Origin: Fibrobacterota bacterium
GTDB taxonomy: Bacteria; Fibrobacterota; Fibrobacteria; UBA11236
Length of the DNA: 64,000 nt
Direction: 5' to 3'
Assembly: GCA_947466585.1 (NCBI GenBank)
Contig: CANIEU010000001.1
Location: 48,414 to 112,413, forward strand
Positions 1-64,000 of this stretch are shown in pieces. Under the pieces are notes generated by a model, which was given only the letters and a program-made list of their open reading frames with translations, was not told the origin of the DNA and did not search any database. Position numbers and translations under genes: made by a program. Positions within the stretch are counted from its first letter, which is position 1, and the number at the start of each line of letters is the position of its first letter.

Positions 1-1
1 C

Positions 2-679
2 TTGCCCGAACCTCCGGAGTTGGAGCCGATCGAGGACGCTTTTCCCGAAGCCGGAGTCGGCGAGCCCGCGACCCCCAGCAAAACTACCGCAAAAACCGAA
101 GCGAAGGCCGCACCCACCGCATCGACCGCTTCGACTCAAACTGTTTCCAAAGCCGCATCTTCCACACCTGCCGCCCCTGCTGCAAAGCCTGCAGTTCAAC
201 CTGCGGCCCCCAATCAGGGGATCGTCAAAACCGGTGCATACACGCTGCAAATCGGCATTTTCAACAGCGAAAAGCAGGCGAAAAAGCGCGCCGGTGCCTT
301 GGTCGCGCTCGGTCTGCCCGCTTATGTGACCCACGTGCAAGACCCCAAGCCCACCATGCCGGGATCCTACTATCGAGTTCGCGTGGGCTCCTTCGCCAGC
401 AGCCAGGCGGCCAAGGGCTATGGCGCCACCAACCTGACCCCCGCAGGCATCGACTTTTGGGCCGACCTGAAGGGTCGCGACACGGCTCCCGTGCAGCAGG
501 TGTTCAAGGCCCCGCCGGCCTCTCCTAAGATCGTTCCCGCCCCTGCGGCCACCGAAACGCCTGCGGCAGCGCCTCAAACGCCTGCGGCAGCGTCTCAAAT
601 GCCTGCGGAGCCCGCGAAGCCCTCGACCCCTGCCGCTCCGGGCGACTCGCAGCCGGCCCCCAAACTTCCCGACTGGTAG
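2..679 (+). CDS. SPOR-domain (peptidoglycan-binding) protein, 5' end cut by window edge; Ala/Pro-rich linker plus C-terminal SPOR fold
   Basis: ORF 2..679; segment YTLQIGIFNSEKQAKKRAGALVALGLPAYV...YYRVRVGSFASSQAAKGY fits the SPOR repeat pattern; no start codon in window. Confidence 0.55.
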   Translation: MPEPPELEPIEDAFPEAGVGEPATPSKTTAKTEAKAAPTASTASTQTVSKAASSTPAAPAAKPAVQPAAPNQGIVKTGAYTLQIGIFNSEKQAKKRAGALVALGLPAYVTHVQDPKPTMPGSYYRVRVGSFASSQAAKGYGATNLTPAGIDFWADLKGRDTAPVQQVFKAPPASPKIVPAPAATETPAAAPQTPAAASQMPAEPAKPSTPAAPGDSQPAPKLPDW

Positions 680-780
680 TCTGGTAAGTACCTTTGACAG
701 CCCCCTTTTGAACGTCTCTCTACCCGCTTTTAAAGCGTCCGGAGCGACTTTCAGAGGCGGATGAACCGAAGGACCGACCT

Positions 781-2154
781 TTGCCCAATGCAACGACTAA
801 AAGCAGAGCGCGCAAGCCCGCCCATTCCCCCACCGCGATCCCCGTCCGGGACCGCAAGGTGCGCATCGTCAATTTGGGTTGCTCCAAGAACCAGGTCGAC
901 AGCGAAAACATCTTGGGTGAATTCGGCCGCGCAGGATTCACCCTCGCCGCCGACGGCGACCGCTCCGCAGTCACGGTGATCAACACCTGCGGCTTCATCG
1001 AAGCCGCCAAGGAAGAATCGGTCAACGAAATTCTGGCCGCGCTCGGCAACCGCAACGACGGTGAAAAGGTCGTGGTGGCAGGCTGCCTGTCGCAGCGCTA
1101 TCTCGGCGAACTGCACAAAGAAATCCCCGAAGCCGATCTGCTGGTGGGCACCTATCAGCCCGGCGAAATCATCGAGCGCCTCGGCCTCACGTCGACCCTG
1201 CCTTCCGATTGCATCGCCGGCGCCGGTCCGCGCGCGTTGATGGGCGAAGAGCCGCATCACGCCTTTCTGAAAATCGCCGAAGGCTGCAACCGGGTGTGCG
1301 GATTCTGCGCCATCCCCGGCATGCGCGGCAAACAGCGCAGCCGCACGGTGGCCGACATCGTCGCCGAAGCGCAACAGCTCGAATCATGGGGCATTCAGGA
1401 AGTCTCGCTGATCGCTCAGGACCTCACGTTTTTCGGTCGTGAAAAGAACGGCACCGAAAATCTGGAAGGGCTTCTCCGCACGCTGCTTCGTGAAACCGGG
1501 ATTCCCTGGATCCGTCTCATGTACGCCTATCCGGCGTTTCTCACCGACGGCCTCCTCGATGTGATGGCCACCGAAAAGCGCATGTGCAAATACCTCGACA
1601 TGCCCGTGCAGCACGCCAGCGACCGCATGCTCAAGGCCATGCGCCGCAACTACACGGGCGAAAGCCTGCGCCAACAATTACGGGGCTTGCGCGCCGCCGT
1701 GCCCGGCATCGCGCTGCGCACCACCGTGGTGCTCGGCTATCCCGGCGAGACCGAAGAGGACGTCGAGGAACTGCTCGCGCTGATGGAAGAGACACGCTTC
1801 CGTCATCTCGGCGGCTTCACCTACTCCGACGAAGAAGGCACACACGCCTTCGATCTGCAACCGAAGGTTCCGCAAGAAGTGATGGAAGAACGTCTTGGCC
1901 GCGTGATGGATCTGCAGCGTGAGATCGCCACCGAGGACAATCAGGCGCGTGTCGGATCAACGGTCGAGGTGATCGTAGATGCGGTGGCCGAGGGCGAGAC
2001 GCACCACTTTGTGGGCCGTACCCAAGGCGACGCGCCCGAGGTCGACGGCCGCGTGTTGATTCATGGTGCCGAAGACGCCGAAGTCGGAACCTTCCGCAAG
2101 GTGTTCGTCACCGGCGCGACGGATTTCGATCTGGAAGGAAAATTCGCCCTGTAG
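781..2154 (+). CDS. rimO: Ribosomal protein S12 methylthiotransferase RimO (MiaB-like radical SAM + TRAM); true start may lie a few codons downstream
   Basis: VRIVNLGCSKNQVDSE MTTase N-domain, CxxxCxxC radical-SAM motif (AEGCNRVCGFCAIP), C-terminal TRAM-like domain. Confidence 0.85.
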   Translation: MPNATTKSRARKPAHSPTAIPVRDRKVRIVNLGCSKNQVDSENILGEFGRAGFTLAADGDRSAVTVINTCGFIEAAKEESVNEILAALGNRNDGEKVVVAGCLSQRYLGELHKEIPEADLLVGTYQPGEIIERLGLTSTLPSDCIAGAGPRALMGEEPHHAFLKIAEGCNRVCGFCAIPGMRGKQRSRTVADIVAEAQQLESWGIQEVSLIAQDLTFFGREKNGTENLEGLLRTLLRETGIPWIRLMYAYPAFLTDGLLDVMATEKRMCKYLDMPVQHASDRMLKAMRRNYTGESLRQQLRGLRAAVPGIALRTTVVLGYPGETEEDVEELLALMEETRFRHLGGFTYSDEEGTHAFDLQPKVPQEVMEERLGRVMDLQREIATEDNQARVGSTVEVIVDAVAEGETHHFVGRTQGDAPEVDGRVLIHGAEDAEVGTFRKVFVTGATDFDLEGKFAL

Positions 2155-2160
2155 GGACAA

Positions 2161-2235
2161 CGTTGTTCAATGGAACAATGGAAGGCCTGTCACTAAATAG
2201 CCTGCGTTCATTGCTCTATTGCTCTATTGTTCTAT
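2161..2235. repeat. Imperfect palindromic intergenic element (caatggaacaatgg ... ctattgctctattgttctattg)
   Basis: Inverted-repeat arms visible directly in sequence between rimO stop and next gene. Confidence 0.4.
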
Positions 2236-2244
2236 TGTCGTGCG

Positions 2245-2736
2245 TTACCGTGCGAACGTTGCCTTGACCTCTTTCGGCGGCAGGCACTGCGAGTCGTTGC
2301 AGGCCTGATACCTCAAGGTCACCGAAGAATTTTCGAGCGCGGCCGCCAACACCTTCGGGTCGGTCTTTTTCTTTGTGGCACGCGCCGTGACGCGAATGTC
2401 CAGGGTATCTTCGAACAGGGCGACCTTGCCTCCCAGAGCGTCGAGTTCCTTAACGACGGGTTCGGGAAACACGGGCTTTCCGAAACACAGCCCTTCGCCA
2501 GAGGCCTTGACCTCGGTGGGAATCAGGTATTCATCGAGCGGGGCGTTCGACTGAATGTGCCAGCCCTTGGGAATGATCACCCGCACGCGGGCCACCGTCG
2601 AGTCACCCTTAAAGCCCTTCGCGTCGGCCCGAAAGGTGACAACCGGAACCGGAGTGGCCGCGTATGCGGTTTGTGCGGCTCCCGCAAAAATGACGATCGG
2701 GAGGGCAAGGAGCAAGGAGGAGGTCGAGAGGCGCAT
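2245..2736 (-). CDS. Secreted DsbD N-terminal-domain-like (thiol:disulfide interchange) protein
   Basis: Signal peptide MRLSTSSLLLALPIVIFAGAAQTAYA; C-terminal YQACNDSQCLPP motif typical of DsbD alpha domain; start at internal Met 2736..2734. Confidence 0.5.
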   Translation of the reverse strand: MRLSTSSLLLALPIVIFAGAAQTAYAATPVPVVTFRADAKGFKGDSTVARVRVIIPKGWHIQSNAPLDEYLIPTEVKASGEGLCFGKPVFPEPVVKELDALGGKVALFEDTLDIRVTARATKKKTDPKVLAAALENSSVTLRYQACNDSQCLPPKEVKATFAR

Positions 2737-2798
2737 AGGCGGGTAAAATACGAAGTTCACCGGAGGTCGAGTCCACCCCAAAGAGGTAAATTGCCATC

Positions 2799-4157
2799 AT
2801 GTCCAACACACCCTCTAAATTGATGCGCTCTGTCTCGGGGATCCGCGGCATTGTCGGCCCCGATTTCAATCCCGTCCTCATCGCGAAATACGTCAACGCC
2901 TTCGTCCAGATCACCGGCGCCAAGCGGGTGGTGGTGGGTCGCGACACCCGGCCCACGGGTTTGATGGTGGAGGGCTGCGTGGCCGCCGCGTTGCAGGCTG
3001 CCGGCGCCGAAGCGGTGCTGCTCGGCGTAGCATCGACCCCGACGGTGGAAATGGAAGTGGTGCGGCACAAGGCCGACGCCGGCATCATCGTCACCGCCTC
3101 GCACAATCCGCTGGAGTGGAACGCGCTGAAGTTCCTCGACCGCGAAGGGATTTTTCTCGACGAAGCCGCTGTGCAAAAACTCTTCGCACTCGTGGACGGC
3201 GATGCGATGGTGTGGCTCGATCACGCCGGGACCGGCCGCGTGTCGAGCGAGTCGGGAGCCGATGCGGCCCACATCGCTGCCCTACTGGCCCTGCCCTGCA
3301 TCGATGCGGAGGCGATTCGCGTGCGCGGCTTCAAGGTGGCCTATGACGCGGTGAACGGTGCCGGCAGCCTGATCGTGCCCGATCTTCTGCGCGCGTTGGG
3401 CTGCGAGGTATGCGCCATCCATGTGACTCCCGACGGGATCTTTCCGCACGGCGCGGAACCCACGCCCGAGAATCTGGCCGACTTGGGACGCGCGGTGCGC
3501 GAGAACGGTTGCGATATCGGTTTCGCCACCGACCCAGATGCGGACCGCTGCGCGCTGGTGAACGAGCGCGGCGAGGCCGTGGGCGAAGAGTACACGCTCG
3601 CCTTGGCGGTGGATTCGTACCTGCGGCGCAATCCCGGGCCGGTGACGGTGAATCTCTCGACGAGCCGGATGAGTGCGGACCTCGCGGCGCGGCACGGGGT
3701 GCCCTTCGCGCGCGGCAAGGTGGGCGAGATCAATGTGACCATGGAAATGAAGCGCAACGGGAGCGTGATCGGCGGCGAAGGCAATGGCGGGGTGATTTTG
3801 CCCGACCTGCATTACGGCCGCGACGGTATTCTGGCCGTGGCGATGATTTTGCAGTCGATGGCGGAGCGGAACCTGCCGGTTTCGGCCCTGATCGCGGGAA
3901 TTCCCGCCTATCACATCGACAAGCGCAAATTCGAACTGGGATCGACCTCCCTCCCCGATGTGTATGCCCGGCTCGAAAAAACCTTTTCCGGAGCAGAAAT
4001 GGATCGGCGCGACGGCCTGTGGTTCGGCTGGGAGACGGATCGGAGCTGGGTGCATGTTCGCCCCTCGAACACGGAACCGGTGATTCGAGCCATTGCCGAG
4101 GCCCCCACGGCGGCCGAAGCCGCCCGTTTGTGCGAAGCTGTGGCGGCATTGCTCTAG
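2799..4157 (+). CDS. glmM: Phosphoglucosamine mutase (alpha-D-phosphohexomutase family)
   Basis: SGIRGIVG N-terminus, active-site TASHNP loop, directly upstream of glmS. Confidence 0.8.
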   Translation: MSNTPSKLMRSVSGIRGIVGPDFNPVLIAKYVNAFVQITGAKRVVVGRDTRPTGLMVEGCVAAALQAAGAEAVLLGVASTPTVEMEVVRHKADAGIIVTASHNPLEWNALKFLDREGIFLDEAAVQKLFALVDGDAMVWLDHAGTGRVSSESGADAAHIAALLALPCIDAEAIRVRGFKVAYDAVNGAGSLIVPDLLRALGCEVCAIHVTPDGIFPHGAEPTPENLADLGRAVRENGCDIGFATDPDADRCALVNERGEAVGEEYTLALAVDSYLRRNPGPVTVNLSTSRMSADLAARHGVPFARGKVGEINVTMEMKRNGSVIGGEGNGGVILPDLHYGRDGILAVAMILQSMAERNLPVSALIAGIPAYHIDKRKFELGSTSLPDVYARLEKTFSGAEMDRRDGLWFGWETDRSWVHVRPSNTEPVIRAIAEAPTAAEAARLCEAVAALL

Positions 4158-4260
4158 GGCCAGCCCCCGTGACGCCCGGGGTCACCCCCCGGCATAAACA
4201 CGGGCGCCCTCCCCCCCTCTTTTTTAACTTCACAGCGGTTCACCCCCGGAGATTTCTTTC

Positions 4261-6087
4261 ATGTGCGGAATTGTAGCCTACACGGGAAAATGCCAAGCGG
4301 TCGGCATCCTCATCGAGGGGCTCCGGAAGCTGGAGTACCGCGGCTATGACAGCGCGGGAGTCTGCCTCCAAGACGGCGGCAAGCTGACCACGATTCGCGC
4401 CAAAGGACGGCTTTCGGAACTGGAAGCGGCCCTGCACGGACGGCCCAAGCTGGGCACCACGGGCATCGCCCACACGCGCTGGGCCACGCACGGCGCTCCG
4501 TCCGAGAAAAACGCCCACCCCCACATGAGCATGAACGGCGAATTCGCGGTGGTGCACAACGGCATCATCGAGAACTACGCCTTGATCAAGGCCGGCTTAC
4601 AGGCCGAGGGCGTGGTGTTTCAATCGGAGACCGACACCGAAGTGATCGCGCATCTGGTTGCGAAGCTTTACAAAGACAGCCTCGCACAGGCCGTTGCCGA
4701 TACGTTGGCACACCTCGAAGGCGCGTTCGGCATCGTAGTGATTTCGGCGCGCGAACCCGGCGTGCTGATCGGCGCGCGGCGCGGTAGCCCGCTGGTGCTC
4801 GGCGTGGGCGAAAGCGAATGCATTTTGGCATCGGACGCCTCCGCCATTGTGGAGCACACGCAAAAAGTCGTGTACCTCGATGAGAACGACATGGTGGAGA
4901 TCAATGGCGGCGAGTACCGCATCACCAACCAGGCGCGCGCCGAAGTGCGCCGCGAGATCCAGAACATCGGGTTCAGCGCGGATCAGGTGGCCAAGGGCAG
5001 CTTCGAGCATTTCATGCTGAAGGAGATTTTCGAGCAACCCGAGGCGGTGATCAATTCATTGCGCGGCCGCCTGCTGCTCGACTCGGGCACCGCCAATCTG
5101 CAGGGTCTCAACCTAGTGCAGCAGGAATTACGCGGCATCAAGCGCATCATCATCATCGCCTGCGGCACGTCGTTTTATGCCGGCAAGGTGGGCGAATATC
5201 TGATCGAGGAACTGGCGGGCATTCCGGTGGAAGTCGAGTACGCTTCTGAATTCCGCTACCGCAACCCGATTCTCGAGGAGAAGACCATCGTGTTCGCGGT
5301 CTCGCAATCTGGCGAAACCGCCGATACGCTGGCGGCGCTCCGCGAAGCCAAGCGCAAGGGCGCGACCGTGCTGGGCATCTGCAACGCAGTGGGCAGCTCC
5401 ATCGCCCGCGAGACCGACGGCGGCGTCTACCTACACGCGGGTCCCGAGATCGGCGTGGCCTCCACCAAGGCTTTCACCTGCCAGGTCACTGTGCTGACCT
5501 TGATCGCGTTGTTGCTCGGCCGTATGCGGCGGGTCAGCGCGGACGAAGGCCTCCGCATCTGCAAGGCCTTGCAGGCCATTCCCGGACAGATCCGCGAGAT
5601 CCTCGCGCAGAACGATCAGATCCGTGAAATCGCGAAGCAGTACGTCGACAACCGCAACTTCCTGTATCTCGGCCGCGGGTTCAACTACCCGGTCGCGCTC
5701 GAAGGCGCGCTCAAGCTCAAGGAAATCTCGTACGTGCACGCGGAAGGTTACCCTGCCGCGGAAATGAAGCACGGTCCCATTGCCCTGATCGACGCCGACA
5801 TGCCCACGGTGGTGGTCTGCCCCACCGATGCCCTCTTCGACAAGGTGATTTCAAACATGCAGGAGGTGAAGGCGCGCGGCGGGCGCATTCTCGCGGTGAC
5901 CGACTCCGAAAACGGACATCTCGACGGCATCGCCGACCACGTGATCCGCGTACCGAAAACGTTGGCGCCGCTCACGCCGCTGCTGCACGTGGTTCCGCTG
6001 CAACTGCTCGCCTACCACATCGCCGTGCTGCGCGGTTGCGACGTCGACATGCCAAGGAATTTGGCGAAAAGCGTGACGGTTGAGTGA
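4261..6087 (+). CDS. glmS: Glutamine--fructose-6-phosphate aminotransferase
   Basis: MCGIVAY N-terminal nucleophile, 608 aa with two SIS domains, ends ...DMPRNLAKSVTVE. Confidence 0.95.
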   Translation: MCGIVAYTGKCQAVGILIEGLRKLEYRGYDSAGVCLQDGGKLTTIRAKGRLSELEAALHGRPKLGTTGIAHTRWATHGAPSEKNAHPHMSMNGEFAVVHNGIIENYALIKAGLQAEGVVFQSETDTEVIAHLVAKLYKDSLAQAVADTLAHLEGAFGIVVISAREPGVLIGARRGSPLVLGVGESECILASDASAIVEHTQKVVYLDENDMVEINGGEYRITNQARAEVRREIQNIGFSADQVAKGSFEHFMLKEIFEQPEAVINSLRGRLLLDSGTANLQGLNLVQQELRGIKRIIIIACGTSFYAGKVGEYLIEELAGIPVEVEYASEFRYRNPILEEKTIVFAVSQSGETADTLAALREAKRKGATVLGICNAVGSSIARETDGGVYLHAGPEIGVASTKAFTCQVTVLTLIALLLGRMRRVSADEGLRICKALQAIPGQIREILAQNDQIREIAKQYVDNRNFLYLGRGFNYPVALEGALKLKEISYVHAEGYPAAEMKHGPIALIDADMPTVVVCPTDALFDKVISNMQEVKARGGRILAVTDSENGHLDGIADHVIRVPKTLAPLTPLLHVVPLQLLAYHIAVLRGCDVDMPRNLAKSVTVE

Positions 6088-6112
6088 AATCAGAAATCAG
6101 AAATCAGAAAGA
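6087..6112. repeat. Tandem heptamer (gaaatca)x3 immediately after glmS stop, upstream of scpA
   Basis: gaaatcagaaatcagaaatcagaaag read directly; related reverse-orientation copy at 56475-56504. Confidence 0.6.
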
Positions 6113-6211
6113 AACGCAAAAGTCATTTTTGGCCTTTGAACAGGTTTTGGATTGCCCCATGCTTTCTTCTTCCTTTCATATTTCCAATTTCATATTTCCG
6201 ATTTCCCTCGT

Positions 6212-7537
6212 ATGACCCAGCTCCAGCAAGTTCTCGATCTCGGCTACGAGGTGAAGCTTCCCGTTTTCGAGGGGCCGCTCGACCTGCTGCTGTACTTGGT
6301 TGAAAAGAACGAGCTGAATCCGCGCGATGTCTCGATCGCCACCATCACCGATCAATATCTCGAGCATCTTGATGCGCTGCAGAAAACCGATCTCGGTGCG
6401 GCGGGCGAATTTTTGGTGATGGCCTCGCGGCTCATGCGCCTCAAGGCGCGCGAACTGCTGCCCGCCGACGACAAGGATCCGCTCGAAGAGATGGAGTATC
6501 TGCTCGACCGGCAGGCCCTGATCGCGCAGATGCTGGAGTACCGGAAGTTTAAGGAAGCTGCGCGCTCGCTGCGCGACATCGAGGCCAAAAACTTCGGAGC
6601 GTTTCCGCGCGGGCGTTCCGAGAAGCCATCGGCCGCCGCACTGGCGGCCTTGTTCGCCCAACAATCCGCACAACAAGGCGGCGCGGAGGCGCTTCCGCTG
6701 CCCGAAGAGAACCTCTACGAAGAAGATGAGAACGGCGAAAGCGAAGCGGGCATTTACGATCTGCTCGCCGCCTTCAAATCGGTGCTGGCCTTGCGTCCGC
6801 GCATTCCCGTGCACGAAGTGGAGATCGACGAAGTTACCATCGAAGACCGCATGCAGCATGTGGAAACCGAGCTCATCAGCGCGGGCCGCATTTTGTTCGA
6901 GGATCTTTTCGGCAACGATCCGCGTCGCATGGCCAAGGTGGTGACCTTCATGGCCTTGCTTGAGCTGTGCAAGCTCGACCGCATCGTGGTGCGGCAGAAC
7001 CGCGCGCTCGGCACCATCTGGGTGTATCGCAAGGATTTGGAAAAGCCCGCCGCAAATAATTCGCAGGGTGGGAACAGTGGGAACGGTGCGGACGAACGCG
7101 CCCAGGCGATGGCCGAAGAGCTCGCCGCTGCAGACGCTCAGGCCGAGCCCGAAGAGACGGTGATCGAAGTGAAGCCGGGTCTGGTCGAATGGGTGCAAGA
7201 GCAGATTTTGCAGCGCAAAGCGCGCACAGCGCTCGACCAGATTCTCACAGATCTGGAACGCGAACTCAAGGAAGAGGATCGTGCGGCAGCCGCAGAGGCG
7301 CAGACCGCAGCCTCCGAAGGTGCCGAAGGCTCAGAAGGAATGGAAGGAACGGAAGAAACCGAGGCCCAGGAAACAGCCGAGGGTATCGAAGGGGTGCTGG
7401 AGGAGGACGGATCGATCTCTGCGTTGTCCACTCCCGAAATCGAGTCTCTGGCGGCGGCCACCCTGGACTCGGGGGCGCCCGACGTTCCCGAACGCTCGGC
7501 GCTTGCCGAAGAGCCCGAACCGGACGACGAGCCTTGA
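6212..7537 (+). CDS. scpA: Segregation and condensation protein A with roughly 200-aa acidic/Ala-Glu-rich C-terminal extension
   Basis: LPVFEGPLDLLLYLVEKNELNPRDVSIATITDQYLEHL ScpA core; start chosen at MTQLQQ (6212) in ORF 6152..7537 frame. Confidence 0.85.
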   Translation: MTQLQQVLDLGYEVKLPVFEGPLDLLLYLVEKNELNPRDVSIATITDQYLEHLDALQKTDLGAAGEFLVMASRLMRLKARELLPADDKDPLEEMEYLLDRQALIAQMLEYRKFKEAARSLRDIEAKNFGAFPRGRSEKPSAAALAALFAQQSAQQGGAEALPLPEENLYEEDENGESEAGIYDLLAAFKSVLALRPRIPVHEVEIDEVTIEDRMQHVETELISAGRILFEDLFGNDPRRMAKVVTFMALLELCKLDRIVVRQNRALGTIWVYRKDLEKPAANNSQGGNSGNGADERAQAMAEELAAADAQAEPEETVIEVKPGLVEWVQEQILQRKARTALDQILTDLERELKEEDRAAAAEAQTAASEGAEGSEGMEGTEETEAQETAEGIEGVLEEDGSISALSTPEIESLAAATLDSGAPDVPERSALAEEPEPDDEP

Positions 7538-7641
7538 ACCGGCGTGCCCTGATCCGGTCACACGGCCGTTATTTCTAACTTGCCGGAACGGCCACTGGCT
7601 CTTAAAAAACCACGATTTTAGCCCGAAAACAAGACTTTCGC

Positions 7642-8508
7642 GTGAACGAAGAACTTTCCAGCCCCGACGAGACCGCCTCCGGCCCCGGTATGGACGCGTC
7701 TGCTTCCAGTGAGAGTCTCGTGGTCGGCTCTGGATACCCGAACGCAGGGGAAGCCGGGAATACGGACTCGACCCTCCCCGCTGCACCCGTGGAAGAAGAC
7801 GGGGACGAGGGTGAAGACCAGGCCGATCTCGCGCCGGTTTGGATTCCCGAACCCGACAAGTTGCTGCTCTCGCTGCTGTTTGCTTCGCACGAATATCTCG
7901 ATGCACGGTCGCTGCGCGAAATCATGGGCCCGGAGTGGGATACGCCGCGCCTGCGCCAGTTGGTTCGCAAACTGAATCGCGATCTGGAGGCGAGCGAGCT
8001 TCCCTTTGAAATCGCCGAGACCGAAGGCACGTGGCGCCTGCGCACGCAGCCGAAATATTTTCCTTGGACGCGCAAACTGTTCAAGGAAGGCGCGCCGCGC
8101 CGCCTGTCGCAGGCCGCACTCGAAACGCTCGCGATCGTGGCCTACAAGCAACCCGTCACCAAGGCCGAGATCGAGTCGATCCGCGGCGTGAATGTGGACG
8201 GCAGCATGAAGACCCTGCTCGACAAAAAGTTGATCGACATCGGACGCCGTTCCGACGCGCTCGGGCAGGCCTTCACCTACCACACCACGCGCGACTTCAT
8301 GCGCTATTTCGGCATCAGCCGCGTGCCCGACGACTTGCCGCGCCTTTCGGAGTTCGAAGGCATCCTGAACGCACAGTCGCTGATTCCCCAAATGGGGCCA
8401 GACGGTGAGGTGCACGAGGTGTCGCGCCCGGATGAAGACGGGGAGCAGTTGACGCTGGGGATGGAGTCTTCCGTGTCCGAATCTTTGGACACGGAAACCG
8501 AAGACTAG
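7642..8508 (+). CDS. scpB: Segregation and condensation protein B with acidic N-terminal extension (GTG start)
   Basis: LETLAIVAYKQPVTKAEIESIRGVNVDGSMKTLLDKKLI winged-helix ScpB core; follows scpA. Confidence 0.85.
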   Translation: MNEELSSPDETASGPGMDASASSESLVVGSGYPNAGEAGNTDSTLPAAPVEEDGDEGEDQADLAPVWIPEPDKLLLSLLFASHEYLDARSLREIMGPEWDTPRLRQLVRKLNRDLEASELPFEIAETEGTWRLRTQPKYFPWTRKLFKEGAPRRLSQAALETLAIVAYKQPVTKAEIESIRGVNVDGSMKTLLDKKLIDIGRRSDALGQAFTYHTTRDFMRYFGISRVPDDLPRLSEFEGILNAQSLIPQMGPDGEVHEVSRPDEDGEQLTLGMESSVSESLDTETED

Positions 8509-9012
8509 GCTCCGGGCTCCAGGTCGCTCGCTTCAAGATCTTCGCGATCCTCGCCTTCGGGCACTTCCCCTTCTTTCCAAGGTTTGAGCGGCCGACCATC
8601 GCGGCGGCGGATCAACACTTCCGCCGAGGCAAGCGCCTCGGCGTACACGGGGCTTTCCGGCTTCAGCTTGAGCAGCCGCTCCTCCAGAATCGCCTTCGCA
8701 CTCTCGGGCTTGTCGAGCTCGTCCATCAGGATCACGGCCGTTTCCCAGAGCGACGGTTCGTGATTGGGAAGCACGTGGAGCGCGCTTTCGTAGCGCAGCA
8801 GGGCTTGCTCCCATTCGTCGAGCAGCGAGAGCGCACGGCCCCAGTAGTAGTAGCGTTGGGCATCGGCATCGGAGCCGTTCATGGCGCCCTTCAGCACGCC
8901 CGTAAAAGCGTTGAGCAGGGTCTCCGCCTCTTCCTGGCGGAAGTCCACGATCAGGTCGATGGCGTCGGCGAGAATCTGTTCGGGATCGGGGGGAAGCGGA
9001 GGAGGATTCATG
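8505..9012 (-). CDS. TPR-like repeat protein
   Basis: C-terminal part of ORF 8505..9455 from MNPPPLPPDPEQ; TPR-like helical repeats (YYYWGRALSLLDEWEQALLRYESAL). Confidence 0.45.
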
Positions 9013-9094
9013 GAGGGAAAGATAGCTGTCAGCTTTCCGTTTTCAGCTTTCAGTCCTCCGCCGTCAACGGGCGGTCCTGCCCTTCGTTGACCGT

Positions 9095-9415
9095 TTAACC
9101 CCACGCCTTCAAGCCCACCAGCGAGAACACCAACAAAGCGAGAAAAAACCACCCGGCGGGTGACAGGGTTTCGTGCAAGAAAAATGCGCCGACGGCAACC
9201 GTGCCCGCGGCGCCGATTCCCATCCAGACCGCGTAGGATAAGGTCATGGGAAGCGTCCGCTGCGCTTGAGCCAACAAATAGAGGATCGCGATGTTGGAAA
9301 AGATCACCCAGATCGACGGCAGCAGCCGGGTGAACCCGTGCGTGAACTTGAGACCCACAGCCCATCCCACTTCGAAAAGGCCCGCGAGAATGAGAAGAAG
9401 CCAAGCGGTCGTCAT
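9095..9415 (-). CDS. sugE: SMR-family small multidrug/quaternary ammonium transporter (SugE-like)
   Basis: 106 aa, 4 TM, GWAVGLK ... YAVWMGIGAAGT motifs. Confidence 0.8.
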   Translation of the reverse strand: MTTAWLLLILAGLFEVGWAVGLKFTHGFTRLLPSIWVIFSNIAILYLLAQAQRTLPMTLSYAVWMGIGAAGTVAVGAFFLHETLSPAGWFFLALLVFSLVGLKAWG

Positions 9416-10254
9416 GCCGGGGTGGGAATCTCTCCGCGGAACACTTCCACCGCATTGCCGGTCATCCTCACGGAACCCTTGCCGTCATACTCCAGCAGCA
9501 AATCGCCGCCGGTGAGATGGATGGTGAGGCGGTCATCGGTGAGGCCGAGTCGACGGCCGATGGCGGCCACAGCCGAAGCACCCGTGCCGCAGGCCCAGGT
9601 CTCCCCCGCGCCGCGTTCCCACGTGCGTTGGATGACTTCGTTGCGGGAAAGGATCTGCACGAATTCCACATTGACGCGGCGCGGGAACCAGGGGTGGTTC
9701 TCGATACGCGGTCCGATTTCGGCGACGGGAAACTCGGCGACATCGTCCACGTAGATCACGCAGTGGGGATTGCCCATCGACACCGATGAGAACTCGAAGG
9801 TACGGCCCGCGACCTCGATCTTTTGCTTCAGCACCTCGGGCGCGTCGATGATGGTGGGGATCTTGAGGCCTTCGAAGATGGGAGCGCCCATGTCGATCTG
9901 GATCAACTCCGCGTTTCCGGCGGCGTCGCGCGAGACGATGCGGGCCGTGCGCCAACCGGCACCGGTCATCAGCTTGAGCTCGTCCTTGCCGCGTGCGTAA
10001 GTGTCGTGCACGTACTTGGCCACGCAGCGGATGCCGTTTCCGCACATTTCGGAGCTGGAGCCGTCGGCGTTGTACATGTCCATTTCGCCGTCGGCGTCGG
10101 GGTACGGCTTGATCAGGATCAGACCGTCGCTGCCCACCCCATAGTGCCGGTGGGAGACCCTGCGAGCCAATTCCACGGGATTTTCAACGGGTTCGCGGAA
10201 AGCGTCCACATAGACATAATCATTGCCGGTGCCGTGCATTTTAACGAATTGCAT
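9412..10254 (-). CDS. dapF: Diaminopimelate epimerase
   Basis: MQFVKMHGTGNDYVYVD N-terminus and two catalytic Cys (CGNGIRC, ACGTGA). Confidence 0.95.
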   Translation of the reverse strand: MQFVKMHGTGNDYVYVDAFREPVENPVELARRVSHRHYGVGSDGLILIKPYPDADGEMDMYNADGSSSEMCGNGIRCVAKYVHDTYARGKDELKLMTGAGWRTARIVSRDAAGNAELIQIDMGAPIFEGLKIPTIIDAPEVLKQKIEVAGRTFEFSSVSMGNPHCVIYVDDVAEFPVAEIGPRIENHPWFPRRVNVEFVQILSRNEVIQRTWERGAGETWACGTGASAVAAIGRRLGLTDDRLTIHLTGGDLLLEYDGKGSVRMTGNAVEVFRGEIPTPA

Positions 10255-10296
10255 AGGACAAAGATAGCGAAGATGCGCCAGGGCGGCGCCCCCGGG

Positions 10297-12627
10297 TCAA
10301 AAAGTCGAAGCGGCGCTTTCGACGGCATTGTCGCTGACATTTGCGACGGCCCGATCCATGAAGTCTTCGGCTTCGCGACGGATTTCATCGGCGGTCGAAA
10401 GCTCGAGCAAGCGACCCACAAGGTCGCGGCAGTCGGGCATGGTCACGCGATCGAGCGCCTCGCGCAAGCCTTCGGCGGAGCCGGGTGCTATGCTGAGCGA
10501 GGTGAGTCCGAGCCCGAGCAAAAGCGAGAGTGCGACGGGATCGCCCGCCATTTCACCGCACACCGTCACCGGCTTGCCGGCGGCTTGCGCCGCATCGGCG
10601 ACGCGCTTGAGTGCATGCAGGAAGGCCGGATGGTAGGGGTGGTGGTATGCGGCCACGCGTTCGTTGCCGCGATCGATGGCGAAGAGATACTGAATGAGAT
10701 CGTTGGTGCCCAGGCACAAAAAATCGGACTCGGCGAGGAAGGCTTCGATCTGGATCACGGTGGAAGGAATTTCGATCATGATGCCGACGGGCGGGACCCG
10801 CAGCTTCTTGCCCATTTCGTTTTCGAGCTCGAGTGTGGCGGCCTGCAGGTGCGCTTTGATTTCGCGCAGCTCACGCAAGGTGGAAATCATGGGAATCAGC
10901 AACCGCATTTCGCCAAGCTGGGCGGCACGCAGCAATGCCCGCATGTGCGGTTTCAGAATTTCTGGACGCTGCAGCAACATGCGGATGGAACGCCATCCGA
11001 GGCTGGGATTTTCTTCGCGGCCCCAATCGAAGTACTTGAGTGGCTTGTCGCCGCCCACATCGAGAAGACGGAAGGTCACCCCGAAGTTGCCGCACCGCTC
11101 CATGACCTGACTGTAGACGCCAAACTGAGCCTCTTCGTCAGGGAAGGAATTACGGATCATGAAAAAGAATTCCGACCGGTAAAGCCCGACGCTTTGAATT
11201 CCGAAACGCCGCATGAGGTTGAGGTCGGAGAGCAGCGACACGTTGCCGGAAATGTGCACGGGATGACCGTCGCGCGTGCGGTCGCCGCCTTCGCGCGGCT
11301 TGACGGAACGGGGATGGGCGCGCGAGGCGGCTAGCAGGCGTTGATACTCGCGCACCACGTGGGCATCGGGACGGATGTAAACCAAACCCGAGTTGCCGTC
11401 GAGGATAACGCGCGTGCCCGAGGGCAGGAATTGCGTGAGCCCCGGAATGCCGATGAAGCACGGAATGTCGAGCGAGCGCGCAAGGATGGCGGCATGCGAA
11501 GTGCTACCGCCCGTCTCGCAGAGAATGCCGATGATTTTGCGAGACTGCAAATACACCAGATCGGAAGGCAGCAGTTCGAGGGCGGCCACGATCACACCTT
11601 GGTCCGAGCCGTTGCCCGGTTGGATACGGTCGTTGCGCTCGCCCAGGGCGTTCAGCAGGCGGAGCCCCACGTCGCGCAGGTCGGCCGCACGGGCGGCGAG
11701 CATGGCGATTCCCGAGTCCTGAAAGGCCTTGGCCATTTCGCGCGTGGCCACCTTGACCGCGAACACCGCTGTGGTGCGTTTTTCTTCGATATGGCCCCGG
11801 ATCGCATCGAGGTACGCTTCGTCGGCGAGGAACTGCTCGTGCGTTTCGAAAATCCGCGCGTCCATTTCGGCGAATATTTCGCCCGCGCGCTGCCGCAGCC
11901 AGCGGGATTCTTCGCGCGCGCGCGCTAGAGCCTTCTGCAGATTCGCGAGTTCTCCGGCGATGTCATCGGTTTCGGTGAAGTAAACCGTATCCCAAACGTG
12001 TTGCGTCTTCAGCACGAGCACCGAACCGTCGGCCACGCCGCCGAAGGCGGTTTGCGCGCGCAGAAACGGAGGCGCTTCCTTGGGGGCCACGCTGGCCTGG
12101 GCGCTCTCGGCGGTGGTTCTCACCGCGGCAGGCAACCGACTCTCGAGCAAGGTGCCGAGCTGCGCCGCCAAGGTGTAGGCCAAGTCCTCCACGGTGGGAC
12201 CGAAGGGCACAGCCTCCACACCCTGCAGAATGAGAACGCCGTCACCGCGCGCCTTGCCGGGCGAAATGGGAATGCCCAAAAAGCTCTCGAGCTTTTCCTC
12301 ACCCAGTCCGGGGAAAAATTTGAAGCGCGCATCGCGGCCGGGGTTTGCGATGTTCAGGATTTCGCCGCCTGAATACACAGCGCCCGTCAAACCCTCATCG
12401 GGTTCGAGCGACACTTCCGCCAGCGCCCCGCGGTTGAGGCCGTGGCCGGCGGCAAGTCGCAAGCGTCCCGCGGGAGCGTCGTGGAGATAAATGGAGCATA
12501 CTTCCACGCCCATCTTTTCGGAGATAAGGCGGGTCACGGCATCGAGCGCCGGCTGGATGTCACGCGACTCCAGAATCGTTCGGGCCACCGAACGGATGAT
12601 CTCAAATGCGATGCCGACTTCGGACAC
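10297..12627 (-). CDS. ptsP: Phosphoenolpyruvate--protein phosphotransferase with N-terminal GAF domain (EI-Ntr type)
   Basis: 776 aa; GAF region then PEP-utilizing enzyme domains (SHAAILARSLDIPC phospho-His region, C-terminal TIM barrel). Confidence 0.9.
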   Translation of the reverse strand: MSEVGIAFEIIRSVARTILESRDIQPALDAVTRLISEKMGVEVCSIYLHDAPAGRLRLAAGHGLNRGALAEVSLEPDEGLTGAVYSGGEILNIANPGRDARFKFFPGLGEEKLESFLGIPISPGKARGDGVLILQGVEAVPFGPTVEDLAYTLAAQLGTLLESRLPAAVRTTAESAQASVAPKEAPPFLRAQTAFGGVADGSVLVLKTQHVWDTVYFTETDDIAGELANLQKALARAREESRWLRQRAGEIFAEMDARIFETHEQFLADEAYLDAIRGHIEEKRTTAVFAVKVATREMAKAFQDSGIAMLAARAADLRDVGLRLLNALGERNDRIQPGNGSDQGVIVAALELLPSDLVYLQSRKIIGILCETGGSTSHAAILARSLDIPCFIGIPGLTQFLPSGTRVILDGNSGLVYIRPDAHVVREYQRLLAASRAHPRSVKPREGGDRTRDGHPVHISGNVSLLSDLNLMRRFGIQSVGLYRSEFFFMIRNSFPDEEAQFGVYSQVMERCGNFGVTFRLLDVGGDKPLKYFDWGREENPSLGWRSIRMLLQRPEILKPHMRALLRAAQLGEMRLLIPMISTLRELREIKAHLQAATLELENEMGKKLRVPPVGIMIEIPSTVIQIEAFLAESDFLCLGTNDLIQYLFAIDRGNERVAAYHHPYHPAFLHALKRVADAAQAAGKPVTVCGEMAGDPVALSLLLGLGLTSLSIAPGSAEGLREALDRVTMPDCRDLVGRLLELSTADEIRREAEDFMDRAVANVSDNAVESAASTF

Positions 12628-12636
12628 GGAAACCCC

Positions 12637-12927
12637 TCAGTCCCACTGAATGCCGGGCATCGGCGCATCGGGCAATTTGTCCTTGTTCTTTTTGGCCCAC
12701 TCGAATTTTTTCTCGAGCATGGCGAGCCGGGAATCTTCGACCCGCCGCGATTCGGCGAACTTGTCTTCCAGATCCTTCGCGCGGGTCTGATCGGCCTTCA
12801 GGAACGACTCAAGCGAAAGCGGCGCCTCCTTGTGGGGCGTCGCCTGCAGCACGCCTCCGGTCTCGGAGTCGACGACCAGCTTGGCCTTGCAGCACGGGCA
12901 TTCTATCTGGAGTTCCGGCGAAGACAT
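12637..12927 (-). CDS. Small zinc-ribbon protein (CPCC...C) of unknown function
   Basis: 96 aa ORF, IECPCCKAKLVVD N-terminal zinc-ribbon-like motif, Lys/Glu-rich tail. Confidence 0.45.
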   Translation of the reverse strand: MSSPELQIECPCCKAKLVVDSETGGVLQATPHKEAPLSLESFLKADQTRAKDLEDKFAESRRVEDSRLAMLEKKFEWAKKNKDKLPDAPMPGIQWD

Positions 12928-12961
12928 GGAATGAAAATACGAATTCTATCGGGCGTGGCGT

Positions 12962-14935
12962 CTAGAACTTTTCGACCTGAAACACCTGCATCACGGCCTT
13001 AAAAGGATTCAGTTCCACGAAGTTTCGGTCGGCCCAGGCATAGCTTTCTTCGCTGAAAACCTCGTGCACGCCGAAAATGTTCTCTCCGGCCAGGCCGAGG
13101 GCCGCGCGGTCGACGGTGATCCACCCCGCCTGGGTGGCGGCGGGGTCGAGATTGATCACGAAGAGGAGGCGGTCGTCGCCCTCCACCTTGGAGTAGGCCA
13201 ACATGTTCGGATTGTCGCAGTCGTGGAAACACAGGTTCTTGAGTTGGTGCATCGCCGGATGCTCGGCGCGCAGGCGGTTCAAAAGGCGGATGAAATCCTT
13301 GATGTGGCCGGGCTTGTTCCAGTCGCGCACGTTGTAAGCGTACTTCTCGGAGTCGTTGTACTCCTCCTTGCCCGGGTAGGGATCGTTCTCGCACAGTTCG
13401 TAGCCGTTGTACATGCCGTAGGCGCCGACCAAGGTGGAAGCCAGCGCGTGGCGGATGAGGAACATTTCGCGCGAAGCGTTCTGCAAATGCCAGGGGAGAA
13501 TGTCGGGCGTGGTGGCGAAGAAGATGGGCCGCATGTACAGCGACGGCTCCTGCTGGGTCAGATCCTCGCAGTATGCGCGCAACTCCGCTGCGGTAACGCG
13601 CCAGGTGAAATAGGTGTACGACAAATCGAAGCCGCCCTTGGCGAGACGCTTCATGATTTTGGGGCGCGTAAAAGCCTCGGCGAGGAACATCACTTCGGGA
13701 TGATCCTTCTTCACTTCGGCGATCATCCAATCCCAGAAGGCGAAGGGTTTGGTGTGCGGATTGTCGACACGGAAAACCGTCACGCCCATGTCGATCCAGA
13801 AATCGATCACCGATTTCAGCTCGCACCAAAGGGCCTCACGGTCATCGCAGAAGAAGTTGAGCGGATAGATGTCTTCGTAGCGCTTGGGCGGATTCTCCGC
13901 ACAACGGATGGTGCCGTCGGCCTCGCGATAGAACCAGTCCGGATGATCTTTCGCATACGGGTGATCGGGCGAACAGTTGAGTGCGAAATCGAGCACGACC
14001 TCGAAGCCTTCTTGACGGCAGCGGTCGAGAAAGTGGCGGCAGTCGGCCAGAGTTCCGAGTTCCGGATGGACCGCCTTGTGTCCACCGTCCCCGCCCTTGC
14101 CTTTCAGGCGATAATTCCCAATGGCATAGGGCGAACCGGGTTCCCCGGGTTGCGCGGTGAGCCCGTTGTTGCGGCCCTTGCGCTTGGTTTCGCCGATGGG
14201 ATGAATCGGCGGCAGATAAATGGTGTCGAAACCGAGATCCTTGACATAGGCGAGACGACGCTCCATGTCGGCAAAGGTTGCGCTCTTGCCGGTCACCGTG
14301 CCTTGCGAACGCGCGAACATTTCGTACCATGCGGCGAACTCGGCAGCTTTCGGATCCACGCGCAACAACCCGTAATGCGGATGCAGATACGGTTCTTCAA
14401 AGGCCGCGTACACGGCATAGCCTTCGCGGTTCAGCGTGCGCGCTTCGAGAGTGAACTCCCACTCGCCCAACGCATCGGGTTCGAACTCCCCGGCCCACGC
14501 GTCGTTATCAACAAAGCGCATCGGCGTGGTGCGCCATACCGTCTCGCCCTTGCGGCGGAACAACAGATCGGCCTCGCACTTTTCATGCCCGTCACGAAAG
14601 ATGTCGGCAGTGACGGTGACCGTTTCACCCAGCACGGCCTTGACGGGAAACAACCCGCCCTCGACCTGCGGCATCAAGTTTTCCACCACGGCGTGGGCGG
14701 TCAGGCGAGCCTCGGGGATCGCCGGTTTTTTCAGATCGATTTTGTTCGCGAGCTGTCGGGGCGCAGCATGCTGCGCCCTTTCGGCCTTCTTCGCAGGTGC
14801 CGGTTTTTTTGCCGACTTTGCAGCAGGCTTTGCGGCCTTCTTCACGACCTTCTTCACGATCTTCTTTGTGGCCTTCTTAACGACCTTCTTCACGATCTTC
14901 TTTGCAGGCACAGACTTCTTTTTCTTCGCGGGCAT
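12962..14935 (-). CDS. glgE: Alpha-1,4-glucan:maltose-1-phosphate maltosyltransferase GlgE (GH13) with about 50-aa Lys-rich histone-H1-like N-terminal tail
   Basis: GlgE N-domain signature FPVKAVLGETVTVTADIFRDGHE, GH13 catalytic core; start at MPAKKKK (ATG 14935..14933) overlapping upstream stop as TAATG. Confidence 0.8.
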   Translation of the reverse strand: MPAKKKKSVPAKKIVKKVVKKATKKIVKKVVKKAAKPAAKSAKKPAPAKKAERAQHAAPRQLANKIDLKKPAIPEARLTAHAVVENLMPQVEGGLFPVKAVLGETVTVTADIFRDGHEKCEADLLFRRKGETVWRTTPMRFVDNDAWAGEFEPDALGEWEFTLEARTLNREGYAVYAAFEEPYLHPHYGLLRVDPKAAEFAAWYEMFARSQGTVTGKSATFADMERRLAYVKDLGFDTIYLPPIHPIGETKRKGRNNGLTAQPGEPGSPYAIGNYRLKGKGGDGGHKAVHPELGTLADCRHFLDRCRQEGFEVVLDFALNCSPDHPYAKDHPDWFYREADGTIRCAENPPKRYEDIYPLNFFCDDREALWCELKSVIDFWIDMGVTVFRVDNPHTKPFAFWDWMIAEVKKDHPEVMFLAEAFTRPKIMKRLAKGGFDLSYTYFTWRVTAAELRAYCEDLTQQEPSLYMRPIFFATTPDILPWHLQNASREMFLIRHALASTLVGAYGMYNGYELCENDPYPGKEEYNDSEKYAYNVRDWNKPGHIKDFIRLLNRLRAEHPAMHQLKNLCFHDCDNPNMLAYSKVEGDDRLLFVINLDPAATQAGWITVDRAALGLAGENIFGVHEVFSEESYAWADRNFVELNPFKAVMQVFQVEKF

Positions 14936-16173
14936 TATGCTTCCACCTTGTTGCGTGCAACCAGTTCCTTGTAAAACGTCAACGTCTGCGCGGCCACGCT
15001 CTCCCAGGAGAAACGTTCCTCGACGCGCTTGCGGCCCGCCGCGGCAAAGGCCGCGCACTTGGCCGGATCTTCCACGAGTCCCGTGATCGCATCCGCGAGG
15101 CGGCGCGCAAAGTCGGCGGGATCCTTCGGCTCGAAATCGGTGCCACCCACGGGATCCGTGTCGACGAGGATTCCGGTTACACCGTCGGCCACGGCCTCGG
15201 GAATGCCGCCCACGCGGGAGGCCACCACGGGCGCTCCGCAGGCCATAGCCTCCAGGTTGATGATACCGAAGGGCTCGTACACCGAAGGGCACACGAACAG
15301 CGCCGCATGCGAATACAGGTTGATGACATCTTCGCGCGCGACCATGGCTTCGATCCAAATCACCGCGAGGTCAGGACGCTGTGCGCGCAGGTCGGCGACC
15401 CGTTGGCGCATTTCGGCACCGATCTCCGGAGTATCGGGTGCGCCGGCGCAGAGCACGATTTGCGAACCTTGCGGCAAATGCGCGAGGGCATGCAGCAAAT
15501 GCAGGATGCCCTTCTGCCGCGTGATGCGTCCGACGAAAAGAATAAAGGGCTTATCGGCATCGATGCCGTGTTTCTTGAGCAGCTCCGGATTCGGCTTGTT
15601 GCGGTATTCGTTGACGTCGATGCCGTTGGGAATGACGCGGATATTGGCGGGATCAACGCCGTACAGTTCCTGCACGTCGCGTTTCATCGATTCGGAAACC
15701 GCGACCACGCCGTCTGCGTTTTGATAGGCGGTTTTCTCCAGCCACGACGAAGCGTGGTAGGCGTTGCCGAGTTGCTCGACCTTCCACGGGCGGTGCGGCT
15801 CCAAGGAGTGTGTGGTGAGCACCAGAGGAACGCGCAGCAGTTGTTTCACAAGACAGCCTGCAAAGTGCGCATACCACGTGTGGCAATGCACGATGTCGGA
15901 GGCCGTCACGGTGCCGGCCATCATCAAGTCGCGGGCGAGCGTATCCATGAGTTTGGCATGCTGCGCGTTCTGGTTGGGCAAGGTGAAGTCGGGGGTGAGT
16001 CCGCGGGCGGTGATGTCGCCGTCCTGCTCGTTTTGCTTGCCGAAACAAAGCACTTCGACGGGATTTTTACCCGGTTCGAGGCCGGCGAGGGCGCGGCTCA
16101 AATACTCGACATGGACGCCTGCGCCGCCGTAAACGTGCGGCGGATATTCATTGGTCAAAAGGGTAATGCGCAT
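14935..16173 (-). CDS. glgA: GT4 glycosyltransferase of the actinobacterial GlgA/GlgM (alpha-maltose-1-phosphate synthase / glycogen synthase) type
   Basis: MRITLLTNEYPPHVYGGAGVHVEYLSRAL matches the GlgM/GlgA N-terminus; GT4 fold; coupled to glgE. Confidence 0.8.
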   Translation of the reverse strand: MRITLLTNEYPPHVYGGAGVHVEYLSRALAGLEPGKNPVEVLCFGKQNEQDGDITARGLTPDFTLPNQNAQHAKLMDTLARDLMMAGTVTASDIVHCHTWYAHFAGCLVKQLLRVPLVLTTHSLEPHRPWKVEQLGNAYHASSWLEKTAYQNADGVVAVSESMKRDVQELYGVDPANIRVIPNGIDVNEYRNKPNPELLKKHGIDADKPFILFVGRITRQKGILHLLHALAHLPQGSQIVLCAGAPDTPEIGAEMRQRVADLRAQRPDLAVIWIEAMVAREDVINLYSHAALFVCPSVYEPFGIINLEAMACGAPVVASRVGGIPEAVADGVTGILVDTDPVGGTDFEPKDPADFARRLADAITGLVEDPAKCAAFAAAGRKRVEERFSWESVAAQTLTFYKELVARNKVEA

Positions 16174-16229
16174 CGTAGTCGGAATTGTAATTCCTGAGCG
16201 CGAAACGCGGAGGAAGCCGAAAAAAGGGG

Positions 16230-16262
16230 GACGGCGATACCGCCCCCGAAGACCCCACCCAT
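16230..16262 (-). terminator. Hairpin + T-run on minus strand downstream of the deacetylase gene
   Basis: minus-strand reading gggggcggtatcgccgtccccc followed by tttttt. Confidence 0.45.
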
Positions 16263-16292
16263 CCGACCTTCCGACGATCCCTTAACGTTCAA

Positions 16293-17579
16293 CTAAGGCA
16301 GGATGGTGACCGGAACCTTGCGGGCATTCCCGGAGAACCCGGGGGTCAAGGTGATCTGATAGAGGCCCGCGGCGGGTGCGGTGTGCAACGATACGGCCTG
16401 TTCCGCGCCGCCGCCCGTGCGGAAACGCCCCTTCTCCACCAAGACTCCCGTCACCGAATGCAGTGCGAGCGTATAGGTGCCTTCGGGCAGGCCCTTGAGA
16501 CGAACGATGCGACCCGTGACGCGCGCCTGCAGGGAGGAGTTCCGGAAGCGCACCGACGGGGCCACGGCCACCGTGCCCTTGGGATAAACGTCCATCTGCA
16601 ACTTCATGAAATCGACCACATAGGAGCTGTCGGCCTGACGCAGAACATAAGCGTTGTTCTGCACCACCACGGCGGAATCCCCGAAGGTCGCTTGGTCCAG
16701 CTTGACCTTGAGCAACAAGGACTTGGGCAACTTCGCATGCGGCGCGACCCACTGGATCTTCCAGCCGTTGCCGTTCACAACCGCCTTGGCGGTATCCATG
16801 GTGAAGTGCGCACGGTAATAGGAGCCGACCCGCTCGTAGGTATCGATCCACACGCCTGCCGAGATGGCCGCGTCGAGCATCGTACGGTTGTTCGCCGGCG
16901 TCATGCTGTATTGATCCGGGCTCGTGGGGGTGACATCGTGAACGATGGTGACATACCAACGATTGTTGGTTTTCGCGGTGTTGATTCTTGTCACGGCAGT
17001 GCTGGCACTCGTCGGGCCGAGAATCTCGCCGGGGATTGCCATCCAGTCGCTTGGCTGGGTTCCCCAGTTCAGGGTCGGATTCGCGCAACTGCGCGCCATG
17101 AAGTTCTCGGCGCTCACGCCGTTCTTCGCCGTGGCGTTGGCCGTCAAATTGCAGTTCGGATAGGCGAACGTCAGCGACTTGACCGTGCTATCGACCTTGC
17201 GCAACGTATCCGCCATCGCCTTGACCACCTTCGTGACGGAATCCCCGTTGGATCCGTTCACGTTTTCGTGGAAGTAGGTGTGGTTCGTGAGTTCCTGGCC
17301 GTTGCGGGCCGCCTGAATCCATTGAGCACGGCGGGCATTGAAATCTCCGATGTTCTGAATCGAAATAAAGAAGGTCGCCTTGATGCCGAGCGAATCGAGC
17401 TGGGGAATCAGGTAGGGAATCTGACTTGTGCGCGCGTCGTCGTAGGTAAAGCTGACCGCACCGGTGTGCCCGTTCCACGGCACCGTGGTGACGGGAGCGC
17501 CACCAGCCTGCAAAGCCAACACCAAGGAAACCGCAGGAACCGCAATGACGGCGCGAAGATGTTTTTGGATAAAAGTCAT
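16293..17579 (-). CDS. Secreted polysaccharide deacetylase (CE4/NodB-like) with possible T9SS-type C-terminal domain
   Basis: Signal peptide; GAVSFTYDDARTSQIPYLIPQLDSLGIKATFF NodB motif region; C-terminal beta-rich tail. Confidence 0.7.
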   Translation of the reverse strand: MTFIQKHLRAVIAVPAVSLVLALQAGGAPVTTVPWNGHTGAVSFTYDDARTSQIPYLIPQLDSLGIKATFFISIQNIGDFNARRAQWIQAARNGQELTNHTYFHENVNGSNGDSVTKVVKAMADTLRKVDSTVKSLTFAYPNCNLTANATAKNGVSAENFMARSCANPTLNWGTQPSDWMAIPGEILGPTSASTAVTRINTAKTNNRWYVTIVHDVTPTSPDQYSMTPANNRTMLDAAISAGVWIDTYERVGSYYRAHFTMDTAKAVVNGNGWKIQWVAPHAKLPKSLLLKVKLDQATFGDSAVVVQNNAYVLRQADSSYVVDFMKLQMDVYPKGTVAVAPSVRFRNSSLQARVTGRIVRLKGLPEGTYTLALHSVTGVLVEKGRFRTGGGAEQAVSLHTAPAAGLYQITLTPGFSGNARKVPVTILP

Positions 17580-17593
17580 GTCGGATTCTTTCG

Positions 17594-19102
17594 TTATCGC
17601 GTAACGGTTTCGGTTTTCTTCGTCGGCTTCAAATAGACACCGGGGGCGAGCACGCCCTGCGAGGCCGACTTGCCGTCCACGGTTTTAACGCCTGCATCGC
17701 GTGCGGTGGCCTTAGTGGATTCGATCCGCACGGTCTTCACGGCACGAACGGCCGGTCGCGCCGCTCGTGAGGCCTTGCCGGGCGATGCGGCGTGGATGGA
17801 GGTCACGATCGGCAGCATCGTACGGTAGATGACCTTCGCCATACTGTCCTGTCCCGCCGCATTGGGATGCACGCCATCGGAGGCGTAGGACTGTGTGGGG
17901 CCTGCGAACGGCGTATACAGGTCGACCACTCCCGCCACCTGCGTCGGCCGGGAAGCCGCGATCACGTCGATGGCCGGCCCGAGCGAATCCCGAATGATGT
18001 CTCCGTTGATTCCGTTTTCGGCGGCAGTGTAACCGCTGTTGGAATAAGCCCAGTTACCGCTGACCTTCCACGCCGGGTAGGCCTTGAAGGGGAGGAACTT
18101 CGGCTTGGGAGTCATGTTGTTGTACAACGTATCGATGAAATACTGGTAGTCGGCGATGAAGCGGGGCGTCTGCCAGAAATTCACCCGCGCGTCGTTGGTG
18201 CCGAGCTTGATGGTGATGAAGTGCGGCTTGCGCATGAACAGCGTGTCCATCAGGGGCTTGTCCGTGACATAAGACTTATAAGAGGAGCTCGCACCGGGCA
18301 ACTGGGCCCGCTGCATCCACCAGCCGCTCTTGCCGCCGTTCCAAACCCAATAGCGCTTACCGAGCATCATGTTCAACCGGTAGGTATACCGTTGCTTGAT
18401 GCTGCTGGAGGTCGCTTCCGTGATGCTGTTTCCCACACACATCACACGGATCGATTGATCGAGGAATGCGTTGAAGACGTGACGACCCAAGGAATCCTGT
18501 CCCGCGGTCGTCGAGGTGGTGATGCTGTCCGCGAAAAGCGTTTGCCGGGTGAGTAGCGGCGCATGCAGGTTGGCGGTATCCGCGCCTTTGTCCTTGGCGA
18601 TCTGACGGAGCATCGGCACGATGGAGTTTGCGATCACCGACCCGCGGCGCAGCCCGGGAGCCTGCGGCTCGGCTTCGTTCTTCCACACCGGTGTGGGATA
18701 GACGACGATGAGGCGCGGTGCCGAAGGCATGGAGGCGAGGGTGTCGAGGAGGGCCTTGTAATCCTTCACGAAGTTCGCGCTGTCGGCCCAGTTGACGGAC
18801 TTGGAATCGGCGGAGCCAAGCTGGATGCTGATGATGTCGGGCTGGTAGGCGAACACCTGCGCCAGCTTGCCCGAGGTCCAAAAGCTCGAATCGCCGCTGC
18901 GCAGCGCCGTGCCGCCGGCATAGCCGTAGTTGATGATGCTATCGGCGGGGAGGCGCCAAGCGGTGCGCGCCGGCCAACCCGATACGGTCACGGCTTCGCC
19001 GATGGCCGCCCAGCGCAAGGTACGCGCGGTTTGTGCCGGCGTACTGATGGACGCGATTCCGATTGCGCCGAGGAACATCGCGGAACGAAGCAGGAATTTC
19101 AT
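17594..19102 (-). CDS. Secreted tandem SGNH/GDSL hydrolase (two lipase/esterase domains)
   Basis: Signal peptide; two GNSIT/GTND-type SGNH blocks (MCVGNSITEA; IKLGTNDA; QLGSADS). Confidence 0.7.
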   Translation of the reverse strand: MKFLLRSAMFLGAIGIASISTPAQTARTLRWAAIGEAVTVSGWPARTAWRLPADSIINYGYAGGTALRSGDSSFWTSGKLAQVFAYQPDIISIQLGSADSKSVNWADSANFVKDYKALLDTLASMPSAPRLIVVYPTPVWKNEAEPQAPGLRRGSVIANSIVPMLRQIAKDKGADTANLHAPLLTRQTLFADSITTSTTAGQDSLGRHVFNAFLDQSIRVMCVGNSITEATSSSIKQRYTYRLNMMLGKRYWVWNGGKSGWWMQRAQLPGASSSYKSYVTDKPLMDTLFMRKPHFITIKLGTNDARVNFWQTPRFIADYQYFIDTLYNNMTPKPKFLPFKAYPAWKVSGNWAYSNSGYTAAENGINGDIIRDSLGPAIDVIAASRPTQVAGVVDLYTPFAGPTQSYASDGVHPNAAGQDSMAKVIYRTMLPIVTSIHAASPGKASRAARPAVRAVKTVRIESTKATARDAGVKTVDGKSASQGVLAPGVYLKPTKKTETVTR

Positions 19103-19104
19103 GG

Positions 19105-20250
19105 TCAGTCTTTCTTTTTTTCTGCCACGGGAACGGCAAATACCGGACCCACGGGATGATCGGAAACGCGGCCGCGCGCGTCGGGCTGACGATAGGGAAG
19201 GAGCGCCTGTGCCGGGATGCGTGCACGCACGCGGCCAGGGCGGATGGAAGTCGGCGTAAAGTACCCATTCAGATTCATCCAGGTACGCAGGCTGTCGAGC
19301 TTCACCGTGTTCGAACCATGTGTACCACCGGGAACCACCACGGTTTTAACGGAGACGCCCTTGGACTTCAGCGAATCCCGATACGCCCCACTGTTGAGCG
19401 TATCCACAGTGGCATCGGCCGTTCCATAATTGAGAAAGGCGGGGGGTGTTTGCGCCGTAACCTGTTTTTCATTCGAGGTGTAATCGACGAGTTGCTGCGT
19501 GGGACTGGTACCGATGTAGATGTCGCGACCCGCTTTATAGGCGTATGCCCGAGTTCCCGCTCCGGGAACATATTGCACCATCGTGATCATCGGGTACACG
19601 AGGCCCTGGAAATTGGGTCGACTTGAATAGAGGTCGATGGAGTCCTTCGGGCCCGGATACCAGTGTGATCCATTGGTCGCATTGGAGTCCGAAAGGCCCG
19701 CGTCGAAATGCGTCGCAACGGTGGAAGCCACATGACCACCGGCGGAAAAGCCGAGAACGCCGATACGGTTCGGATCAATGTTGTATTTGGCCGAGTTGGC
19801 ACGGACCCAGCGCACGGCGCGCTGTACGTCCCACATCTGATGAGGGTAGCCGTATGGCTTGACGCGATACCGGAGAAGGAAAACCGTGATGCCGTAACCA
19901 TTCAGAGTCCCCGCTGCCGGGGTTCCTTCGCTGGTCCACGGAGAAAGGTTGTCGTACCCTCCGCCCGGAATGACGATCAGGGCGGCGCCGTTGGGACTCG
20001 AGGCCGGATAGGCGAGCAGCCAGGAATTGCGGACGCTGTCCGTCGGGCTATAGACCGTCGTATCCGAAATGCCCGAGGGTCGGGGCGAGGCGATGGGAGC
20101 CCGGCGGGATCCCCACAAGAACAAACGGGTTTTTGATCCCACGTCCTGAGCCGGTGCCCGATCTGGAAGAATCAAACAACAAGCCGCCATGGCGAAAACC
20201 GCACCGATATTCCATCGACCCAAGGATCCCCTGTAACCCATTATCTGCAT
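19105..20250 (-). CDS. Secreted alpha/beta-hydrolase esterase/lipase
   Basis: GFSAGGH nucleophile elbow (GxSxG), HGW/PGGGY oxyanion-region, signal peptide. Confidence 0.75.
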   Translation of the reverse strand: MQIMGYRGSLGRWNIGAVFAMAACCLILPDRAPAQDVGSKTRLFLWGSRRAPIASPRPSGISDTTVYSPTDSVRNSWLLAYPASSPNGAALIVIPGGGYDNLSPWTSEGTPAAGTLNGYGITVFLLRYRVKPYGYPHQMWDVQRAVRWVRANSAKYNIDPNRIGVLGFSAGGHVASTVATHFDAGLSDSNATNGSHWYPGPKDSIDLYSSRPNFQGLVYPMITMVQYVPGAGTRAYAYKAGRDIYIGTSPTQQLVDYTSNEKQVTAQTPPAFLNYGTADATVDTLNSGAYRDSLKSKGVSVKTVVVPGGTHGSNTVKLDSLRTWMNLNGYFTPTSIRPGRVRARIPAQALLPYRQPDARGRVSDHPVGPVFAVPVAEKKKD

Positions 20251-20341
20251 GTGAATGATCCTTCGAGAAAATTACGGGAGATCCCGTCAGCAGTAACCGT
20301 AAACGTATCGCCAAACGCCTCTATACGCAATCGTTTCCTCG

Positions 20342-20355
20342 TTTCTTCGAAGAAA
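20342..20355. promoter_or_regulatory. Perfect 14-bp palindrome TTTCTTCGAAGAAA, candidate operator upstream of 20525 ORF / RNase R
   Basis: read directly from sequence. Confidence 0.3.
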
Positions 20356-20524
20356 TCGCAGGTGTTGGCCGGGATTTTGTGAGTTATCGGAGCTTTTCAG
20401 TCGATTTGCCCGCACCGAAACCCGAACACGGTGTGGTCCGGGAACCGGTCCCTCGACCAACTTCTATATTCTGGCCAAATTCAAGGGGCGCCTGTTGCGT
20501 CCGTTGCGCGTGCATCCGGAAAAC

Positions 20525-20854
20525 ATGGCATTTTCAGAAGAAGAAAAAGACCTCGTCGTTCAGTCGCTCCAGTTTTACCTGCAGCAGGCCGGGGCGCAAC
20601 TGCCTCCGCAAGCCGTGCAGCAACTGATGACCATGGCCAAGAGCATTGTCACCAAGCTGGATCAACCCGGCGCAGGTGGAGAAGGCCCCAAGGCCGGGGA
20701 ACCTCCTCCCGGAATCTCGCAGGATTGGTACGACCACGTGTGCGTCACCTGCCCGCAGCTCAAGGGCTCCACCTGCTTGGACAAGATCACCGTCAAGTTC
20801 CCGGGAAAATGCGATCCCATTCTGCTCTTCGAGCGCCAAAAAACGGCGGCCTAG
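20525..20854 (+). CDS. Small conserved hypothetical protein with C-terminal Cys cluster (CVTCPQLKGSTCLDK...KCD)
   Basis: ORF 20495..20854 frame, start at MAFSEEEKD. Confidence 0.4.
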   Translation: MAFSEEEKDLVVQSLQFYLQQAGAQLPPQAVQQLMTMAKSIVTKLDQPGAGGEGPKAGEPPPGISQDWYDHVCVTCPQLKGSTCLDKITVKFPGKCDPILLFERQKTAA

Positions 20855-20927
20855 TGCCGCAGATTCCAACGCCGCATCCATTTCAATACGGGGGCTCGTT
20901 GCCTCTGTTGTTCCCCAAGGGCAGCCA

Positions 20928-23066
20928 ATGACCATACGCGTGCCCTCCGAAAAGGCCATCCTCGACATCGTCCGCGCCTCCGCCACGCCGGTGGGCTGGC
21001 CGCAATTTCTTGTCGCGCTAGCAAGCAGCGCTGACGAAGAGCGCGCGCTCAAGCGGCTGCTGAAAAAAGCCGCGGCCGCAGGTCTGATCCTGAAGCTCAA
21101 GGGTAAACGCTATATGATGCCTCCTCCAGTCGCTTCAGTAGCAACGGGAACAGTTGGGGCTACCGGTTCTGGAGATGCCGCCACAAAGGTTTCTCCCTAC
21201 ACGGGACTTCCCGTACGCCAAAAGGGCGCGACAGCTGCGACAGCAAATTCGGATTCCGCCCCAGGTTCCGAACCCAGGGTCAAACCACCTGCGGGCGAAG
21301 GGATTTTGGCGCGCGTTGTGCGCGAGGGCAAATTCCTGTTCGCCGTCACCGGTGAGGGCCGCAGCCGACTGAAATACGTGCTCCCCAAGGGAGAATCGGG
21401 CAACGTCAAGGCGGGCGCCATGATTCGTATCAAATCGCTCGACCGCAAAGGCCCGTTCGGCTATACCGCCGCCAAGGTGGTGGCCGCCGCGCGCGAAGAA
21501 CTCGACTTCGCAGAAGTCTCCAAAGGATTTTTCAAGCGACATGGGATTCCCGCAGGGTATCCGAAGCGCGCGCTCGCGGAGGCTGCGGATCAACCCGAAC
21601 CGGTGTGGGAAAACCACAGCAAACGGCGCGATATGCGCGACGAATATATCGTCACGATCGACCCGGCCGATGCGAAGGACCACGACGACGCGCTTTCGCT
21701 GGAGAAGCTTCCCGACGGGAGCTGGCATCTGGGCGTGCATATCGCGGACGTTTCGGAATACGTGGCGCTCGACGGCGCGCTCGACGAAGAAGCGCTGCAT
21801 CGCGGGTATACGCAGTATCTGCCCTGGACCGCCGCACCCATGCTGCCGCAGCGGCTGTCGGGCGATTTGTGCAGCCTGCTCGAAGGCCGCGACCGCTTGG
21901 CCTTTTCGTGCTTTATGGAAGTCGCGCCCGATGGTGAATTGAAGAAATACTCCTTCGAAGAAACCTTCATTCGCGTGTCGCGCTTTCATTCCTATGAAGA
22001 GGCGCAAGGCCTGAAGGACGAGGGCGAGCCGCATCTGTGCCTGCTCGCCGAGTTCACCGATGCGCTGCTCGCCAAGCGCAAGCGCGACGGTTATCTCGAT
22101 TTCCAATTGCCCGAACCGCGCGTGGCGCTCGATGATCAGCGCCGCCCGGTCGACATCTATCCCGGTAAACGATTGGCCTCGCACGGTTGGGTCGAGGAAT
22201 GCATGCTGCTGGCCAATCAGGCCACGGCGCGGCATTTGCACAAGCTCAAACTACCCGGCCTGTATCGCGTGCACGAGCAGCCCGACATCGAGGTGGTGGC
22301 GGAACTGTGGTCGGGTCAAGCCGAACTAGCGGGTCGCGTCGATGAAAAAGGCGGAGCGGACGCCCTGAAAAAGCTACGCGAAACCTCGGGATTCCTGAAT
22401 CCGATGATTCAACAGTTTTATGTGAAGCTGCTCGACCCATCGCGCGGTGCCCTCCCCCCCGCCGTGCAGCGCAAAATTCTTCAAAGCATGAAGAAGGCGC
22501 AGTATTCCGCCAGTCCGCTCGGGCACTTCGCGCTCGGTTGGCAATACTACGCGCACTTTACCTCGCCGATCCGCCGTTATGCGGATTTGTGGACGCACCG
22601 CATGATGAAGCTGCATGCGCGCGGCAAAAAGATTCCGCGCATTTTGGCGACGCGCGCCATCGCGGTGGCGGAGGAAATTTCGGGGCGCGAAATCGATGTG
22701 GTGAAAACGGAACGCAAGGCCATGCGCACCGCCACCGCATGGATCTTCCGCAAACTCGTGGGCCGCGATTTTCAGGGTGAGATCAGCGGTGTGGAAGGGT
22801 TCGGCATGTTCGTCACGGTTTCGAACCCCTACGGCGAAGGCATGATTCCGGTGGCGCGCATGCGCGACGACTATTACGAGAAAGATCCGGAGACGGGTCA
22901 TCTCGTCGGCAAGCGTTCGCGCCGCCGTTTTGAACTGGGTATGAAAATCCGCGTGCGCGTGATCAAAAGCGACCCCATGACGGGTCACGTCGATTTCGAC
23001 CTGCTGGGAACCGTGCCGAGCGCATCCGAGGCGCAAAGCGTGCGGGAGACAAAGGATTTGGTGTGA
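20928..23066 (+). CDS. rnr: Ribonuclease R (RNB family 3'-5' exoribonuclease with S1 domain)
   Basis: RNB catalytic region (IDPADAKDHDDALS), C-terminal S1 domain; start at MTIRVPSEK inside ORF 20646..23066. Confidence 0.9.
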   Translation: MTIRVPSEKAILDIVRASATPVGWPQFLVALASSADEERALKRLLKKAAAAGLILKLKGKRYMMPPPVASVATGTVGATGSGDAATKVSPYTGLPVRQKGATAATANSDSAPGSEPRVKPPAGEGILARVVREGKFLFAVTGEGRSRLKYVLPKGESGNVKAGAMIRIKSLDRKGPFGYTAAKVVAAAREELDFAEVSKGFFKRHGIPAGYPKRALAEAADQPEPVWENHSKRRDMRDEYIVTIDPADAKDHDDALSLEKLPDGSWHLGVHIADVSEYVALDGALDEEALHRGYTQYLPWTAAPMLPQRLSGDLCSLLEGRDRLAFSCFMEVAPDGELKKYSFEETFIRVSRFHSYEEAQGLKDEGEPHLCLLAEFTDALLAKRKRDGYLDFQLPEPRVALDDQRRPVDIYPGKRLASHGWVEECMLLANQATARHLHKLKLPGLYRVHEQPDIEVVAELWSGQAELAGRVDEKGGADALKKLRETSGFLNPMIQQFYVKLLDPSRGALPPAVQRKILQSMKKAQYSASPLGHFALGWQYYAHFTSPIRRYADLWTHRMMKLHARGKKIPRILATRAIAVAEEISGREIDVVKTERKAMRTATAWIFRKLVGRDFQGEISGVEGFGMFVTVSNPYGEGMIPVARMRDDYYEKDPETGHLVGKRSRRRFELGMKIRVRVIKSDPMTGHVDFDLLGTVPSASEAQSVRETKDLV

Positions 23067-23794
23067 GTCTTCGCAACGCGCTCGCCTACCTGACCACCCT
23101 CCGTATTCCACCGCGCGCCCGCACCCCGCTGGCGCATTCGGTGCATTACTTCCCGTGGGTGGGCGCGGCGATCGGCAGCCTGAACATTCTCGCCTTCCTT
23201 GCGCTTACGCGCATCGTGCCAGCGCCCGTAGCCTGCTTCGTGGCGGTGCTGCTCCCGCAGGCGCTCACCGGCTTCTCGCCGCTACGGGGCGTGATCGAAG
23301 CCGAGCGCGGCACGCACACATTGCCCGGTCACGGGTTTCCTCCAGGCTTTCGGCTCGATGTACGCGGCGCAGGCATCGCCGCAGCATTTTTTTGCGTGAA
23401 GTGGGCTTCGTTACTGATGCTCTCGGCCGATTGGCGGGTGCGCGCGGTGTTTCTGTTCCCCATCTTCGGCATGTGCGCCCGCACCACCGCCTTTCTGATG
23501 GAGCCGCCGGCGCGCAGGCCGCGCGGCCCTTTCGCTGCCCGGCGCCGCCTGCGCGCGGCTTATCTGAGCGGCCTGCAATTGTTTTTGGCGTTTCTGTTCC
23601 CGGTGCGTGCGGCGCTTTTCATTTTGGTCGCCGGCGCCGGTGCAACCTGGTGGGCTTTGCGCATGGGACAACGCCGCAGTCACGGTCGCGTTGCCGGCCT
23701 CACGTTGCAAACCGCGGCGGTGCTGTCCGAAACCGCAGAGGCGGTTGTGCTGGCCGGGTTGGTAATCGCGAGGCTGGTCTTGTTTCGGTGGTAA
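23063..23794 (+). CDS. CobS-like (adenosylcobinamide-GDP ribazoletransferase family) membrane protein, divergent
   Basis: N-terminal ALAYLTTLRIPP resembles CobS FLTRLPVP motif; multi-TM; unusually Arg-rich so low confidence. Confidence 0.4.
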   Translation: MSLRNALAYLTTLRIPPRARTPLAHSVHYFPWVGAAIGSLNILAFLALTRIVPAPVACFVAVLLPQALTGFSPLRGVIEAERGTHTLPGHGFPPGFRLDVRGAGIAAAFFCVKWASLLMLSADWRVRAVFLFPIFGMCARTTAFLMEPPARRPRGPFAARRRLRAAYLSGLQLFLAFLFPVRAALFILVAGAGATWWALRMGQRRSHGRVAGLTLQTAAVLSETAEAVVLAGLVIARLVLFRW

Positions 23795-23835
23795 CGGAGA
23801 GTTAACCGGTCACTCGCCGCGAGGTGCTTCTTCCT

Positions 23836-24177
23836 CTACCCTTCCACGTCGTAAATCAGAATCTTGTCCCACGACCCGCCAATGCGTTTGCGGATGACGT
23901 CGTGTTCCGGATCCGCCTGGAAGGCATCGTGGCCCGCCGCATCGCCGAGATCCAGTACGATGGCGTGCGTGTAATCACGTTCCGCAATAGCTTCACCGCC
24001 GGTTGCAGGCGTACCGAACCACGCCGCGCGCACGGATTTCAGGCGTTTGAGATCTTCGATGCCTTGGAAGAAGAGTTTACGCTGTTCTGCAGACAGATCC
24101 GGTTTGAGCCAATACAACACGTTATGCAAGAACATTGCGGCTACTCTTCGAAGTCGTAAATCTTCACCGCCGTCCAA
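23836..24177 (-). CDS. Dabb (stress-responsive dimeric alpha/beta barrel) protein
   Basis: 113 aa; FHNVLYWLKPDLS...I.KRIGGSWDKILIYDVEG. Confidence 0.65.
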   Translation of the reverse strand: MDGGEDLRLRRVAAMFLHNVLYWLKPDLSAEQRKLFFQGIEDLKRLKSVRAAWFGTPATGGEAIAERDYTHAIVLDLGDAAGHDAFQADPEHDVIRKRIGGSWDKILIYDVEG

Positions 24178-24452
24178 AGGGAATGCAGTTCCCGGAACGC
24201 GTCGTGGATCGGATCTACCTGATAAAAGTCATGCCCTGGGAGATCGTCGAAAATGAGGACGAGGCCGTAAGAATAAGTGCGATCGATGATCGGACGATCG
24301 GTATCGGCCGGTTTGCCGAGCCAGCCCTGTTTCACTGTGGAGATTCGCGTCAAGGCCTGGGCGCGTTCTACAAAGAGCGCCTTTTCGGAGGGGGTGATAT
24401 CGGGTTTGAGCCAGAAGTAGACGGAGTGGATGAACATGGGGGTGACCTTCAT
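24141..24452 (-). CDS. Dabb protein, paralog of the preceding gene
   Basis: 103 aa; IHSVYFWLKPDIT...WTAVKIYDFEE; the two ORFs overlap. Confidence 0.65.
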   Translation of the reverse strand: MKVTPMFIHSVYFWLKPDITPSEKALFVERAQALTRISTVKQGWLGKPADTDRPIIDRTYSYGLVLIFDDLPGHDFYQVDPIHDAFRELHSLWTAVKIYDFEE

Positions 24453-24462
24453 AGAGGAGGAT

Positions 24463-24598
24463 GGTTAGTGGGTAGTGGGTAGTGGGTAAGGTAAAGGAGG
24501 TAGATGGATTTAGGTTCAGATTGCTTGAACCAGTGACTGCTGAGATTTGCTTTCGTGAGTTTCCAAATCTGTGTTCCACCTACCTACTACCTACTGAC
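24463..24598. repeat. Palindromic GGTAG-unit element, variant arms (gttagtgggtagtgggtagtgggtaagg ... ccacctacctactacctactgac)
   Basis: Inverted arms around a ggttcagattgcttgaacc central hairpin between Dabb and GT4 genes. Confidence 0.55.
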
Positions 24599-24607
24599 AA
24601 CTTCTCG

Positions 24608-25945
24608 TTAAACTTCACTCTTCCACACCTTCACATACAGGTTCCAGAACGCGTTGGCGGCGGCATCGTAGGCGAAGGCGGTAGCGCGGTGCCGGGCCGG
24701 TTCGCGCCAAGCCGCGAGGCGTGCGGGATCGTTGACCAAGTCCAGAATTCCCGCACAGAGCGCGCCGGGTTCGCGGTGGCGAAAAACCGCCCCGCACACG
24801 CCGGGCTCTACGATTTCGCAGGGACCGCCGGCGTCGCTGACCAAACACGGCAGCCCGGAGGCGAGAGCCTCCACCACACTGTTGCCGAAAGTGTCGGACA
24901 GGCTTGGGAAGATGAAGAGATCGGACGAAGCAAAAGCCCGCGCCAGGTTCCCGTCCCGTAAAACTCCCGTGAAATGCGCCCTGCCGCAATCGGCGAGGGA
25001 AGCCTTCATCTCTTCGAGATAAGGACCGTCGCCCACAACGATCAGCCTGAGATCGGGACGCGTTTGCAGTGCCGCAAGAAAAGCTTGTGCTAAGGCGGCG
25101 AGGTTTTTTTCGGTGGAGACGCGTCCCACGTACAGCAGGCGGACACCATCGGTGGGTACGCCGAGACGGCTCCATACCGCGTCCTCACGCAAGTCGGGTC
25201 GGAAAAATTCGAGATCCACCCCGCGCGGCAGTTTGTGCACACGGCCCGGCACTACGCCCATGGCAACCACTTTTTCCCGGTACGCTTCGGAGGGCACGAC
25301 CACCGGGCCCGACACGCGGGTAAAAAAGCGCGTCCAAAACTGGACGAAGCGGATGCCGAGGCGACCCTTCATGAGAAGTTCACTGTAGACGATGATATCG
25401 GTGCGGTAATGCGAGAGCGTGGGAATACCCACCACCTTGGCAGTGAACATGCACAACACCGACACCGGTCCGGGCGTTTCAAACTCGATGACGTCCACCG
25501 GATGCGCGCGCAAAAAATCGAGGAAACTTCTCAGGCGCAACACCACGAGCTCGCTGTGGTCGTACCCCGCTTGATCCATGGAGAATCGCCCCGGAGCGAG
25601 CACCAACGAGCCGTCGGGGCCTTCGCTGCGCGGCGCTCGCGCATGGAACGCCGTGCCGAAGAGATAAGCCTGATGCCCCATGCGGCGAAGTTCCCGCAGT
25701 TGGATGCGCGAGGCAAGGGCGATGCCGTTGACTTCGTCGAGGTTGTCGCTGACGCAGACCACCGATGGATCGGAAGGCTCGGAGGGTGATGCGCCGCATT
25801 TCTGATGACGCCGGACCAACCGCAACCGGAGCATGGCGGGAAACTCGGAAAGGAATTCCGCGAAGAAATGCAGCAAAAACAGCAGAACACCGGCGGTACC
25901 CCAAGCCCGGTGAGGCCGGGGAACGGATGCGACGGAGTCAGACAT
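24608..25945 (-). CDS. GT4 glycosyltransferase (start codon uncertain)
   Basis: GT4 N-domain (VVCVSDNLDEVNGIA) and C-domain EX7E-type region (FPSLSDTFGNSVVEALASGLPCLVSD). Confidence 0.75.
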   Translation of the reverse strand: MSDSVASVPRPHRAWGTAGVLLFLLHFFAEFLSEFPAMLRLRLVRRHQKCGASPSEPSDPSVVCVSDNLDEVNGIALASRIQLRELRRMGHQAYLFGTAFHARAPRSEGPDGSLVLAPGRFSMDQAGYDHSELVVLRLRSFLDFLRAHPVDVIEFETPGPVSVLCMFTAKVVGIPTLSHYRTDIIVYSELLMKGRLGIRFVQFWTRFFTRVSGPVVVPSEAYREKVVAMGVVPGRVHKLPRGVDLEFFRPDLREDAVWSRLGVPTDGVRLLYVGRVSTEKNLAALAQAFLAALQTRPDLRLIVVGDGPYLEEMKASLADCGRAHFTGVLRDGNLARAFASSDLFIFPSLSDTFGNSVVEALASGLPCLVSDAGGPCEIVEPGVCGAVFRHREPGALCAGILDLVNDPARLAAWREPARHRATAFAYDAAANAFWNLYVKVWKSEV

Positions 25946-25974
25946 GGCACGAAATGTAGATCTACATTAAGCGC

Positions 25975-27042
25975 ATGATCTTTCTTCGTCTGCAGCAGCG
26001 CTCTCTTTTACGGATCGGTCTTTGGGCCGGGCTTCTAGCCAGTATTCCTGTATGCGCGGTCGCGCAATCGGGATACGAATACGGCTCCGAATCCGGTTCG
26101 AAAAGCCCCACCCTACGTTGGACACTGATGGATCTCGGGAGACTGCCTTCACCCGAAGTGGTAGCCGTCACCCGCGACGATTTCGGCAACGTCTATTACG
26201 CCACCCGCGGCGGGCTCACGACAGAAGACCGTGCGGGAAATTTCCGGATATTCACAAAGGCATTGACGCGGGGCGATCTCGCTTCGGATTCACTCACCTG
26301 TTTGGGACTCGACCGGTATCGCGACCTGTGGATCGGGACCTGCGCGGGCCTTCAGGTCTTCTCCAACGGCATCTGGAAGCGCTTCACCCGCGAGACCACG
26401 CACGATGGACTGCCCGACGACGGCGTACTGGCGCTGGCGCTCTACCGGGAGGAACGTTGGGTGGGTACCCGCAACGGCTTCGCCGTGTTGCGGGGCTCCG
26501 CATGGACGACCTACACCGGTGACAAGATCGCCGGGCGGCTCCCGCATCCCGCCGTCGCCGCCATCGCGGTGGATTCATCCGGAGACAAATGGATCGGCAC
26601 TCTCGGCGGGCTAATCCGCCTGAGCGGAGCCGTGTGGACGCGCTTCACGCCCGAGACCACCGACGGCGGGCTGCCCCACCACGGCATCACCGCCTTGTAT
26701 GTGGATGCGACCAACGCCTTGTGGGTGGGCACGCAGGCAGGAGTCGCCCGCCGCAACCCCAACGGCACCTGGATGCGCCTCGGTGCCGGATCGGGGCTGG
26801 GATCGTTGGCGAACGAACGCGTCACCTCCATCACCGGCGGACCGGATGGCGAAGTGTGGGTCAGCCTGCGCGGCGGCGCCGCGCATTTTCACGATGGAAA
26901 TTGGGAATTGTACACCCGGGAAAACGTACCCGGGTTGCTCACCTTATACGTGAACTACGTGTACGGGGGCGCCGCCGGTGAGGCCCGCATCGCCACTCAA
27001 AAAGGCGTGATCTCGCGGCTTCCGGGGGAAGTCAAGGAATAA
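25975..27042 (+). CDS. Secreted beta-propeller protein with Reg_prop repeats
   Basis: Signal peptide; repeated motifs NVYYATRGGL / LWIGTCAGL / KWIGTLGGL / LWVGTQAGV. Confidence 0.7.
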   Translation: MIFLRLQQRSLLRIGLWAGLLASIPVCAVAQSGYEYGSESGSKSPTLRWTLMDLGRLPSPEVVAVTRDDFGNVYYATRGGLTTEDRAGNFRIFTKALTRGDLASDSLTCLGLDRYRDLWIGTCAGLQVFSNGIWKRFTRETTHDGLPDDGVLALALYREERWVGTRNGFAVLRGSAWTTYTGDKIAGRLPHPAVAAIAVDSSGDKWIGTLGGLIRLSGAVWTRFTPETTDGGLPHHGITALYVDATNALWVGTQAGVARRNPNGTWMRLGAGSGLGSLANERVTSITGGPDGEVWVSLRGGAAHFHDGNWELYTRENVPGLLTLYVNYVYGGAAGEARIATQKGVISRLPGEVKE

Positions 27043-27152
27043 GGACGGACGGTAGACGGTAGTAGGTAGACGGTAGAGAAAAAATCGGCAAAAAGGTTAC
27101 CGAACATTCCATTTCTAGTGTTCGCTACCGTCTACCGATTACTGTCTATCTC
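27043..27152. repeat. Palindromic GGTAG-unit element (gacggtagacggtagtaggtagacggtagag ... ctaccgtctaccgattactgtctatc); right arm supplies stop codon of minus-strand gene
   Basis: Inverted arms read directly; fills the whole gap between convergent genes. Confidence 0.65.
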
Positions 27153-28180
27153 TTCACCATCGAGAACGCATAGATCGCGCTCATGCTGTCGTCGATCTTT
27201 GCAATGCCGCGGTAGCCCAGCACCTCACCGCCCAAATACACCTTCGCACCAAAGCGCTCCAAGCTGCTCAACTCCTGCAAAATCGAGGTGCGTTGCCGGT
27301 CCTCGGTACGCAACAGGATCACCGGCGCATGGCCCAAAAGCGAGAACTCCAGTCGCTTCGGCACTGCGAGGCCGCCCCACGAGGTACGTTCCGATGAGGT
27401 GATCGCGGTGGGCTTGAGCAAGGTCATCACGCCGTTTTCTTCCCGCACTCCGTATCCGAACACCGTGGAACCGTTTTGGAAAAAGTATCCGCCTTCGGCA
27501 CGTCCCGTGGTGACGGCGTAGCGATACCCCGCATCCATGAACTTGGTACCGAATTGGGTTTGCCGTGTGTGGTCCATCCAACCGAATCCGCGCACAGCCA
27601 CGGTGTCGCGAGCGACGGCGAGCCAGCCGCGCACGCGCGCCTTGGGAATGTGCAGAAACAATGCCGCCTGATCGCCGCCGCCGAACCGGAAAATGCCGTC
27701 GCCCCAGACCACGCCCGGCGTCATGTTCTCGAAGGTGAGGTCGAGAAAATAATCGTGCCCGCCCTTGGTGGTGGAAAACGTGACGTGGTGGGCGCGCGGG
27801 GGAAGCCCTTCGGCAAAGATGTCGTCGTGCACCGCGAGGCGCGCCGTAGCGGGATTCCAGGAAAAGTTTTTCAACGGATATTCGCGCGCCACAAAGTAAT
27901 TGCGACCCGCAAAATTCATCAGCGCCAGATCGGCGCCGCATACCGGATCCTTGAACTTGCCGAAGAACACGCGCGACAGATTCAGCTGCACCTGAATGCC
28001 GTCGTTAAGCCGCAACTGATAGGTCCAGAATTCATTGTGCGCGCGGCCCGGGCCCGGTTCAGGAGCGTAGTCGGTCAGGTTGTCGCGACGCAGCTCGCCC
28101 GTTGGGGCTGTCACCGCCGCCAGACAAGGCCGGGAAGACAGTAGAGCCAATGAAATCGCAGCCACAAACGCACGGGTCAT
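27146..28180 (-). CDS. Secreted hypothetical protein (possibly lipocalin/AttH-like)
   Basis: ORF 27146..28222; signal peptide MTRAFVAAISLALLSSRPCLAA; no confident family. Confidence 0.45.
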   Translation of the reverse strand: MTRAFVAAISLALLSSRPCLAAVTAPTGELRRDNLTDYAPEPGPGRAHNEFWTYQLRLNDGIQVQLNLSRVFFGKFKDPVCGADLALMNFAGRNYFVAREYPLKNFSWNPATARLAVHDDIFAEGLPPRAHHVTFSTTKGGHDYFLDLTFENMTPGVVWGDGIFRFGGGDQAALFLHIPKARVRGWLAVARDTVAVRGFGWMDHTRQTQFGTKFMDAGYRYAVTTGRAEGGYFFQNGSTVFGYGVREENGVMTLLKPTAITSSERTSWGGLAVPKRLEFSLLGHAPVILLRTEDRQRTSILQELSSLERFGAKVYLGGEVLGYRGIAKIDDSMSAIYAFSMVKR

Positions 28181-28289
28181 CACGGAGAATCGCATGCAGG
28201 ATAAAGTATATATGTCGCGCATGCCCCGTATTCTAAATGGCGTTCAGACGCGTTTCCATCGTACTTTGGCCGACAATCCGGTCCGTCCC

Positions 28290-29429
28290 ATGACAGTGAT
28301 TGCGACGATGGGGATTTTGCTCCTCACCGGAGGCACGGAAGCCGCAACCGCACAGAAAACCGCCGCCGACTCGACCAGCGTAACACCGACCGCTAAAAAG
28401 GCCGGTTATACGATCATCCCCGGATTGAAAATCTCTCCCGAAATCGGCATCGGCGTCGGGATGATGGCTGTCAACCCCCAATCTCCGCGCGAAGGCGCCC
28501 GCATGGAATACCGCCTGCTCTACACCACGCGCGGGCAAGCGGAAGCGCGCATCTCCAACCGCACCACCGAATTTTTCGGCTCGCAATGGGAGGCACGCTT
28601 CGAAGGCAGCTTTCAGCGCTTCCCCGACAGTTATTTCGGAGGCGGCAACAATCCCAACGACTCTGACGAAACCGAATATTCGCCGCTCGGAGGATACGCC
28701 TTTACCTATTTCACGCGCCCCATCGTTGCCGCCGTTCCGCCCATCAAATTCATCGCGGGCGTACGCGCGGAATTCTGGGACATCTCCGACATTCACAAAG
28801 CCGATGGAAGTTTGGGGGCGAGCCAAATTCTGGGCCCGCAAGTTTCCGGGTATCGTGGCGGGCTCGCCGACCTTTGGGAGAGCGGCATCGAGTACGACGC
28901 GCGCGACAGCAAGGACGTGCCCGCGCGCGGCATCCACGCCTCCCAACGCATCGGCACCTCGATCGCGGCGAAGGATGCCTTCCGCTCTTCGGAAAGCTGG
29001 ATCGCGGCGTACCAAACCCTCGGCAGACGTTGGGAAGTCGCGGGCAAACTGTGGCAGAAAACCTTGTTCGGAAACCCGGCCTTTTTTGTGGAGCCGAACC
29101 TGGGCAACGAAGATGTGCTGCGCGGCGTGCCGCATAAACGATTCCGCGACAAGAGCGCGCAGGCGGCGCAGGCCGAAATCCGCTTCGGCTTTCCGCTTGC
29201 GCTTCCGCTCATTGCGGGATGGCTCGGGAAGGATTGGCAGATCGCGACGTTCGGCGAAACCGGGCGCGTGGACAGCGACTTCGAGGAAGCCTCGCAGGGC
29301 ACGCTGCATTACTCCGGCGGCGTGGGCGGGCGGCTTGTGTTCAACAACCGCGTGGGCTGCATGCGCGGCGATCTCGGCTTCAGCGAGCACGGGGTGGCGT
29401 TCATCGTCAAATTCAATCAGGCGTTCTGA
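28290..29429 (+). CDS. Outer-membrane beta-barrel protein of the Omp85/bacterial surface antigen (D15) type
   Basis: Signal peptide then beta-strand-rich sequence ending ...GDLGFSEHGVAFIVKFNQAF; start at MTVIATMG in ORF 28080..29429. Confidence 0.55.
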   Translation: MTVIATMGILLLTGGTEAATAQKTAADSTSVTPTAKKAGYTIIPGLKISPEIGIGVGMMAVNPQSPREGARMEYRLLYTTRGQAEARISNRTTEFFGSQWEARFEGSFQRFPDSYFGGGNNPNDSDETEYSPLGGYAFTYFTRPIVAAVPPIKFIAGVRAEFWDISDIHKADGSLGASQILGPQVSGYRGGLADLWESGIEYDARDSKDVPARGIHASQRIGTSIAAKDAFRSSESWIAAYQTLGRRWEVAGKLWQKTLFGNPAFFVEPNLGNEDVLRGVPHKRFRDKSAQAAQAEIRFGFPLALPLIAGWLGKDWQIATFGETGRVDSDFEEASQGTLHYSGGVGGRLVFNNRVGCMRGDLGFSEHGVAFIVKFNQAF

Positions 29430-29466
29430 ACACGGGCGCTCTCTCACCCCTGCTATCTTTTCTTCG

Positions 29467-30072
29467 ATGCTCCGAATTTCTGAAATATTTTACTCACTCC
29501 AGGGTGAAGGGTTCCATGCAGGAACGCCTGCGATTTTCATCCGCGGCGCGGGCTGCAATCTCGCCTGTGATTTCTGTGACACCGACTTTTCTCTGAAGGA
29601 AAAGTTGGAACCGGAGGAAATCGTCGCCCGCATCGCGGAGCATCCCGCGAAGTTCGTGGTGCTCACCGGCGGCGACCCCACCATTCAGGCCGAAGGCTTT
29701 CGCAAACTCACGGAGTTGCTCCACGCTCGCGGCTATTTCGTGACGATGGAGACCAACGGAACTTCAGAAGACACGCTCGGCGTGGATTGGGTCACGGTCA
29801 GCCCCAAGCTTTCGCAGGGAGGCGACTGGAAGCTGAAAACCGGAAACGAGCTGAAACTGGTATTCGAAGGACAGGATCTGACGTTCTTCGAAGTTTCCAA
29901 TTTTTCACACTATTTCCTTCAACCTAAAGAAATCCGCACGGGGCGCTTCGGCAAGGGCGAGCGGGACCTTGCCGCGACGCGCGCCGAGTGGGAACGCACC
30001 ATCGCCGCCGCGATGGCCCGCCCGCGCTGGAAGCTCTCGTTTCAGTTGCACAAGGAACTGGGCCTGCGCTGA
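29467..30072 (+). CDS. queE: 7-carboxy-7-deazaguanine synthase QueE (radical SAM)
   Basis: MLRISEIFYSLQGEGFHAGTPAIFIRGAGCNLACDFCDT Cx14CxxC motif; in the 3' part of the overlong ORF 28726..30072. Confidence 0.9.
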   Translation: MLRISEIFYSLQGEGFHAGTPAIFIRGAGCNLACDFCDTDFSLKEKLEPEEIVARIAEHPAKFVVLTGGDPTIQAEGFRKLTELLHARGYFVTMETNGTSEDTLGVDWVTVSPKLSQGGDWKLKTGNELKLVFEGQDLTFFEVSNFSHYFLQPKEIRTGRFGKGERDLAATRAEWERTIAAAMARPRWKLSFQLHKELGLR

Positions 30073-30157
30073 TTCCCGCCGGGTAGTTCCATCCGGTACT
30101 TCCATCGGGTGATTTCGACCGGAAACTATCTTTGGGCGCAGGATAAGGGGTTTCAGC

Positions 30158-30871
30158 GTGCCCGCGCCAATCATCAAAACGAAATTGAACCGCACCGCAC
30201 TGGTCGTCTTCTCGGGCGGTCAGGATTCCACCACGTGCCTGCACTGGGCGCTGCAAACCTTCGCATCCGTCGAAGGCGTTTTCTTCGATTACGGTCAGCG
30301 CCACGCTTCCGAAGAACGTGCGGCCCAAACCATCGCCTGGCGTCTCGGCATTCCTTTGCGCCGCTTCAAGCTCGACTTCTTCCGCGAGATGGGCGGCAAC
30401 GCGCTCACCGACAACTCGATGGCGATCTCCACCGAGAACGGAAGCCACGGGCTTCCCAACACCTTCGTGCCCGGCAGGAATCTCCTCTTCCTCACCCAGG
30501 CCGCCTCCTACGCCTACACGCGCAACATCCGCGACGTGGTCACCGGCGTGTGCCAGACCGACTTCAGCGGCTACCCCGATTGCCGGCACGAGACCTTGCG
30601 TGCCCTGCAGCGTGCGCTGCATCTCGGCCTTGGTTGGCCCGAAAGAGGGGGCATCTTCCGCATCCACACCCCGCTGATGTTCCGCACCAAGGCCGAGAGC
30701 GTCGCGCTCGCGCGGCGTTGGGGCGCGCTCGAGTCGCTGGCGTACAGCCACACCTGCTACGAAGGTTCCTTCCCACCCTGTGGAAAATGCCCGTCGTGCC
30801 TGCTGCGCGCGAAGGGCTTCGCAGAGGCGGGCGTGTCCGATCCGATTTTCTCACGACCCGCCGCAGAATAA
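30158..30871 (+). CDS. queC: 7-cyano-7-deazaguanine synthase QueC
   Basis: ALVVFSGGQDSTTCL PP-loop, C-terminal zinc Cys cluster (CYEGSFPPCGKCPSC). Confidence 0.9.
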   Translation: MPAPIIKTKLNRTALVVFSGGQDSTTCLHWALQTFASVEGVFFDYGQRHASEERAAQTIAWRLGIPLRRFKLDFFREMGGNALTDNSMAISTENGSHGLPNTFVPGRNLLFLTQAASYAYTRNIRDVVTGVCQTDFSGYPDCRHETLRALQRALHLGLGWPERGGIFRIHTPLMFRTKAESVALARRWGALESLAYSHTCYEGSFPPCGKCPSCLLRAKGFAEAGVSDPIFSRPAAE

Positions 30872-30917
30872 CCTGCGCACGTGCCGTCACCAGCGACCAC
30901 CGAACGGAAGAGTTGAC

Positions 30918-32516
30918 ATGGCCACCCCTCGATCCGCATCCTCCGCTGCTTCAGCTACACCCGAAACTGCGGATGCTTCCCGCGTCATCCCCACGGACCC
31001 GACGCATTACGATGTGTGCATCATCGGATCGGGGCCGGGCGGTTTTGCGGCGGCCATGCGCGGGTTCGACCTCGGTAAAAAAGTCTGCCTGATCGAAGGC
31101 GGGCACATCGGCGGCGCGGGCATCATGCACGGCGCCATGACCAGTAAAACCATGTGGGAACTGGCCAAGGACTACGCCAACGCTTCGTCCGTCGACCGCG
31201 GTTACCGCGCGGCGGGGCTCATGGTCGATTATCAGGCCGTGCGCGACACCATCATCCAGGCCGCCAAGGAGAAGCAGTACCAACTGCTCTCCCAGATCGA
31301 GACCTTCTCGCCTCCGCGCTGGCAGGGCATCGGATCGACCACGCTCAAACGCGGCTTCGCCCGCTTCCACGATGCCGACTCGGTGGACGTGTCGCTGCAC
31401 AACGGGCGCGAGGAACGCGTCACCGCCGACCACTTCATCATCGCCACCGGTTCGAAGCCGCGCAACTTCGGTGGCATCGTGGTGGACAACGAGCGCATCA
31501 TCAACTCCGACGGCGTGCTGTCGTTCCGGGAATTCCCCAAGCGCCTGCTGATCCTGGGCGCGGGCATCATCGGTTGCGAATACGCGAGCATGTTCTCGAA
31601 CTTCGCGCAGACCAAGGTGCACCTGCTCGACCGCCAACCGCGCATCATTCCTTTCGAAGACGAAGACATCAGCACCTTCGTGAGCCATAACCTCGAACAA
31701 AAAGGCGTGGTGATCCATCATAACGCTTTTTTACGCAGCATCACGCGGCATCCTGACTTTCTGGAAGTGGTGGTGGACTACGAGGGCGGTCGCAGCCAGG
31801 TGCTCGAAGTGGATGCGGCGCTGGTGTCGGTGGGTCGTATTCCCAACCTCGACATGCTCGGCCTCGAAAACATCGGCGTGTCTATCAATGCTCGCGGTGG
31901 TCTCGACACCGACTCCGACTGCCGGGTGCTCGCGACTGAAAAAGGCAACATTTACGCCGTGGGCGACGTGACGCAGCGTTCGGCCTTGTACAACGTCGCC
32001 GAAATGGAAGGTCGCTACGCGATCAAGGCCATGTTCGGCCGCAACAAATACCTGCTGCGCTACCACAACATGTCGACCATCATGTTCTTCAACCCCGAAG
32101 TCGCGGTGGTGGGCCTCAACGAGCAACAATGCCAGGCGCAAAAGATCCCCTACCGCGTGGCGTCGTATTCCAATGCGCTGGTGAACCGCGCCATCGCCAT
32201 GCGGCGCACCGACGGCTTCGTCAAAATCCTCGTCTCCGAAGACGGCCACAACCGCATCCTCGGCATGCGCGCCGCGGGCCCGCAGGCCAGCAGCACCATC
32301 ATGGTGGTCGCCAACCTGATGGATCAGGACAAGGGGCTCGAGGACATCATGAAGTCGATCCACCCGCATCCGTCGATCACCGAGGGCATTCAGGAATGCC
32401 TGCGCCTGATGATGGGCAAGTCGGTGTACAAACCGCTGGCCTTCCCCGAAGCCATGCGCATCCGCGCCTGGAGCCCTGAAAACGGGTATTCCGACGTGGA
32501 TATGATGCCGGCTTGA
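30918..32516 (+). CDS. FAD/NAD(P)-binding oxidoreductase (dihydrolipoamide dehydrogenase / SthA-like) lacking redox-active Cys
   Basis: YDVCIIGSGPGGFAAAMRG FAD Rossmann and GAGIIGCEYA NAD Rossmann motifs, C-terminal dimerisation domain; expected CxxxxC replaced by GGAGIMHGAMTSK. Confidence 0.75.
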   Translation: MATPRSASSAASATPETADASRVIPTDPTHYDVCIIGSGPGGFAAAMRGFDLGKKVCLIEGGHIGGAGIMHGAMTSKTMWELAKDYANASSVDRGYRAAGLMVDYQAVRDTIIQAAKEKQYQLLSQIETFSPPRWQGIGSTTLKRGFARFHDADSVDVSLHNGREERVTADHFIIATGSKPRNFGGIVVDNERIINSDGVLSFREFPKRLLILGAGIIGCEYASMFSNFAQTKVHLLDRQPRIIPFEDEDISTFVSHNLEQKGVVIHHNAFLRSITRHPDFLEVVVDYEGGRSQVLEVDAALVSVGRIPNLDMLGLENIGVSINARGGLDTDSDCRVLATEKGNIYAVGDVTQRSALYNVAEMEGRYAIKAMFGRNKYLLRYHNMSTIMFFNPEVAVVGLNEQQCQAQKIPYRVASYSNALVNRAIAMRRTDGFVKILVSEDGHNRILGMRAAGPQASSTIMVVANLMDQDKGLEDIMKSIHPHPSITEGIQECLRLMMGKSVYKPLAFPEAMRIRAWSPENGYSDVDMMPA

Positions 32517-32713
32517 GAAGGAGTCGGGTCGGTTTCGCATCCGCCGTATTCCCAACGTCCTCTTTCCCGCGCATCCCCGAAAAATCAGGCGATTTTTCGG
32601 CCCCGGGGAGTGCCGATATTATATTTGCCCTATCATTCATCCCCGCATAAAGCGCTGGTTCTGATCGTTTTACAAATCGATTCCCTGTGCTGTTTGCCGT
32701 TATTGGAGTCGTC

Positions 32714-34069
32714 ATGCCCGCCTTTCAACACATTCAGGTTCCCGCCAACGGTAAAGCCATCACGCTCAACCCGGCCAACGGCAAGTTGGTGGTTCCCGAG
32801 CACCCGATCATTCCCTTCATTGAGGGCGACGGCACGGGACCGGATATCTGGAAAGCCTCGCAGCACGTGATCGACGAGACCGTGCGCAAGGTTTACGGCG
32901 GCAAGCGCAAGATCGAGTGGATGGAAGTCTACGCCGGCGAAAAATCGCTTTCGGTGTACGGTGAGAACCAGTGGCTTCCCGAAGAGACGCTGACGGCTTT
33001 CAAGGAATACCTCGTCGGCATCAAGGGACCGTTGACCACGCCCGTGGGCGGCGGCATCACCTCGCTGAACGTGGCGCTGCGCCAGATCCTCGACCTCTAC
33101 GTCTGCCTGCGCCCGGTGCGCTGGTACACCGGCGTGCCCTCGCCCGTCAAGCACCCCGAGAAGGTCGACATGGTGATCTTCCGCGAGAACACCGAAGACA
33201 TTTACGCCGGCATCGAGTGGAAGGGCGGCAGCGAAGACGCCGCCAAGATGCTGGCTTTCCTCGAAAAGGAATACCCCAAGCAGTTCGCGAAGATCCGATT
33301 CGGCACCGAGAAGGCCTCGAAGGCCTGGCAGGGCTTGCTGGAATCGGTCGGCGTACCGGCCCGCACCGTGGGGGTGGACGTGGGCGTGGGCGTGAAGGCC
33401 GTCAGCCAACTCGGCACCGAACGCCTGATGTACAGCGCCATTGATTACGCCATTCGTCACAATCGCAAGAGCGTAACGATCGTGCACAAGGGCAACATCA
33501 TGAAGTTCACCGAGGGCGGCTTCCGCGACTGGAGCTACCGCGTGGCGAAGGAGTTCTTCGGCGCGGAACCCATCGACGGCGGTCCGTGGTGCAAGATCCC
33601 CGCAGGCAAGCCGGGCGCGGGCCTGATCATCAAGGACTCCATCGCCGACATCGCGCTGCAGCAGGTGCTGACGCGTCCCGAGGACTTCGACGTGATCGCC
33701 ACGCTGAACCTCAACGGCGACTATCTGTCGGACGCGCTCGCGGCCCAGGTGGGTGGCATCGGCATCGCGCCGGGCGGCAACATCAATTATCTGACGGGAC
33801 ACGCCATCTTCGAAGCGACTCACGGCACCGCGCCCAAGTATGCGAACCTCGACAAGGTGAACCCGGGTTCGGTCGTGCTTTCCGCAGTGATGATGCTCGA
33901 TCACATCGGGTGGACCGAGGCTGCCCGTGCGATCGAGAGCGCGCTGGAACAAACCATCGGCGCCAAAACGGTAACCTACGACTTCGCACGCCTCATGGAC
34001 GGCGCGAAAGAAGTGGGTTGCTTCGAGTTCGGGACGCTTGTGGCGAACGCGGTTCCCCAGTCGAATTAA
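32714..34069 (+). CDS. icd: NADP-dependent isocitrate dehydrogenase
   Basis: Prokaryotic ICDH signature [26 protein letters not shown]; start [10 protein letters not shown]. Confidence 0.9.
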
Positions 34070-34154
34070 TAGTGGGATAAGGACGAATACGGACGAATAC
34101 GGACGATCAAAAGCGAAGACGGCAACGACGGGTCAGGAAGCAAGGAGTACTCTC

Positions 34155-35342
34155 ATGGCGGGCGATGCAAACACGGACGGCAAAGAGGTTTTGTTCACGA
34201 TCACGCGTGACCACCTCGACACGGGTTTGCGAGGGTTTCCCGTGGGCACCTGTCCCATCAGCGACGTCGATCCGATCAAGGGATTGAGTTATGGCGGTAT
34301 TCCTATCGCCGAACTCGCCCACCTCGATCCGGAAGAGGTCATCCACCTCTTGCTGCGCAAAGAGCTGCCCGACGCGGCCAAGCTAGCCGTGTTCCACGGC
34401 GAACTGCTGGGCCAAGGTCCGCTGAATCCCGGTGTGCTCAAGTTGCTCGAGAGCTTCCCCCGCAAAGGCCATCCGATGAAATGGCTGCTCGGCGGTTTGG
34501 TGGCGATGGGCATGTTCGAAAACGCGGGGGATTACCGCAAGGATTGCCTGCGCGTGATCGCGCAATTGCCCGAACTCGTGGCGGCGATCTTTCGTATCCG
34601 CTCGGGCTGGGGCGCGCCGATCGCTCCGAAACCCGAATTGGGCTGGGTGGAGAATTTCGTGCACATGCTCGGCGCACCCGGCGCATCGCCCGATCTCACG
34701 CGGCTGTTGCGCGTGTTCATGATTCTGCACTTCGACCACGGCGGCGGCAACCTTTCGACCTTCGTGGGCAAGGCCGTGGCCTCGGGCCACGAAGACATGT
34801 ATGGATCGCTGGCCGGCGCCATGGCCGGCCTCGCGGGCCCGTTGCACGGTATGGCCAACCAGGAGTGCCTGCGCTTCGTGAAGGAAGTCGCTGCGGAGAT
34901 CAAGGATCCCACCGATCTTGAAGAAGTCAGCAAGTATGTGGAGAACCGTCTCGCCACCGGCGGCGTGCTGTTCGGCTTCGGCCACGCGGTGCTCCGCGTC
35001 GAAGATCCGCGCGCGACAGTGCAGTACGCCCTCGGCGAAGAAATCGCCCAGAACGATGGTCTGTTCCGCCTCGCAGTTTCGCTGCGCACTGCGGGAGTCG
35101 AAGCTCTGAAGAAGCGCCCGAAGGTCAGTAATCCGTATCCGAACGTCGACGCCGTGTCGGGGACGTTGCTGAACGCCTGCGGCCTGACCGACGAGACGTA
35201 CTATACGGTGCTATTCGGCTTGTCGCGCTGCGTAGGCATTGCGTCGCAGATCGTGTGGGAACGCACCGAGGCGCGGGGTGGCAAGGGAATGCCCATCGTA
35301 CGGCCGAAGTATGTGTACACCGGGCCTGCGGTTAAGGGGTGA
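34155..35342 (+). CDS. gltA: Citrate synthase (small, about 395 aa type)
   Basis: GPLHGMANQE and HGGGN active-site motifs; start MAGDANTDGKEV. Confidence 0.9.
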   Translation: MAGDANTDGKEVLFTITRDHLDTGLRGFPVGTCPISDVDPIKGLSYGGIPIAELAHLDPEEVIHLLLRKELPDAAKLAVFHGELLGQGPLNPGVLKLLESFPRKGHPMKWLLGGLVAMGMFENAGDYRKDCLRVIAQLPELVAAIFRIRSGWGAPIAPKPELGWVENFVHMLGAPGASPDLTRLLRVFMILHFDHGGGNLSTFVGKAVASGHEDMYGSLAGAMAGLAGPLHGMANQECLRFVKEVAAEIKDPTDLEEVSKYVENRLATGGVLFGFGHAVLRVEDPRATVQYALGEEIAQNDGLFRLAVSLRTAGVEALKKRPKVSNPYPNVDAVSGTLLNACGLTDETYYTVLFGLSRCVGIASQIVWERTEARGGKGMPIVRPKYVYTGPAVKG

Positions 35343-35498
35343 TTTTTAAGGAAATGGGTGTTTGGAAGGGGCTCTCGGAAGGGGGCCCTTTCTTTTTAGT
35401 CAGAATTCCGCGAGGTTCCGTTACGAGGTTTACGTCCTGGATATTGGGGTTCTATAATGGGAGCAATGCAATTCAGCGGAAAGGTTTAAGGTCCTAAT

Positions 35499-36053
35499 AT
35501 GACTAAGCAAATAGTCTTCCTTGGAATCCTGATTTTATCTCTCCTCAGCCTTTCAAATGCTGGGCAAAATACGGTTAGCCAAAGCGGAGCAACTGTTGAG
35601 AAATGGAAGTCCTTAGAAAACTGGCGAATGTTAAGGAATGACATGGGTCAGAAAAGTGTGAGAAAAATATTGGGGGAGCCAGAACGTATCAATGGCGGAG
35701 TAGTAGCTTTTTGGAACTATCCAAATGGCGGCGACGTTACCTTCATGGATGGCAAAGTGTCTGGATGGAGTGAGCCACTTAGATGGGATGAGGGATCAGG
35801 AAACGCCTCCTCATCAGATATTGATCCAGATAAATTAGTGCTAGGAATTTTACTGGTTGCGATTCTCTTCTATTTTACACCGATTCTGTGGGTGTTGTTT
35901 TCCAGCCGTTCAACTGGTGGGGCTAAATTCGGTTGGTTCCTTATAACCATTGTGTTTTCTTGGTTAGGATTCGCAGCCTTTTTGATTTTGACGCAAACGG
36001 CAAAGGCCCGTAAGCAATTAGAATCGAAAACATACGGAGGACAAAGTGAGTAG
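35499..36053 (+). CDS. Secreted/membrane protein: BamE (SmpA/OmlA)-like domain plus C-terminal two-TM PLDc_N-like segment
   Basis: Signal peptide; W.L..GM....V...LG.P..I...W.Y..GG.V.F.....V.GW.EP pattern; C-terminal ILFYFTPILWVLF...FGWFLITIVFSWLGFAAFLI. Confidence 0.5.
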   Translation: MTKQIVFLGILILSLLSLSNAGQNTVSQSGATVEKWKSLENWRMLRNDMGQKSVRKILGEPERINGGVVAFWNYPNGGDVTFMDGKVSGWSEPLRWDEGSGNASSSDIDPDKLVLGILLVAILFYFTPILWVLFSSRSTGGAKFGWFLITIVFSWLGFAAFLILTQTAKARKQLESKTYGGQSE

Positions 36054-36405
36054 ATATCATTTCGCAATTTTGATTTCGCTCCTTGTGTCAGCAACCCAAG
36101 CATCTTCACAAACCAGCTACGATTCCATGTCGCAACAGCTTGAAGAGAAGATCATATTACTTGAAAAACGGATTTCCACAATTGAAGATCAATTGAGGGA
36201 AGGGAAAGCACCGATTCAAGCTCCTCCGGGAAAAGCGAGCTGGCGACAGCTTAAAAAGGGCATGTCTGAGGCCGAAGTCGAAGGATTGCTAGGCAGCCCT
36301 GCCAAGATTGAAAATTATGGATCCTTCAGTATTTGGAACTATCAGAAGGGTGGTTCTGTTCAATTCAACGAGGACGCATTAGTCAAAGGTTGGTTCGAGC
36401 CCTGA
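36046..36405 (+). CDS. Secreted BamE-like protein, paralog of preceding ORF, with coiled-coil N-region
   Basis: Signal peptide MSRYHFAILISLLVSATQASSQ; shares the W..L..GM..EV..LLG.P..I...W.Y.GG.V.F....V.GW.EP pattern with 35499..36053. Confidence 0.5.
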   Translation: MSRYHFAILISLLVSATQASSQTSYDSMSQQLEEKIILLEKRISTIEDQLREGKAPIQAPPGKASWRQLKKGMSEAEVEGLLGSPAKIENYGSFSIWNYQKGGSVQFNEDALVKGWFEP

Positions 36406-36430
36406 CTCAAATTCTCTTACGCTATGACTT

Positions 36431-36593
36431 CGGTCTGATGTATGAGACGTACCACACGATGCTGTTCGGCCTGTTGCGCTGCGTGGGCATTGCGTCGCAG
36501 ATCGTGTGGGAACTCACCGAGGCGCGGGGTGACAAGGGAATGCCCATCGTGCGGCCGAAGTACGTGTACACGTGGCCGGCTGTAAAGGGGTGA
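36431..36593 (+). pseudogene. Duplicated 3' fragment of the citrate synthase gene (last roughly 50 codons) with its downstream sequence
   Basis: Translation ...YHTMLFGLLRCVGIASQIVWELTEARGDKGMPIVRPKYVYTWPAVKG closely matches citrate synthase C-terminus; similarity continues about 90 nt past the stop. Confidence 0.7.
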
Positions 36594-36893
36594 TTTTTAC
36601 AGGAAATTGGTGTGTGGAAGGGGCTCCTAGAAGGGGGCCCTTTCCTTTTTAGTCAGAGTTTTTAGAGTCCCCGTGAAGGGGTTTACGAAGTAAGAGCCTA
36701 GGTTTATACTAAAGCTCGTTCACCTAACGACTGAGGCATTTAATCTGCAGTGCTAGTCAAGGTTATTACCACTAGACCAATTTCTGGCCAGATAACCCCG
36801 TAAACACAAATTATCAAAGGCGCCCATCCAATTTGTTGGTTTCGGCCATATGGCAAACCCTACAACTACTCAGAATATGACAGGCAGGCGGAA

Positions 36894-37808
36894 TTGATGA
36901 AGGCAATACAGATATATAAGCCTGGCTATCTCTATGTACTAGTTCACCCATCTAATCCAAATCTCTATAAGATCGGAGTAACTGTCCTTCAACCTGAGAA
37001 GCGATTGGCCCAGCATAACAATCAACACAACAAATACGCGGGCAAGATCGTCAAAGAGTCGGGTCAAAAATGGGAGCTTAAGGCACACATTTCCGTCCCC
37101 GACCCATATTGGGCTGAAAGTGCCTTTTGGGGAGCTACGCATTTCCCGGAAATTCCTTATCGAAAAGGCATCGAAATCGAAATAATGACTTGGGATTTGG
37201 TGCAAATTGGTTTGGAGGCGGCAAAACAGGCCGGGGTTCGACCAACCCCAGCGTCTTACCCTGATTATGTGTATGCCTATACGGCGTCAGTCCAAAAACG
37301 ACTGGAAGGCAGAGGCATTTCCCTCTTAGGATACGTGCGAAGCATGGTGAGCGGAAGATCCGATTTCCGATGCGAAAATGGACACGAATGGCACACGACT
37401 CCTAAACTCGTAGCTGATGGAGAGGGTTGTCCCATTTGTGGGATTGGCACACAGAGTTTAACAGAGATCAGAGAGCGTATTAAGGCCGGCGTTATATTCT
37501 TACTGACACATGAAGGTAGGCCTGGATATTTTAAAATTGGGCTGCATTTAGGCGCTATCGAAAATGCTTTCCAAAACTGGCCTTTTGGCGATTGGCAGTG
37601 TCATCGTTATAGGAATGTGGAGGAAGTCGAACTAGCCATTACAGTTATTTGGGAGTTACTAGGATTGCCTCTTCCCCATGACCAAGAAGCATTCATGATG
37701 GATAAAAAGGAAGCGGAAAAAGCTTTCAGAGATTTGACTTACGTTATCCAGGAACGGACTGCCGCCACCGGGAGGGTCAAAGAGAAACCCAATGACTCCA
37801 ATCGCTAA
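36894..37808 (+). CDS. Tandem T5orf172/MUG113-type GIY-YIG-superfamily protein with an internal zinc ribbon
   Basis: GYLYVLVHPSNPNLYKIGVTVLQPEKRLAQHN matches T5orf172 N-terminal consensus; degenerate repeat GVIFLLTHEGRPGYFKIGLH; CENGHEWHTT...CPICG between them. Confidence 0.55.
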   Translation: MMKAIQIYKPGYLYVLVHPSNPNLYKIGVTVLQPEKRLAQHNNQHNKYAGKIVKESGQKWELKAHISVPDPYWAESAFWGATHFPEIPYRKGIEIEIMTWDLVQIGLEAAKQAGVRPTPASYPDYVYAYTASVQKRLEGRGISLLGYVRSMVSGRSDFRCENGHEWHTTPKLVADGEGCPICGIGTQSLTEIRERIKAGVIFLLTHEGRPGYFKIGLHLGAIENAFQNWPFGDWQCHRYRNVEEVELAITVIWELLGLPLPHDQEAFMMDKKEAEKAFRDLTYVIQERTAATGRVKEKPNDSNR

Positions 37809-38235
37809 ACAAACCGCCCCTTCGGTCAAATCCTTCCTCGCCTCGCTCGACGACGAACAGACCCAAGCGGATGCGAAAATGCTCGTCGCTCTGATGAAGC
37901 GCATCAGCGGGAAAACCCCAAAGATCTGGAACGTCGGCACGATCGGCTTCGACACCTACCACTACAAGTACGACAGCGGACGCGAGGGCGACAACGCCGT
38001 CCTCAGTTTTTACCCCCGCAAGGGCAAGTACACCATTTACCTGATGGACGGCTGCGCACGCCATTCCAAATTGTTGGAAAAACTCGGGAAGCACACCACA
38101 AGCCGCGTTTGCCTCTACTTCAAACGACTCAGCGATTTGGATTTAACCGTCCTGGAAAAAATCCTGGAACAGTCCTACGCCTACATCAAGGCGCAAGACG
38201 GGAACATGGGCCAAGTGCAAGAGGGATGGCGATAA
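37792..38235 (+). CDS. DUF1801 (YdhG-like) domain protein, overlapping the preceding gene by 17 nt
   Basis: 147 aa; pattern consistent with DUF1801. Confidence 0.55.
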   Translation: MTPIAKQTAPSVKSFLASLDDEQTQADAKMLVALMKRISGKTPKIWNVGTIGFDTYHYKYDSGREGDNAVLSFYPRKGKYTIYLMDGCARHSKLLEKLGKHTTSRVCLYFKRLSDLDLTVLEKILEQSYAYIKAQDGNMGQVQEGWR

Positions 38236-38294
38236 GGGCCATCAAGCGCTCGAACGCAAACGAATCGTCGCAGACAATTCTGCGCTGACTGGAT

Positions 38295-38457
38295 CCCGGC
38301 CTTCGCCGGGATGACAGCGTTTGGGGCAAAACACAGGTCATTCCTCCAGGCCGGAGTTTACCCCCGCGAAGGCGGGGGCCGGGATGACAGCGTTGGGAGC
38401 AAAACTCGAGTCCTTCCTTCGGACCAGAGATTACCCCCTTCCGCTCGAAGGATGGGG
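38295..38457. repeat. About 2.5 degenerate tandem copies of an approximately 70-bp unit, each starting with a GC hairpin followed by gggatgacagcgtt(t)ggg(g/a)gcaaaac
   Basis: cccggccttcgccggg / cccccgcgaaggcggggg / ccttccgctcgaagg hairpins read directly; at island boundary. Confidence 0.45.
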
Positions 38458-38600
38458 AGTCGGCGATAGACCTCGACCCCTATAAACCGTTAAATTCCCC
38501 TAAAAACCGCTGTTCAAAAACCACTTGCGCAATTGATCGGTTGCGCTTATATTTGCTACCGAATGGTTGCTGATAACATATCGCGACCCGAAGGAGCCCC

Positions 38601-38978
38601 ATGAGACGAGACATCTTCCAGGCTATTGCAGACCCGACGCGGCGGGCCATTGTGATGCTGCTCGCCGTGCACGCGATGACGCCCAACGCCATGGCCGAGC
38701 ATTTCGACACCAGTCGGCAGGCCGTCTCCAAACACATCCACATTCTGCTGGAATGCGACCTACTCGATCAGGAACAACAAGGCCGGGAAATCCGCTATCA
38801 CCTAAGGGCCGACAAGATGAAACAAATCGAACAGTGGCTCGAGCAATTCAAAGCCTTGATGGCCGCGCGGTTCACGCAACTCGACGAGGTGCTGGCCCAA
38901 CTGAAATCCCGAACCAACACTCAAACTCCAACCAACCCCACCACCCTCACTACCATTACAAAAGCGAGAAAGACATGA
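38601..38978 (+). CDS. ArsR/SmtB-family winged-helix transcriptional regulator
   Basis: IFQAIADPTRRAIVMLLAVHAMTPNAMAEHFDTSRQAVSKHIHIL HTH region. Confidence 0.8.
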   Translation: MRRDIFQAIADPTRRAIVMLLAVHAMTPNAMAEHFDTSRQAVSKHIHILLECDLLDQEQQGREIRYHLRADKMKQIEQWLEQFKALMAARFTQLDEVLAQLKSRTNTQTPTNPTTLTTITKARKT

Positions 38979-39478
38979 GCTCGGAAAAAATCTTTAACTT
39001 CGTCGTCGACAAAGACAATCTCCGCGTCACCATCGAACGCTCCTTCGACGCCCCCCGCGACCTCGTGTGGGCCGCATGGACCGAGGCCGAACTGCTCGAT
39101 CAATGGTGGGGGCCCAAGCCGTGCCGCGCGGAGACGAAATCCATGGACTTCTCCGAAGGCGGACGCTGGCTCTACGCCATGGTCATCCCCGGCGTCGGAA
39201 AGAAATGGGACTCGAAGAGCTTCCTGAAGATCGACCCCAAGGACAGCTTCACGTATCGCAGCGCGTTTTGCGATGAAAACGGAATCGTGGCCCCGGAGAC
39301 GAAGAGTTCGGTGTGGGTGAATTCCTTCACAGAGCGCGACGGAGTCACCGTGGTCACCAACGTCATCACCAACGATTCGCTCGAACGCCTTGAGCTCATG
39401 ATTCAGATGGGCTTCAAGGAAGGCTATACCGCGGGTCTCGATCAGCTTGAAGAGTTGCTGGCGGACCTTCAGAAATAG
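38975..39478 (+). CDS. SRPBCC / AHSA1 (activator of Hsp90 ATPase homolog)-like protein, coupled to ArsR gene (ATGA overlap)
   Basis: RVTIERSFDAPRDLVWAAWTEAELLDQWWGPKP N-terminus typical of AHSA1/SRPBCC proteins paired with ArsR regulators. Confidence 0.7.
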   Translation: MSSEKIFNFVVDKDNLRVTIERSFDAPRDLVWAAWTEAELLDQWWGPKPCRAETKSMDFSEGGRWLYAMVIPGVGKKWDSKSFLKIDPKDSFTYRSAFCDENGIVAPETKSSVWVNSFTERDGVTVVTNVITNDSLERLELMIQMGFKEGYTAGLDQLEELLADLQK

Positions 39479-39526
39479 GGAACATCCGAAAGCCCAATAA
39501 CCAGCGGCGGGGAGACTCGCCGTTGG

Positions 39527-40786
39527 TTGCGGACATGGGCTACCTTTCCCTCGATGCCCCCCGCCTCGAAATCAGAAGTCCATCCCGCCCGCACCGAATC
39601 TCCAGTATGGGGTGCAGGCTGGGTGATGTTCCTCAGCTTCGCAGGCCTCTCCGCAACGCAGTTCCACGGCTACCTCTTTGAAGGCAAAGGCTTCTCGCCC
39701 TTGCAGATCGGCTTCCTGCTCGGTGCCGGATACGCCGCAGGGCTGCTCGCACCGGCCGTGCAGGTCAACGCCATCCGCCGCCTGCGGGGCCCGCGCATCC
39801 CGCTCGCCATCGTGCTCGCCGGGGCCGGCACCGCCATGGCCCTGTTGCCGTGGGCCAACCACTTCGGCTCCGTGCTCTTCCTGTTTTTCTGCACCCTGTT
39901 TTGCTCCGCGGGCATCCACCCCCTCACCGCCGCCTGCGCGCTCGAGGCCACGCGCACGCGCGGGCAGGGCACCTACTTCTTGATCCGCAGCCTCGGCACA
40001 GCGGGATTTTTAGCGGGATGCATCGCCAGTTTCTTTCAGCCGGGCGTCGACAAACTGCCGTGGTTGTACTTCGGATTCGGCGCGGCCTTTTGGTGCACCA
40101 TTCCCCTTGCGCTCAACCGTTTTCGCCCGAGCGATCCGCGTCAAGCGCCCGAAGACATCCTCGTCACGCCGCTCCCGCGCCGCACTCCCGGATTCGGCCG
40201 CGCGTTGCGCCTGCTCTCCGCCCCGCGCGCCAAGCGTTTGTTATGGACGCTCGGTGTGATGAATTTCGCCAACGCCATGGCCACCCTGGTGCAAGGCAAC
40301 TATCTCGTCTCGCGTTTCGACGGCGGGCAAAGTTCCATCAGCTTCGCATGGATCGTGGCGACCACGGTGGAGATACCGCTGATGTTTTTATGCGCCTGGA
40401 TGGTGCGTCGCTTCGGCCTGCGCACCGTGATCGGATTCGGGCTGCTCGGCACCACCATCAAGCTGGCATTGCTTGGAGCGGCCGACAGTTACGGCGTGTT
40501 TCTCGCCGGACTGGCCTTCCACGGCTGTTTCTTCTCGGGCGCGCTCGTGGGATTCAATCTCTTCATCGACAAACATTTCGCCATCGCCGATCGCCCTTCG
40601 TTGCAATCGCTGGGCGCTCTCTTTTATACCGGATTGCCCTCGGCATTCGGCGGACTCACCGCAGGGGTGCTCTGGCACTTCTTCGGCTTGCGCTCGGTGT
40701 ACGTGTTCACGGCGCTGGTGGCGATCGGGGCGGGAGCGTACACGCTCAGGCTGCTGCCGATGCTGCCGGGACGGGAGAGACGGTAG
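39527..40786 (+). CDS. MFS transporter (12 TM); start may be downstream; last codons and stop lie in repeat arm
   Basis: multi-TM hydrophobic profile across 419 aa. Confidence 0.7.
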   Translation: MRTWATFPSMPPASKSEVHPARTESPVWGAGWVMFLSFAGLSATQFHGYLFEGKGFSPLQIGFLLGAGYAAGLLAPAVQVNAIRRLRGPRIPLAIVLAGAGTAMALLPWANHFGSVLFLFFCTLFCSAGIHPLTAACALEATRTRGQGTYFLIRSLGTAGFLAGCIASFFQPGVDKLPWLYFGFGAAFWCTIPLALNRFRPSDPRQAPEDILVTPLPRRTPGFGRALRLLSAPRAKRLLWTLGVMNFANAMATLVQGNYLVSRFDGGQSSISFAWIVATTVEIPLMFLCAWMVRRFGLRTVIGFGLLGTTIKLALLGAADSYGVFLAGLAFHGCFFSGALVGFNLFIDKHFAIADRPSLQSLGALFYTGLPSAFGGLTAGVLWHFFGLRSVYVFTALVAIGAGAYTLRLLPMLPGRERR

Positions 40787-40888
40787 ACGTTAGTAGGTGG
40801 ACGGTAGAGAACTCCGAATAAGAAATTTTGAAACCAAGTACAAGTTGATGCGCTTTGTTTTTGCTACCGTCTACCGACTACCGTCTCT
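40775..40888. repeat. Palindromic GGTAG-unit element (gagagacggtagacgttagtaggtggacggtagag ... ctaccgtctaccgactaccgtctc); both arms supply stop codons to the convergent flanking genes
   Basis: TAG of MFS gene at 40784-40786 and TAG (minus) of ArsC-like gene at 40880-40878 both lie in the arms. Confidence 0.65.
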
Positions 40889-41240
40889 TTGACCAAGTTC
40901 TTCCGAACAACACCTCGTCAAACCCCACCGTCGCGCTTTTACCATCTGTGACCAAGGGACGCTTGATCAGGCGACCGTTGCCCGCCAAAAGGTCGAACGC
41001 AGCCGCGTCCGTCATGCTGCCGATCTTGTCCTTAATGCCCAAGAGCTTGTATTGCTCACCGCTGGTGTTGAACAACTTGCGCAGCGGCAACCCGGATTGC
41101 TCCAGAATCTTTTTCAATTCCATTTTGGAGGGCGGGGTTTCGGTGATGTCCGCAAAACCGTACGAGACTCCGGCGGTCTCCAGTGCCTTTTCTGCCTTGC
41201 GGCAGGTCGAACATTTCTTGTAGCCGTAGAATTTGAGCAT
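40878..41240 (-). CDS. ArsC/Spx-family (glutaredoxin-like arsenate reductase-related) protein
   Basis: MLKFYGYKKCSTCRKAEKALETAG CxxC N-terminus typical of ArsC/Spx/YffB family; C-terminal part of ORF 40878..41870. Confidence 0.75.
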   Translation of the reverse strand: MLKFYGYKKCSTCRKAEKALETAGVSYGFADITETPPSKMELKKILEQSGLPLRKLFNTSGEQYKLLGIKDKIGSMTDAAAFDLLAGNGRLIKRPLVTDGKSATVGFDEVLFGRTWSKRR

Positions 41241-41290
41241 CGGAGAAAAAGTAGTAGGTAGACGGTAGTAGGTAGTAGGTAGATGAAAGC
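41241..41290. repeat. Partial/degenerate GGTAG-unit repeat (gtagtaggtagacggtagtaggtagtaggtagatg), same-orientation units only
   Basis: read directly, adjacent to ArsC-like start. Confidence 0.4.
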
Positions 41291-41389
41291 AAAAAGTCGG
41301 AAGCTGAGGCTGAAAGGCCGAAGTCCGCCGAAGGCGGGTCGGTAGTCGGAAGTGTGAGAACGGGCGGTCGGAAAATATTTCTTCAAACC

Positions 41390-41405
41390 TGTGACCGTAG
41401 TCACA
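41390..41405. promoter_or_regulatory. Inverted repeat TGTGAC-cgta-GTCACA upstream of radC-like gene (candidate operator), followed by tacaat -10-like hexamer
   Basis: read directly. Confidence 0.3.
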
Positions 41406-41571
41406 CAAGCGGGCAGCGGAACGGTCGCCCCTCGTGTACAATGCCGTCATGAACGACAGCACACCCATTCCGTACACACTCCCCAAGCTCCTTCCTGCGC
41501 CCCTTCCCGAACCTCTGCCGCCGGCACCGACGCCGACCGAACCGCGCCCACCCGACTCCACTTGCACCTCG

Positions 41572-42252
41572 ATGCTGAAAAGCCTGGAATCCCATCTGTG
41601 GCCGCGCGAAAAAATGGGGCGAGAGGGCGCCGAAGCCCTGTCGAACCAGGAATTGCTGGCCGTGCTGTTCGGCCGCGGCCAAAGGGGCAAGGACGTGCTC
41701 GCACTCGCGGGCGAAGTCACTCTGTACCTTGAACGCGTCACCGAACCGCCTACCCTCCACGACCTCTGCCGCATCCACGGCATCGGCCACGGCAAGGCCT
41801 GCCAGATTCTCGCCGCGCTCGAGCTCTCGCGCCGCTTCCTGACGCGACGCCATCGCATCCGCATCCGCAAAGCGTCCGACGCCCTTCCCTACCTCGGCTC
41901 GTTGCGCGGGCGCCGGCAAGAATGCTTCGCCGTGCTCACGCTCGACGGCAACCATCAGGTGATCCGCGCGCACGAGATCACCATCGGGCTCGCGAACCAA
42001 AGCCAGGTGCACCCGCGAGAAACCTTCGCCTGCGCGGTGGAAGATCGTGCCGTTGGGATTCTGGCCGCGCACAACCATCCCAGCGGCTCGCTCGATCCTT
42101 CTGCCGAAGACCTCGTCTCCACACGTCGGCTCGCCGAAGCCGGACGACTGCTCGGCATTCCCTTGCTCGACCACCTGATCGTCACCGCGGAGGGGTTCAC
42201 TTCTTTGCGGGAGAGATTTCCGGATTATTTCGTGGGGGCGAGAGGGTGGTGA
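41572..42252 (+). CDS. radC: RadC-like JAB/MPN-domain protein (UPF0758); alternative upstream start at 41434
   Basis: LWPREKMGREGAEALSNQELLAVLFGRGQRGKDVLALA helix-hairpin-helix N-region and HNHPSGSLDPSAED JAB zinc motif. Confidence 0.75.
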   Translation: MLKSLESHLWPREKMGREGAEALSNQELLAVLFGRGQRGKDVLALAGEVTLYLERVTEPPTLHDLCRIHGIGHGKACQILAALELSRRFLTRRHRIRIRKASDALPYLGSLRGRRQECFAVLTLDGNHQVIRAHEITIGLANQSQVHPRETFACAVEDRAVGILAAHNHPSGSLDPSAEDLVSTRRLAEAGRLLGIPLLDHLIVTAEGFTSLRERFPDYFVGARGW

Positions 42253-42256
42253 CCAA

Positions 42257-42752
42257 CGGACGGTAGACGGTAGTAGGTAGACGGTAGAGAACCCATCTGG
42301 AGAACTTATGTCAACGACAAAGGGATACAGGCAATTAATTGTCTGGCAGAAGGCAATGGAAATGATTCCCGAAGTTTACCGTATCATCCGTGTGCTTCCA
42401 AAAGAAGAGCGATTTGGAATGGCTGAACAAATGCGAAGAGCAGCAGTTTCAGTTGTAGCCAACATGGCCGAAGGCCAAGGCAGAAACGGAAAACGGGATT
42501 TTGCTCACTTCCTCGACATCTCTCAAGGGAGCCTCTCTGAATTGGATACCCTCCTTTCAATCGCAATACAGCTGGAGTACGTGCCCGAAACTACCACCAA
42601 AGCCGTTTCGGAAAAACTCGTGGAAGTTCGGAAATTATTGTTCGGGCTTCTTAATAAGCTCAGAACGTCTTAGAATAATGAACCCCCATTTTTCTGAGTT
42701 TCCCCGATTTTCGTCTTCTCTACCGTCTACCTACTACCGTCTACCGTCTATC
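42257..42752. mobile_element. Expanded palindromic GGTAG-unit element carrying a four-helix-bundle protein gene as cargo
   Basis: Left arm cggacggtagacggtagtaggtagacggtagagaac (42257-42292) and right arm tctctaccgtctacctactaccgtctaccgtctatc (42716-42752) match arms of the empty copies at 27043 and 40775. Confidence 0.55.
42308..42673 (+). CDS. Four-helix-bundle protein of the 23S rRNA intervening-sequence protein family (Avd-like)
   Basis: 121 aa; QLIVWQKAMEMIPEVYRIIRVLPKEERFGMAEQMRRAAVSVVANMAEGQGRNGKRDFAHFLDISQGSLSELDTLLSIA is characteristic of this family. Confidence 0.75.
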   Translation: MSTTKGYRQLIVWQKAMEMIPEVYRIIRVLPKEERFGMAEQMRRAAVSVVANMAEGQGRNGKRDFAHFLDISQGSLSELDTLLSIAIQLEYVPETTTKAVSEKLVEVRKLLFGLLNKLRTS

Positions 42753-42761
42753 TTTTCTTCC

Positions 42762-43136
42762 ATGGAACCGCTTGCTTTGCTTGGTGTAGCCATCGGTGGT
42801 GCGACCGGATCGGTCGTGCGTTACGCGATTCAGTCGATGTTTCGCCTGTCGGCATTTCCCGTCGGGACTCTCCTCGTCAACCTTTTGGGATCTCTCCTGA
42901 TCGGTCTGTGCGCGGCATTTGCGGAGCGCGGCACGCCGTGGATCCGGACTTGGCTCATGGCCGGGTTTCTGGGCGGTTTCACCACGTTTTCAGCCTTCAG
43001 CCTCGAGAATTTTCGGCTGATGCGCGACGGGCAAGCCGGAATGGCGCTCGCCTATGCGCTCACCAGCCTGGTCGCGGGTATTTTGCTTGCCTTCGCGGGA
43101 TATTGGGCCGGTTCCCTGCTTTCGCGAGCGATTTGA
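42762..43136 (+). CDS. crcB: Fluoride ion channel CrcB/Fluc
   Basis: 124 aa, 4 TM, GTLLVNLLGSLLIG and GFLGGFTTFSAFSLE motifs; no fluoride-riboswitch-like sequence recognisable upstream. Confidence 0.85.
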   Translation: MEPLALLGVAIGGATGSVVRYAIQSMFRLSAFPVGTLLVNLLGSLLIGLCAAFAERGTPWIRTWLMAGFLGGFTTFSAFSLENFRLMRDGQAGMALAYALTSLVAGILLAFAGYWAGSLLSRAI

Positions 43137-43284
43137 GCCTACCTCGCGGTGTGTTCCTCCCTCTCCCTCTGGAAGAGGGCCGGGGTGAGGGCTGCGGCAA
43201 CGACAGAAGCGCGGTAAGCCAATACGGAACGCGTGGCCCCAAGCGCCCCCCGACTTGCTAATTTTACACCCTTTCTTTCTTACC

Positions 43285-45201
<1,917 letters not shown>

Positions 45202-45230
45202 GCATTTTGTCTTCTACGGCTTTCCGTCGA

Positions 45231-45270
45231 AAACAAAAAACCCCGCTGAATCAGCGGGGTTTTTTGTTTT
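45231..45270. terminator. Bidirectional rho-independent terminator between speA and convergent gene
   Basis: aaacaaaaaa ccccgctgaatcagcgggg tttttgtttt. Confidence 0.75.
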
Positions 45271-45295
45271 CGGTCCCACGGCAAACCGTTCACTA

Positions 45296-46282
45296 TTACT
45301 GAAAAATCACCGCCACGTCCACCGCGAAACCTTGGTCGCGATCGGCGTTGAATACCGTGAGATACTGCCCGCGCACCTTGAAGTTGAGTCCGTAGGTGCG
45401 GAACAGGATCAGGCCCGCCTGCCCGTTCAACGCCGGCCCGAAGTTGCGGCGGTTTGACAGCGCCGGATCTTCGTCGCCGCGAACGTAATGCAATCCGAGG
45501 CCACCGCCAAAGAACGGCGCGAAGTCGCCACCGCCCATCAGATACGCCAGATTGAGATCGCCGCCGAGCGAGCGCGCCTCGGTCCACACGCCTTCGAGAT
45601 CGAGGTGGATGTCGCGGCGGAATTCCCAGCTGTTCACCCACGACAACCGCAGCAACGCGGCGTAATCGGTGCGCGTATATCCCGCATTGGGATTGTTGGC
45701 GTCTTCCTTCAGGTAATTGAATCCGCCGTTCACCGGGATAAGGTACCCCACTCCGACGCCCATGGAATAAGGTGTTTTACGCTTGGCGCGTTCGAAGGTT
45801 TTTTCGCGCTCGGTGACATCATCCACCGAAGCCGCAAACTCGGGGGCGGTGCGGCTGATCAGCACTTCGGCCATTCGCTGCGTCACCGGTTCCAGATCTT
45901 CGACCGTCTCTACCGTCATGCGCTGGTTGTAGGGTTTCTTGCCGTCGGCGCGTACGATGGTCGACAGAAAGATCCACTTCGTCCCCAGCCGCTGCAGACT
46001 CGAATACACCACCTGATCCGACTTCTTGAGATGGGCGGCCTGGGCGGCCTCCAGCGCGCAGGCCCGCTCGCTGCAGACCGCAGACACGGAAGAAGCGGCC
46101 ACGTTCCCATGCCGGGCCTCCAACGCGTCCCGAAACAACCGGTTGACCGCAGAGAGCTCGACCGACCCCGTCTCGGTTTCACCGCCCACGGGAAGCACCA
46201 GCAAGGTGTTGGCCGACACCGACCCGGCCCCGACAAGAATTGCCAAAGCGCCCGCACCGAACAAAATCCGCGTCCAAATCAT
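45296..46282 (-). CDS. Secreted hypothetical protein, possibly outer-membrane beta-barrel (ends ...AVDVAVIFQ)
   Basis: Signal peptide MIWTRILFGAGALAILVGAGSVSA; Gly/aromatic-rich C-terminal half. Confidence 0.45.
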   Translation of the reverse strand: MIWTRILFGAGALAILVGAGSVSANTLLVLPVGGETETGSVELSAVNRLFRDALEARHGNVAASSVSAVCSERACALEAAQAAHLKKSDQVVYSSLQRLGTKWIFLSTIVRADGKKPYNQRMTVETVEDLEPVTQRMAEVLISRTAPEFAASVDDVTEREKTFERAKRKTPYSMGVGVGYLIPVNGGFNYLKEDANNPNAGYTRTDYAALLRLSWVNSWEFRRDIHLDLEGVWTEARSLGGDLNLAYLMGGGDFAPFFGGGLGLHYVRGDEDPALSNRRNFGPALNGQAGLILFRTYGLNFKVRGQYLTVFNADRDQGFAVDVAVIFQ

Positions 46283-46332
46283 GCCGACTCCTGGGTAACA
46301 ACGTTCTCAAATTAACATCCTAAATTGAATGC

Positions 46333-47961
46333 ATGACGCAGCCCGAAGCCTACTCGCACCAGCCCCTGTTTGAAACCGTTCCAGACACTACGCCGTATCG
46401 GCTGTTGACGCGGGAATTCGTGCAACAAATTCAAACGGAGCGGGGCGAGTTGCTCGTCGTGGACCGCCAAGGTTTGGTACGTCTGGCGCGGGAGGCCCTC
46501 CGCGATGTGAATTTTTATTTCCGTCCCGGTCATCTCGGCAAATTGCGCGCCATCCTCGAAGATCCCGAAGCCTCCGATAACGACCGCTTTGTGGCGCTCA
46601 CCGAATTGCGCAACGCCGTGGTAGCTGCGCAGGGACAACTGCCTTCCTGCCAAGACACCGGTACAGCCACGGTGATCGCGAAAAAGGGGCAATCGGTGTG
46701 GACCGGTTGTGACGACGAAGCGGCGCTGTCCGAAGGGATCTCCGCCGCGTATACGGAAGAGAATCTGCGCTACTCGCAAATGGCGCCGCTCTCGATGTTC
46801 GAAGAAAAGAACACCGGCAATAATCTGCCCGCGCAGATCGATGTGTATGCGGAACCGGGCGAGGCGTACAAGTTTTTGTTTCTCGCCAAAGGCGGCGGCT
46901 CGGCCAACAAGACCTTCCTGTTTCAGGAAACCAAGGCCCGCCTGAACGAAAAGGCCCTCGCTGCCTTTCTGAACGAGAAACTGTTTTCTTTGGGAACCTC
47001 CGCTTGCCCGCCCTACCATCTCGCGGTGGTGATCGGCGGCCCCTCCGCCGAGGCGAATCTAAAAACTGTGAAACTCGCCTCCGCCGGTTACCTCGACGGA
47101 TTGCCGACGACGGGCAATGCGACGGGGCGCGCCTTCCGTGATCTCGAATGGGAGGAGCGCGTGCAGCGCATGGCGTGGGACAGCCGCATCGGCGCGCAGT
47201 TCGGCGGAAAGTACTTCGTCCACGACGTGCGCGTGATCCGTTTGCCGCGCCATGCCGCGTCGTGCCCCATCGGCATCGGCGTAAGCTGCAGTGCCGATCG
47301 CAACATCAAGGCGAAGATCACGCGCGACGGCATCTTCCTTGAGCAACTCGAAACGCGTCCCGACAAATTCGTGCCCGAAGAAGGTGCCGGTGCGATGGTG
47401 CCTGCCGTAGCGATCGACCTTAATCAACCGATGGATGCGATCGTGAAGGAACTTTCGCGTCACCCGGTGAAGACGCGGCTCTCGCTCACCGGCCCGCTCA
47501 TCGTGGCGCGCGACGTGGCGCATGCCCGCATTCAGACCATGCTCGACGCGGGCGAAGAAATGCCGCAATGGTTCAAAGACCATCCGGTGTATTACGCGGG
47601 CCCGGCAAAAACACCCGAAGGCATGGCCTCGGGCAGCTTCGGCCCCACCACGGCGGGACGCATGGACGGCTACGTGGATGCTTTCATGACCCAGGGCGGA
47701 TCCCGCGTGATGTTGGCGAAGGGCAATCGCTCCGTCGCGGTGCGCGACGCCTGCCAAAAGCACGGCGGGTTCTATCTGGGTTCGGTGGGCGGCCCGGCGG
47801 CCGTACTCGCGAAGGAAAATATTCTCAAGGTGGAGACGGTCGCGTTTGCGGAGTTGGGCATGGAATCCGTGCGCCGCATCGAAGTCAAGGATTTCCCGGC
47901 CTTTATCGTCACCGACGACAAGGGCAACGACTTTTACGCCAACATCAAGGGCAACGAGTAG
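46333..47961 (+). CDS. fumA: Class I (Fe-S) fumarate hydratase, single-polypeptide alpha+beta type
   Basis: [12 protein letters not shown] Fe-S hydro-lyase alpha motif and C-terminal beta-subunit-like domain in one 542-aa ORF. Confidence 0.85.
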
Positions 47962-47973
47962 GAGAACCCCGCG

Positions 47974-48342
47974 TCAGGCGACGCGGTTTTTCGCACGCCA
48001 CATGCGCATGAAGTTCGAACGACGAAAATCGTTGCGATGCTCCATGCAATAGCGCGGATACACGAACTGCTTGGGGAACACCTTCACAGTGTACCGCTGA
48101 TCGCAGCCTTCGAGGCAGCACAGGAATTCGAGATCGAGCACTTCGGTGTAGTTGTGCTTGAACACCATATTCTTGACTTCGACGCTCTCGAACTCTTTCT
48201 TGTGCTTCGCGCGCTGTTTGATGTCGCGATGCAGATCGCAATACTTCGCGATCGGATGCCCCCAAAACTCGCGTCCGCACCCGGGTTCCTGACAAACCTT
48301 GAGCTTGATGCGTTTTTTCTTTTTGTATTTGGGCAACTGCAT
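47974..48342 (-). CDS. Small Lys-rich protein with two CxxC/CxxxH-type zinc-finger-like clusters
   Basis: CQEPGCGREF...YCDLH and CCLEGCDQRY...YCMEH; start at MQLPKYKKKK. Confidence 0.4.
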   Translation of the reverse strand: MQLPKYKKKKRIKLKVCQEPGCGREFWGHPIAKYCDLHRDIKQRAKHKKEFESVEVKNMVFKHNYTEVLDLEFLCCLEGCDQRYTVKVFPKQFVYPRYCMEHRNDFRRSNFMRMWRAKNRVA

Positions 48343-48430
48343 GGCGAAAAATCCCGGTTCAAAAAAGCGCTTAGAATCGGTAAAAATAGCAAGGCTGTCC
48401 AGTCCACCCCCCACAGAGTATCATTAGAGC

Positions 48431-49957
48431 ATGAGAAAGCCCTTTTTGCGCGGTTTCAGGCACTTCTCCCCGTTCTCGCGGGTTTCAGCCCCGCTCGCGG
48501 TGCTGGCGCTCGGCGCTTGCATTTTTTCCCCCGATCCGCCCCCCAAACACCCCTACCCTGCGGTGGAATCCACCGCCTACGACACGGTGACCACGACCGC
48601 CGCTGCGACGGTGGTGGTCGAAATGTTCGAACCGTATCGCAACGCCTCCCTCGCTGCGGGTGCGCAATCCGACCTGGCCCTGGGCTATCCGGTGCGCGTG
48701 AAGGAACACGGAACGGGACGTGTGATCGAGTACCGTCCCAGCCAGCGCGGTTACGGGACCTGGAGCCCCGAACTCGAACGGCAGCTGCACCTGTTTTTAC
48801 TGCGCGGGTTTTTTCTGCACGCAGGCGTATTTGAAGACACCGCTGGCCTCGGGACGATCGACTCGCTGTACGCGCGGGCGGCGCGCTCCGATACGCACAC
48901 GCGCCGCATCGACTCCGCGCACGCAGCCGAGTACAAAAGCCTGAGCCGCACCACCGTGCGCCCGCGCGTGATCGGCATCCAGATCCGGTTGAATGATACC
49001 GAAGACACCGTCTTTCTCGACATGGTCGCCCCCGGCTCCCCCGCCTACAACGCCGGACTCCGCCGCAACATGGCGGTGCTCGCCATCAACGACAGCAGCA
49101 TCACCGGTGACTCCGCCTTTTATCGCTTCGTGCGTTTCGTGGATGCGGACACAGTGCACGCGAAGTTCACCGTACTCACTTCCACGGGACCAGTCACCCA
49201 AACCATGACGCGCGATACGGTGAGTTTCCCGACGGTGGTGGCCGACAGCATTGGGGGCGCGGGCTACATCTCCATTTACTCATTCACCCAAACCACGGTA
49301 AACGGCGGGTCCACCGCCTCGGAATTCGCAAAGGCGCTGGAGGCCACGCGCCGCTTTCCGGCCACCGTACTCGACCTGCGCGGCAATGGAGGCGGCAGCC
49401 TGGGCGTGGTGCTGCAAATGTGCGATGCGATCATGTCACAAGGCGTGATCATCCGTTTGATCGAACGCAATCTCGAGGGCGGAGCCTCCGTGCGCACCGA
49501 ATCCGCCTATCGTGCGAGCGCGGGCGGCAAGGATGAGGGACGCTCCTTTGTACTGTTGGCCGACAGCGGTTCCGCCAGCGCATCGGAAATCTTCATCGCC
49601 GCTTTGCGCGACAACCTGAACACCCCCTTCGTGGGAACGCATACCTACGGCAAAGGTGTGGGACAGGCGTCTTTCGATACTCCCGGCGGCGAGGTCGCGA
49701 TCATGACTTACGGGACCACACTCACGGCCAACCGGCTCGACTACAACGGGACGGGACTTCTGCCCACGATTCCCTCGTCTGCGAAACCCGACGCACAGTT
49801 ACTGGAAGCCGTGAACGTCGCCGTGCCGGGTGCGCTCCCGCGCCGCGCTGCCTCCGGTTACGCACGCCGCGATACGCAAAATGCCGGACTCATCGACTGG
49901 AACCGGCAACAGGCGCTGCGGCCCGATGTATTGGAGTGGAGAACCTACGGCCGGTAA
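48431..49957 (+). CDS. S41-family C-terminal processing peptidase (tail-specific protease-like), secreted
   Basis: LDLRGNGGGSLGVVLQMCDAI and ADSGSASASEIFIAALRD S41 catalytic region. Confidence 0.7.
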   Translation: MRKPFLRGFRHFSPFSRVSAPLAVLALGACIFSPDPPPKHPYPAVESTAYDTVTTTAAATVVVEMFEPYRNASLAAGAQSDLALGYPVRVKEHGTGRVIEYRPSQRGYGTWSPELERQLHLFLLRGFFLHAGVFEDTAGLGTIDSLYARAARSDTHTRRIDSAHAAEYKSLSRTTVRPRVIGIQIRLNDTEDTVFLDMVAPGSPAYNAGLRRNMAVLAINDSSITGDSAFYRFVRFVDADTVHAKFTVLTSTGPVTQTMTRDTVSFPTVVADSIGGAGYISIYSFTQTTVNGGSTASEFAKALEATRRFPATVLDLRGNGGGSLGVVLQMCDAIMSQGVIIRLIERNLEGGASVRTESAYRASAGGKDEGRSFVLLADSGSASASEIFIAALRDNLNTPFVGTHTYGKGVGQASFDTPGGEVAIMTYGTTLTANRLDYNGTGLLPTIPSSAKPDAQLLEAVNVAVPGALPRRAASGYARRDTQNAGLIDWNRQQALRPDVLEWRTYGR

Positions 49958-51108
49958 AAGCGTTCGATGATTCCCGCGAATGCGGCAATGCCTGTGGCCA
50001 TGGCGGCATCGTTGAAATCGAAGCGCGGGTTGTGCAAACCGCCGCGCTCCATGCCGAGCCCGAGCCAGAAGTAGGCGCCGGGAACCTGCTGCAGGAAGTA
50101 CGAGAAATCTTCGCCGCCCATGCTGGGAGGCACGCTGCGCAGGCATCCATCTCCGAGGGCCGCGCGCAAGCCTTCGCGCGCGAGGGCCGCCATGGCCGGA
50201 TCATTGATGGTGGCCGGGCAGGCCTCCACCCACTCGATCGACGACGCGATGCCCAAACCCGATGCCGTGTGTGCGAGGAGCGCTTCAAGATCGGCGCGCA
50301 GTGTGTCGCGCAAGGCGGGATTCAAGGTTCGCAACGTGCCGCGGAGAAGCACCGTCTCGGGAATCACGTTATAGGTTTTGCCTGCGGCGACGTGACCGAA
50401 GGTCAACACGGCAGCGTCGAGCGGCGAAGCGCGGCGGCTCACGAGCGTTTGCGCCGCCGTGATCAGCGAGGCGGCGGCCACCACGGGGTCCCGAGCCAGG
50501 TGCGGCATGGCACCGTGACCGCCCACACCTTTTAAAATGATGTCGAAATTGTCGACCGCAGCCATGATGGCCGTGTCGGGAATGGCGAGCGTACCGATGG
50601 GCAACTCGGGCCAGCCGTGCAACGCGAAGATCGCCGCGACTTCGGGATTTTTCAGAACGCCTTCGCGAATCAGGAACGGAGCGCCGAGACCGGTCTCTTC
50701 GGCGGGCTGAAAAATCAGTTTGATGGCGCCGGGATAATGCTTTTTATTTTCGGCCAACCAGCGCGCCACGCCGAGCAACACCGCCATATGCCCGTCGTGC
50801 CCGCAAGCGTGCATCACGCCCGCATGCTCCGAAGACCAAGCGACACCGGACTCTTCGCGCAATGGCAAGGCATCCATATCGGCACGCAAGGCGATGCAGG
50901 GGCCATCGGCCGCACCGGGCCAGGTCGCCACCACGCCCATATGTCCGTCGAAGGTCTGCGGCGCGTAACCGAGCATCTTAAGGGCGGCGACCACCGCATC
51001 GCGGGTAGTGAATTCGACGCCGCTGAGTTCGGGATGACGATGAAAACCGTGACGGGTTTCACTGCAGTCAGCCGCGATGGTCTCAAGGGTTTGGAATGCG
51101 GGCTTCAT
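49945..51108 (-). CDS. M20D amidohydrolase (N-acyl-amino acid amidohydrolase / hippurate hydrolase type)
   Basis: MHACGHDGHMAVLLGVARWLAE metal-binding motif; start at MKPAFQTLE. Confidence 0.8.
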   Translation of the reverse strand: MKPAFQTLETIAADCSETRHGFHRHPELSGVEFTTRDAVVAALKMLGYAPQTFDGHMGVVATWPGAADGPCIALRADMDALPLREESGVAWSSEHAGVMHACGHDGHMAVLLGVARWLAENKKHYPGAIKLIFQPAEETGLGAPFLIREGVLKNPEVAAIFALHGWPELPIGTLAIPDTAIMAAVDNFDIILKGVGGHGAMPHLARDPVVAAASLITAAQTLVSRRASPLDAAVLTFGHVAAGKTYNVIPETVLLRGTLRTLNPALRDTLRADLEALLAHTASGLGIASSIEWVEACPATINDPAMAALAREGLRAALGDGCLRSVPPSMGGEDFSYFLQQVPGAYFWLGLGMERGGLHNPRFDFNDAAMATGIAAFAGIIERFYRP

Positions 51109-51145
51109 GAAAACTCTCTCGGGTTGGGGAACCGGATCGAAATGC

Positions 51146-52066
51146 TTACAGGGTGCGTGAGGTCGGCAGCAGGAAGGGCATCGGATCGACGCGGTCGCCG
51201 CGGATCCGCATTTCAAAATGCAAATGCGGGCCCGTTGTGGCACCGCTTTGCCCGATCCACCCGAGAAGTTCGCCGCGCGCCACGCTGCGTCCCGCCGTCA
51301 CATTGAGGCCTTCCAAGTGGGCGTAAAAGGTTTCGGCGCGTTCGTTGTGGCGAATGCGGACATAATAGCCCCACACCGGATCGTTCCCCGCCCCCACTAC
51401 CAGACCTCCGCCGGCGGCGTGCACGGGCGCTCCGGGAGGCAGGCTGAAATCAACACCGGGATGGAGGCTTTTACGCCCCGTGAAGGGGTCGCGCGCGGGA
51501 CCGAAGCCGCGCGTTACGATCACTGGCCCAGCCACGGGGGATGCTGTCGGCAGGAGCGCCGCCACATCCGCGTCGCGGGTGAGCACGAAAAGAGTGGAAT
51601 CCATGAAGTGCGACATGACCCGCACCGCCGCCAAGGGCCGCGCCACGTCACGGGCGCGCGGAACGCCCGCCGACAGGCCCGTGAACCGCAACAGGCCTCC
51701 CAAGCGCGCGTTCTGCGTTTCTCCGTCCGCTTCTTCTTCGCCCTTTTGCGGTTCGAGACCCGAGGAGATCACCACCCCGATGCGCACCGATTCGAGACTG
51801 TCGAGATTGCGACGCAAATCCCCGATCTCATTCTGAAGTTGCGAAGTCTTTTGATTGAGTGCGGAGGTTTCCCGCTCCAGCTTGGCGCGCTCCATGCGGC
51901 GCCCGGGATTTTCGCGCATCTTGCCGCTGAACACGAGCCAAAATCCCAATAGACAGAGGGGCAAAGCGGCTACCAATGCGGCGATTCCCAGGCGCCGCGA
52001 AAACACGATGGCGCGCACGCGCGACGCATCGCGGGGGAAGAAATAAATGCGGATCTTGTTATCCAT
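51146..52066 (-). CDS. M23 (LytM-domain) peptidase, membrane-anchored
   Basis: YYVRIRHNERAETFYAHLEGLNVTAGRSVARGELLGWIGQSGATTGPHLHFEMR HxxxD/HxH motifs. Confidence 0.8.
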   Translation of the reverse strand: MDNKIRIYFFPRDASRVRAIVFSRRLGIAALVAALPLCLLGFWLVFSGKMRENPGRRMERAKLERETSALNQKTSQLQNEIGDLRRNLDSLESVRIGVVISSGLEPQKGEEEADGETQNARLGGLLRFTGLSAGVPRARDVARPLAAVRVMSHFMDSTLFVLTRDADVAALLPTASPVAGPVIVTRGFGPARDPFTGRKSLHPGVDFSLPPGAPVHAAGGGLVVGAGNDPVWGYYVRIRHNERAETFYAHLEGLNVTAGRSVARGELLGWIGQSGATTGPHLHFEMRIRGDRVDPMPFLLPTSRTL

Positions 52067-52158
52067 AAAAAGGTCCCGCTCCCTGCGGGGCAAGCGGAAA
52101 TTGCACGGAGGGTGTGCGGAAGGAGCGCATCGGTGCGCGGGCGGAAATCAATCCGAAA

Positions 52159-52494
52159 TCAGCGTGCGGCTTTCTGGGTCGCCTTCGCCTCTTTCGCGGC
52201 TTTGGCATCGGCGAGACGGGTTTCCAATTGTGCGATTTCACGCTTGTGGGCGGCGGCCTCGATCTGCAATTCGGTGATCCCGGGGCGCTGAGCGAATGTT
52301 TCGATCGTGCCTTCGCCGAGGGCACGATGCGCCTCCTTGCCGAGGGCGGTGAAGGTGCGCTCCAGTTTGCGCCGCGCAGCCATCAAATCCAGATGCAGTT
52401 TCCCGGTGCGGGCCGCATCTTCGATGCGCGCTGCCGAGGATTGGGCGCCGGTGAGAACCCGGGTTTTCAAACGGTCCAGAAAAGTGTAGTCCAT
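52159..52494 (-). CDS. Hypothetical coiled-coil protein upstream of M23 peptidase gene
   Basis: 111-aa ORF, Ala/Lys/Glu-rich helical. Confidence 0.35.
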   Translation of the reverse strand: MDYTFLDRLKTRVLTGAQSSAARIEDAARTGKLHLDLMAARRKLERTFTALGKEAHRALGEGTIETFAQRPGITELQIEAAAHKREIAQLETRLADAKAAKEAKATQKAAR

Positions 52495-52692
52495 GTGAAA
52501 ATCTCCCGAGGCTCACGTTGGGCGCGCCTGATAACAGTATCAACCCGTTCGGTATGCCCGCCTCAAACTCGACGGCTGCATGATTCCGAAACAGGCGAAA
52601 ATGCATTGTCCGGCAATCTAGCAAGTTCCGGGGATTTGGTATCTTCCTAGCCTCGTTATCTCCAAAAATCGGGGATTACGGTCCTAAAAAGG

Positions 52693-54066
52693 GTGCCCAT
52701 GTCAGAATTGGCAGATTTGAAACCATCCCCGGAAATTCCGGAAGGAAAACCGGGCAACACTCGTCGCGCGGGCCGCACCCGCCGCTTGGGTGGCACCTTC
52801 TTGCGCGAGTTTGTGATTCCGGTCGCACTCGCGCTGGTATTCATCCAATTCGCCGTACAGGCCTTTAAGATTCCCTCGGCTTCCATGGAAAACTCGCTGC
52901 GCATCGGCGATTTTCTGTTGGGCTTGAAATTCGTCTACGGTTCGCCGATCCCATTCACCGATAAACGTCTGCCCGCATTCACCGAACCGAAACCCGGAGA
53001 CGTGCTGATTTTCCGTTACCCCGGCGATCCGCAATATCCCGAGGGTAAACCCGAGCGCTACGCATTCGTGGCCAATCTCTTCCTCTTCGGCAATCTCTAT
53101 TGGGACCGCACGCCGGCGGCTGATCAGCAACGCCTGGTCTGGTACGCACCCAAAGACTTCATCAAACGCGCCGTCGCGCAAAGCGGGCAAACCCTCGACG
53201 TCGAAGGCGCCACGCTCCGCATCGACGGCAAGCCCGCGCAGCTCCCGCGCGAAGGATTGTACGCCGCCGGCACGGGCGAGACGCGCGCGTTCGATCCCGT
53301 GCGCGACCGTTTGCATGTCTACCTGCCGAAGCCGGGTGAGACGGTCGCTTTCGATACGCTCTCGCTCAAGGAAGTGGCTTGGTACCGTTCGCTCGCCATT
53401 CAGGAGCACCCCGGCAGCACAGTGGAACTGCGCCTCGACCTCGCCCGCGGAGGCGCGCCTGCCAACGACTTCGTGATGCCTCTCGTGCGCGGTGACGTGC
53501 GCAGCGGCACGCAGCAAATGGCTTTGTACCTGCTCGGCTATCGACTCGATCAGGCGCCCGGCGCCGCCGGCGACGAGCTGCGGGCCCACGATGTGCCTTT
53601 CGCGCGCGTGCAGGAGCTGGCCCGCACCGGTTTCGTGCGCGCCAACGACTTCATGGCTCCGGGATCAATGGCCCCGTCGGGCCTAATGCAACGCGTCTCC
53701 CACATGTACTCGCGCGAAGAGTTCGCCGAATATTATTTGGGCAACGCCCTCGACCTGATCGGGGAAAACCTGCACGCCCTCGACACCACCCTGCGCGTGC
53801 ACGCCACGCTCGTGATCGACGGCAAGGCCTCCGATCGTTACACCGTGCAAAAAACGGTGTACTTCATGATGGGCGACAACCGGGACAACTCTTCCGACAG
53901 CCGCTACTGGGGTTTCCTCTCTCGCAACAACGTGAAGGCCAAGGCCCTCATCATCTATTACTCCTTCGAGAACGACAACAGCTCGTTCTCCTTTGCGAAC
54001 CCGCTCAGCTGGTTGACCGTTCCTTTCAAAATCCGGTGGACGCGACTCGGCCGCATCATCGAATGA
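52693..54066 (+). CDS. lepB: Signal peptidase I with large insertion
   Basis: KIPSASMENSLRIGD (Ser box), GDNRDNSSDSRYWGF box E. Confidence 0.85.
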   Translation: MPMSELADLKPSPEIPEGKPGNTRRAGRTRRLGGTFLREFVIPVALALVFIQFAVQAFKIPSASMENSLRIGDFLLGLKFVYGSPIPFTDKRLPAFTEPKPGDVLIFRYPGDPQYPEGKPERYAFVANLFLFGNLYWDRTPAADQQRLVWYAPKDFIKRAVAQSGQTLDVEGATLRIDGKPAQLPREGLYAAGTGETRAFDPVRDRLHVYLPKPGETVAFDTLSLKEVAWYRSLAIQEHPGSTVELRLDLARGGAPANDFVMPLVRGDVRSGTQQMALYLLGYRLDQAPGAAGDELRAHDVPFARVQELARTGFVRANDFMAPGSMAPSGLMQRVSHMYSREEFAEYYLGNALDLIGENLHALDTTLRVHATLVIDGKASDRYTVQKTVYFMMGDNRDNSSDSRYWGFLSRNNVKAKALIIYYSFENDNSSFSFANPLSWLTVPFKIRWTRLGRIIE

Positions 54067-55841
54067 GCACTTCTCTTCCGCGGACCGCCCGACTCCTCGG
54101 GATTGCTTGCGCGATCGGGTTCGCGATCGGATTCGGCACTCGCTGCGCGCATGTGGAACCACCCTCCGGCGGCCCCGTGGACGCAACGCCGCCGGCGGTG
54201 ATCGCGGTGTACCCGGCACCCGGGGCACTCAACGTGCCACGCGACGCCCGCGCCGTCTTCCAGTTCGACGAGTGGATCGACCGCTTTGCCGCACGCAACC
54301 AGGTGATGGTCTCTCCGCCCTACCGCACCCGCACGCATATTGAAGTCGATGGCGATCGCTTGCTGGTGCTACCTCCCGGTGGCGAAGGTCTTCGCGCCAA
54401 TACCACGCATGTGTTGACCGTACTCAGCACCTTGAAAGACTTGCATAGCAACGCGCTCGGGCGCGAGTTCACCCTGCGCTTTTCAACCGGGCCGCAGCTC
54501 GATTCCGCGGGTCTGAGCGGCACGCTTAGCGCCGACTCGCGGCGCGGTCGCTTGATGGCGGCTTTGTACCCCGTCACCGCCGACTCCACGTCGAAACCCT
54601 GGAGCGATCTGCCCGCGTGGCTGGCTGCCGCCGATTCGGCGGGCCGCTTCCGTGCCGAAGGGTCGCCGGTGGGCGACTACGCACTCTTCGCATTCGAGGA
54701 CGTGAACGGAAACTTCGCATTCGACGCAGGTTTCGAAAACGCGGCTACCGGAGCCACCCGCATCCCCCTGCGTCCGCGCGGACCTGACCAGTCGCTGCGT
54801 CTAACCGCGCTCGACACCTTGCCGCTGCGCATCGCGCAGGCTTCGTTCGAGTCGGACCTTGCGCCCGAAGATTCAGCCAAACCCACTCCGGACTATTTGC
54901 CGGGCACGGTGGCCATCCAATTCACACGCAACGCCCACCCGTTGCGCGCCGCCGAAGCCGCGCGGTACCGCATTCTTCCCGACTCCGGCGCTCCCCTGCC
55001 GGTGCGTTCGGTCAGTTGGAGCCCCACGCGCAACGTGTGGGTTTTGGAAACCCCGCCGCTGCGTGCGAACAAACCCTACCGCGTGGAACTGCGCGGACGC
55101 CCCGATTTTCCCGGACGTCCCGGTCTGACGGTGGAGGCATCCGGAGGACTCGATACCTCGGTGATCTTCCTTGCGGAACGCGCCCCCAAGCCGGCGGAGT
55201 GGAGTTTGCTTGCAATACGGGCCGCCGGCACCACCGGCCCCTCGGGACTGCCTCAAATCGCAACCGCGCTCATCCCCGGAAGCCGTTTGTTCTTTACCAG
55301 TAACCTGCCGCTCACCGAAACGCGCTGGTCCCTGCTCGAAAAGAACCTCTCCGCCCGCTTCTCGGGAGACACGGTGCCGGTGGCGGCGCGCGTGCGGCGC
55401 GCGGACAACCTGACCTTCGCTCTTGATCTCTCGCGCCCGCTGCGCGCCGGGGGCGGGCTCGAACTCAAACTGCTTGGCTCCCCGGGAGACTCGACTCCGC
55501 CGAAGGGATTGTTCGGCGGCCGCACGACGGATTCGTCTCAGAGCGGTTCCGTGCGGTTTTCCGCAGCGACTGCGAACGGAAAAACCTTCTGGTTGCGTTC
55601 CCATTCCGAGTTGGCGCCAAACGAATTCACCTTGCTGCGTGCGGGCGACAGCCTCAAAGCCGTCGCCCTACCGTCGGGCCGTTACCGCTTGTTCGCCTTT
55701 CAGGATCGCGACGGCGACGGCGTCTGGGACGCGGGCGCCCTCCGTCCATGGATCGCCCAGGAACCGTTCGAATCGCTGCTGGATTCGGTGACCGTGATGC
55801 CCGGAGAAGGCGTGGACGTGACCGGGCGTTTGAAGAAGTAA
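54063..55841 (+). CDS. Lipoprotein with Big_5/SbsA-type Ig-like domains
   Basis: ATPPAVIAVYPAPGALNVPRDARAVFQFDEWID Big_5-like module; ATGA-coupled to lepB. Confidence 0.5.
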   Translation: MSTSLPRTARLLGIACAIGFAIGFGTRCAHVEPPSGGPVDATPPAVIAVYPAPGALNVPRDARAVFQFDEWIDRFAARNQVMVSPPYRTRTHIEVDGDRLLVLPPGGEGLRANTTHVLTVLSTLKDLHSNALGREFTLRFSTGPQLDSAGLSGTLSADSRRGRLMAALYPVTADSTSKPWSDLPAWLAAADSAGRFRAEGSPVGDYALFAFEDVNGNFAFDAGFENAATGATRIPLRPRGPDQSLRLTALDTLPLRIAQASFESDLAPEDSAKPTPDYLPGTVAIQFTRNAHPLRAAEAARYRILPDSGAPLPVRSVSWSPTRNVWVLETPPLRANKPYRVELRGRPDFPGRPGLTVEASGGLDTSVIFLAERAPKPAEWSLLAIRAAGTTGPSGLPQIATALIPGSRLFFTSNLPLTETRWSLLEKNLSARFSGDTVPVAARVRRADNLTFALDLSRPLRAGGGLELKLLGSPGDSTPPKGLFGGRTTDSSQSGSVRFSAATANGKTFWLRSHSELAPNEFTLLRAGDSLKAVALPSGRYRLFAFQDRDGDGVWDAGALRPWIAQEPFESLLDSVTVMPGEGVDVTGRLKK

Positions 55842-55900
55842 GGCCGACCTCCCGGTTTTTTGTCACCGATCATCTTTCCGCATTTCTAATTTCCCCCTCC

Positions 55901-56410
55901 ATGGACGGCGGTTTCATTTCCTTGGCTTCCAGTCTCGAACGCGAGACCTTGGAGCGGCTTGAGAAGTATCTCTCGAGCCGTGGCACGCCGTGTTGGGTGG
56001 GCGCCACCGGAGAGGACTCCGACCGCTTCGCGCTCTTCGTGCATGAGGCCGATGCCGGAACCGCCCGCCGGGTGCTGCAGGATATCGTCCTCCCCGAAAG
56101 CGCGGAAGAACCGGCCGAGGAAGTGGTCGAGATTCGGTGCAATCCCGAAGAACGCGACGCCATCGCCTCCTGGCTGCAATCCCTGCTCGAAGAGCAGGAC
56201 GAAGAGGGCACCCAGGTCTTTTTCTATCGCGGGCATTACGAGCAAGCGCTCGATGCGCTGTTGGCGGAATCGCGTGCTGAAATTCCCGTGTTTCTGCTGC
56301 GCGGTTTGCACGCCTTCCTTCCCGAAGAATCGCGCCGCTTGATGATGAGCCCCGCCCTGCGGGAATTTTTCGAACTCATCGATGTGGTGAGCGAAGAAAA
56401 TGATGAATGA
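55901..56410 (+). CDS. Acidic hypothetical protein
   Basis: ORF 55748..56410 frame from MDGGFISL; no family recognised. Confidence 0.35.
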   Translation: MDGGFISLASSLERETLERLEKYLSSRGTPCWVGATGEDSDRFALFVHEADAGTARRVLQDIVLPESAEEPAEEVVEIRCNPEERDAIASWLQSLLEEQDEEGTQVFFYRGHYEQALDALLAESRAEIPVFLLRGLHAFLPEESRRLMMSPALREFFELIDVVSEENDE

Positions 56411-56474
56411 GAAATGGGCATCGAGTTCATTCCCTGACCTCCATCGCTCTTTTCATTAACTCCCTATTTTCCGT

Positions 56475-56504
56475 TCTGATTTCTCATTTCTCATTTCTGA
56501 AATT
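56475..56504. repeat. Tandem heptamers tctgatttctcatttctcatttctg, reverse-orientation relative of the 6087-6112 repeat, just upstream of a + strand gene
   Basis: read directly. Confidence 0.55.
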
Positions 56505-56509
56505 CCCCC

Positions 56510-59221
56510 ATGCTGACTTCCTTCGTCGCCGTCGATACCGAAACCACGGGCCTCGATTTCGAACACGATCACGTGATTGAACTGGCGGCAGTGCGCTTTG
56601 AAAACGGAAAGCCCGTCGCCGACTTCACCGCCCTGATCGCTCCCGGCGACCGCGCGCTCTCGCCGGTATCGCGCCTGATCACCGGACTCACCGATGCGGA
56701 ACTGGATACCGCCCCGCCGGCCGAAGAGACCTGGCGCGCCTTCCTCGCCTTCGTCGGCGAAACGCCGCTCGTGGCGCACAACGCGGAGTTCGACGCGCAT
56801 TTCGTCGGCAAGTCGCTCACGGCCGCCGGGCTTCCCCTGCCGCCGGGCGTGTGGGTGGATTCGCTGCTGCTCACACGCGTCGCTTGGCCGATGTGGGACA
56901 GCCACCGCCTCGATTCGCTGGCCGAACGCTTGCAGGTTCCCCGCGACGCCGAGCATCGCGCCCTCCCCGACGCCCGCCGTGCGGGGTATGTTTTCGACGC
57001 CGCCCAACACGCACTGCGCAACCACCTGTCGCCACAGGGTTGGAGCGACCTTACCCGCCTTGCAGAGACTCTTCCCGATTGGTGCACCGTGTTCCACGGC
57101 GCCAGCCCTTCCGAAGGCGCGTCTCCGGTAGGAGAGCATGACCGGCCCCAGGGTGTTCCATCCGCGCCGTTTGCAGAGGATACCGATGCAGGCGTGAGCG
57201 CAGGGGCGGAAGATGCGGACGAAGCCCTCGCGGACGCACTGCAACACGAAGGTTGGTTGGCGCTTGAGATTCCGCCGCGCGTGGAAGAACATGCCGCGGG
57301 CCTGCGCGCGGCATGCGCCGCCGCGAAAACCGGACAACGCGTGTTACTCGCAGTCCCCGATCTGTTTGCCTGGAATGCGCTGCGGAAATCCCTCGCATCC
57401 CTCACATCCTTTTCAACCGAATTGCAAAATGTTCGCTGCGTCGCGCTGGCTCATCCTTCGGGATATCTCAGTCGCACCCGCCTGCGGGAGCTCCTCGACG
57501 ATCCCGCACGCATCCCGGCCGAAGAACGCGCCGCCCTGCTGCCTCTGGTAGCCTGGGCCGACCGCAATCCCGATGGACCGGTTGCGGACGGGCGGGGGTT
57601 CTCACCCGAACGCGCGCGCCTCACCTGGTCTCGGGTTTGTTGCGACACCTGGGCAGACGACGCCTCCGCCCGCAACGCGCGCGAGGAGGCGGCGCATGCC
57701 GGTGTGATTCTGGTCACGCATGCCACGCTTTGTGCCCACCTCGCTTCAGAAGGCGCGCTGTTGCCGGCTTGCGACTCGCTGATCGTGACGGGCGCGCACC
57801 GTTTGCCCGAAACCCTCCAGTCTCCCGCCGGGGCCGGGCGCGCGGTCTCGCTGTCGCGCTTGCGTGAAATATTGCAGATGCTGCGCGCGGCGCCGGAGAG
57901 TGCTACTGTCAGCACTTCGGACGGTGCAGCGAACGGTGATGCCTGGTTCGAGCCCGAACGACAGCTGCTGAAGTTTCTTCAGAACGCCGGACGTCACGCC
58001 ATGCGGCAACGACCGCACGGCGACTTCCGTGTGGCCTACACCGAGCCGGCGCTCGCGGCTTTGGGTGCCGACCCAACGCCGGTGCTGGAAGCCTTGCAGG
58101 CCGACCTTGACTATCTGTCGAATCCTGTCACCGCCACAACCACCGGAATGCCTGAAGAGGCCGCGAGAGCGGAACGGCAACGCCTAAGCGCACGTTTGGC
58201 TGCGTTCCGCAACGACTTCGCGGCGTTGTGCGAAGCGGCCCGGCACGCGTTTGCCAGCGGTACGGGCTCGACCGGAAACGTCTATTGGATGGAGGACGGA
58301 TCCAATCCGCCCAAAGCCTCGTTACGATCGGCGCCGGTATCCGGTGAGCTCTTCGGCGAGACGCTGCGCGGGCTGTTCGGTGCTGGGGTCTTCCTTTCCC
58401 CCGCCCTGATCGCGGGCACGCATCCTGCGCGCGATGCGCGCTTCGTGCTGGAAGCGATCGGGATTGCGGTATCGGGACACGAAACGGATTCCCAGGATGC
58501 GCCGCTCGTTGTGCGCCGCATTTCTGACCGCACGCTGCAAGACGGCGCACCACATTTCCTGATGACGCCCGGTGCTCCGTTTTTAGGGACCGGCGAACAG
58601 GCCGAAGAGTTCGCGCGTTTTTTCGCCGAGGCGGCGCTTCCGTTCACGGCACAGGGCGTGCGCGTATTCTGCCCTTCGCAAACCGCTCTGCGCGCTCTCT
58701 ATGGTGCGCTCCGGCGACTCGTTCCCGAAGGTACGCCTTTGTGGGCGCAGCATCTCGATGGCAACCGCGACGCGATTCTGAGACTTTATGCTTCGGGGCG
58801 CGGCGGCATCGTGCTGACCGCAGAAGGGCTTCCCGGTTTGCGCGACCTCGACGGCAAGGAGCCCGCACTGTGGGCCGTGACGCGCATGCCCTTGCCGCCG
58901 CCGCGCGATCCTTTGCTCGAGGCGCGCGGCGAGGCGCTGTGCGAAGCGGGAGGAAACGCAAAACTTGATCTGTGGCAACCCGCCGCGATTCTGCGCCTCA
59001 AGCGAGACTGGTCCGTTTTCCGCAGCGCGGAAGCCACCGAAGGGACGAAGGTCATTTGGTTGCTCGACGGGCGCGCCGCGGCAGAAGGCCTCGGCAGCCG
59101 CTTTGCCGGGGCGCTGGGCCTCGAAGCGGTTGCCCCGAAAGACCTTGCGGATTTGCAGACGCGCACCGCCGAAGCGGTGCCCGGATCGGCTTTTCGACCC
59201 CTCTCCCAAGGGTTATCTTGA
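56510..59221 (+). CDS. dinG: DnaQ-like DEDDh 3'-5' exonuclease domain fused to a DinG/Rad3-like helicase-related domain with degenerate ATPase motifs
   Basis: Exo I FVAVDTETTGLDFEHDHVIELAAV, Exo II VAHNAEFDAHFV; downstream LIVTGAHRLPE in place of DEAH box and no GxGKT Walker A. Confidence 0.6.
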   Translation: MLTSFVAVDTETTGLDFEHDHVIELAAVRFENGKPVADFTALIAPGDRALSPVSRLITGLTDAELDTAPPAEETWRAFLAFVGETPLVAHNAEFDAHFVGKSLTAAGLPLPPGVWVDSLLLTRVAWPMWDSHRLDSLAERLQVPRDAEHRALPDARRAGYVFDAAQHALRNHLSPQGWSDLTRLAETLPDWCTVFHGASPSEGASPVGEHDRPQGVPSAPFAEDTDAGVSAGAEDADEALADALQHEGWLALEIPPRVEEHAAGLRAACAAAKTGQRVLLAVPDLFAWNALRKSLASLTSFSTELQNVRCVALAHPSGYLSRTRLRELLDDPARIPAEERAALLPLVAWADRNPDGPVADGRGFSPERARLTWSRVCCDTWADDASARNAREEAAHAGVILVTHATLCAHLASEGALLPACDSLIVTGAHRLPETLQSPAGAGRAVSLSRLREILQMLRAAPESATVSTSDGAANGDAWFEPERQLLKFLQNAGRHAMRQRPHGDFRVAYTEPALAALGADPTPVLEALQADLDYLSNPVTATTTGMPEEAARAERQRLSARLAAFRNDFAALCEAARHAFASGTGSTGNVYWMEDGSNPPKASLRSAPVSGELFGETLRGLFGAGVFLSPALIAGTHPARDARFVLEAIGIAVSGHETDSQDAPLVVRRISDRTLQDGAPHFLMTPGAPFLGTGEQAEEFARFFAEAALPFTAQGVRVFCPSQTALRALYGALRRLVPEGTPLWAQHLDGNRDAILRLYASGRGGIVLTAEGLPGLRDLDGKEPALWAVTRMPLPPPRDPLLEARGEALCEAGGNAKLDLWQPAAILRLKRDWSVFRSAEATEGTKVIWLLDGRAAAEGLGSRFAGALGLEAVAPKDLADLQTRTAEAVPGSAFRPLSQGLS

Positions 59222-59754
59222 TGCTCATGTCTTTGCGCGGAAATCGTAAGCTTCGGCCCGCCTCGCGTTTGCGGCTCGCCTGCATGTTGCTGCTGGCGTC
59301 GCTGACGTTGATCCTGTCGGGTTGCTACAGCTTTTCGGGCAGCACCTTGCCGCCGCACCTGCGCACGCTGCGGGTCTTTCCCTTGGAGAACCGCACGCTC
59401 GAACCCTCGATGCCCGACCGGATTTTTCTGGGTCTGCAAAACGGCTACCGCAGTCGTTCCAGCCTGCGCCCGGTGAACACCAACGCCGACGCGGAAATCC
59501 ATGGAACGTTGCTGCAGTATTCCCATCAGCCGCAGAGCACGTCGGGAGCCAACGTGACCACGTGGCGCGTCGACATTCTGTTCAAGGCGGTGTTCGTGGA
59601 TCGGGTGCGCGGCGATACGCTCTATGCCGACGACCGCATTCCCGGTTACGGATTTTACACGCCCGACGCGGGTGAAACCGAGGAGACGGGCCGTACCCGC
59701 GCGATCGAAAGCTTGGTCAAGGTGGTGTTGGACAACACCGTATTGGCCTGGTAA
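59221..59754 (+). CDS. LptE-like lipoprotein
   Basis: Lipobox LILSGCYSF followed by LptE-like N-region; TGATG overlap with upstream gene. Confidence 0.4.
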   Translation: MLMSLRGNRKLRPASRLRLACMLLLASLTLILSGCYSFSGSTLPPHLRTLRVFPLENRTLEPSMPDRIFLGLQNGYRSRSSLRPVNTNADAEIHGTLLQYSHQPQSTSGANVTTWRVDILFKAVFVDRVRGDTLYADDRIPGYGFYTPDAGETEETGRTRAIESLVKVVLDNTVLAW

Positions 59755-61068
59755 TCAGTTCTTCAGTTTCCCCAAGATCGCGTCGACGCTTTTCCGGAAG
59801 CTGTCGTCTTTGTCCATTGCCTTTTCAATCGTCTTGATGGCGTGCACCACCGTGCTGTGGTCGCGGCCGCCGAAACGTTGGCCGATCGACTTGAGCGAGG
59901 CCGAGGTGAGCTCCTTGACGAGGAACATGGCGAGCTGGCGGGCTTGGGCGACTTCCTTGGTGCCGCGCCCCTGCTCCAGAATTTTGTCGACTTCCACCGC
60001 AAAGTAATCGGCCACCATGGTGGTCACGTCCTCGGCGGTCACGCGTTTGCCGGGCCGCTGGGAACCCGTGCGGCGCACGATCTCTTCGGCAAGCTCCATG
60101 GTGATGTCGGCATGCTGGATGGAGGCCTGCAGGAGCAACTGCCGGATGGCGCCTTCCAGAATGCGGATGTTGGAGTCGATGGCTTCGGCAAGATAGGAGA
60201 TCACGTCTTCCGAAATGTCGAGATTGAGAGCCTGCGCCTTGCGCCGCAGAATGGCTTCGCGGGTTTCGCGGTCAGGCAGTTGGATGTCGACGAACAAACC
60301 CCATTGAAAACGGCTCACCAAACGGTCTTGCAGGCCCTTCAGTTCGGCCGGCGGAGCGTCGCTGGTGAGCACGATCTGCTTCTGGCTTTGGTGGAGGAAG
60401 TTGAAGACGTGGAAGAACTCTTCTTGCGTACGATCCTTGCCGCTGAGGAATTGCACGTCGTCCATGAGCAACACGTCCACCTCGTGACGGTAGAACGCCG
60501 ACATTTCGTTGATGCGGTTGTGCTGGATCGACTCCACGAATTCGCGGTAGAAGGCTTCGGATGTGACGTAGCGGATTTTTTTGCCGGGCAATTCGCGGCG
60601 CACATGATTGCCGATGGCCTGCAACAGGTGGGTTTTGCCGAGTCCCACACCGCCGTAGATCAGCAGGGGGTTGAAACGCGTGCCGCCGGGCTCCTTGGCC
60701 ACGGCGAGGGCGGCCGAATAGGCGAACTGGGAGTTGCTGCCGACCACGAATTCTTCGAAGGTGTAACCGGGATTCAAATCGATGGCGGGCATGCTGCTGA
60801 ACGGCACCGCCGGAGCGTGGTTCAGGGGGCTTTGCGGCACGGACTGGCGGCGGAAGCGGGCTTTAAGACGGCGGCCGGTGGCTTCGAAAAAGCAGTGCTC
60901 GATCAAACCCGAATAGGCCATGGCGAGATGGTCCACGTCGAGCGGGTCGGGCACGCCAAGCACCAAGGTGGAATCACCGACTTCCTGGATCTTCAGCGGT
61001 TCGATCCACTGGCCGAACACGTCGTCGGAAAGTTGTTCGCGCAGGCATGCCACGCTGGCCTTCCACAT
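59755..61068 (-). CDS. dnaA: Chromosomal replication initiator protein DnaA (alternative Ser-rich extended start at 61326)
   Basis: Walker A GGVGLGKTHLL, AAA+ box VII/sensor motifs, C-terminal DnaA-box-binding domain (HSTVVHAIKTIE). Confidence 0.9.
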   Translation of the reverse strand: MWKASVACLREQLSDDVFGQWIEPLKIQEVGDSTLVLGVPDPLDVDHLAMAYSGLIEHCFFEATGRRLKARFRRQSVPQSPLNHAPAVPFSSMPAIDLNPGYTFEEFVVGSNSQFAYSAALAVAKEPGGTRFNPLLIYGGVGLGKTHLLQAIGNHVRRELPGKKIRYVTSEAFYREFVESIQHNRINEMSAFYRHEVDVLLMDDVQFLSGKDRTQEEFFHVFNFLHQSQKQIVLTSDAPPAELKGLQDRLVSRFQWGLFVDIQLPDRETREAILRRKAQALNLDISEDVISYLAEAIDSNIRILEGAIRQLLLQASIQHADITMELAEEIVRRTGSQRPGKRVTAEDVTTMVADYFAVEVDKILEQGRGTKEVAQARQLAMFLVKELTSASLKSIGQRFGGRDHSTVVHAIKTIEKAMDKDDSFRKSVDAILGKLKN

Positions 61069-61442
61069 TCCCGACCAACTTCCGGAGGAGGCGGAGGAGG
61101 CGGCGGAGCCGGAGGATGCAGGGTTTCCGGAGGCTTCGGCCTCGGCAATGACCCGCAAGGCCGCGGGTAATTCGGTATCCGGAATGTCGGTTTCGTAAGA
61201 ACTCACGTGTGCCTCGGAAGGAGCCGTGGAGGAGCGGTCGCAGAGCCGCAGGGACCCGCGGGACCCGGAAAAGTCCGGCGCAGAATGATACAAATCCCTT
61301 GCTAACAAGAGGTTGAGGGATGGCACTTGGCGCGTGGGGCCTCGCGTACCGTATGGGCTTTTCGCGCTTCTGTCGCTGCGGCAGACCGGCTCATTTCCTA
61401 CCTTTCGCCCGGCCCCGAAAAGGCTCGAAAGCGGCGCATTTC

Positions 61443-62027
61443 ATGCAGGAACACATCCGGACGTTGTACATATTGGGGGGCGTCCTCGCCCTTCTGCTGG
61501 TCGCGCAGGCGTTTTGGGGTCTGTTTCTGGCGTATCCAACCGTTTTCGAACGCATGTTGCGGCGCGGACGCGCATGGGTATACGTGCCCTTGCGCTGGCA
61601 GGGTTTCCGCAAACTCCAGATTCTTTTCGTTTCCCGCTTGCTGGTTTTGGCCATCACGGTGACCGGTACCTATTTGGCCTCGCTGCTTTTCATTCACCCC
61701 GAAACCCGCAAGCACGCTCCCGTTTGGGTGGCTGCCGTGGTGGCGGTGCTGTATTTCGCCTCCTCGTGGCTGCAGGGTGTGTGGAGCATGCACCGCTACC
61801 GCCAGCAGGAAGACGCCTATTATCTGCTGCACGATGAATTGCGCGCGAAGTTTGAGTCGGAAAACAAGGACTACAACGAGGCCCAAATCCGCAGCCTCTC
61901 GGCCAACCAACACAAGCAAGGGCTGCTCAAGGCGGATGAAGAGGGCAAGCTCCTGATCGTTTTGCAAGCCGAGGCCCACCGCTTCCGCAAGGCCCGAACC
62001 GCAACGCCGCGCCCCCCCGAGGCCTGA
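61443..62027 (+). CDS. Hypothetical membrane protein (3 to 4 TM)
   Basis: ORF frame 61320..62027 from MQEHIRTLYILGG. Confidence 0.4.
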   Translation: MQEHIRTLYILGGVLALLLVAQAFWGLFLAYPTVFERMLRRGRAWVYVPLRWQGFRKLQILFVSRLLVLAITVTGTYLASLLFIHPETRKHAPVWVAAVVAVLYFASSWLQGVWSMHRYRQQEDAYYLLHDELRAKFESENKDYNEAQIRSLSANQHKQGLLKADEEGKLLIVLQAEAHRFRKARTATPRPPEA

Positions 62028-63281
62028 TTGCAGCCCAGTGTTTCCTCGGCCGCCTCGGCCTCCAAGGATGCCAAGGATGCCCATTGGCGCAACCGCCTGC
62101 AGGCGTCCGGTAACGCCCCGCTGACTCCCGACGAAGCCTCCGCTTTCGCGACCTTCGCGCTCGACCGCGTCTCCCGTACCTTCGCCCTGAACATCCGCGC
62201 CCTGCCTGAGCCGTTGCGCGACCAGGTGTTGCACGCCTACCTGTATTGCCGCATGGCCGATACGTTGGAGGACGACGCGGAGCTCCCGGCCGCCCAAAAG
62301 GCCGCGCTCTTGCAGGTGTTCGCCGCGCTCTTCAATCCCGAACTGCCTCCGCATCTGCGTGCAGCGATGTCCTCTGCGTTTCCGCCCATGCTTCCCGAGG
62401 AATGGCATGCCTCGACTGCGTGGGAGAAAATTCTGCTGGTGCGCACCCCCTTGCTGCTTGAGGCATTCTCGCGCGTTCCCGAAGCATCGCGCCGCACCAT
62501 CGCCCGCTGCGTGCGCTCCATGTGCGGCGGCATGGGCGATTTCGCAATGCGTCAGGAAGCGATCCAGCGGCAAGCAACGGCGCAAACCACAGCGCAAACG
62601 ACAGCCCAAGCTATCGGACAACCTGCGCGTGCGCTCATCGAAACGGTGGCAGACCTCGATCATTACTGCTGGTTCGTAGCGGGGACCGTGGGCGAAATGT
62701 TGTGCGATCTATTCATTGCGCACGGCCGTATCCCAGAGCGGCGTGCGGCCATTCTCCGCGCGCTGGGCGTATCGTTCGGAACCGGGCTGCAATTGGTGAA
62801 CATTCTGAAAGACCATGCCGAAGACGGCGCGCGCGGTGTCTCTTGGCTGCCCGGTGCGGTCGTGGCGGAACGCGGTGCCGCCGCAACCCAGCGCCTCTTG
62901 TGCCTGAAAGCTATGGATCACTTGCAGGAGGCACTCACCTACACGCTGGCGATTCCGCGCCGGCATCGCGGTTTGCGTCTGTTCTGCTTGTGGCCGCTGT
63001 TGATGGCCTCCGAAACGCTGGCTCTCATTGCGAATCATAGCGTGAGCCAAGGCGCGAACCCCGGCACAAATCCGAGTGCGAATCCGGCCGCGAATCGCTC
63101 CGAAACCCCGCTCAAAATCAACCGCGCCCGCGTGGCCCGCATTGTGGGCAGCACGAGCCTTCTTTGGTGGGCCGACGGACTCCTACGTGCAGAGTTCGAA
63201 CAATCGGCCCGTCAGGTGCGTGCCGCCTTGCAGGTTCCCCCCACCGCTCATACCTTTGCGGATACCTCAGGAGCCTTATGA
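62028..63281 (+). CDS. Squalene/phytoene synthase family protein (HpnD/CrtB-like)
   Basis: YLYCRMADTLEDD first Asp-rich motif and NILKDHAEDGARGVSWLP second motif region. Confidence 0.7.
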   Translation: MQPSVSSAASASKDAKDAHWRNRLQASGNAPLTPDEASAFATFALDRVSRTFALNIRALPEPLRDQVLHAYLYCRMADTLEDDAELPAAQKAALLQVFAALFNPELPPHLRAAMSSAFPPMLPEEWHASTAWEKILLVRTPLLLEAFSRVPEASRRTIARCVRSMCGGMGDFAMRQEAIQRQATAQTTAQTTAQAIGQPARALIETVADLDHYCWFVAGTVGEMLCDLFIAHGRIPERRAAILRALGVSFGTGLQLVNILKDHAEDGARGVSWLPGAVVAERGAAATQRLLCLKAMDHLQEALTYTLAIPRRHRGLRLFCLWPLLMASETLALIANHSVSQGANPGTNPSANPAANRSETPLKINRARVARIVGSTSLLWWADGLLRAEFEQSARQVRAALQVPPTAHTFADTSGAL

Positions 63282-63871
63282 ACCTTGTCAAGCGCCTATC
63301 CAGCCCCTGGGCACACACCGCCCTGTTTACCCTGGTGCTCCTCGTTGATCAACTCACGAAGCATTGGGCCCGGCTGCAGTTCTCGCTGCCCAACGGCGAA
63401 CCCAACTATTCCGATTCACTTCCCGTAATCAGCGACTGGTTGCATTTTAGACTCGTCTACAACTACGGCGCCGCCTTCGGCATGAAGCCGCAAAACGTGG
63501 TTCCCTTTCTTCACCCCATCGTTTTCTTCGCCCTGTTCTCCGTGGCGGCGATCGGTTTTCTCGGTATCTATTACCGCCGCCTCGGGCCGGGAGAACCCGC
63601 CGCACGTCTGGGCATCCTGATGATTCTTGCCGGCGCCTTCGGCAACCTCATCGACCGCATCAGCATGCACCGCGTCACCGATTTCATCGACGCCGGAATC
63701 CCCGGCTTGTCGCCGCGTTGGCCGGTGTTCAACATCGCCGACAGCGCGGTGTGCATCGGCATCGCACTGCTTCTCATTCCTCCGTTCTTCACGCGCAGCG
63801 CTTCCACCCGGAAGACCGCACCGCACGCAGAGCACACTTCCTCTTCCGAATCGACACCCCATGACGCCTGA
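63278..63871 (+). CDS. lspA: Lipoprotein signal peptidase II
   Basis: FRLVYNYGAAFGM, FGNLIDR, FNIADSAVCIG conserved LspA blocks; ATGA overlap with upstream gene. Confidence 0.85.
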   Translation: MNLVKRLSSPWAHTALFTLVLLVDQLTKHWARLQFSLPNGEPNYSDSLPVISDWLHFRLVYNYGAAFGMKPQNVVPFLHPIVFFALFSVAAIGFLGIYYRRLGPGEPAARLGILMILAGAFGNLIDRISMHRVTDFIDAGIPGLSPRWPVFNIADSAVCIGIALLLIPPFFTRSASTRKTAPHAEHTSSSESTPHDA

Positions 63872-64000
63872 TAAGACCACCCTCACCTCGTTTACGGTGA
63901 CGGAGGCGGATGCGGGCAAACGGATCGACCGTTTTCTCGGCGAGCAACTCGAAAACGCTTCGCGCACCCGCATCCAGAAGTGGATGGAAGACGGTGCGGT
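63861..64000 (+). CDS. rluD: RluD/RluA-family pseudouridine synthase, N-terminal S4 domain only (3' end beyond window)
   Basis: MTPDKTTLTSFTVTEADAGKRIDRFLGEQLENASRTRIQKWMEDGAV; not in ORF track because no stop in window. Confidence 0.55.
   Translation, partial: MTPDKTTLTSFTVTEADAGKRIDRFLGEQLENASRTRIQKWMEDGA

What the first reader, a model, noticed from the sequence alone, without database searches (positions are those of the whole stretch)
36691..38280. Lower-GC two-gene module: tandem T5orf172 (GIY-YIG superfamily) protein with zinc ribbon plus overlapping DUF1801 gene; candidate homing/defence-type accessory system
The 304-aa protein at 36894..37808 begins with a near-consensus T5orf172/MUG113 motif (GYLYVLVHPSNPNLYKIGVTVLQPEKRLAQHN). 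It contains a second, degenerate copy (GVIFLLTHEGRPGYFKIGLH), and a C-x4-H...C-x2-C ribbon lies between them. The next gene (DUF1801, 37792..38235) overlaps it by 17 nt, implying co-translation. The segment is visibly AT-richer than its surroundings, has tataat-type promoters, and lies next to the duplicated citrate synthase end and a set of hairpin repeats. T5orf172 domains are GIY-YIG nuclease relatives found in phage genomes and bacterial accessory islands. I am not aware of a described two-gene system of a tandem-T5orf172 protein with DUF1801, but that is from memory, not a search.
Basis: partly seen in the sequence, partly recalled or inferred. Interest (0 to 1): 0.65.

Follow-up and report, generated by a model that had tools for sequence, protein, structure and literature searches.

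The report
Solitary GIY-YIG nuclease, not a two-gene system
The nuclease-like gene is real and belongs to a small, uncharacterised family that has been transferred between many bacterial phyla, but the DUF1801 gene it overlaps is an ordinary native neighbour, so the proposed new two-gene system does not exist.

Summary

The two-gene interpretation fails:
- DUF1801 has host-like codon composition (GC3 0.74, against 0.45 for the nuclease gene).
- In four related metagenomic lineages it sits in the same conserved gene order (icd, citrate synthase, a variable slot, DUF1801, ArsR, AHSA1, MFS). None of them has the nuclease.
- None of about 30 other-species loci carrying the nuclease family has a DUF1801 neighbour, or any conserved neighbour.
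- The overlap is an insertion junction. The first ~12 DUF1801 codons are new sequence.

The nuclease belongs to a compact family of ~300-aa proteins (55-65% identity across more than ten phyla). It is nearly absent from phages and plasmids. Its GC stays near 48% whatever the host. It often lies among restriction, Mrr, GmrSD, PARIS/Gabija-like and integrase genes. It is most likely a stand-alone DNA endonuclease carried as accessory, probably defence, cargo. Moderate-to-low interest: a new variant of a known kind.

The parts
36897..37808 (+). Gene for the 303-aa stand-alone nuclease-like protein (ORF opens at TTG 36894; the ATG at 36897 is used by public gene calls).
   Evidence: ORF. P0001 is 100% identical. 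There are 531 homologues, 55-65% identical. GC 0.466, GC3 0.45. DNA similarity to other family members is confined to 36918-37762.
36924..37232 (+). N-terminal T5orf172/GIY-YIG domain (residues ~10-112), predicted to be catalytically competent.
37263..37451 (+). Linker helix plus treble-clef zinc ribbon (residues ~123-185; C159-x3-H163-x14-C178-x2-C181), inferred to be the DNA-binding module.
   Evidence: The four ligands are invariant. DUF4379 E 5e-4, below cut-off. phrog_681 'endonuclease' E 6.7e-12 on residues 134-216. Residues 132-207 are ~40% identical to endonucleases of T5-like and Klebsiella phages. The module is repeated 4-14 times in many other proteins. BFVD hits are to CapR-homology and treble-clef proteins.
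37458..37778 (+). C-terminal degenerate GIY-YIG-like domain (residues ~188-294), predicted inactive.
37792..38235 (+). DUF1801 gene: the native flanking gene, not part of a system with the nuclease. Its first ~12 codons (37792-~37829) are junction-derived.
   Evidence: PF08818. GC3 0.74. Orthologues 78-84% identical sit in conserved synteny in L053, L055, L056 and L068 without the nuclease. Homology to relatives starts at residue ~11.
36428..36697 (+). Relic copy of the citrate synthase 3' end, its terminator hairpin (36616-36645) and a promoter-like box (36682-36710), immediately upstream of the nuclease gene.
   Evidence: Direct repeat of 35177-35445, 85-87% identical. Ten non-synonymous changes at residues invariant in relatives. 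Terminator- and promoter-like hits.
35398..37830 (+). Variable slot between the citrate synthase terminator and the conserved part of DUF1801. It is low in GC and has no collinear counterpart in the closest relative.
   Evidence: blastn against L053: collinear over 30001-35397 and 37837-41250 only. GC profile. Other relatives carry different cargo in this slot.

Best explanation
Shown: the gene at 36897..37808 is a single, self-contained accessory gene that sits in a lineage-specific variable slot between citrate synthase and DUF1801. DUF1801 is the resident downstream gene. The insertion replaced its first ~12 codons and supplied a new in-frame ATG, which produces the 17-nt overlap.

The protein has three parts:
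1. An N-terminal T5orf172/GIY-YIG domain that keeps the catalytic Tyr, Tyr, Arg, His-Asn and Glu set.
2. A CapR/DUF4379-type treble-clef zinc ribbon of the kind phage T5orf172 homing endonucleases use to bind DNA.
3. A C-terminal duplicate of the nuclease fold that has lost those residues.

Inferred mechanism: the zinc ribbon, perhaps helped by the dead domain, positions the protein on DNA, and the single live GIY-YIG site cuts it.

Inferred role: the family is solitary, highly conserved, spread by horizontal transfer, nearly absent from phages and plasmids, and often found among restriction and defence genes. Its most likely role is therefore a stand-alone anti-invader (defence-island) endonuclease rather than a phage-style homing gene. 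I put the defence role itself at about 0.4.
For: Real gene and family:
-.
- Only about four full-length clusters exist at 50% identity, so the family is compact.

Foreign origin:
- GC3 is 0.45 against 0.74-0.84 for neighbours.
- Family GC is 0.478 +/- 0.03 across hosts whose flanks range from 0.36 to 0.66.
- Hosts include Marinobacter, Chlorobium, Polynucleobacter, Scalindua, Nitrospirota, Omnitrophota, Negativicutes and a Methanobacteriaceae MAG.

DUF1801 is native:
- Synteny in L053, L055, L056 and L068.
- N-terminal junction.

No partner gene:
- DUF1801 tblastn and HMM searches hit none of the other-species nuclease loci.
- No neighbour cluster is shared beyond close relatives.
- DNA similarity stops at the CDS ends.

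Fold and motifs.

Zinc module shared with phage endonucleases; PMC10448857.

T5orf172 nuclease activity has been shown for the phage protein Odn/Gp88 and depends on the conserved Glu (PMC8263062).

Defence-type neighbourhoods:
- GmrSD, NOV_C, Eco29kI, Mrr and a methylase.
- GmrSD_C, HEPN and HsdR.
- An integrase island with a methylase.
- AAA_15 + DUF4276 and Mrr.
- Pooled over 25 loci: Mrr_cat x3, AAA_15/21/23 x3-4 (matching AriA, GajA and Old models), methylases, integrase x2, Fic x2.
- The same slot in relatives holds HNH_3 + DUF4062, or RhuM/Fic/Mrr-nSTAND1.

Distribution: one partial hit in 2.9 million viral contigs, no full-length hit in 50,697 phage records, none in plasmids.
Against: - No activity or phenotype data exist for any member.
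- The defence association is qualitative. Many neighbours are housekeeping genes, and no enrichment statistic against a background was computed.
- The PADLOC match to candidate PDC-S57 covers only the 36-residue N-terminal motif.
- The window copy departs from the family at 8 of 105 highly conserved columns (family mean 2.3), mostly in the C-domain and including E248->I. This particular copy may be drifting.
- With no terminator between the genes, DUF1801 expression may now depend on the nuclease gene's transcription. A functional link acquired locally cannot be fully excluded.
Confidence: 0.72

Rival explanations
1. One reading: the tandem-T5orf172 protein and DUF1801 form a co-translated two-gene homing or defence system.
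For: 17-nt overlap, same strand, and no terminator-like site between the genes. Every contig that carries this exact DUF1801 allele also carries the nuclease gene upstream.
Against: DUF1801 has host-like GC3. It is syntenic in four relatives that lack the nuclease. No DUF1801 lies near the nuclease in about 30 other-species loci. The overlap lies in junction-derived sequence. The exact-allele result is circular, because that allele contains the junction.
Confidence: 0.04
2. A free-standing homing endonuclease gene. The nuclease cuts a site in or near a conserved gene (here the citrate synthase 3' end) in genomes that lack it, and repair copies the gene in.
For: The T5orf172 + zinc-finger architecture is that of phage homing endonucleases, which cluster next to essential genes (PMC10448857). 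The gene lies directly downstream of a relic citrate synthase 3' end. It is a single gene with no conserved flanks and host-independent GC. Several copies are truncated or frameshifted (L021, L030, L033, L036).
Against: Family members sit at unrelated sites with unrelated neighbours, and none of the others is next to citrate synthase. The family is almost absent from phages, where such genes thrive. Conservation is very high across phyla (66% mean column identity), which is unlike rapidly decaying selfish genes. The duplicated citrate synthase ends bracket orf184 and orf119, not the nuclease gene.
Confidence: 0.17
3. A domesticated DNA-binding protein (CapR-like repressor or regulator) that no longer cuts DNA.
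For: CapR is a documented domestication of this kind of endonuclease (PMC8096241; PMC10448857). One of the two GIY-YIG-like domains is clearly dead.
Against: The N-domain keeps every canonical catalytic position invariant across 119 sequences, which is not expected if catalysis were dispensable.
Confidence: 0.05
4. In this genome the gene is a decaying passenger with no current function.
For: Eight deviations at 105 highly conserved columns against a family mean of 2.3 +/- 2.0, including loss of the near-invariant E248. It is the most divergent member, at most 65% identical to any other.
Against: The ORF is intact and full length. The catalytic and zinc residues are intact. The identical protein was recovered from at least 14 contigs in several samples.
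Confidence: 0.1

Closest known systems
Phage T5orf172-family homing endonucleases with CapR/DUF723/DUF4379-type zinc-finger DNA-binding modules (ICP1, T5-like phages; Barth et al. 2023, PMC10448857)
   Same: T5orf172 (GIY-YIG subfamily) nuclease domain joined to a treble-clef zinc module. The zinc module is ~40% identical to those of T5-like and Klebsiella phage endonucleases. It matches phrog_681 and BFVD CapR-homology proteins.
   Different: Cellular, not phage: one partial hit in IMG/VR and no full-length hit in 50,697 phage genomes. It has a single zinc module rather than 'beads on a string'. It carries an extra C-terminal dead GIY-YIG-like domain. It is not consistently placed next to essential genes.
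I-TevI (T4 td intron GIY-YIG homing endonuclease)
   Different: I-TevI ends in a helix-turn-helix DNA-binding domain (from my own knowledge, not tested here) and is intron-encoded. Here the C-terminal domain is a degenerate nuclease fold and the gene is free-standing in a bacterial chromosome.
SLX1 / UPF0213 (URI-type GIY-YIG nucleases)
   Different: Sequence similarity is marginal (E 0.07). SLX1 is a eukaryotic structure-specific nuclease that needs SLX4. There is no evidence of orthology.
Odn/Gp88 of phage ICP1 (PMC8263062)
   Same: An experimentally shown T5orf172 nuclease that serves as a single-protein, sequence-directed weapon against a rival genetic element. This is a precedent for a stand-alone defensive T5orf172 enzyme.
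   Different: Odn targets DNA through a RepA_N-derived domain and is phage-encoded. There is no zinc ribbon and no tandem dead domain.
PADLOC candidate PDC-S57
   Same: Weak match to the N-terminal GIY...YIG motif (E 2.7e-5).
   Different: Only 36 of 221 profile positions align. It is not the same family.

Membership tests
Pfam T5orf172 (PF10544), GIY-YIG superfamily | Profile match above the curated gathering score. | tested here: met
   33.3 bits against a cut-off of 20, E 7.5e-8, residues 11-77. Most family members carry a precomputed PF10544.
GIY-YIG nuclease superfamily | Conserved catalytic positions: the GIY Tyr, the YIG Tyr, Arg, His/Asn in helix 1, and Glu. | tested here: met
   N-domain counts out of 119: Y11 112, Y13 117, Y24 110, R36 119, H40 119, N41 119, E74 118. 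The motif aligns to the GIY-YIG protein 1ywl. The C-domain does NOT meet this feature.
GIY-YIG nuclease superfamily | GIY-YIG alpha/beta fold. | tested here: met
GIY-YIG nuclease superfamily | Metal-dependent DNA cleavage. | not testable with these tools
   Requires biochemistry.
Pfam DUF4379 (PF14311) treble-clef zinc finger | Profile match above the gathering score. | tested here: inconclusive
   Window protein: 20.6 bits against a cut-off of 24.5. Several close homologues carry a precomputed PF14311. The zinc ligands are invariant.
Pfam DUF1801 (PF08818), for the downstream gene | Profile match above the gathering score. | tested here: met
   36.6 bits against 27.2. More than 3,300 homologues at E <= 1e-10.
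Two-gene system (T5orf172 + DUF1801) | The two genes co-occur as neighbours across unrelated genomes. | tested here: not met
   No other-species nuclease locus has DUF1801 by tblastn or HMM. Zero of four DUF1801-syntenic relatives have the nuclease.
Two-gene system (T5orf172 + DUF1801) | Shared evolutionary history or composition of the two genes. | tested here: not met
   GC3 0.45 against 0.74. The junction lies inside the 5' end of DUF1801.
Homing endonuclease gene | Insertion at a defined, recurrent target site, with occupied and empty alleles among relatives. | tested here: not met
   Family members lie at unrelated loci with unrelated neighbours. Relatives' citrate synthase-DUF1801 slots are filled with other cargo rather than being empty.
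Homing endonuclease gene | Cleavage of the cognate empty site, followed by gene conversion. | not testable with these tools
   Requires experiments.
Anti-phage defence system (single gene) | Preferential location in defence islands. | tested here: inconclusive
   All four neighbourhoods looked up by protein contain restriction/defence or integrase genes. The pooled neighbours include Mrr, OLD/Gabija/PARIS-like ATPases and methylases. No background-corrected enrichment was computed.
Anti-phage defence system (single gene) | Protection against phage or plasmid when expressed. | not testable with these tools
   Requires experiments.
PADLOC PDC-S57 | Full-length match to the profile. | tested here: not met
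   Residues 9-44 match profile positions 3-37 of 221 only.

The most novel reading that the evidence does not exclude
The ~300-aa family is an undescribed single-protein anti-phage or anti-plasmid nuclease built as an intramolecular pseudo-dimer: one live and one dead GIY-YIG domain clamped by a zinc ribbon. It has spread by horizontal transfer through more than ten bacterial phyla and possibly into an archaeon. The window copy is one cargo of a defence hotspot downstream of citrate synthase.
Probability: 0.3. Interest if true: 0.55.

Novelty: new variant of a known kind. Interest (0 to 1): 0.3.

Why it matters
The claimed new two-gene system would have mattered, but it is not there. That saves follow-up effort.

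What remains is a tidy, testable candidate. It is a compact, strongly conserved, widely transferred cellular family that reuses the phage T5orf172 + zinc-finger nuclease design and adds a dead copy of its own catalytic fold. If it turns out to be a defence enzyme, it would add a single-gene GIY-YIG system to the known repertoire. It would also give an example of a live/dead tandem nuclease architecture.

The locus also shows how an insertion junction can mimic translational coupling. In addition, the interval downstream of citrate synthase is a cargo-swapping hotspot in this uncultured lineage.

Tried and rejected
- Exact look-up of the 304-aa TTG-start product found nothing. The ATG-start 303-aa form is the recorded one.
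- NCBIfam has no model for either protein.
- PADLOC gave only a motif-level hit to PDC-S57, rejected as membership.
- Rfam over the whole window gave no family at gathering score. The 38.3-kb repeats occur only locally.
- Plasmid collection: no match.
- The AlphaFold-DB Foldseek library was unavailable.
- PDB sequence search with the C-domain profile gave only chance-level hits.
- Literature searches for T5orf172, alone or with 'defense', found phage homing endonuclease, Odn and CapR work, but nothing on this cellular family or on a DUF1801 pairing.
- I considered an integrase-type island bounded by the duplicated citrate synthase ends. I rejected it as an explanation for the nuclease gene, because the repeats bracket orf184 and orf119 and there is no integrase.
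- I considered that copy B of the citrate synthase end was imported from a distant relative. This is not supported, because it is closest to copy A (86% against 79-83%).
- The organism could not be named. The closest named citrate synthases, at 70-75% identity, are from Fibrobacteres/Fibrobacteria MAGs.

Full report
**1. What is in the sequence**

The ORF list gives a 304-aa frame at 36894..37808 that opens with TTG and is followed at once by ATG. Public gene calls use the ATG at 36897, giving 303 aa (P0001, 100% identical). The 147-aa ORF at 37792..38235 overlaps it by 17 nt.

Pfam results:
- The first protein is T5orf172 (PF10544): E 7.5e-8, 33.3 bits against a cut-off of 20, residues 11-77. 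It also gives sub-threshold GIY-YIG, MUG113 and DUF4379 (treble-clef zinc finger, residues 159-182) matches.
- The second protein is DUF1801 (PF08818): E 6.1e-9.

Other libraries:
- PHROGs adds phrog_681 'endonuclease' on residues 134-216, E 6.7e-12.
- PADLOC gives only a 36-residue motif match to candidate PDC-S57.
- NCBIfam gives nothing.

It is C159-x3-H163-x14-C178-x2-C181 in 303-aa numbering, and all four ligands are invariant in 119 family sequences.

**2. The second, degenerate copy**

Pfam does not detect it in the window protein. Three other lines of evidence support it:
- Family profiles of residues 1-125 and 186-303 align with HHalign probability 97%, E 1.2e-10, over 86 columns.
- Three of 18 family C-domains reach PF10544 weakly.
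- The AlphaFold model (pLDDT 88.8, pTM 0.60) shows the same strand-strand-helix-strand-helix order twice.

The N-domain keeps Y11, Y13, Y24, R36, H40, N41 and E74 almost without exception. The C-domain has V/I, C and V at the Tyr positions and no Arg/His/Asn equivalents. The protein therefore has one live and one dead nuclease fold, with a zinc ribbon between them.

**3. Composition**

The low-GC block is not 'the two genes'. GC3 values:

| Gene | GC3 |
|---|---|
| nuclease gene | 0.45 |
| orf184 | 0.43 |
| orf119 | 0.45 |
| DUF1801 | 0.74 |
| ArsR-type gene | 0.69 |
| AHSA1 | 0.79 |
| citrate synthase | 0.78 |
| isocitrate dehydrogenase | 0.84 |

The compositional break falls at the nuclease/DUF1801 junction.

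**4. DUF1801 is native**

The closest DUF1801 proteins (78-88% identical) were traced to their contigs. L053, L055, L056 and L068 all show the same order: isocitrate dehydrogenase, citrate synthase, a variable slot, DUF1801, usually Glyoxalase and DUF2975, then ArsR-type HTH, AHSA1, MFS and ArsC. None has the nuclease.

At the DNA level the window is collinear with L053 (about 84% identity) over 30001-35397 and again over 37837-41250. Nothing in between is collinear except the relic citrate synthase end and a weak orf184 match.

Protein and DNA alignments show that homology of the window DUF1801 to its orthologues starts at about residue 11, near position 37830. The first ~12 codons, including the ATG at 37792 that creates the overlap, are not homologous. 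The overlap is therefore a product of the insertion junction, not a sign of an evolved operon.

**5. The nuclease has no conserved partner**

The family search found 531 proteins, nearly all 288-318 aa and 55-65% identical to the window protein. In the exhaustive search at 50% clustering, only about four full-length clusters exist. The remaining hits are fragments, or proteins with 4-14 repeats of the zinc module.

Thirty-five genome loci were fetched. They come from Marinobacter, Chlorobium/Chlorobiales, Micavibrio, Polynucleobacter, Gallionellaceae, Devosia, Scalindua, Nitrospirota, Omnitrophota, FCPU426, Desulfobacteraceae, Lucifera and Acidaminococcales (Negativicutes), Coxiellaceae, Oligoflexia and one Methanobacteriaceae MAG.

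- DUF1801 searches by tblastn and by a family HMM hit only the window's own strain and the DUF1801-anchored relatives.
- All-against-all clustering of flanking ORFs found no neighbour shared beyond close relatives.
- Nucleotide similarity between the window and other members starts at 36918 and ends by 37762, inside the CDS.
- The gene's GC is 0.478 +/- 0.03, whatever the flanking GC (0.36-0.66).

**6. Where the family lives**

Neighbourhoods with precomputed Pfam labels:
- L006: GmrSD_N, NOV_C, a DNA methylase, Eco29kI-type GIY-YIG restriction enzyme, Mrr and HNH, between two YjbQ fragments.
- L042: GmrSD_C, DUF3800, HEPN and HsdR.
- L046/L048: a tyrosine-integrase island with a methylase.
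- L049: AAA_15 + DUF4276 (PARIS-like) and Mrr/NA-iREase1.

I pooled the three ORFs on each side at 25 distinct loci. The commonest Pfam families are AAA_23/SMC_N (4), Mrr_cat (3), AAA_21/AAA_15 (3), methyltransferases, N6_N4_Mtase (2), Phage_integrase (2) and Fic (2). PADLOC models hit include mad2/mad3, HEC-01A, AriA, AbiLi, Old, GajA, PDC-S04 and type II MTases. Housekeeping genes are also present. No background-corrected statistic was computed, so this evidence is suggestive only.

The family is nearly absent from mobile replicons:
- No full-length match in 50,697 phage records. Only residues 132-207, the zinc module, match endonucleases of T5-like and Klebsiella phages at about 40% identity.
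- No plasmid match.
- One partial hit in IMG/VR.

BFVD structure matches are to phage T5orf172, CapR-homology and treble-clef proteins.

**7. The slot itself**

In relatives the citrate synthase-DUF1801 interval carries different cargo:
- L053: an orf184-like protein and DUF4177.
- L055: a 703-aa protein, HNH_3 and DUF4062.
- L056: a hydrolase, an orf184-like protein, DUF1993 and DUF1579.
- L068: a 71-aa protein and a hydrolase.
- L058-L060 (citrate synthase 89% identical): RhuM, a redoxin, Fic/DOC and an 898-aa Mrr_cat-nSTAND1 protein directly downstream of citrate synthase.

So this is a cargo-swapping site that often holds defence-type genes.

In the window, the citrate synthase 3' end, its terminator and a promoter-like box occur twice: 35177-35445 and 36428-36697, 85-87% identical. 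The first copy is followed by orf184 and orf119, the second by the nuclease gene. Copy B is a relic. It has ten replacements at residues invariant in relatives, and it is closer to copy A (86%) than to any relative (79-83%). How the two cassettes came to be stacked is unresolved.

**8. Mechanism**

From the literature:
- T5orf172 is a GIY-YIG subfamily. In phage ICP1 it makes up about half of the putative homing endonucleases, usually fused to CapR/DUF723-type zinc-finger DNA-binding modules (PMC10448857).
- Nuclease activity that depends on the conserved Glu has been shown for Odn/Gp88, a stand-alone T5orf172 enzyme used against a rival element (PMC8263062).

Inferred for this protein: the zinc ribbon binds DNA, the N-domain cuts, and the dead C-domain serves as a scaffold, a second DNA contact or a pseudo-dimer partner.

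The distribution is cellular, solitary, strongly conserved, horizontally spread and frequently in defence islands.

The window copy is intact and was recovered identically from at least 14 contigs in several samples. However, it deviates at 8 of 105 highly conserved columns (family mean 2.3 +/- 2.0). Six of these are in the dead domain, including E248->I. Some drift in this copy is possible.

**9. Verdict**

The interpretation as a novel two-gene module is not. What is present is a new, uncharacterised variant of a known kind of enzyme (a T5orf172/GIY-YIG zinc-finger nuclease), inserted next to an unrelated native gene. Interest is moderate to low (0.3). The best remaining upside is that the family proves to be a new single-gene defence nuclease with a live/dead tandem architecture.

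Noticed in passing
window 35177-35445 and 36428-36697: The citrate synthase 3' end (~165 nt), its terminator hairpin and a TTTACG-N17/18-TATAAT/TATACT box are present twice, 85-87% identical. The downstream copy is a decayed relic, with replacements at residues invariant in relatives. It is closer to the upstream copy than to any relative. Each copy precedes a different low-GC cassette.
   Followed up: partly
window 35499-36053 and 36046-36405; L053:7125-7571; L056:2735-2989; L007:7600-8010: orf184 and orf119 are paralogous small, probably exported proteins that share a ~55-aa domain (W..WR.L...M....V..ILG.P....GG....W.Y.NGG.V.F....V..WEEP; weak BamE match). Homologues occupy the same slot after citrate synthase in two relatives. 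One lies directly upstream of the nuclease-family gene in a Marinobacter MAG, which is either coincidence or co-transfer.
   Followed up: partly
window 38293-38440: Two ~61-73-nt tandem repeat units with GC-rich hairpins (82% identical) sit between DUF1801 and the ArsR-type gene. Relatives L053, L055 and L068 carry a Glyoxalase gene at this position, followed in L053 and L055 by a DUF2975 gene. The repeat occurs nowhere else in the window and matches no Rfam family.
   Followed up: partly
L055:6635-8029; L058:8476-14569 (also L059, L060): In related lineages the interval downstream of citrate synthase holds HNH_3 + DUF4062, or RhuM, Fic/DOC and an 898-aa Mrr_cat-nSTAND1 protein. This site looks like a defence and accessory-gene hotspot in the lineage.
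   Followed up: partly
window 37638-37640 (codon 248 of the nuclease) and other C-domain codons: The window protein has Ile where 115 of 119 family members have Glu (the counterpart of the catalytic Glu in the dead domain). It deviates at 8 of 105 highly conserved columns against a family mean of 2.3.
   Followed up: yes
L035:7420-8238: A family member 53% identical to the window protein lies on a contig binned as Methanobacteriaceae (flank GC 0.36). This is either bacteria-to-archaea transfer or a binning error.
   Followed up: no
L006:1-14282: The closest homologue (65% identical) sits in a ~14-kb island between two YjbQ gene fragments. The island also carries HNH, Mrr_cat, GmrSD_N, NOV_C, a DNA methylase and an Eco29kI-type GIY-YIG restriction enzyme.
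   Followed up: no
L021, L022, L030, L033, L036, L057: Several family copies are truncated or split by frameshifts (partial tblastn coverage or two ORF pieces), so pseudogenisation is not rare in this family.
   Followed up: no

Follow-up and report, generated by a model that had tools for sequence, protein, structure and literature searches.

The REP and BIME sequences of enterobacteria are abundant extragenic palindromes located at gene ends, which form hairpins in the RNA. Liang, Rudd and Deutscher reportedly found in 2015 that REPs lying less than about 15 nt from a stop codon cause ribosomes to stall at termination and reduce expression. The Correia/NEMIS elements of Neisseria and the palindromic elements of Rickettsia are MITEs that alter the ends of genes. 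In Coxiella burnetii, the intervening sequence (IVS) of the 23S rRNA has a 28-bp stem of terminal repeats with tandem GACAGAT heptamers and an S23p ORF in its loop, and RNase III cleaves it in vitro at the first repeat; IVSs with S23p ORFs are also known in Leptospira and Xanthomonas (PMC4990558). Intergenic arrays of the heptamer GGGAATC occur as inverted pairs in Xanthomonas (Rehm et al. 2015, PMC4692102), with many copies per genome and a repeat type that is usually kept between related species while its length varies; that study draws no link to S23p or intervening-sequence protein (IVP) genes, and stop-codon overlap lies outside its subject (PMC4692102). The STRR repeats of cyanobacteria and the TAACTGA heptamers of Beggiatoaceae are also intergenic, often only a few nucleotides away from start codons (PMC4679880).

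The repeat considered here, element C, is a hairpin of about 113 bases (40775-40888) placed between convergent MFS and ArsC-like genes in the window, that is, the whole stretch of 64,000 nt of DNA that was analysed. Its kind is already known, that of heptamer-armed hairpins and IVS-type cassettes. It shares with the 23S IVS a long stem, imperfect and of about 30-35 bp, and the family to which it is assigned below shares the terminal inverted-repeat stem of about 30 bp, the tandem-heptamer arms and, in cassette E, a PF05635 ORF in the loop, a feature of the ORF-bearing subclass that element C lacks. The difference lies in the site, as IVSs occupy helix 25 or 45 of the 23S rRNA whereas here the radC/crcB and MFS/arsC gaps are occupied; a search of the whole window against Rfam at gathering thresholds returned neither rRNA nor any other family. 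With the Xanthomonas inverted pairs, element C has in common convergent arrays on opposite strands of one intergenic region, but the unit is another one and is not prone to form G4 structures, whereas G-quadruplexes have been proposed there (PMC4692102). The STRR and TAACTGA repeats differ in that they are mostly direct arrays, not hairpin pairs, and no IVP link has been described for them.

The arms of REP and BIME sequences are not tandem heptamers, and REPs are tied to RAYT transposases, whereas here a four-helix bundle is the protein partner, and the annotation of the neighbouring genes showed no RAYT. Element C resembles the gene-end MITEs in being short, non-coding and multi-copy, with terminal inverted repeats, and in that such elements can give coding or stop sequence to their neighbours. 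It differs from them in its internally periodic arms, in stop codons that are native, and in that no cognate transposase-bearing IS was found; in the window no transposase-encoding element has the same termini, and the only longer one encodes an IVP.

Element C and its flanking genes

The left arm of element C (40775-40809, plus strand) consists of the five heptamers GAGAGAC, GGTAGAC, GTTAGTA, GGTGGAC and GGTAGAG and holds the stop codon of the MFS gene, and the right arm (40864-40888, plus strand) reads CTACCGT, CTACCGA, CTACCGT and CTCT and holds the stop of the ArsC-like gene. The arm unit is a tandem heptamer of the type GGTAGNN. Between the arms lies a loop of 54 nt (40810-40863), which has no ORF and is not clearly homologous to the other copies' loops. 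The repeat finder reports two pairings, 40776-40798 with 40866-40888 (83% complementary) and 40785-40807 with 40864-40886 (87% complementary), and on both strands the element folds as a long hairpin, at -46.9 kcal/mol (z -4.0) and -42.3 kcal/mol (z -4.5). Since the arm coordinates span both stop codons, both are located within the stem.

The MFS transporter gene (39527-40786, plus strand) was recognised from the ORF list and Pfam, although the gene callers place its start at 39626. The ArsC/Spx-family gene (40878-41240, minus strand) encodes 120 aa, has its real start at the ATG at 41240 and matches Pfam ArsC with an E value of 7.5e-19. On the plus strand the junctions read ...CTG CCG GGA CGG GAG AGA CGG TAG ACGTTAGTAGGTGGACGGTAGAGAAC, then the 54-nt loop, then GCTACCGTCTACCGA CTA CCG TCT CTT TGA CCA... 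As the original prediction stated, the TAG of the MFS gene (40784-40786) and the CTA of the ArsC-like gene (40878-40880) are both in the arms, each in the outermost unit. The ArsC-like gene ends, on the minus strand, in ...TCA AAG AGA CGG TAG, and AGA CGG TAG forms the last codons of both genes in the same arm register. Because TAG recurs in every unit of this type and a period of 7 nt shifts the reading frame from unit to unit, a stop codon in an abutting arm is almost automatic, and finding two of them together does not amount to an independent coincidence; the expectation that such TAG-bearing heptamers quickly stop incoming frames is borne out. The DNA comes from an uncultured bacterium. 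Named relatives of the flanking proteins belong only to Fibrobacterota/Fibrobacteria MAGs, with about 50-66% identity. An identical ArsC protein is also found on other contigs, and as each such contig is 100% identical to the window, strain-level polymorphism is absent.

The repeat family in the window

Sequences that match GGTAGNNGGTAG with at most one mismatch number 24 in the window, where 0.91 would be expected, and form five clusters, A to E, element C being one of them. Copy A (24463-24598, plus strand), with the unit GGGTAGT, is flanked by two minus-strand genes that run in the same direction; it follows a stop codon at a distance of 12 nt and precedes a start codon by 10 nt. Copy B (27043-27152, plus strand) lies between convergent genes, and its left arm directly follows a TAA (27040-27042). 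Neither of them has an ORF. The stop codon at 27146-27148 was correctly placed inside copy B: its CTA is found in a fourth, degenerate unit of the right arm, CTATCTC, which holds the native stop of a CrtC/AttH-like gene. Copies A, B and C fold as long hairpins on either strand (z -3.2 to -6.7). Copy D (41250-41352, plus strand) is an array of GGTAG heptamers in the divergent arsC/radC gap that lacks a complementary arm; this one-orientation array has no hairpin fold (z -0.7), and it is missing in the closest relative, L212.

Copy E is a full-length cassette (42258-42749, plus strand) with the same GGTAGAC/GGTAGTA heptamer arms, located between the stop of radC (42250-42252) and the start of crcB (42762). 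The position given for the radC TGA was also right, the arm beginning 5 nt downstream. The stem of cassette E is a perfect 34 bp (42258-42291 with 42716-42749; dG -181 kcal/mol, z -6.4), and it encloses an IVP gene (42308-42673, plus strand), whose product is a four-helix bundle of 121 aa annotated as '23S rRNA intervening-sequence protein' (PF05635, E 9.5e-36), with further matches to TIGR02436, 'four helix bundle protein', and to PDB 2GSC (E 1.7e-23). We know of no catalytic activity for this small helical bundle. The gene has a foreign composition, with a GC3 of 0.48 versus 0.72-0.84 in the neighbouring genes. An HMM of IVP proteins detects this single IVP gene in the window, and the other unit families therefore have no local partner.

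Copies B, C and E have the arms and the inner edge in common (GGTAGAC, GGTAGTA, GGTAGAC, GGTAGAG and then AA). Because the arms are shared with the IVP-bearing cassette, copies A, B and C are read as gene-less members of the same family. The reading that we favour, with a probability of roughly 0.6, is that element C belongs, as a gene-less member, to a family of heptamer-armed hairpin cassettes whose full-length, IVP-bearing member is cassette E. The loops of the three short copies showed no convincing homology to the interior of E, so the derivation of the short copies from a cassette is argued from the arms of about 35 nt only.

Origin of the stop codons

It could be argued that element C is a MITE targeting gene 3' ends or terminators, whose TAG-rich arms took the place of both native gene ends and today provide the stops, as the location of both stops in the arms would suggest. 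The comparison with relatives points in another direction. In L212, the closest one (MFS 91% and ArsC 87% identical), the MFS/ArsC site is empty, TAA-AAAAACGC-CTA, with a gap of 8 nt and no element, and both proteins are exactly as long as their counterparts in the window. The last four codons of its ArsC, AAG GGG CGC TAG, agree in 9 of 12 nt with the AAG AGA CGG TAG of the window. The conserved ArsC core ends at W116, beyond which the tails of the wider family are variable; the tail of the window protein, SKRR, overlaps the arm. Within the close clade (SKRR in the window, KKGR in L212, GGRR in L126, GSKR in L127 and KKK in L125), the tails have 3-4 residues with a final K or R and are followed by TAG throughout. 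With the same length and a homologous tail in an element-free relative, the claim that the native C-terminus was replaced is nearly disproved for ArsC.

For the MFS protein, the same comparison with L212 goes against replacement as regards the stop position only, as five tail residues differ. The MFS family is conserved up to ..LLPMLPG[RK] and its tails vary widely afterwards, and of the last seven codons, stop included, only 9 of 21 nt are common to the window and L212, which would be compatible with a replaced end. The L212 tail, AKNAH, is the odd one out within the family, and several MFS orthologues that lack GGTAG arms share the stop position, such as L208, which ends in ..GGA CGG TAA. 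The whole 'PGRERR' tail had been attributed to the element; given the conservation of the family through PG[RK], PGR is family sequence and not element-encoded, and at most the final ERR overlaps the arm.

The case of copy B is clearer. The CrtC/AttH-like protein ends in ...F[ST]MVKR, and more than 50 orthologues, with identities as low as about 50%, keep this ending and its stop position, which contradicts the proposal that the element had remodelled the C-terminus. Moreover, L213 and L214 retain AAG AGG TAG and continue at once with quite different repeats, namely arms of the 8-mer CAATAGAG in L213 and a C-rich palindrome in L214, the TAG being kept beside unrelated sequences. Taken together, the vacant site of L212, the alignments of the tails and the conservation of MVKR lead us to regard the stops as native; those at element C would predate the repeat, the outer unit of the arm coinciding with them.

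Translation of arms into C-termini does take place in relatives, as the replacement model would require: the MFS tail of L125, ..KHHNNKTSQQ, is translated from CAACATCA 8-mers, and the MFS ORF of L127 runs through a (GTCGGGG)n arm. The idea of element-made C-termini thus holds for these stop-free arms, but not for the loci of the window with their native stops. Since the GGTAG-type unit contains TAG, no long read-through tail arises from it, unlike from the stop-free units of the relatives. Neither a target-site duplication nor a transposase partner is seen, and gene starts are found at 4 of the 10 flanks and abutting the elements of sister families. A MITE directed to 3' ends is accordingly quite unlikely; as judged from the alignments, it is largely refuted for copy B and ArsC, and C-terminus remodelling and 3'-end targeting at these loci are largely not supported.

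Placement and turnover of the elements

A preference for insertion at 3' ends had been suggested too, but the 10 flanks of the GGTAG-type copies comprise 6 gene 3' ends and 4 5' ends. The elements fill whole intergenic gaps and abut start codons as well, with no 3'-end preference. An element of a sister family (6084-6208) has a TGA overlapping its first unit and stops 5 nt short of the following ATG, and another one (56400-56510), in a divergent gap, stops 4 nt short of an ATG.

The synteny crcB-IVP-radC-arsC-MFS is kept in L126 (ArsC 78% identical), where the three gaps, the same intergenic sites as in the window, all carry elements, the IVP cassette and two ORF-less ones, with the common unit GGGTACT. 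The arsC/MFS gap of L125 holds an 8-mer element, and in L127 the IVP gene adjoins radC and the unit is GTCGGGG; L212 has no element in either the arsC/MFS or the arsC/radC gap. The recurring positions, the lineage-specific units and the sharing of units within a genome are better explained by turnover of a propagating family than by static conservation. As L125 and L126 bear elements, different ones, in the gap that is empty in L212, L212 may have lost its element secondarily instead of preserving the ancestral state. The comparison of this empty site with the filled one reveals no direct duplication, with flanks too diverged to define the junctions, and neither a transposase nor another mobility enzyme of these elements was identified in the window.

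The presence of elements at the same three sites in L126 has to be weighed also in favour of a different explanation, in which a bidirectional terminator or mRNA-stabilising hairpin, selected by the host, evolved in place by slippage, is immobile and has no real link to IVP. The strong folds on both strands fit this explanation, as do the arms flush with start and stop codons and the native ..CGG TAG ends, which are already unit-like; among the long simple repeats of many bacteria, besides, heptamer arrays are the most common type, and their copy number varies (PMC4679880; PMC4990558). It is difficult to reconcile, however, with near-identical arms of 30-35 nt and inner edges at three unlinked sites of one genome, with a unit that varies between relatives at one and the same site and an empty L212 site, which fit turnover and not conservation, with copy D, which has no partner arm and no fold, with the lack of a U-tract, and with the strong statistical tie of periodic arms to IVP genes described below. 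Evolution in place is considered unlikely.

Proposed role of the short copies

The element had been described as terminator-like. No signature of an intrinsic terminator was found at it: the terminator scan gave no hit at element C, and there is no U-tract, the tails being TCTCTTTGACC on the plus strand and CTCTCCCGTCC on the minus strand. The model proposed for a gene-less hairpin derived from the IVP cassette family is that element C fills the gap between the native stops of two convergent genes, and that its outermost unit would coincide with pre-existing ...CGN TAG ends, so that the stem would reach about 11 nt into each gene. The length of neither protein would be altered, and at most 2-3 unconserved tail residues would be affected. 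An imperfect RNA stem of about 30-35 bp would then be present at the 3' end of both convergent transcripts, where it could act as a barrier to read-through and exonucleases and/or, by analogy with the rRNA IVS, as an RNase III site. The stop codon in the base of the stem may slow terminating ribosomes, as REPs are said to do. Copies might spread or be replaced through copy-and-paste or recombination, in a way tied to the IVP cassette. In the RNA, the short copies probably serve as 3'-end or RNase III structures.

That repeats supply stop codons is then mostly an ordinary finding, as the stops are native and the repeat nests against them. It is the identity of the repeat that ties together intergenic heptamer hairpins, S23p genes that are widespread but look functionless and the 35-year-old puzzle of the origin of rRNA IVSs, topics that are treated separately in the literature found. 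If this link is true, the origin and spread of IVSs become testable in ordinary intergenic DNA, and a rule could be given to annotators for spurious C-terminal extensions, which appear where stop-free arms are read through, as in L125 and L127.

IVP cassettes beyond the window

IVP homologues on metagenome contigs with enough flanking sequence were surveyed for inverted arms of 7- or 8-nt periodicity. Such arms accompany 37 of 63 metagenomic IVP genes, compared with 0 of the 42 further genes examined on these contigs (Fisher p 2e-11), and on viral contigs they were found at 35 of 47 IVP genes. About 40% of the IVP genes have no arms by the criteria used, which counts against the cassette reading. 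The sequences of the units are diverse among the IVP cassettes, with a purine-rich 5' arm, and AG is present on the IVP sense strand in 31/31 clean heptamer units, against 19.8 expected. Among the named lineages, examples come from Gemmatimonadota (L054), Peregrinibacteria (L056) and others. In the literature searched, this tie of heptamer hairpins to IVP outside rRNA appears to be under-described. A wider proposal, which we put forward tentatively and with less than even confidence, is that IVP genes across bacteria and viruses travel in AG-heptamer hairpin cassettes that shed gene-less hairpins into intergenic gaps, where these would lie flush with start and stop codons, and that rRNA IVSs might be cassettes, gene-bearing or not, that landed in rRNA; the lockstep turnover of units between cassette and hairpins within each lineage would imply active propagation or homogenisation, possibly via IVP.

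In the three ORF-less copies of the window, 6 mismatches become G-U pairs in the plus strand and 0 in the minus strand, which points to RNA, but the count is too small to be used. The metagenomic cassettes have no consistent wobble strand bias, with 56 sense and 83 antisense (if anything reversed), and so give no proof of selection at the RNA level. This absence of strand-specific bias would be expected if the arms worked in DNA, as a cruciform or as a protein-binding array (e.g., a pentameric IVP site or a recombination or replication signal), and the AG conserved in every unit, the arms that are purine-rich on one strand and the one-sided array of copy D would agree with it. Nevertheless, the sole experimental precedent is at the RNA level, the cleavage by RNase III (PMC4990558), and a role at the DNA level is given very little weight.

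Stop codons in the cassette arms were considered as a designed feature of the elements and are not claimed as such: stops in at least two frames occur, across 42 IVP cassettes, in 31 and 24 of the inward arms and in 15 and 17 of the outward ones, and with a baseline of about 49% in random tiled heptamers the enrichment is only modest. A scan of contigs for GGTAGNN repeated four times, a pattern too degenerate for this purpose, gave at least 120 loci; among the matches listed many phyla are represented, and an IVP detectable by tblastn lies beside the array in only 2 of 120 loci. L054, L056, L101 and L014 are useful examples among them. Inverted heptamer pairs that lack an ORF are also present in MAGs of Thermomicrobiales and Campylobacteraceae.

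The IVP cassette and its neighbourhood

The gene for the 23S rRNA intervening-sequence protein (IVP, PF05635), framed by inverted arms of tandem heptamers, forms a cassette that has radC directly upstream in three relatives whose ArsC proteins are 73-100% identical: the window and the loci L126 and L127. The IVP and radC genes occupy 42308-42673 and 41434-42252 in the window (arm unit GGTAGAC), 2526-2768 and 2898-3797 in L126 (GGGTACT), and 1706-2071 and 2161-2892 in L127 (GTCGGGG), so that the arm unit varies among the three, as does the far-side neighbour of the cassette; the IVP of L126 is truncated to 80 aa. This arrangement may reflect either a conserved linkage of radC with IVP or an insertion hot spot.

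Across the cassettes of L128-L207 and L216-L267, the 5' arm has a purine content of 65%, and its heptamer units follow the loose consensus AG-T-G-N-N-C/T. AG is found on the IVP sense strand in 31 of the 31 clean 5'-arm units, with 19.8 expected, and an 8-nt period takes the place of the 7-nt one in about 10% of the cassettes.

Gene ends and the arsC/radC gap

The ArsC gene of L126 ends in GGT CGA CGG TAG GAGAAGAC (4352-4375), resembling one GGTAG-type unit followed by the GAGAA that marks the inner edge of such arms, and a GGGTACT-type element starts directly after this end. The stretch may be what is left of an earlier GGTAG-type element that has since been replaced. In L127, the called MFS ORF (458-1732) takes in the (GTCGGGG)n arm of the cassette and then shares 27 nt with the 3' end of the IVP gene, which is convergent with it; the resulting C-terminal extension is likely repeat-encoded or spurious. 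C-rich/G-rich repeats, when read through, also give tails of the '...PLSQRERG' type in some MFS orthologues (P0146). The window has one such repeat, the palindrome CCTCCCTCTCCCTCTGGAAGAGGGCCGGGGTGAGGG, on the downstream side of crcB (43150-43200), and a related element occupies the gap 3' of the CrtC-like gene in the relatives' loci L214 and L215 (L214 3565-3665).

The divergent arsC/radC gap of the window holds the palindrome TGTGACCGTAGTCACA (41390-41405), kept as GTGACCGTCGTCAC in L212, the closest relative (about 4321-4336), and as GTGACGGCGGTCAC in L126 (about 3841-3856); it resembles an operator for a dimeric regulator. Within the same gap, three short-read assemblies of this organism, made independently of one another, end inside the heptamer array of copy D, at 41273-41280 (ends of L122-L124). 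Such arrays thus fragment assemblies, and MAGs probably under-represent them.

Other repeats in the window

At 6084-6208, 2168-2238 and 56400-56510 lie additional intergenic elements, whose periodic inverted arms are built of units other than the GGTAG type (the 7-mer GAAATCA, the 8-mer CAATGGAA/CAATAGAG, and GAAATGA), and no IVP gene with these units is present in the window. The element at 6084-6208 starts within the stop codon (TGA) of the preceding gene and extends to 5 nt short of the next ATG. Periodic inverted arms are less clear in an AGCTTTC array at 9024-9053. A 214-nt repeat is present in two copies with 89% identity (35193-35404 and 36444-36657); the low-GC3 stretch around it (35499-37808), whose ORFs have a GC3 of 0.43-0.45 and one of whose genes gives a weak T5orf172 match, is probably a foreign island.
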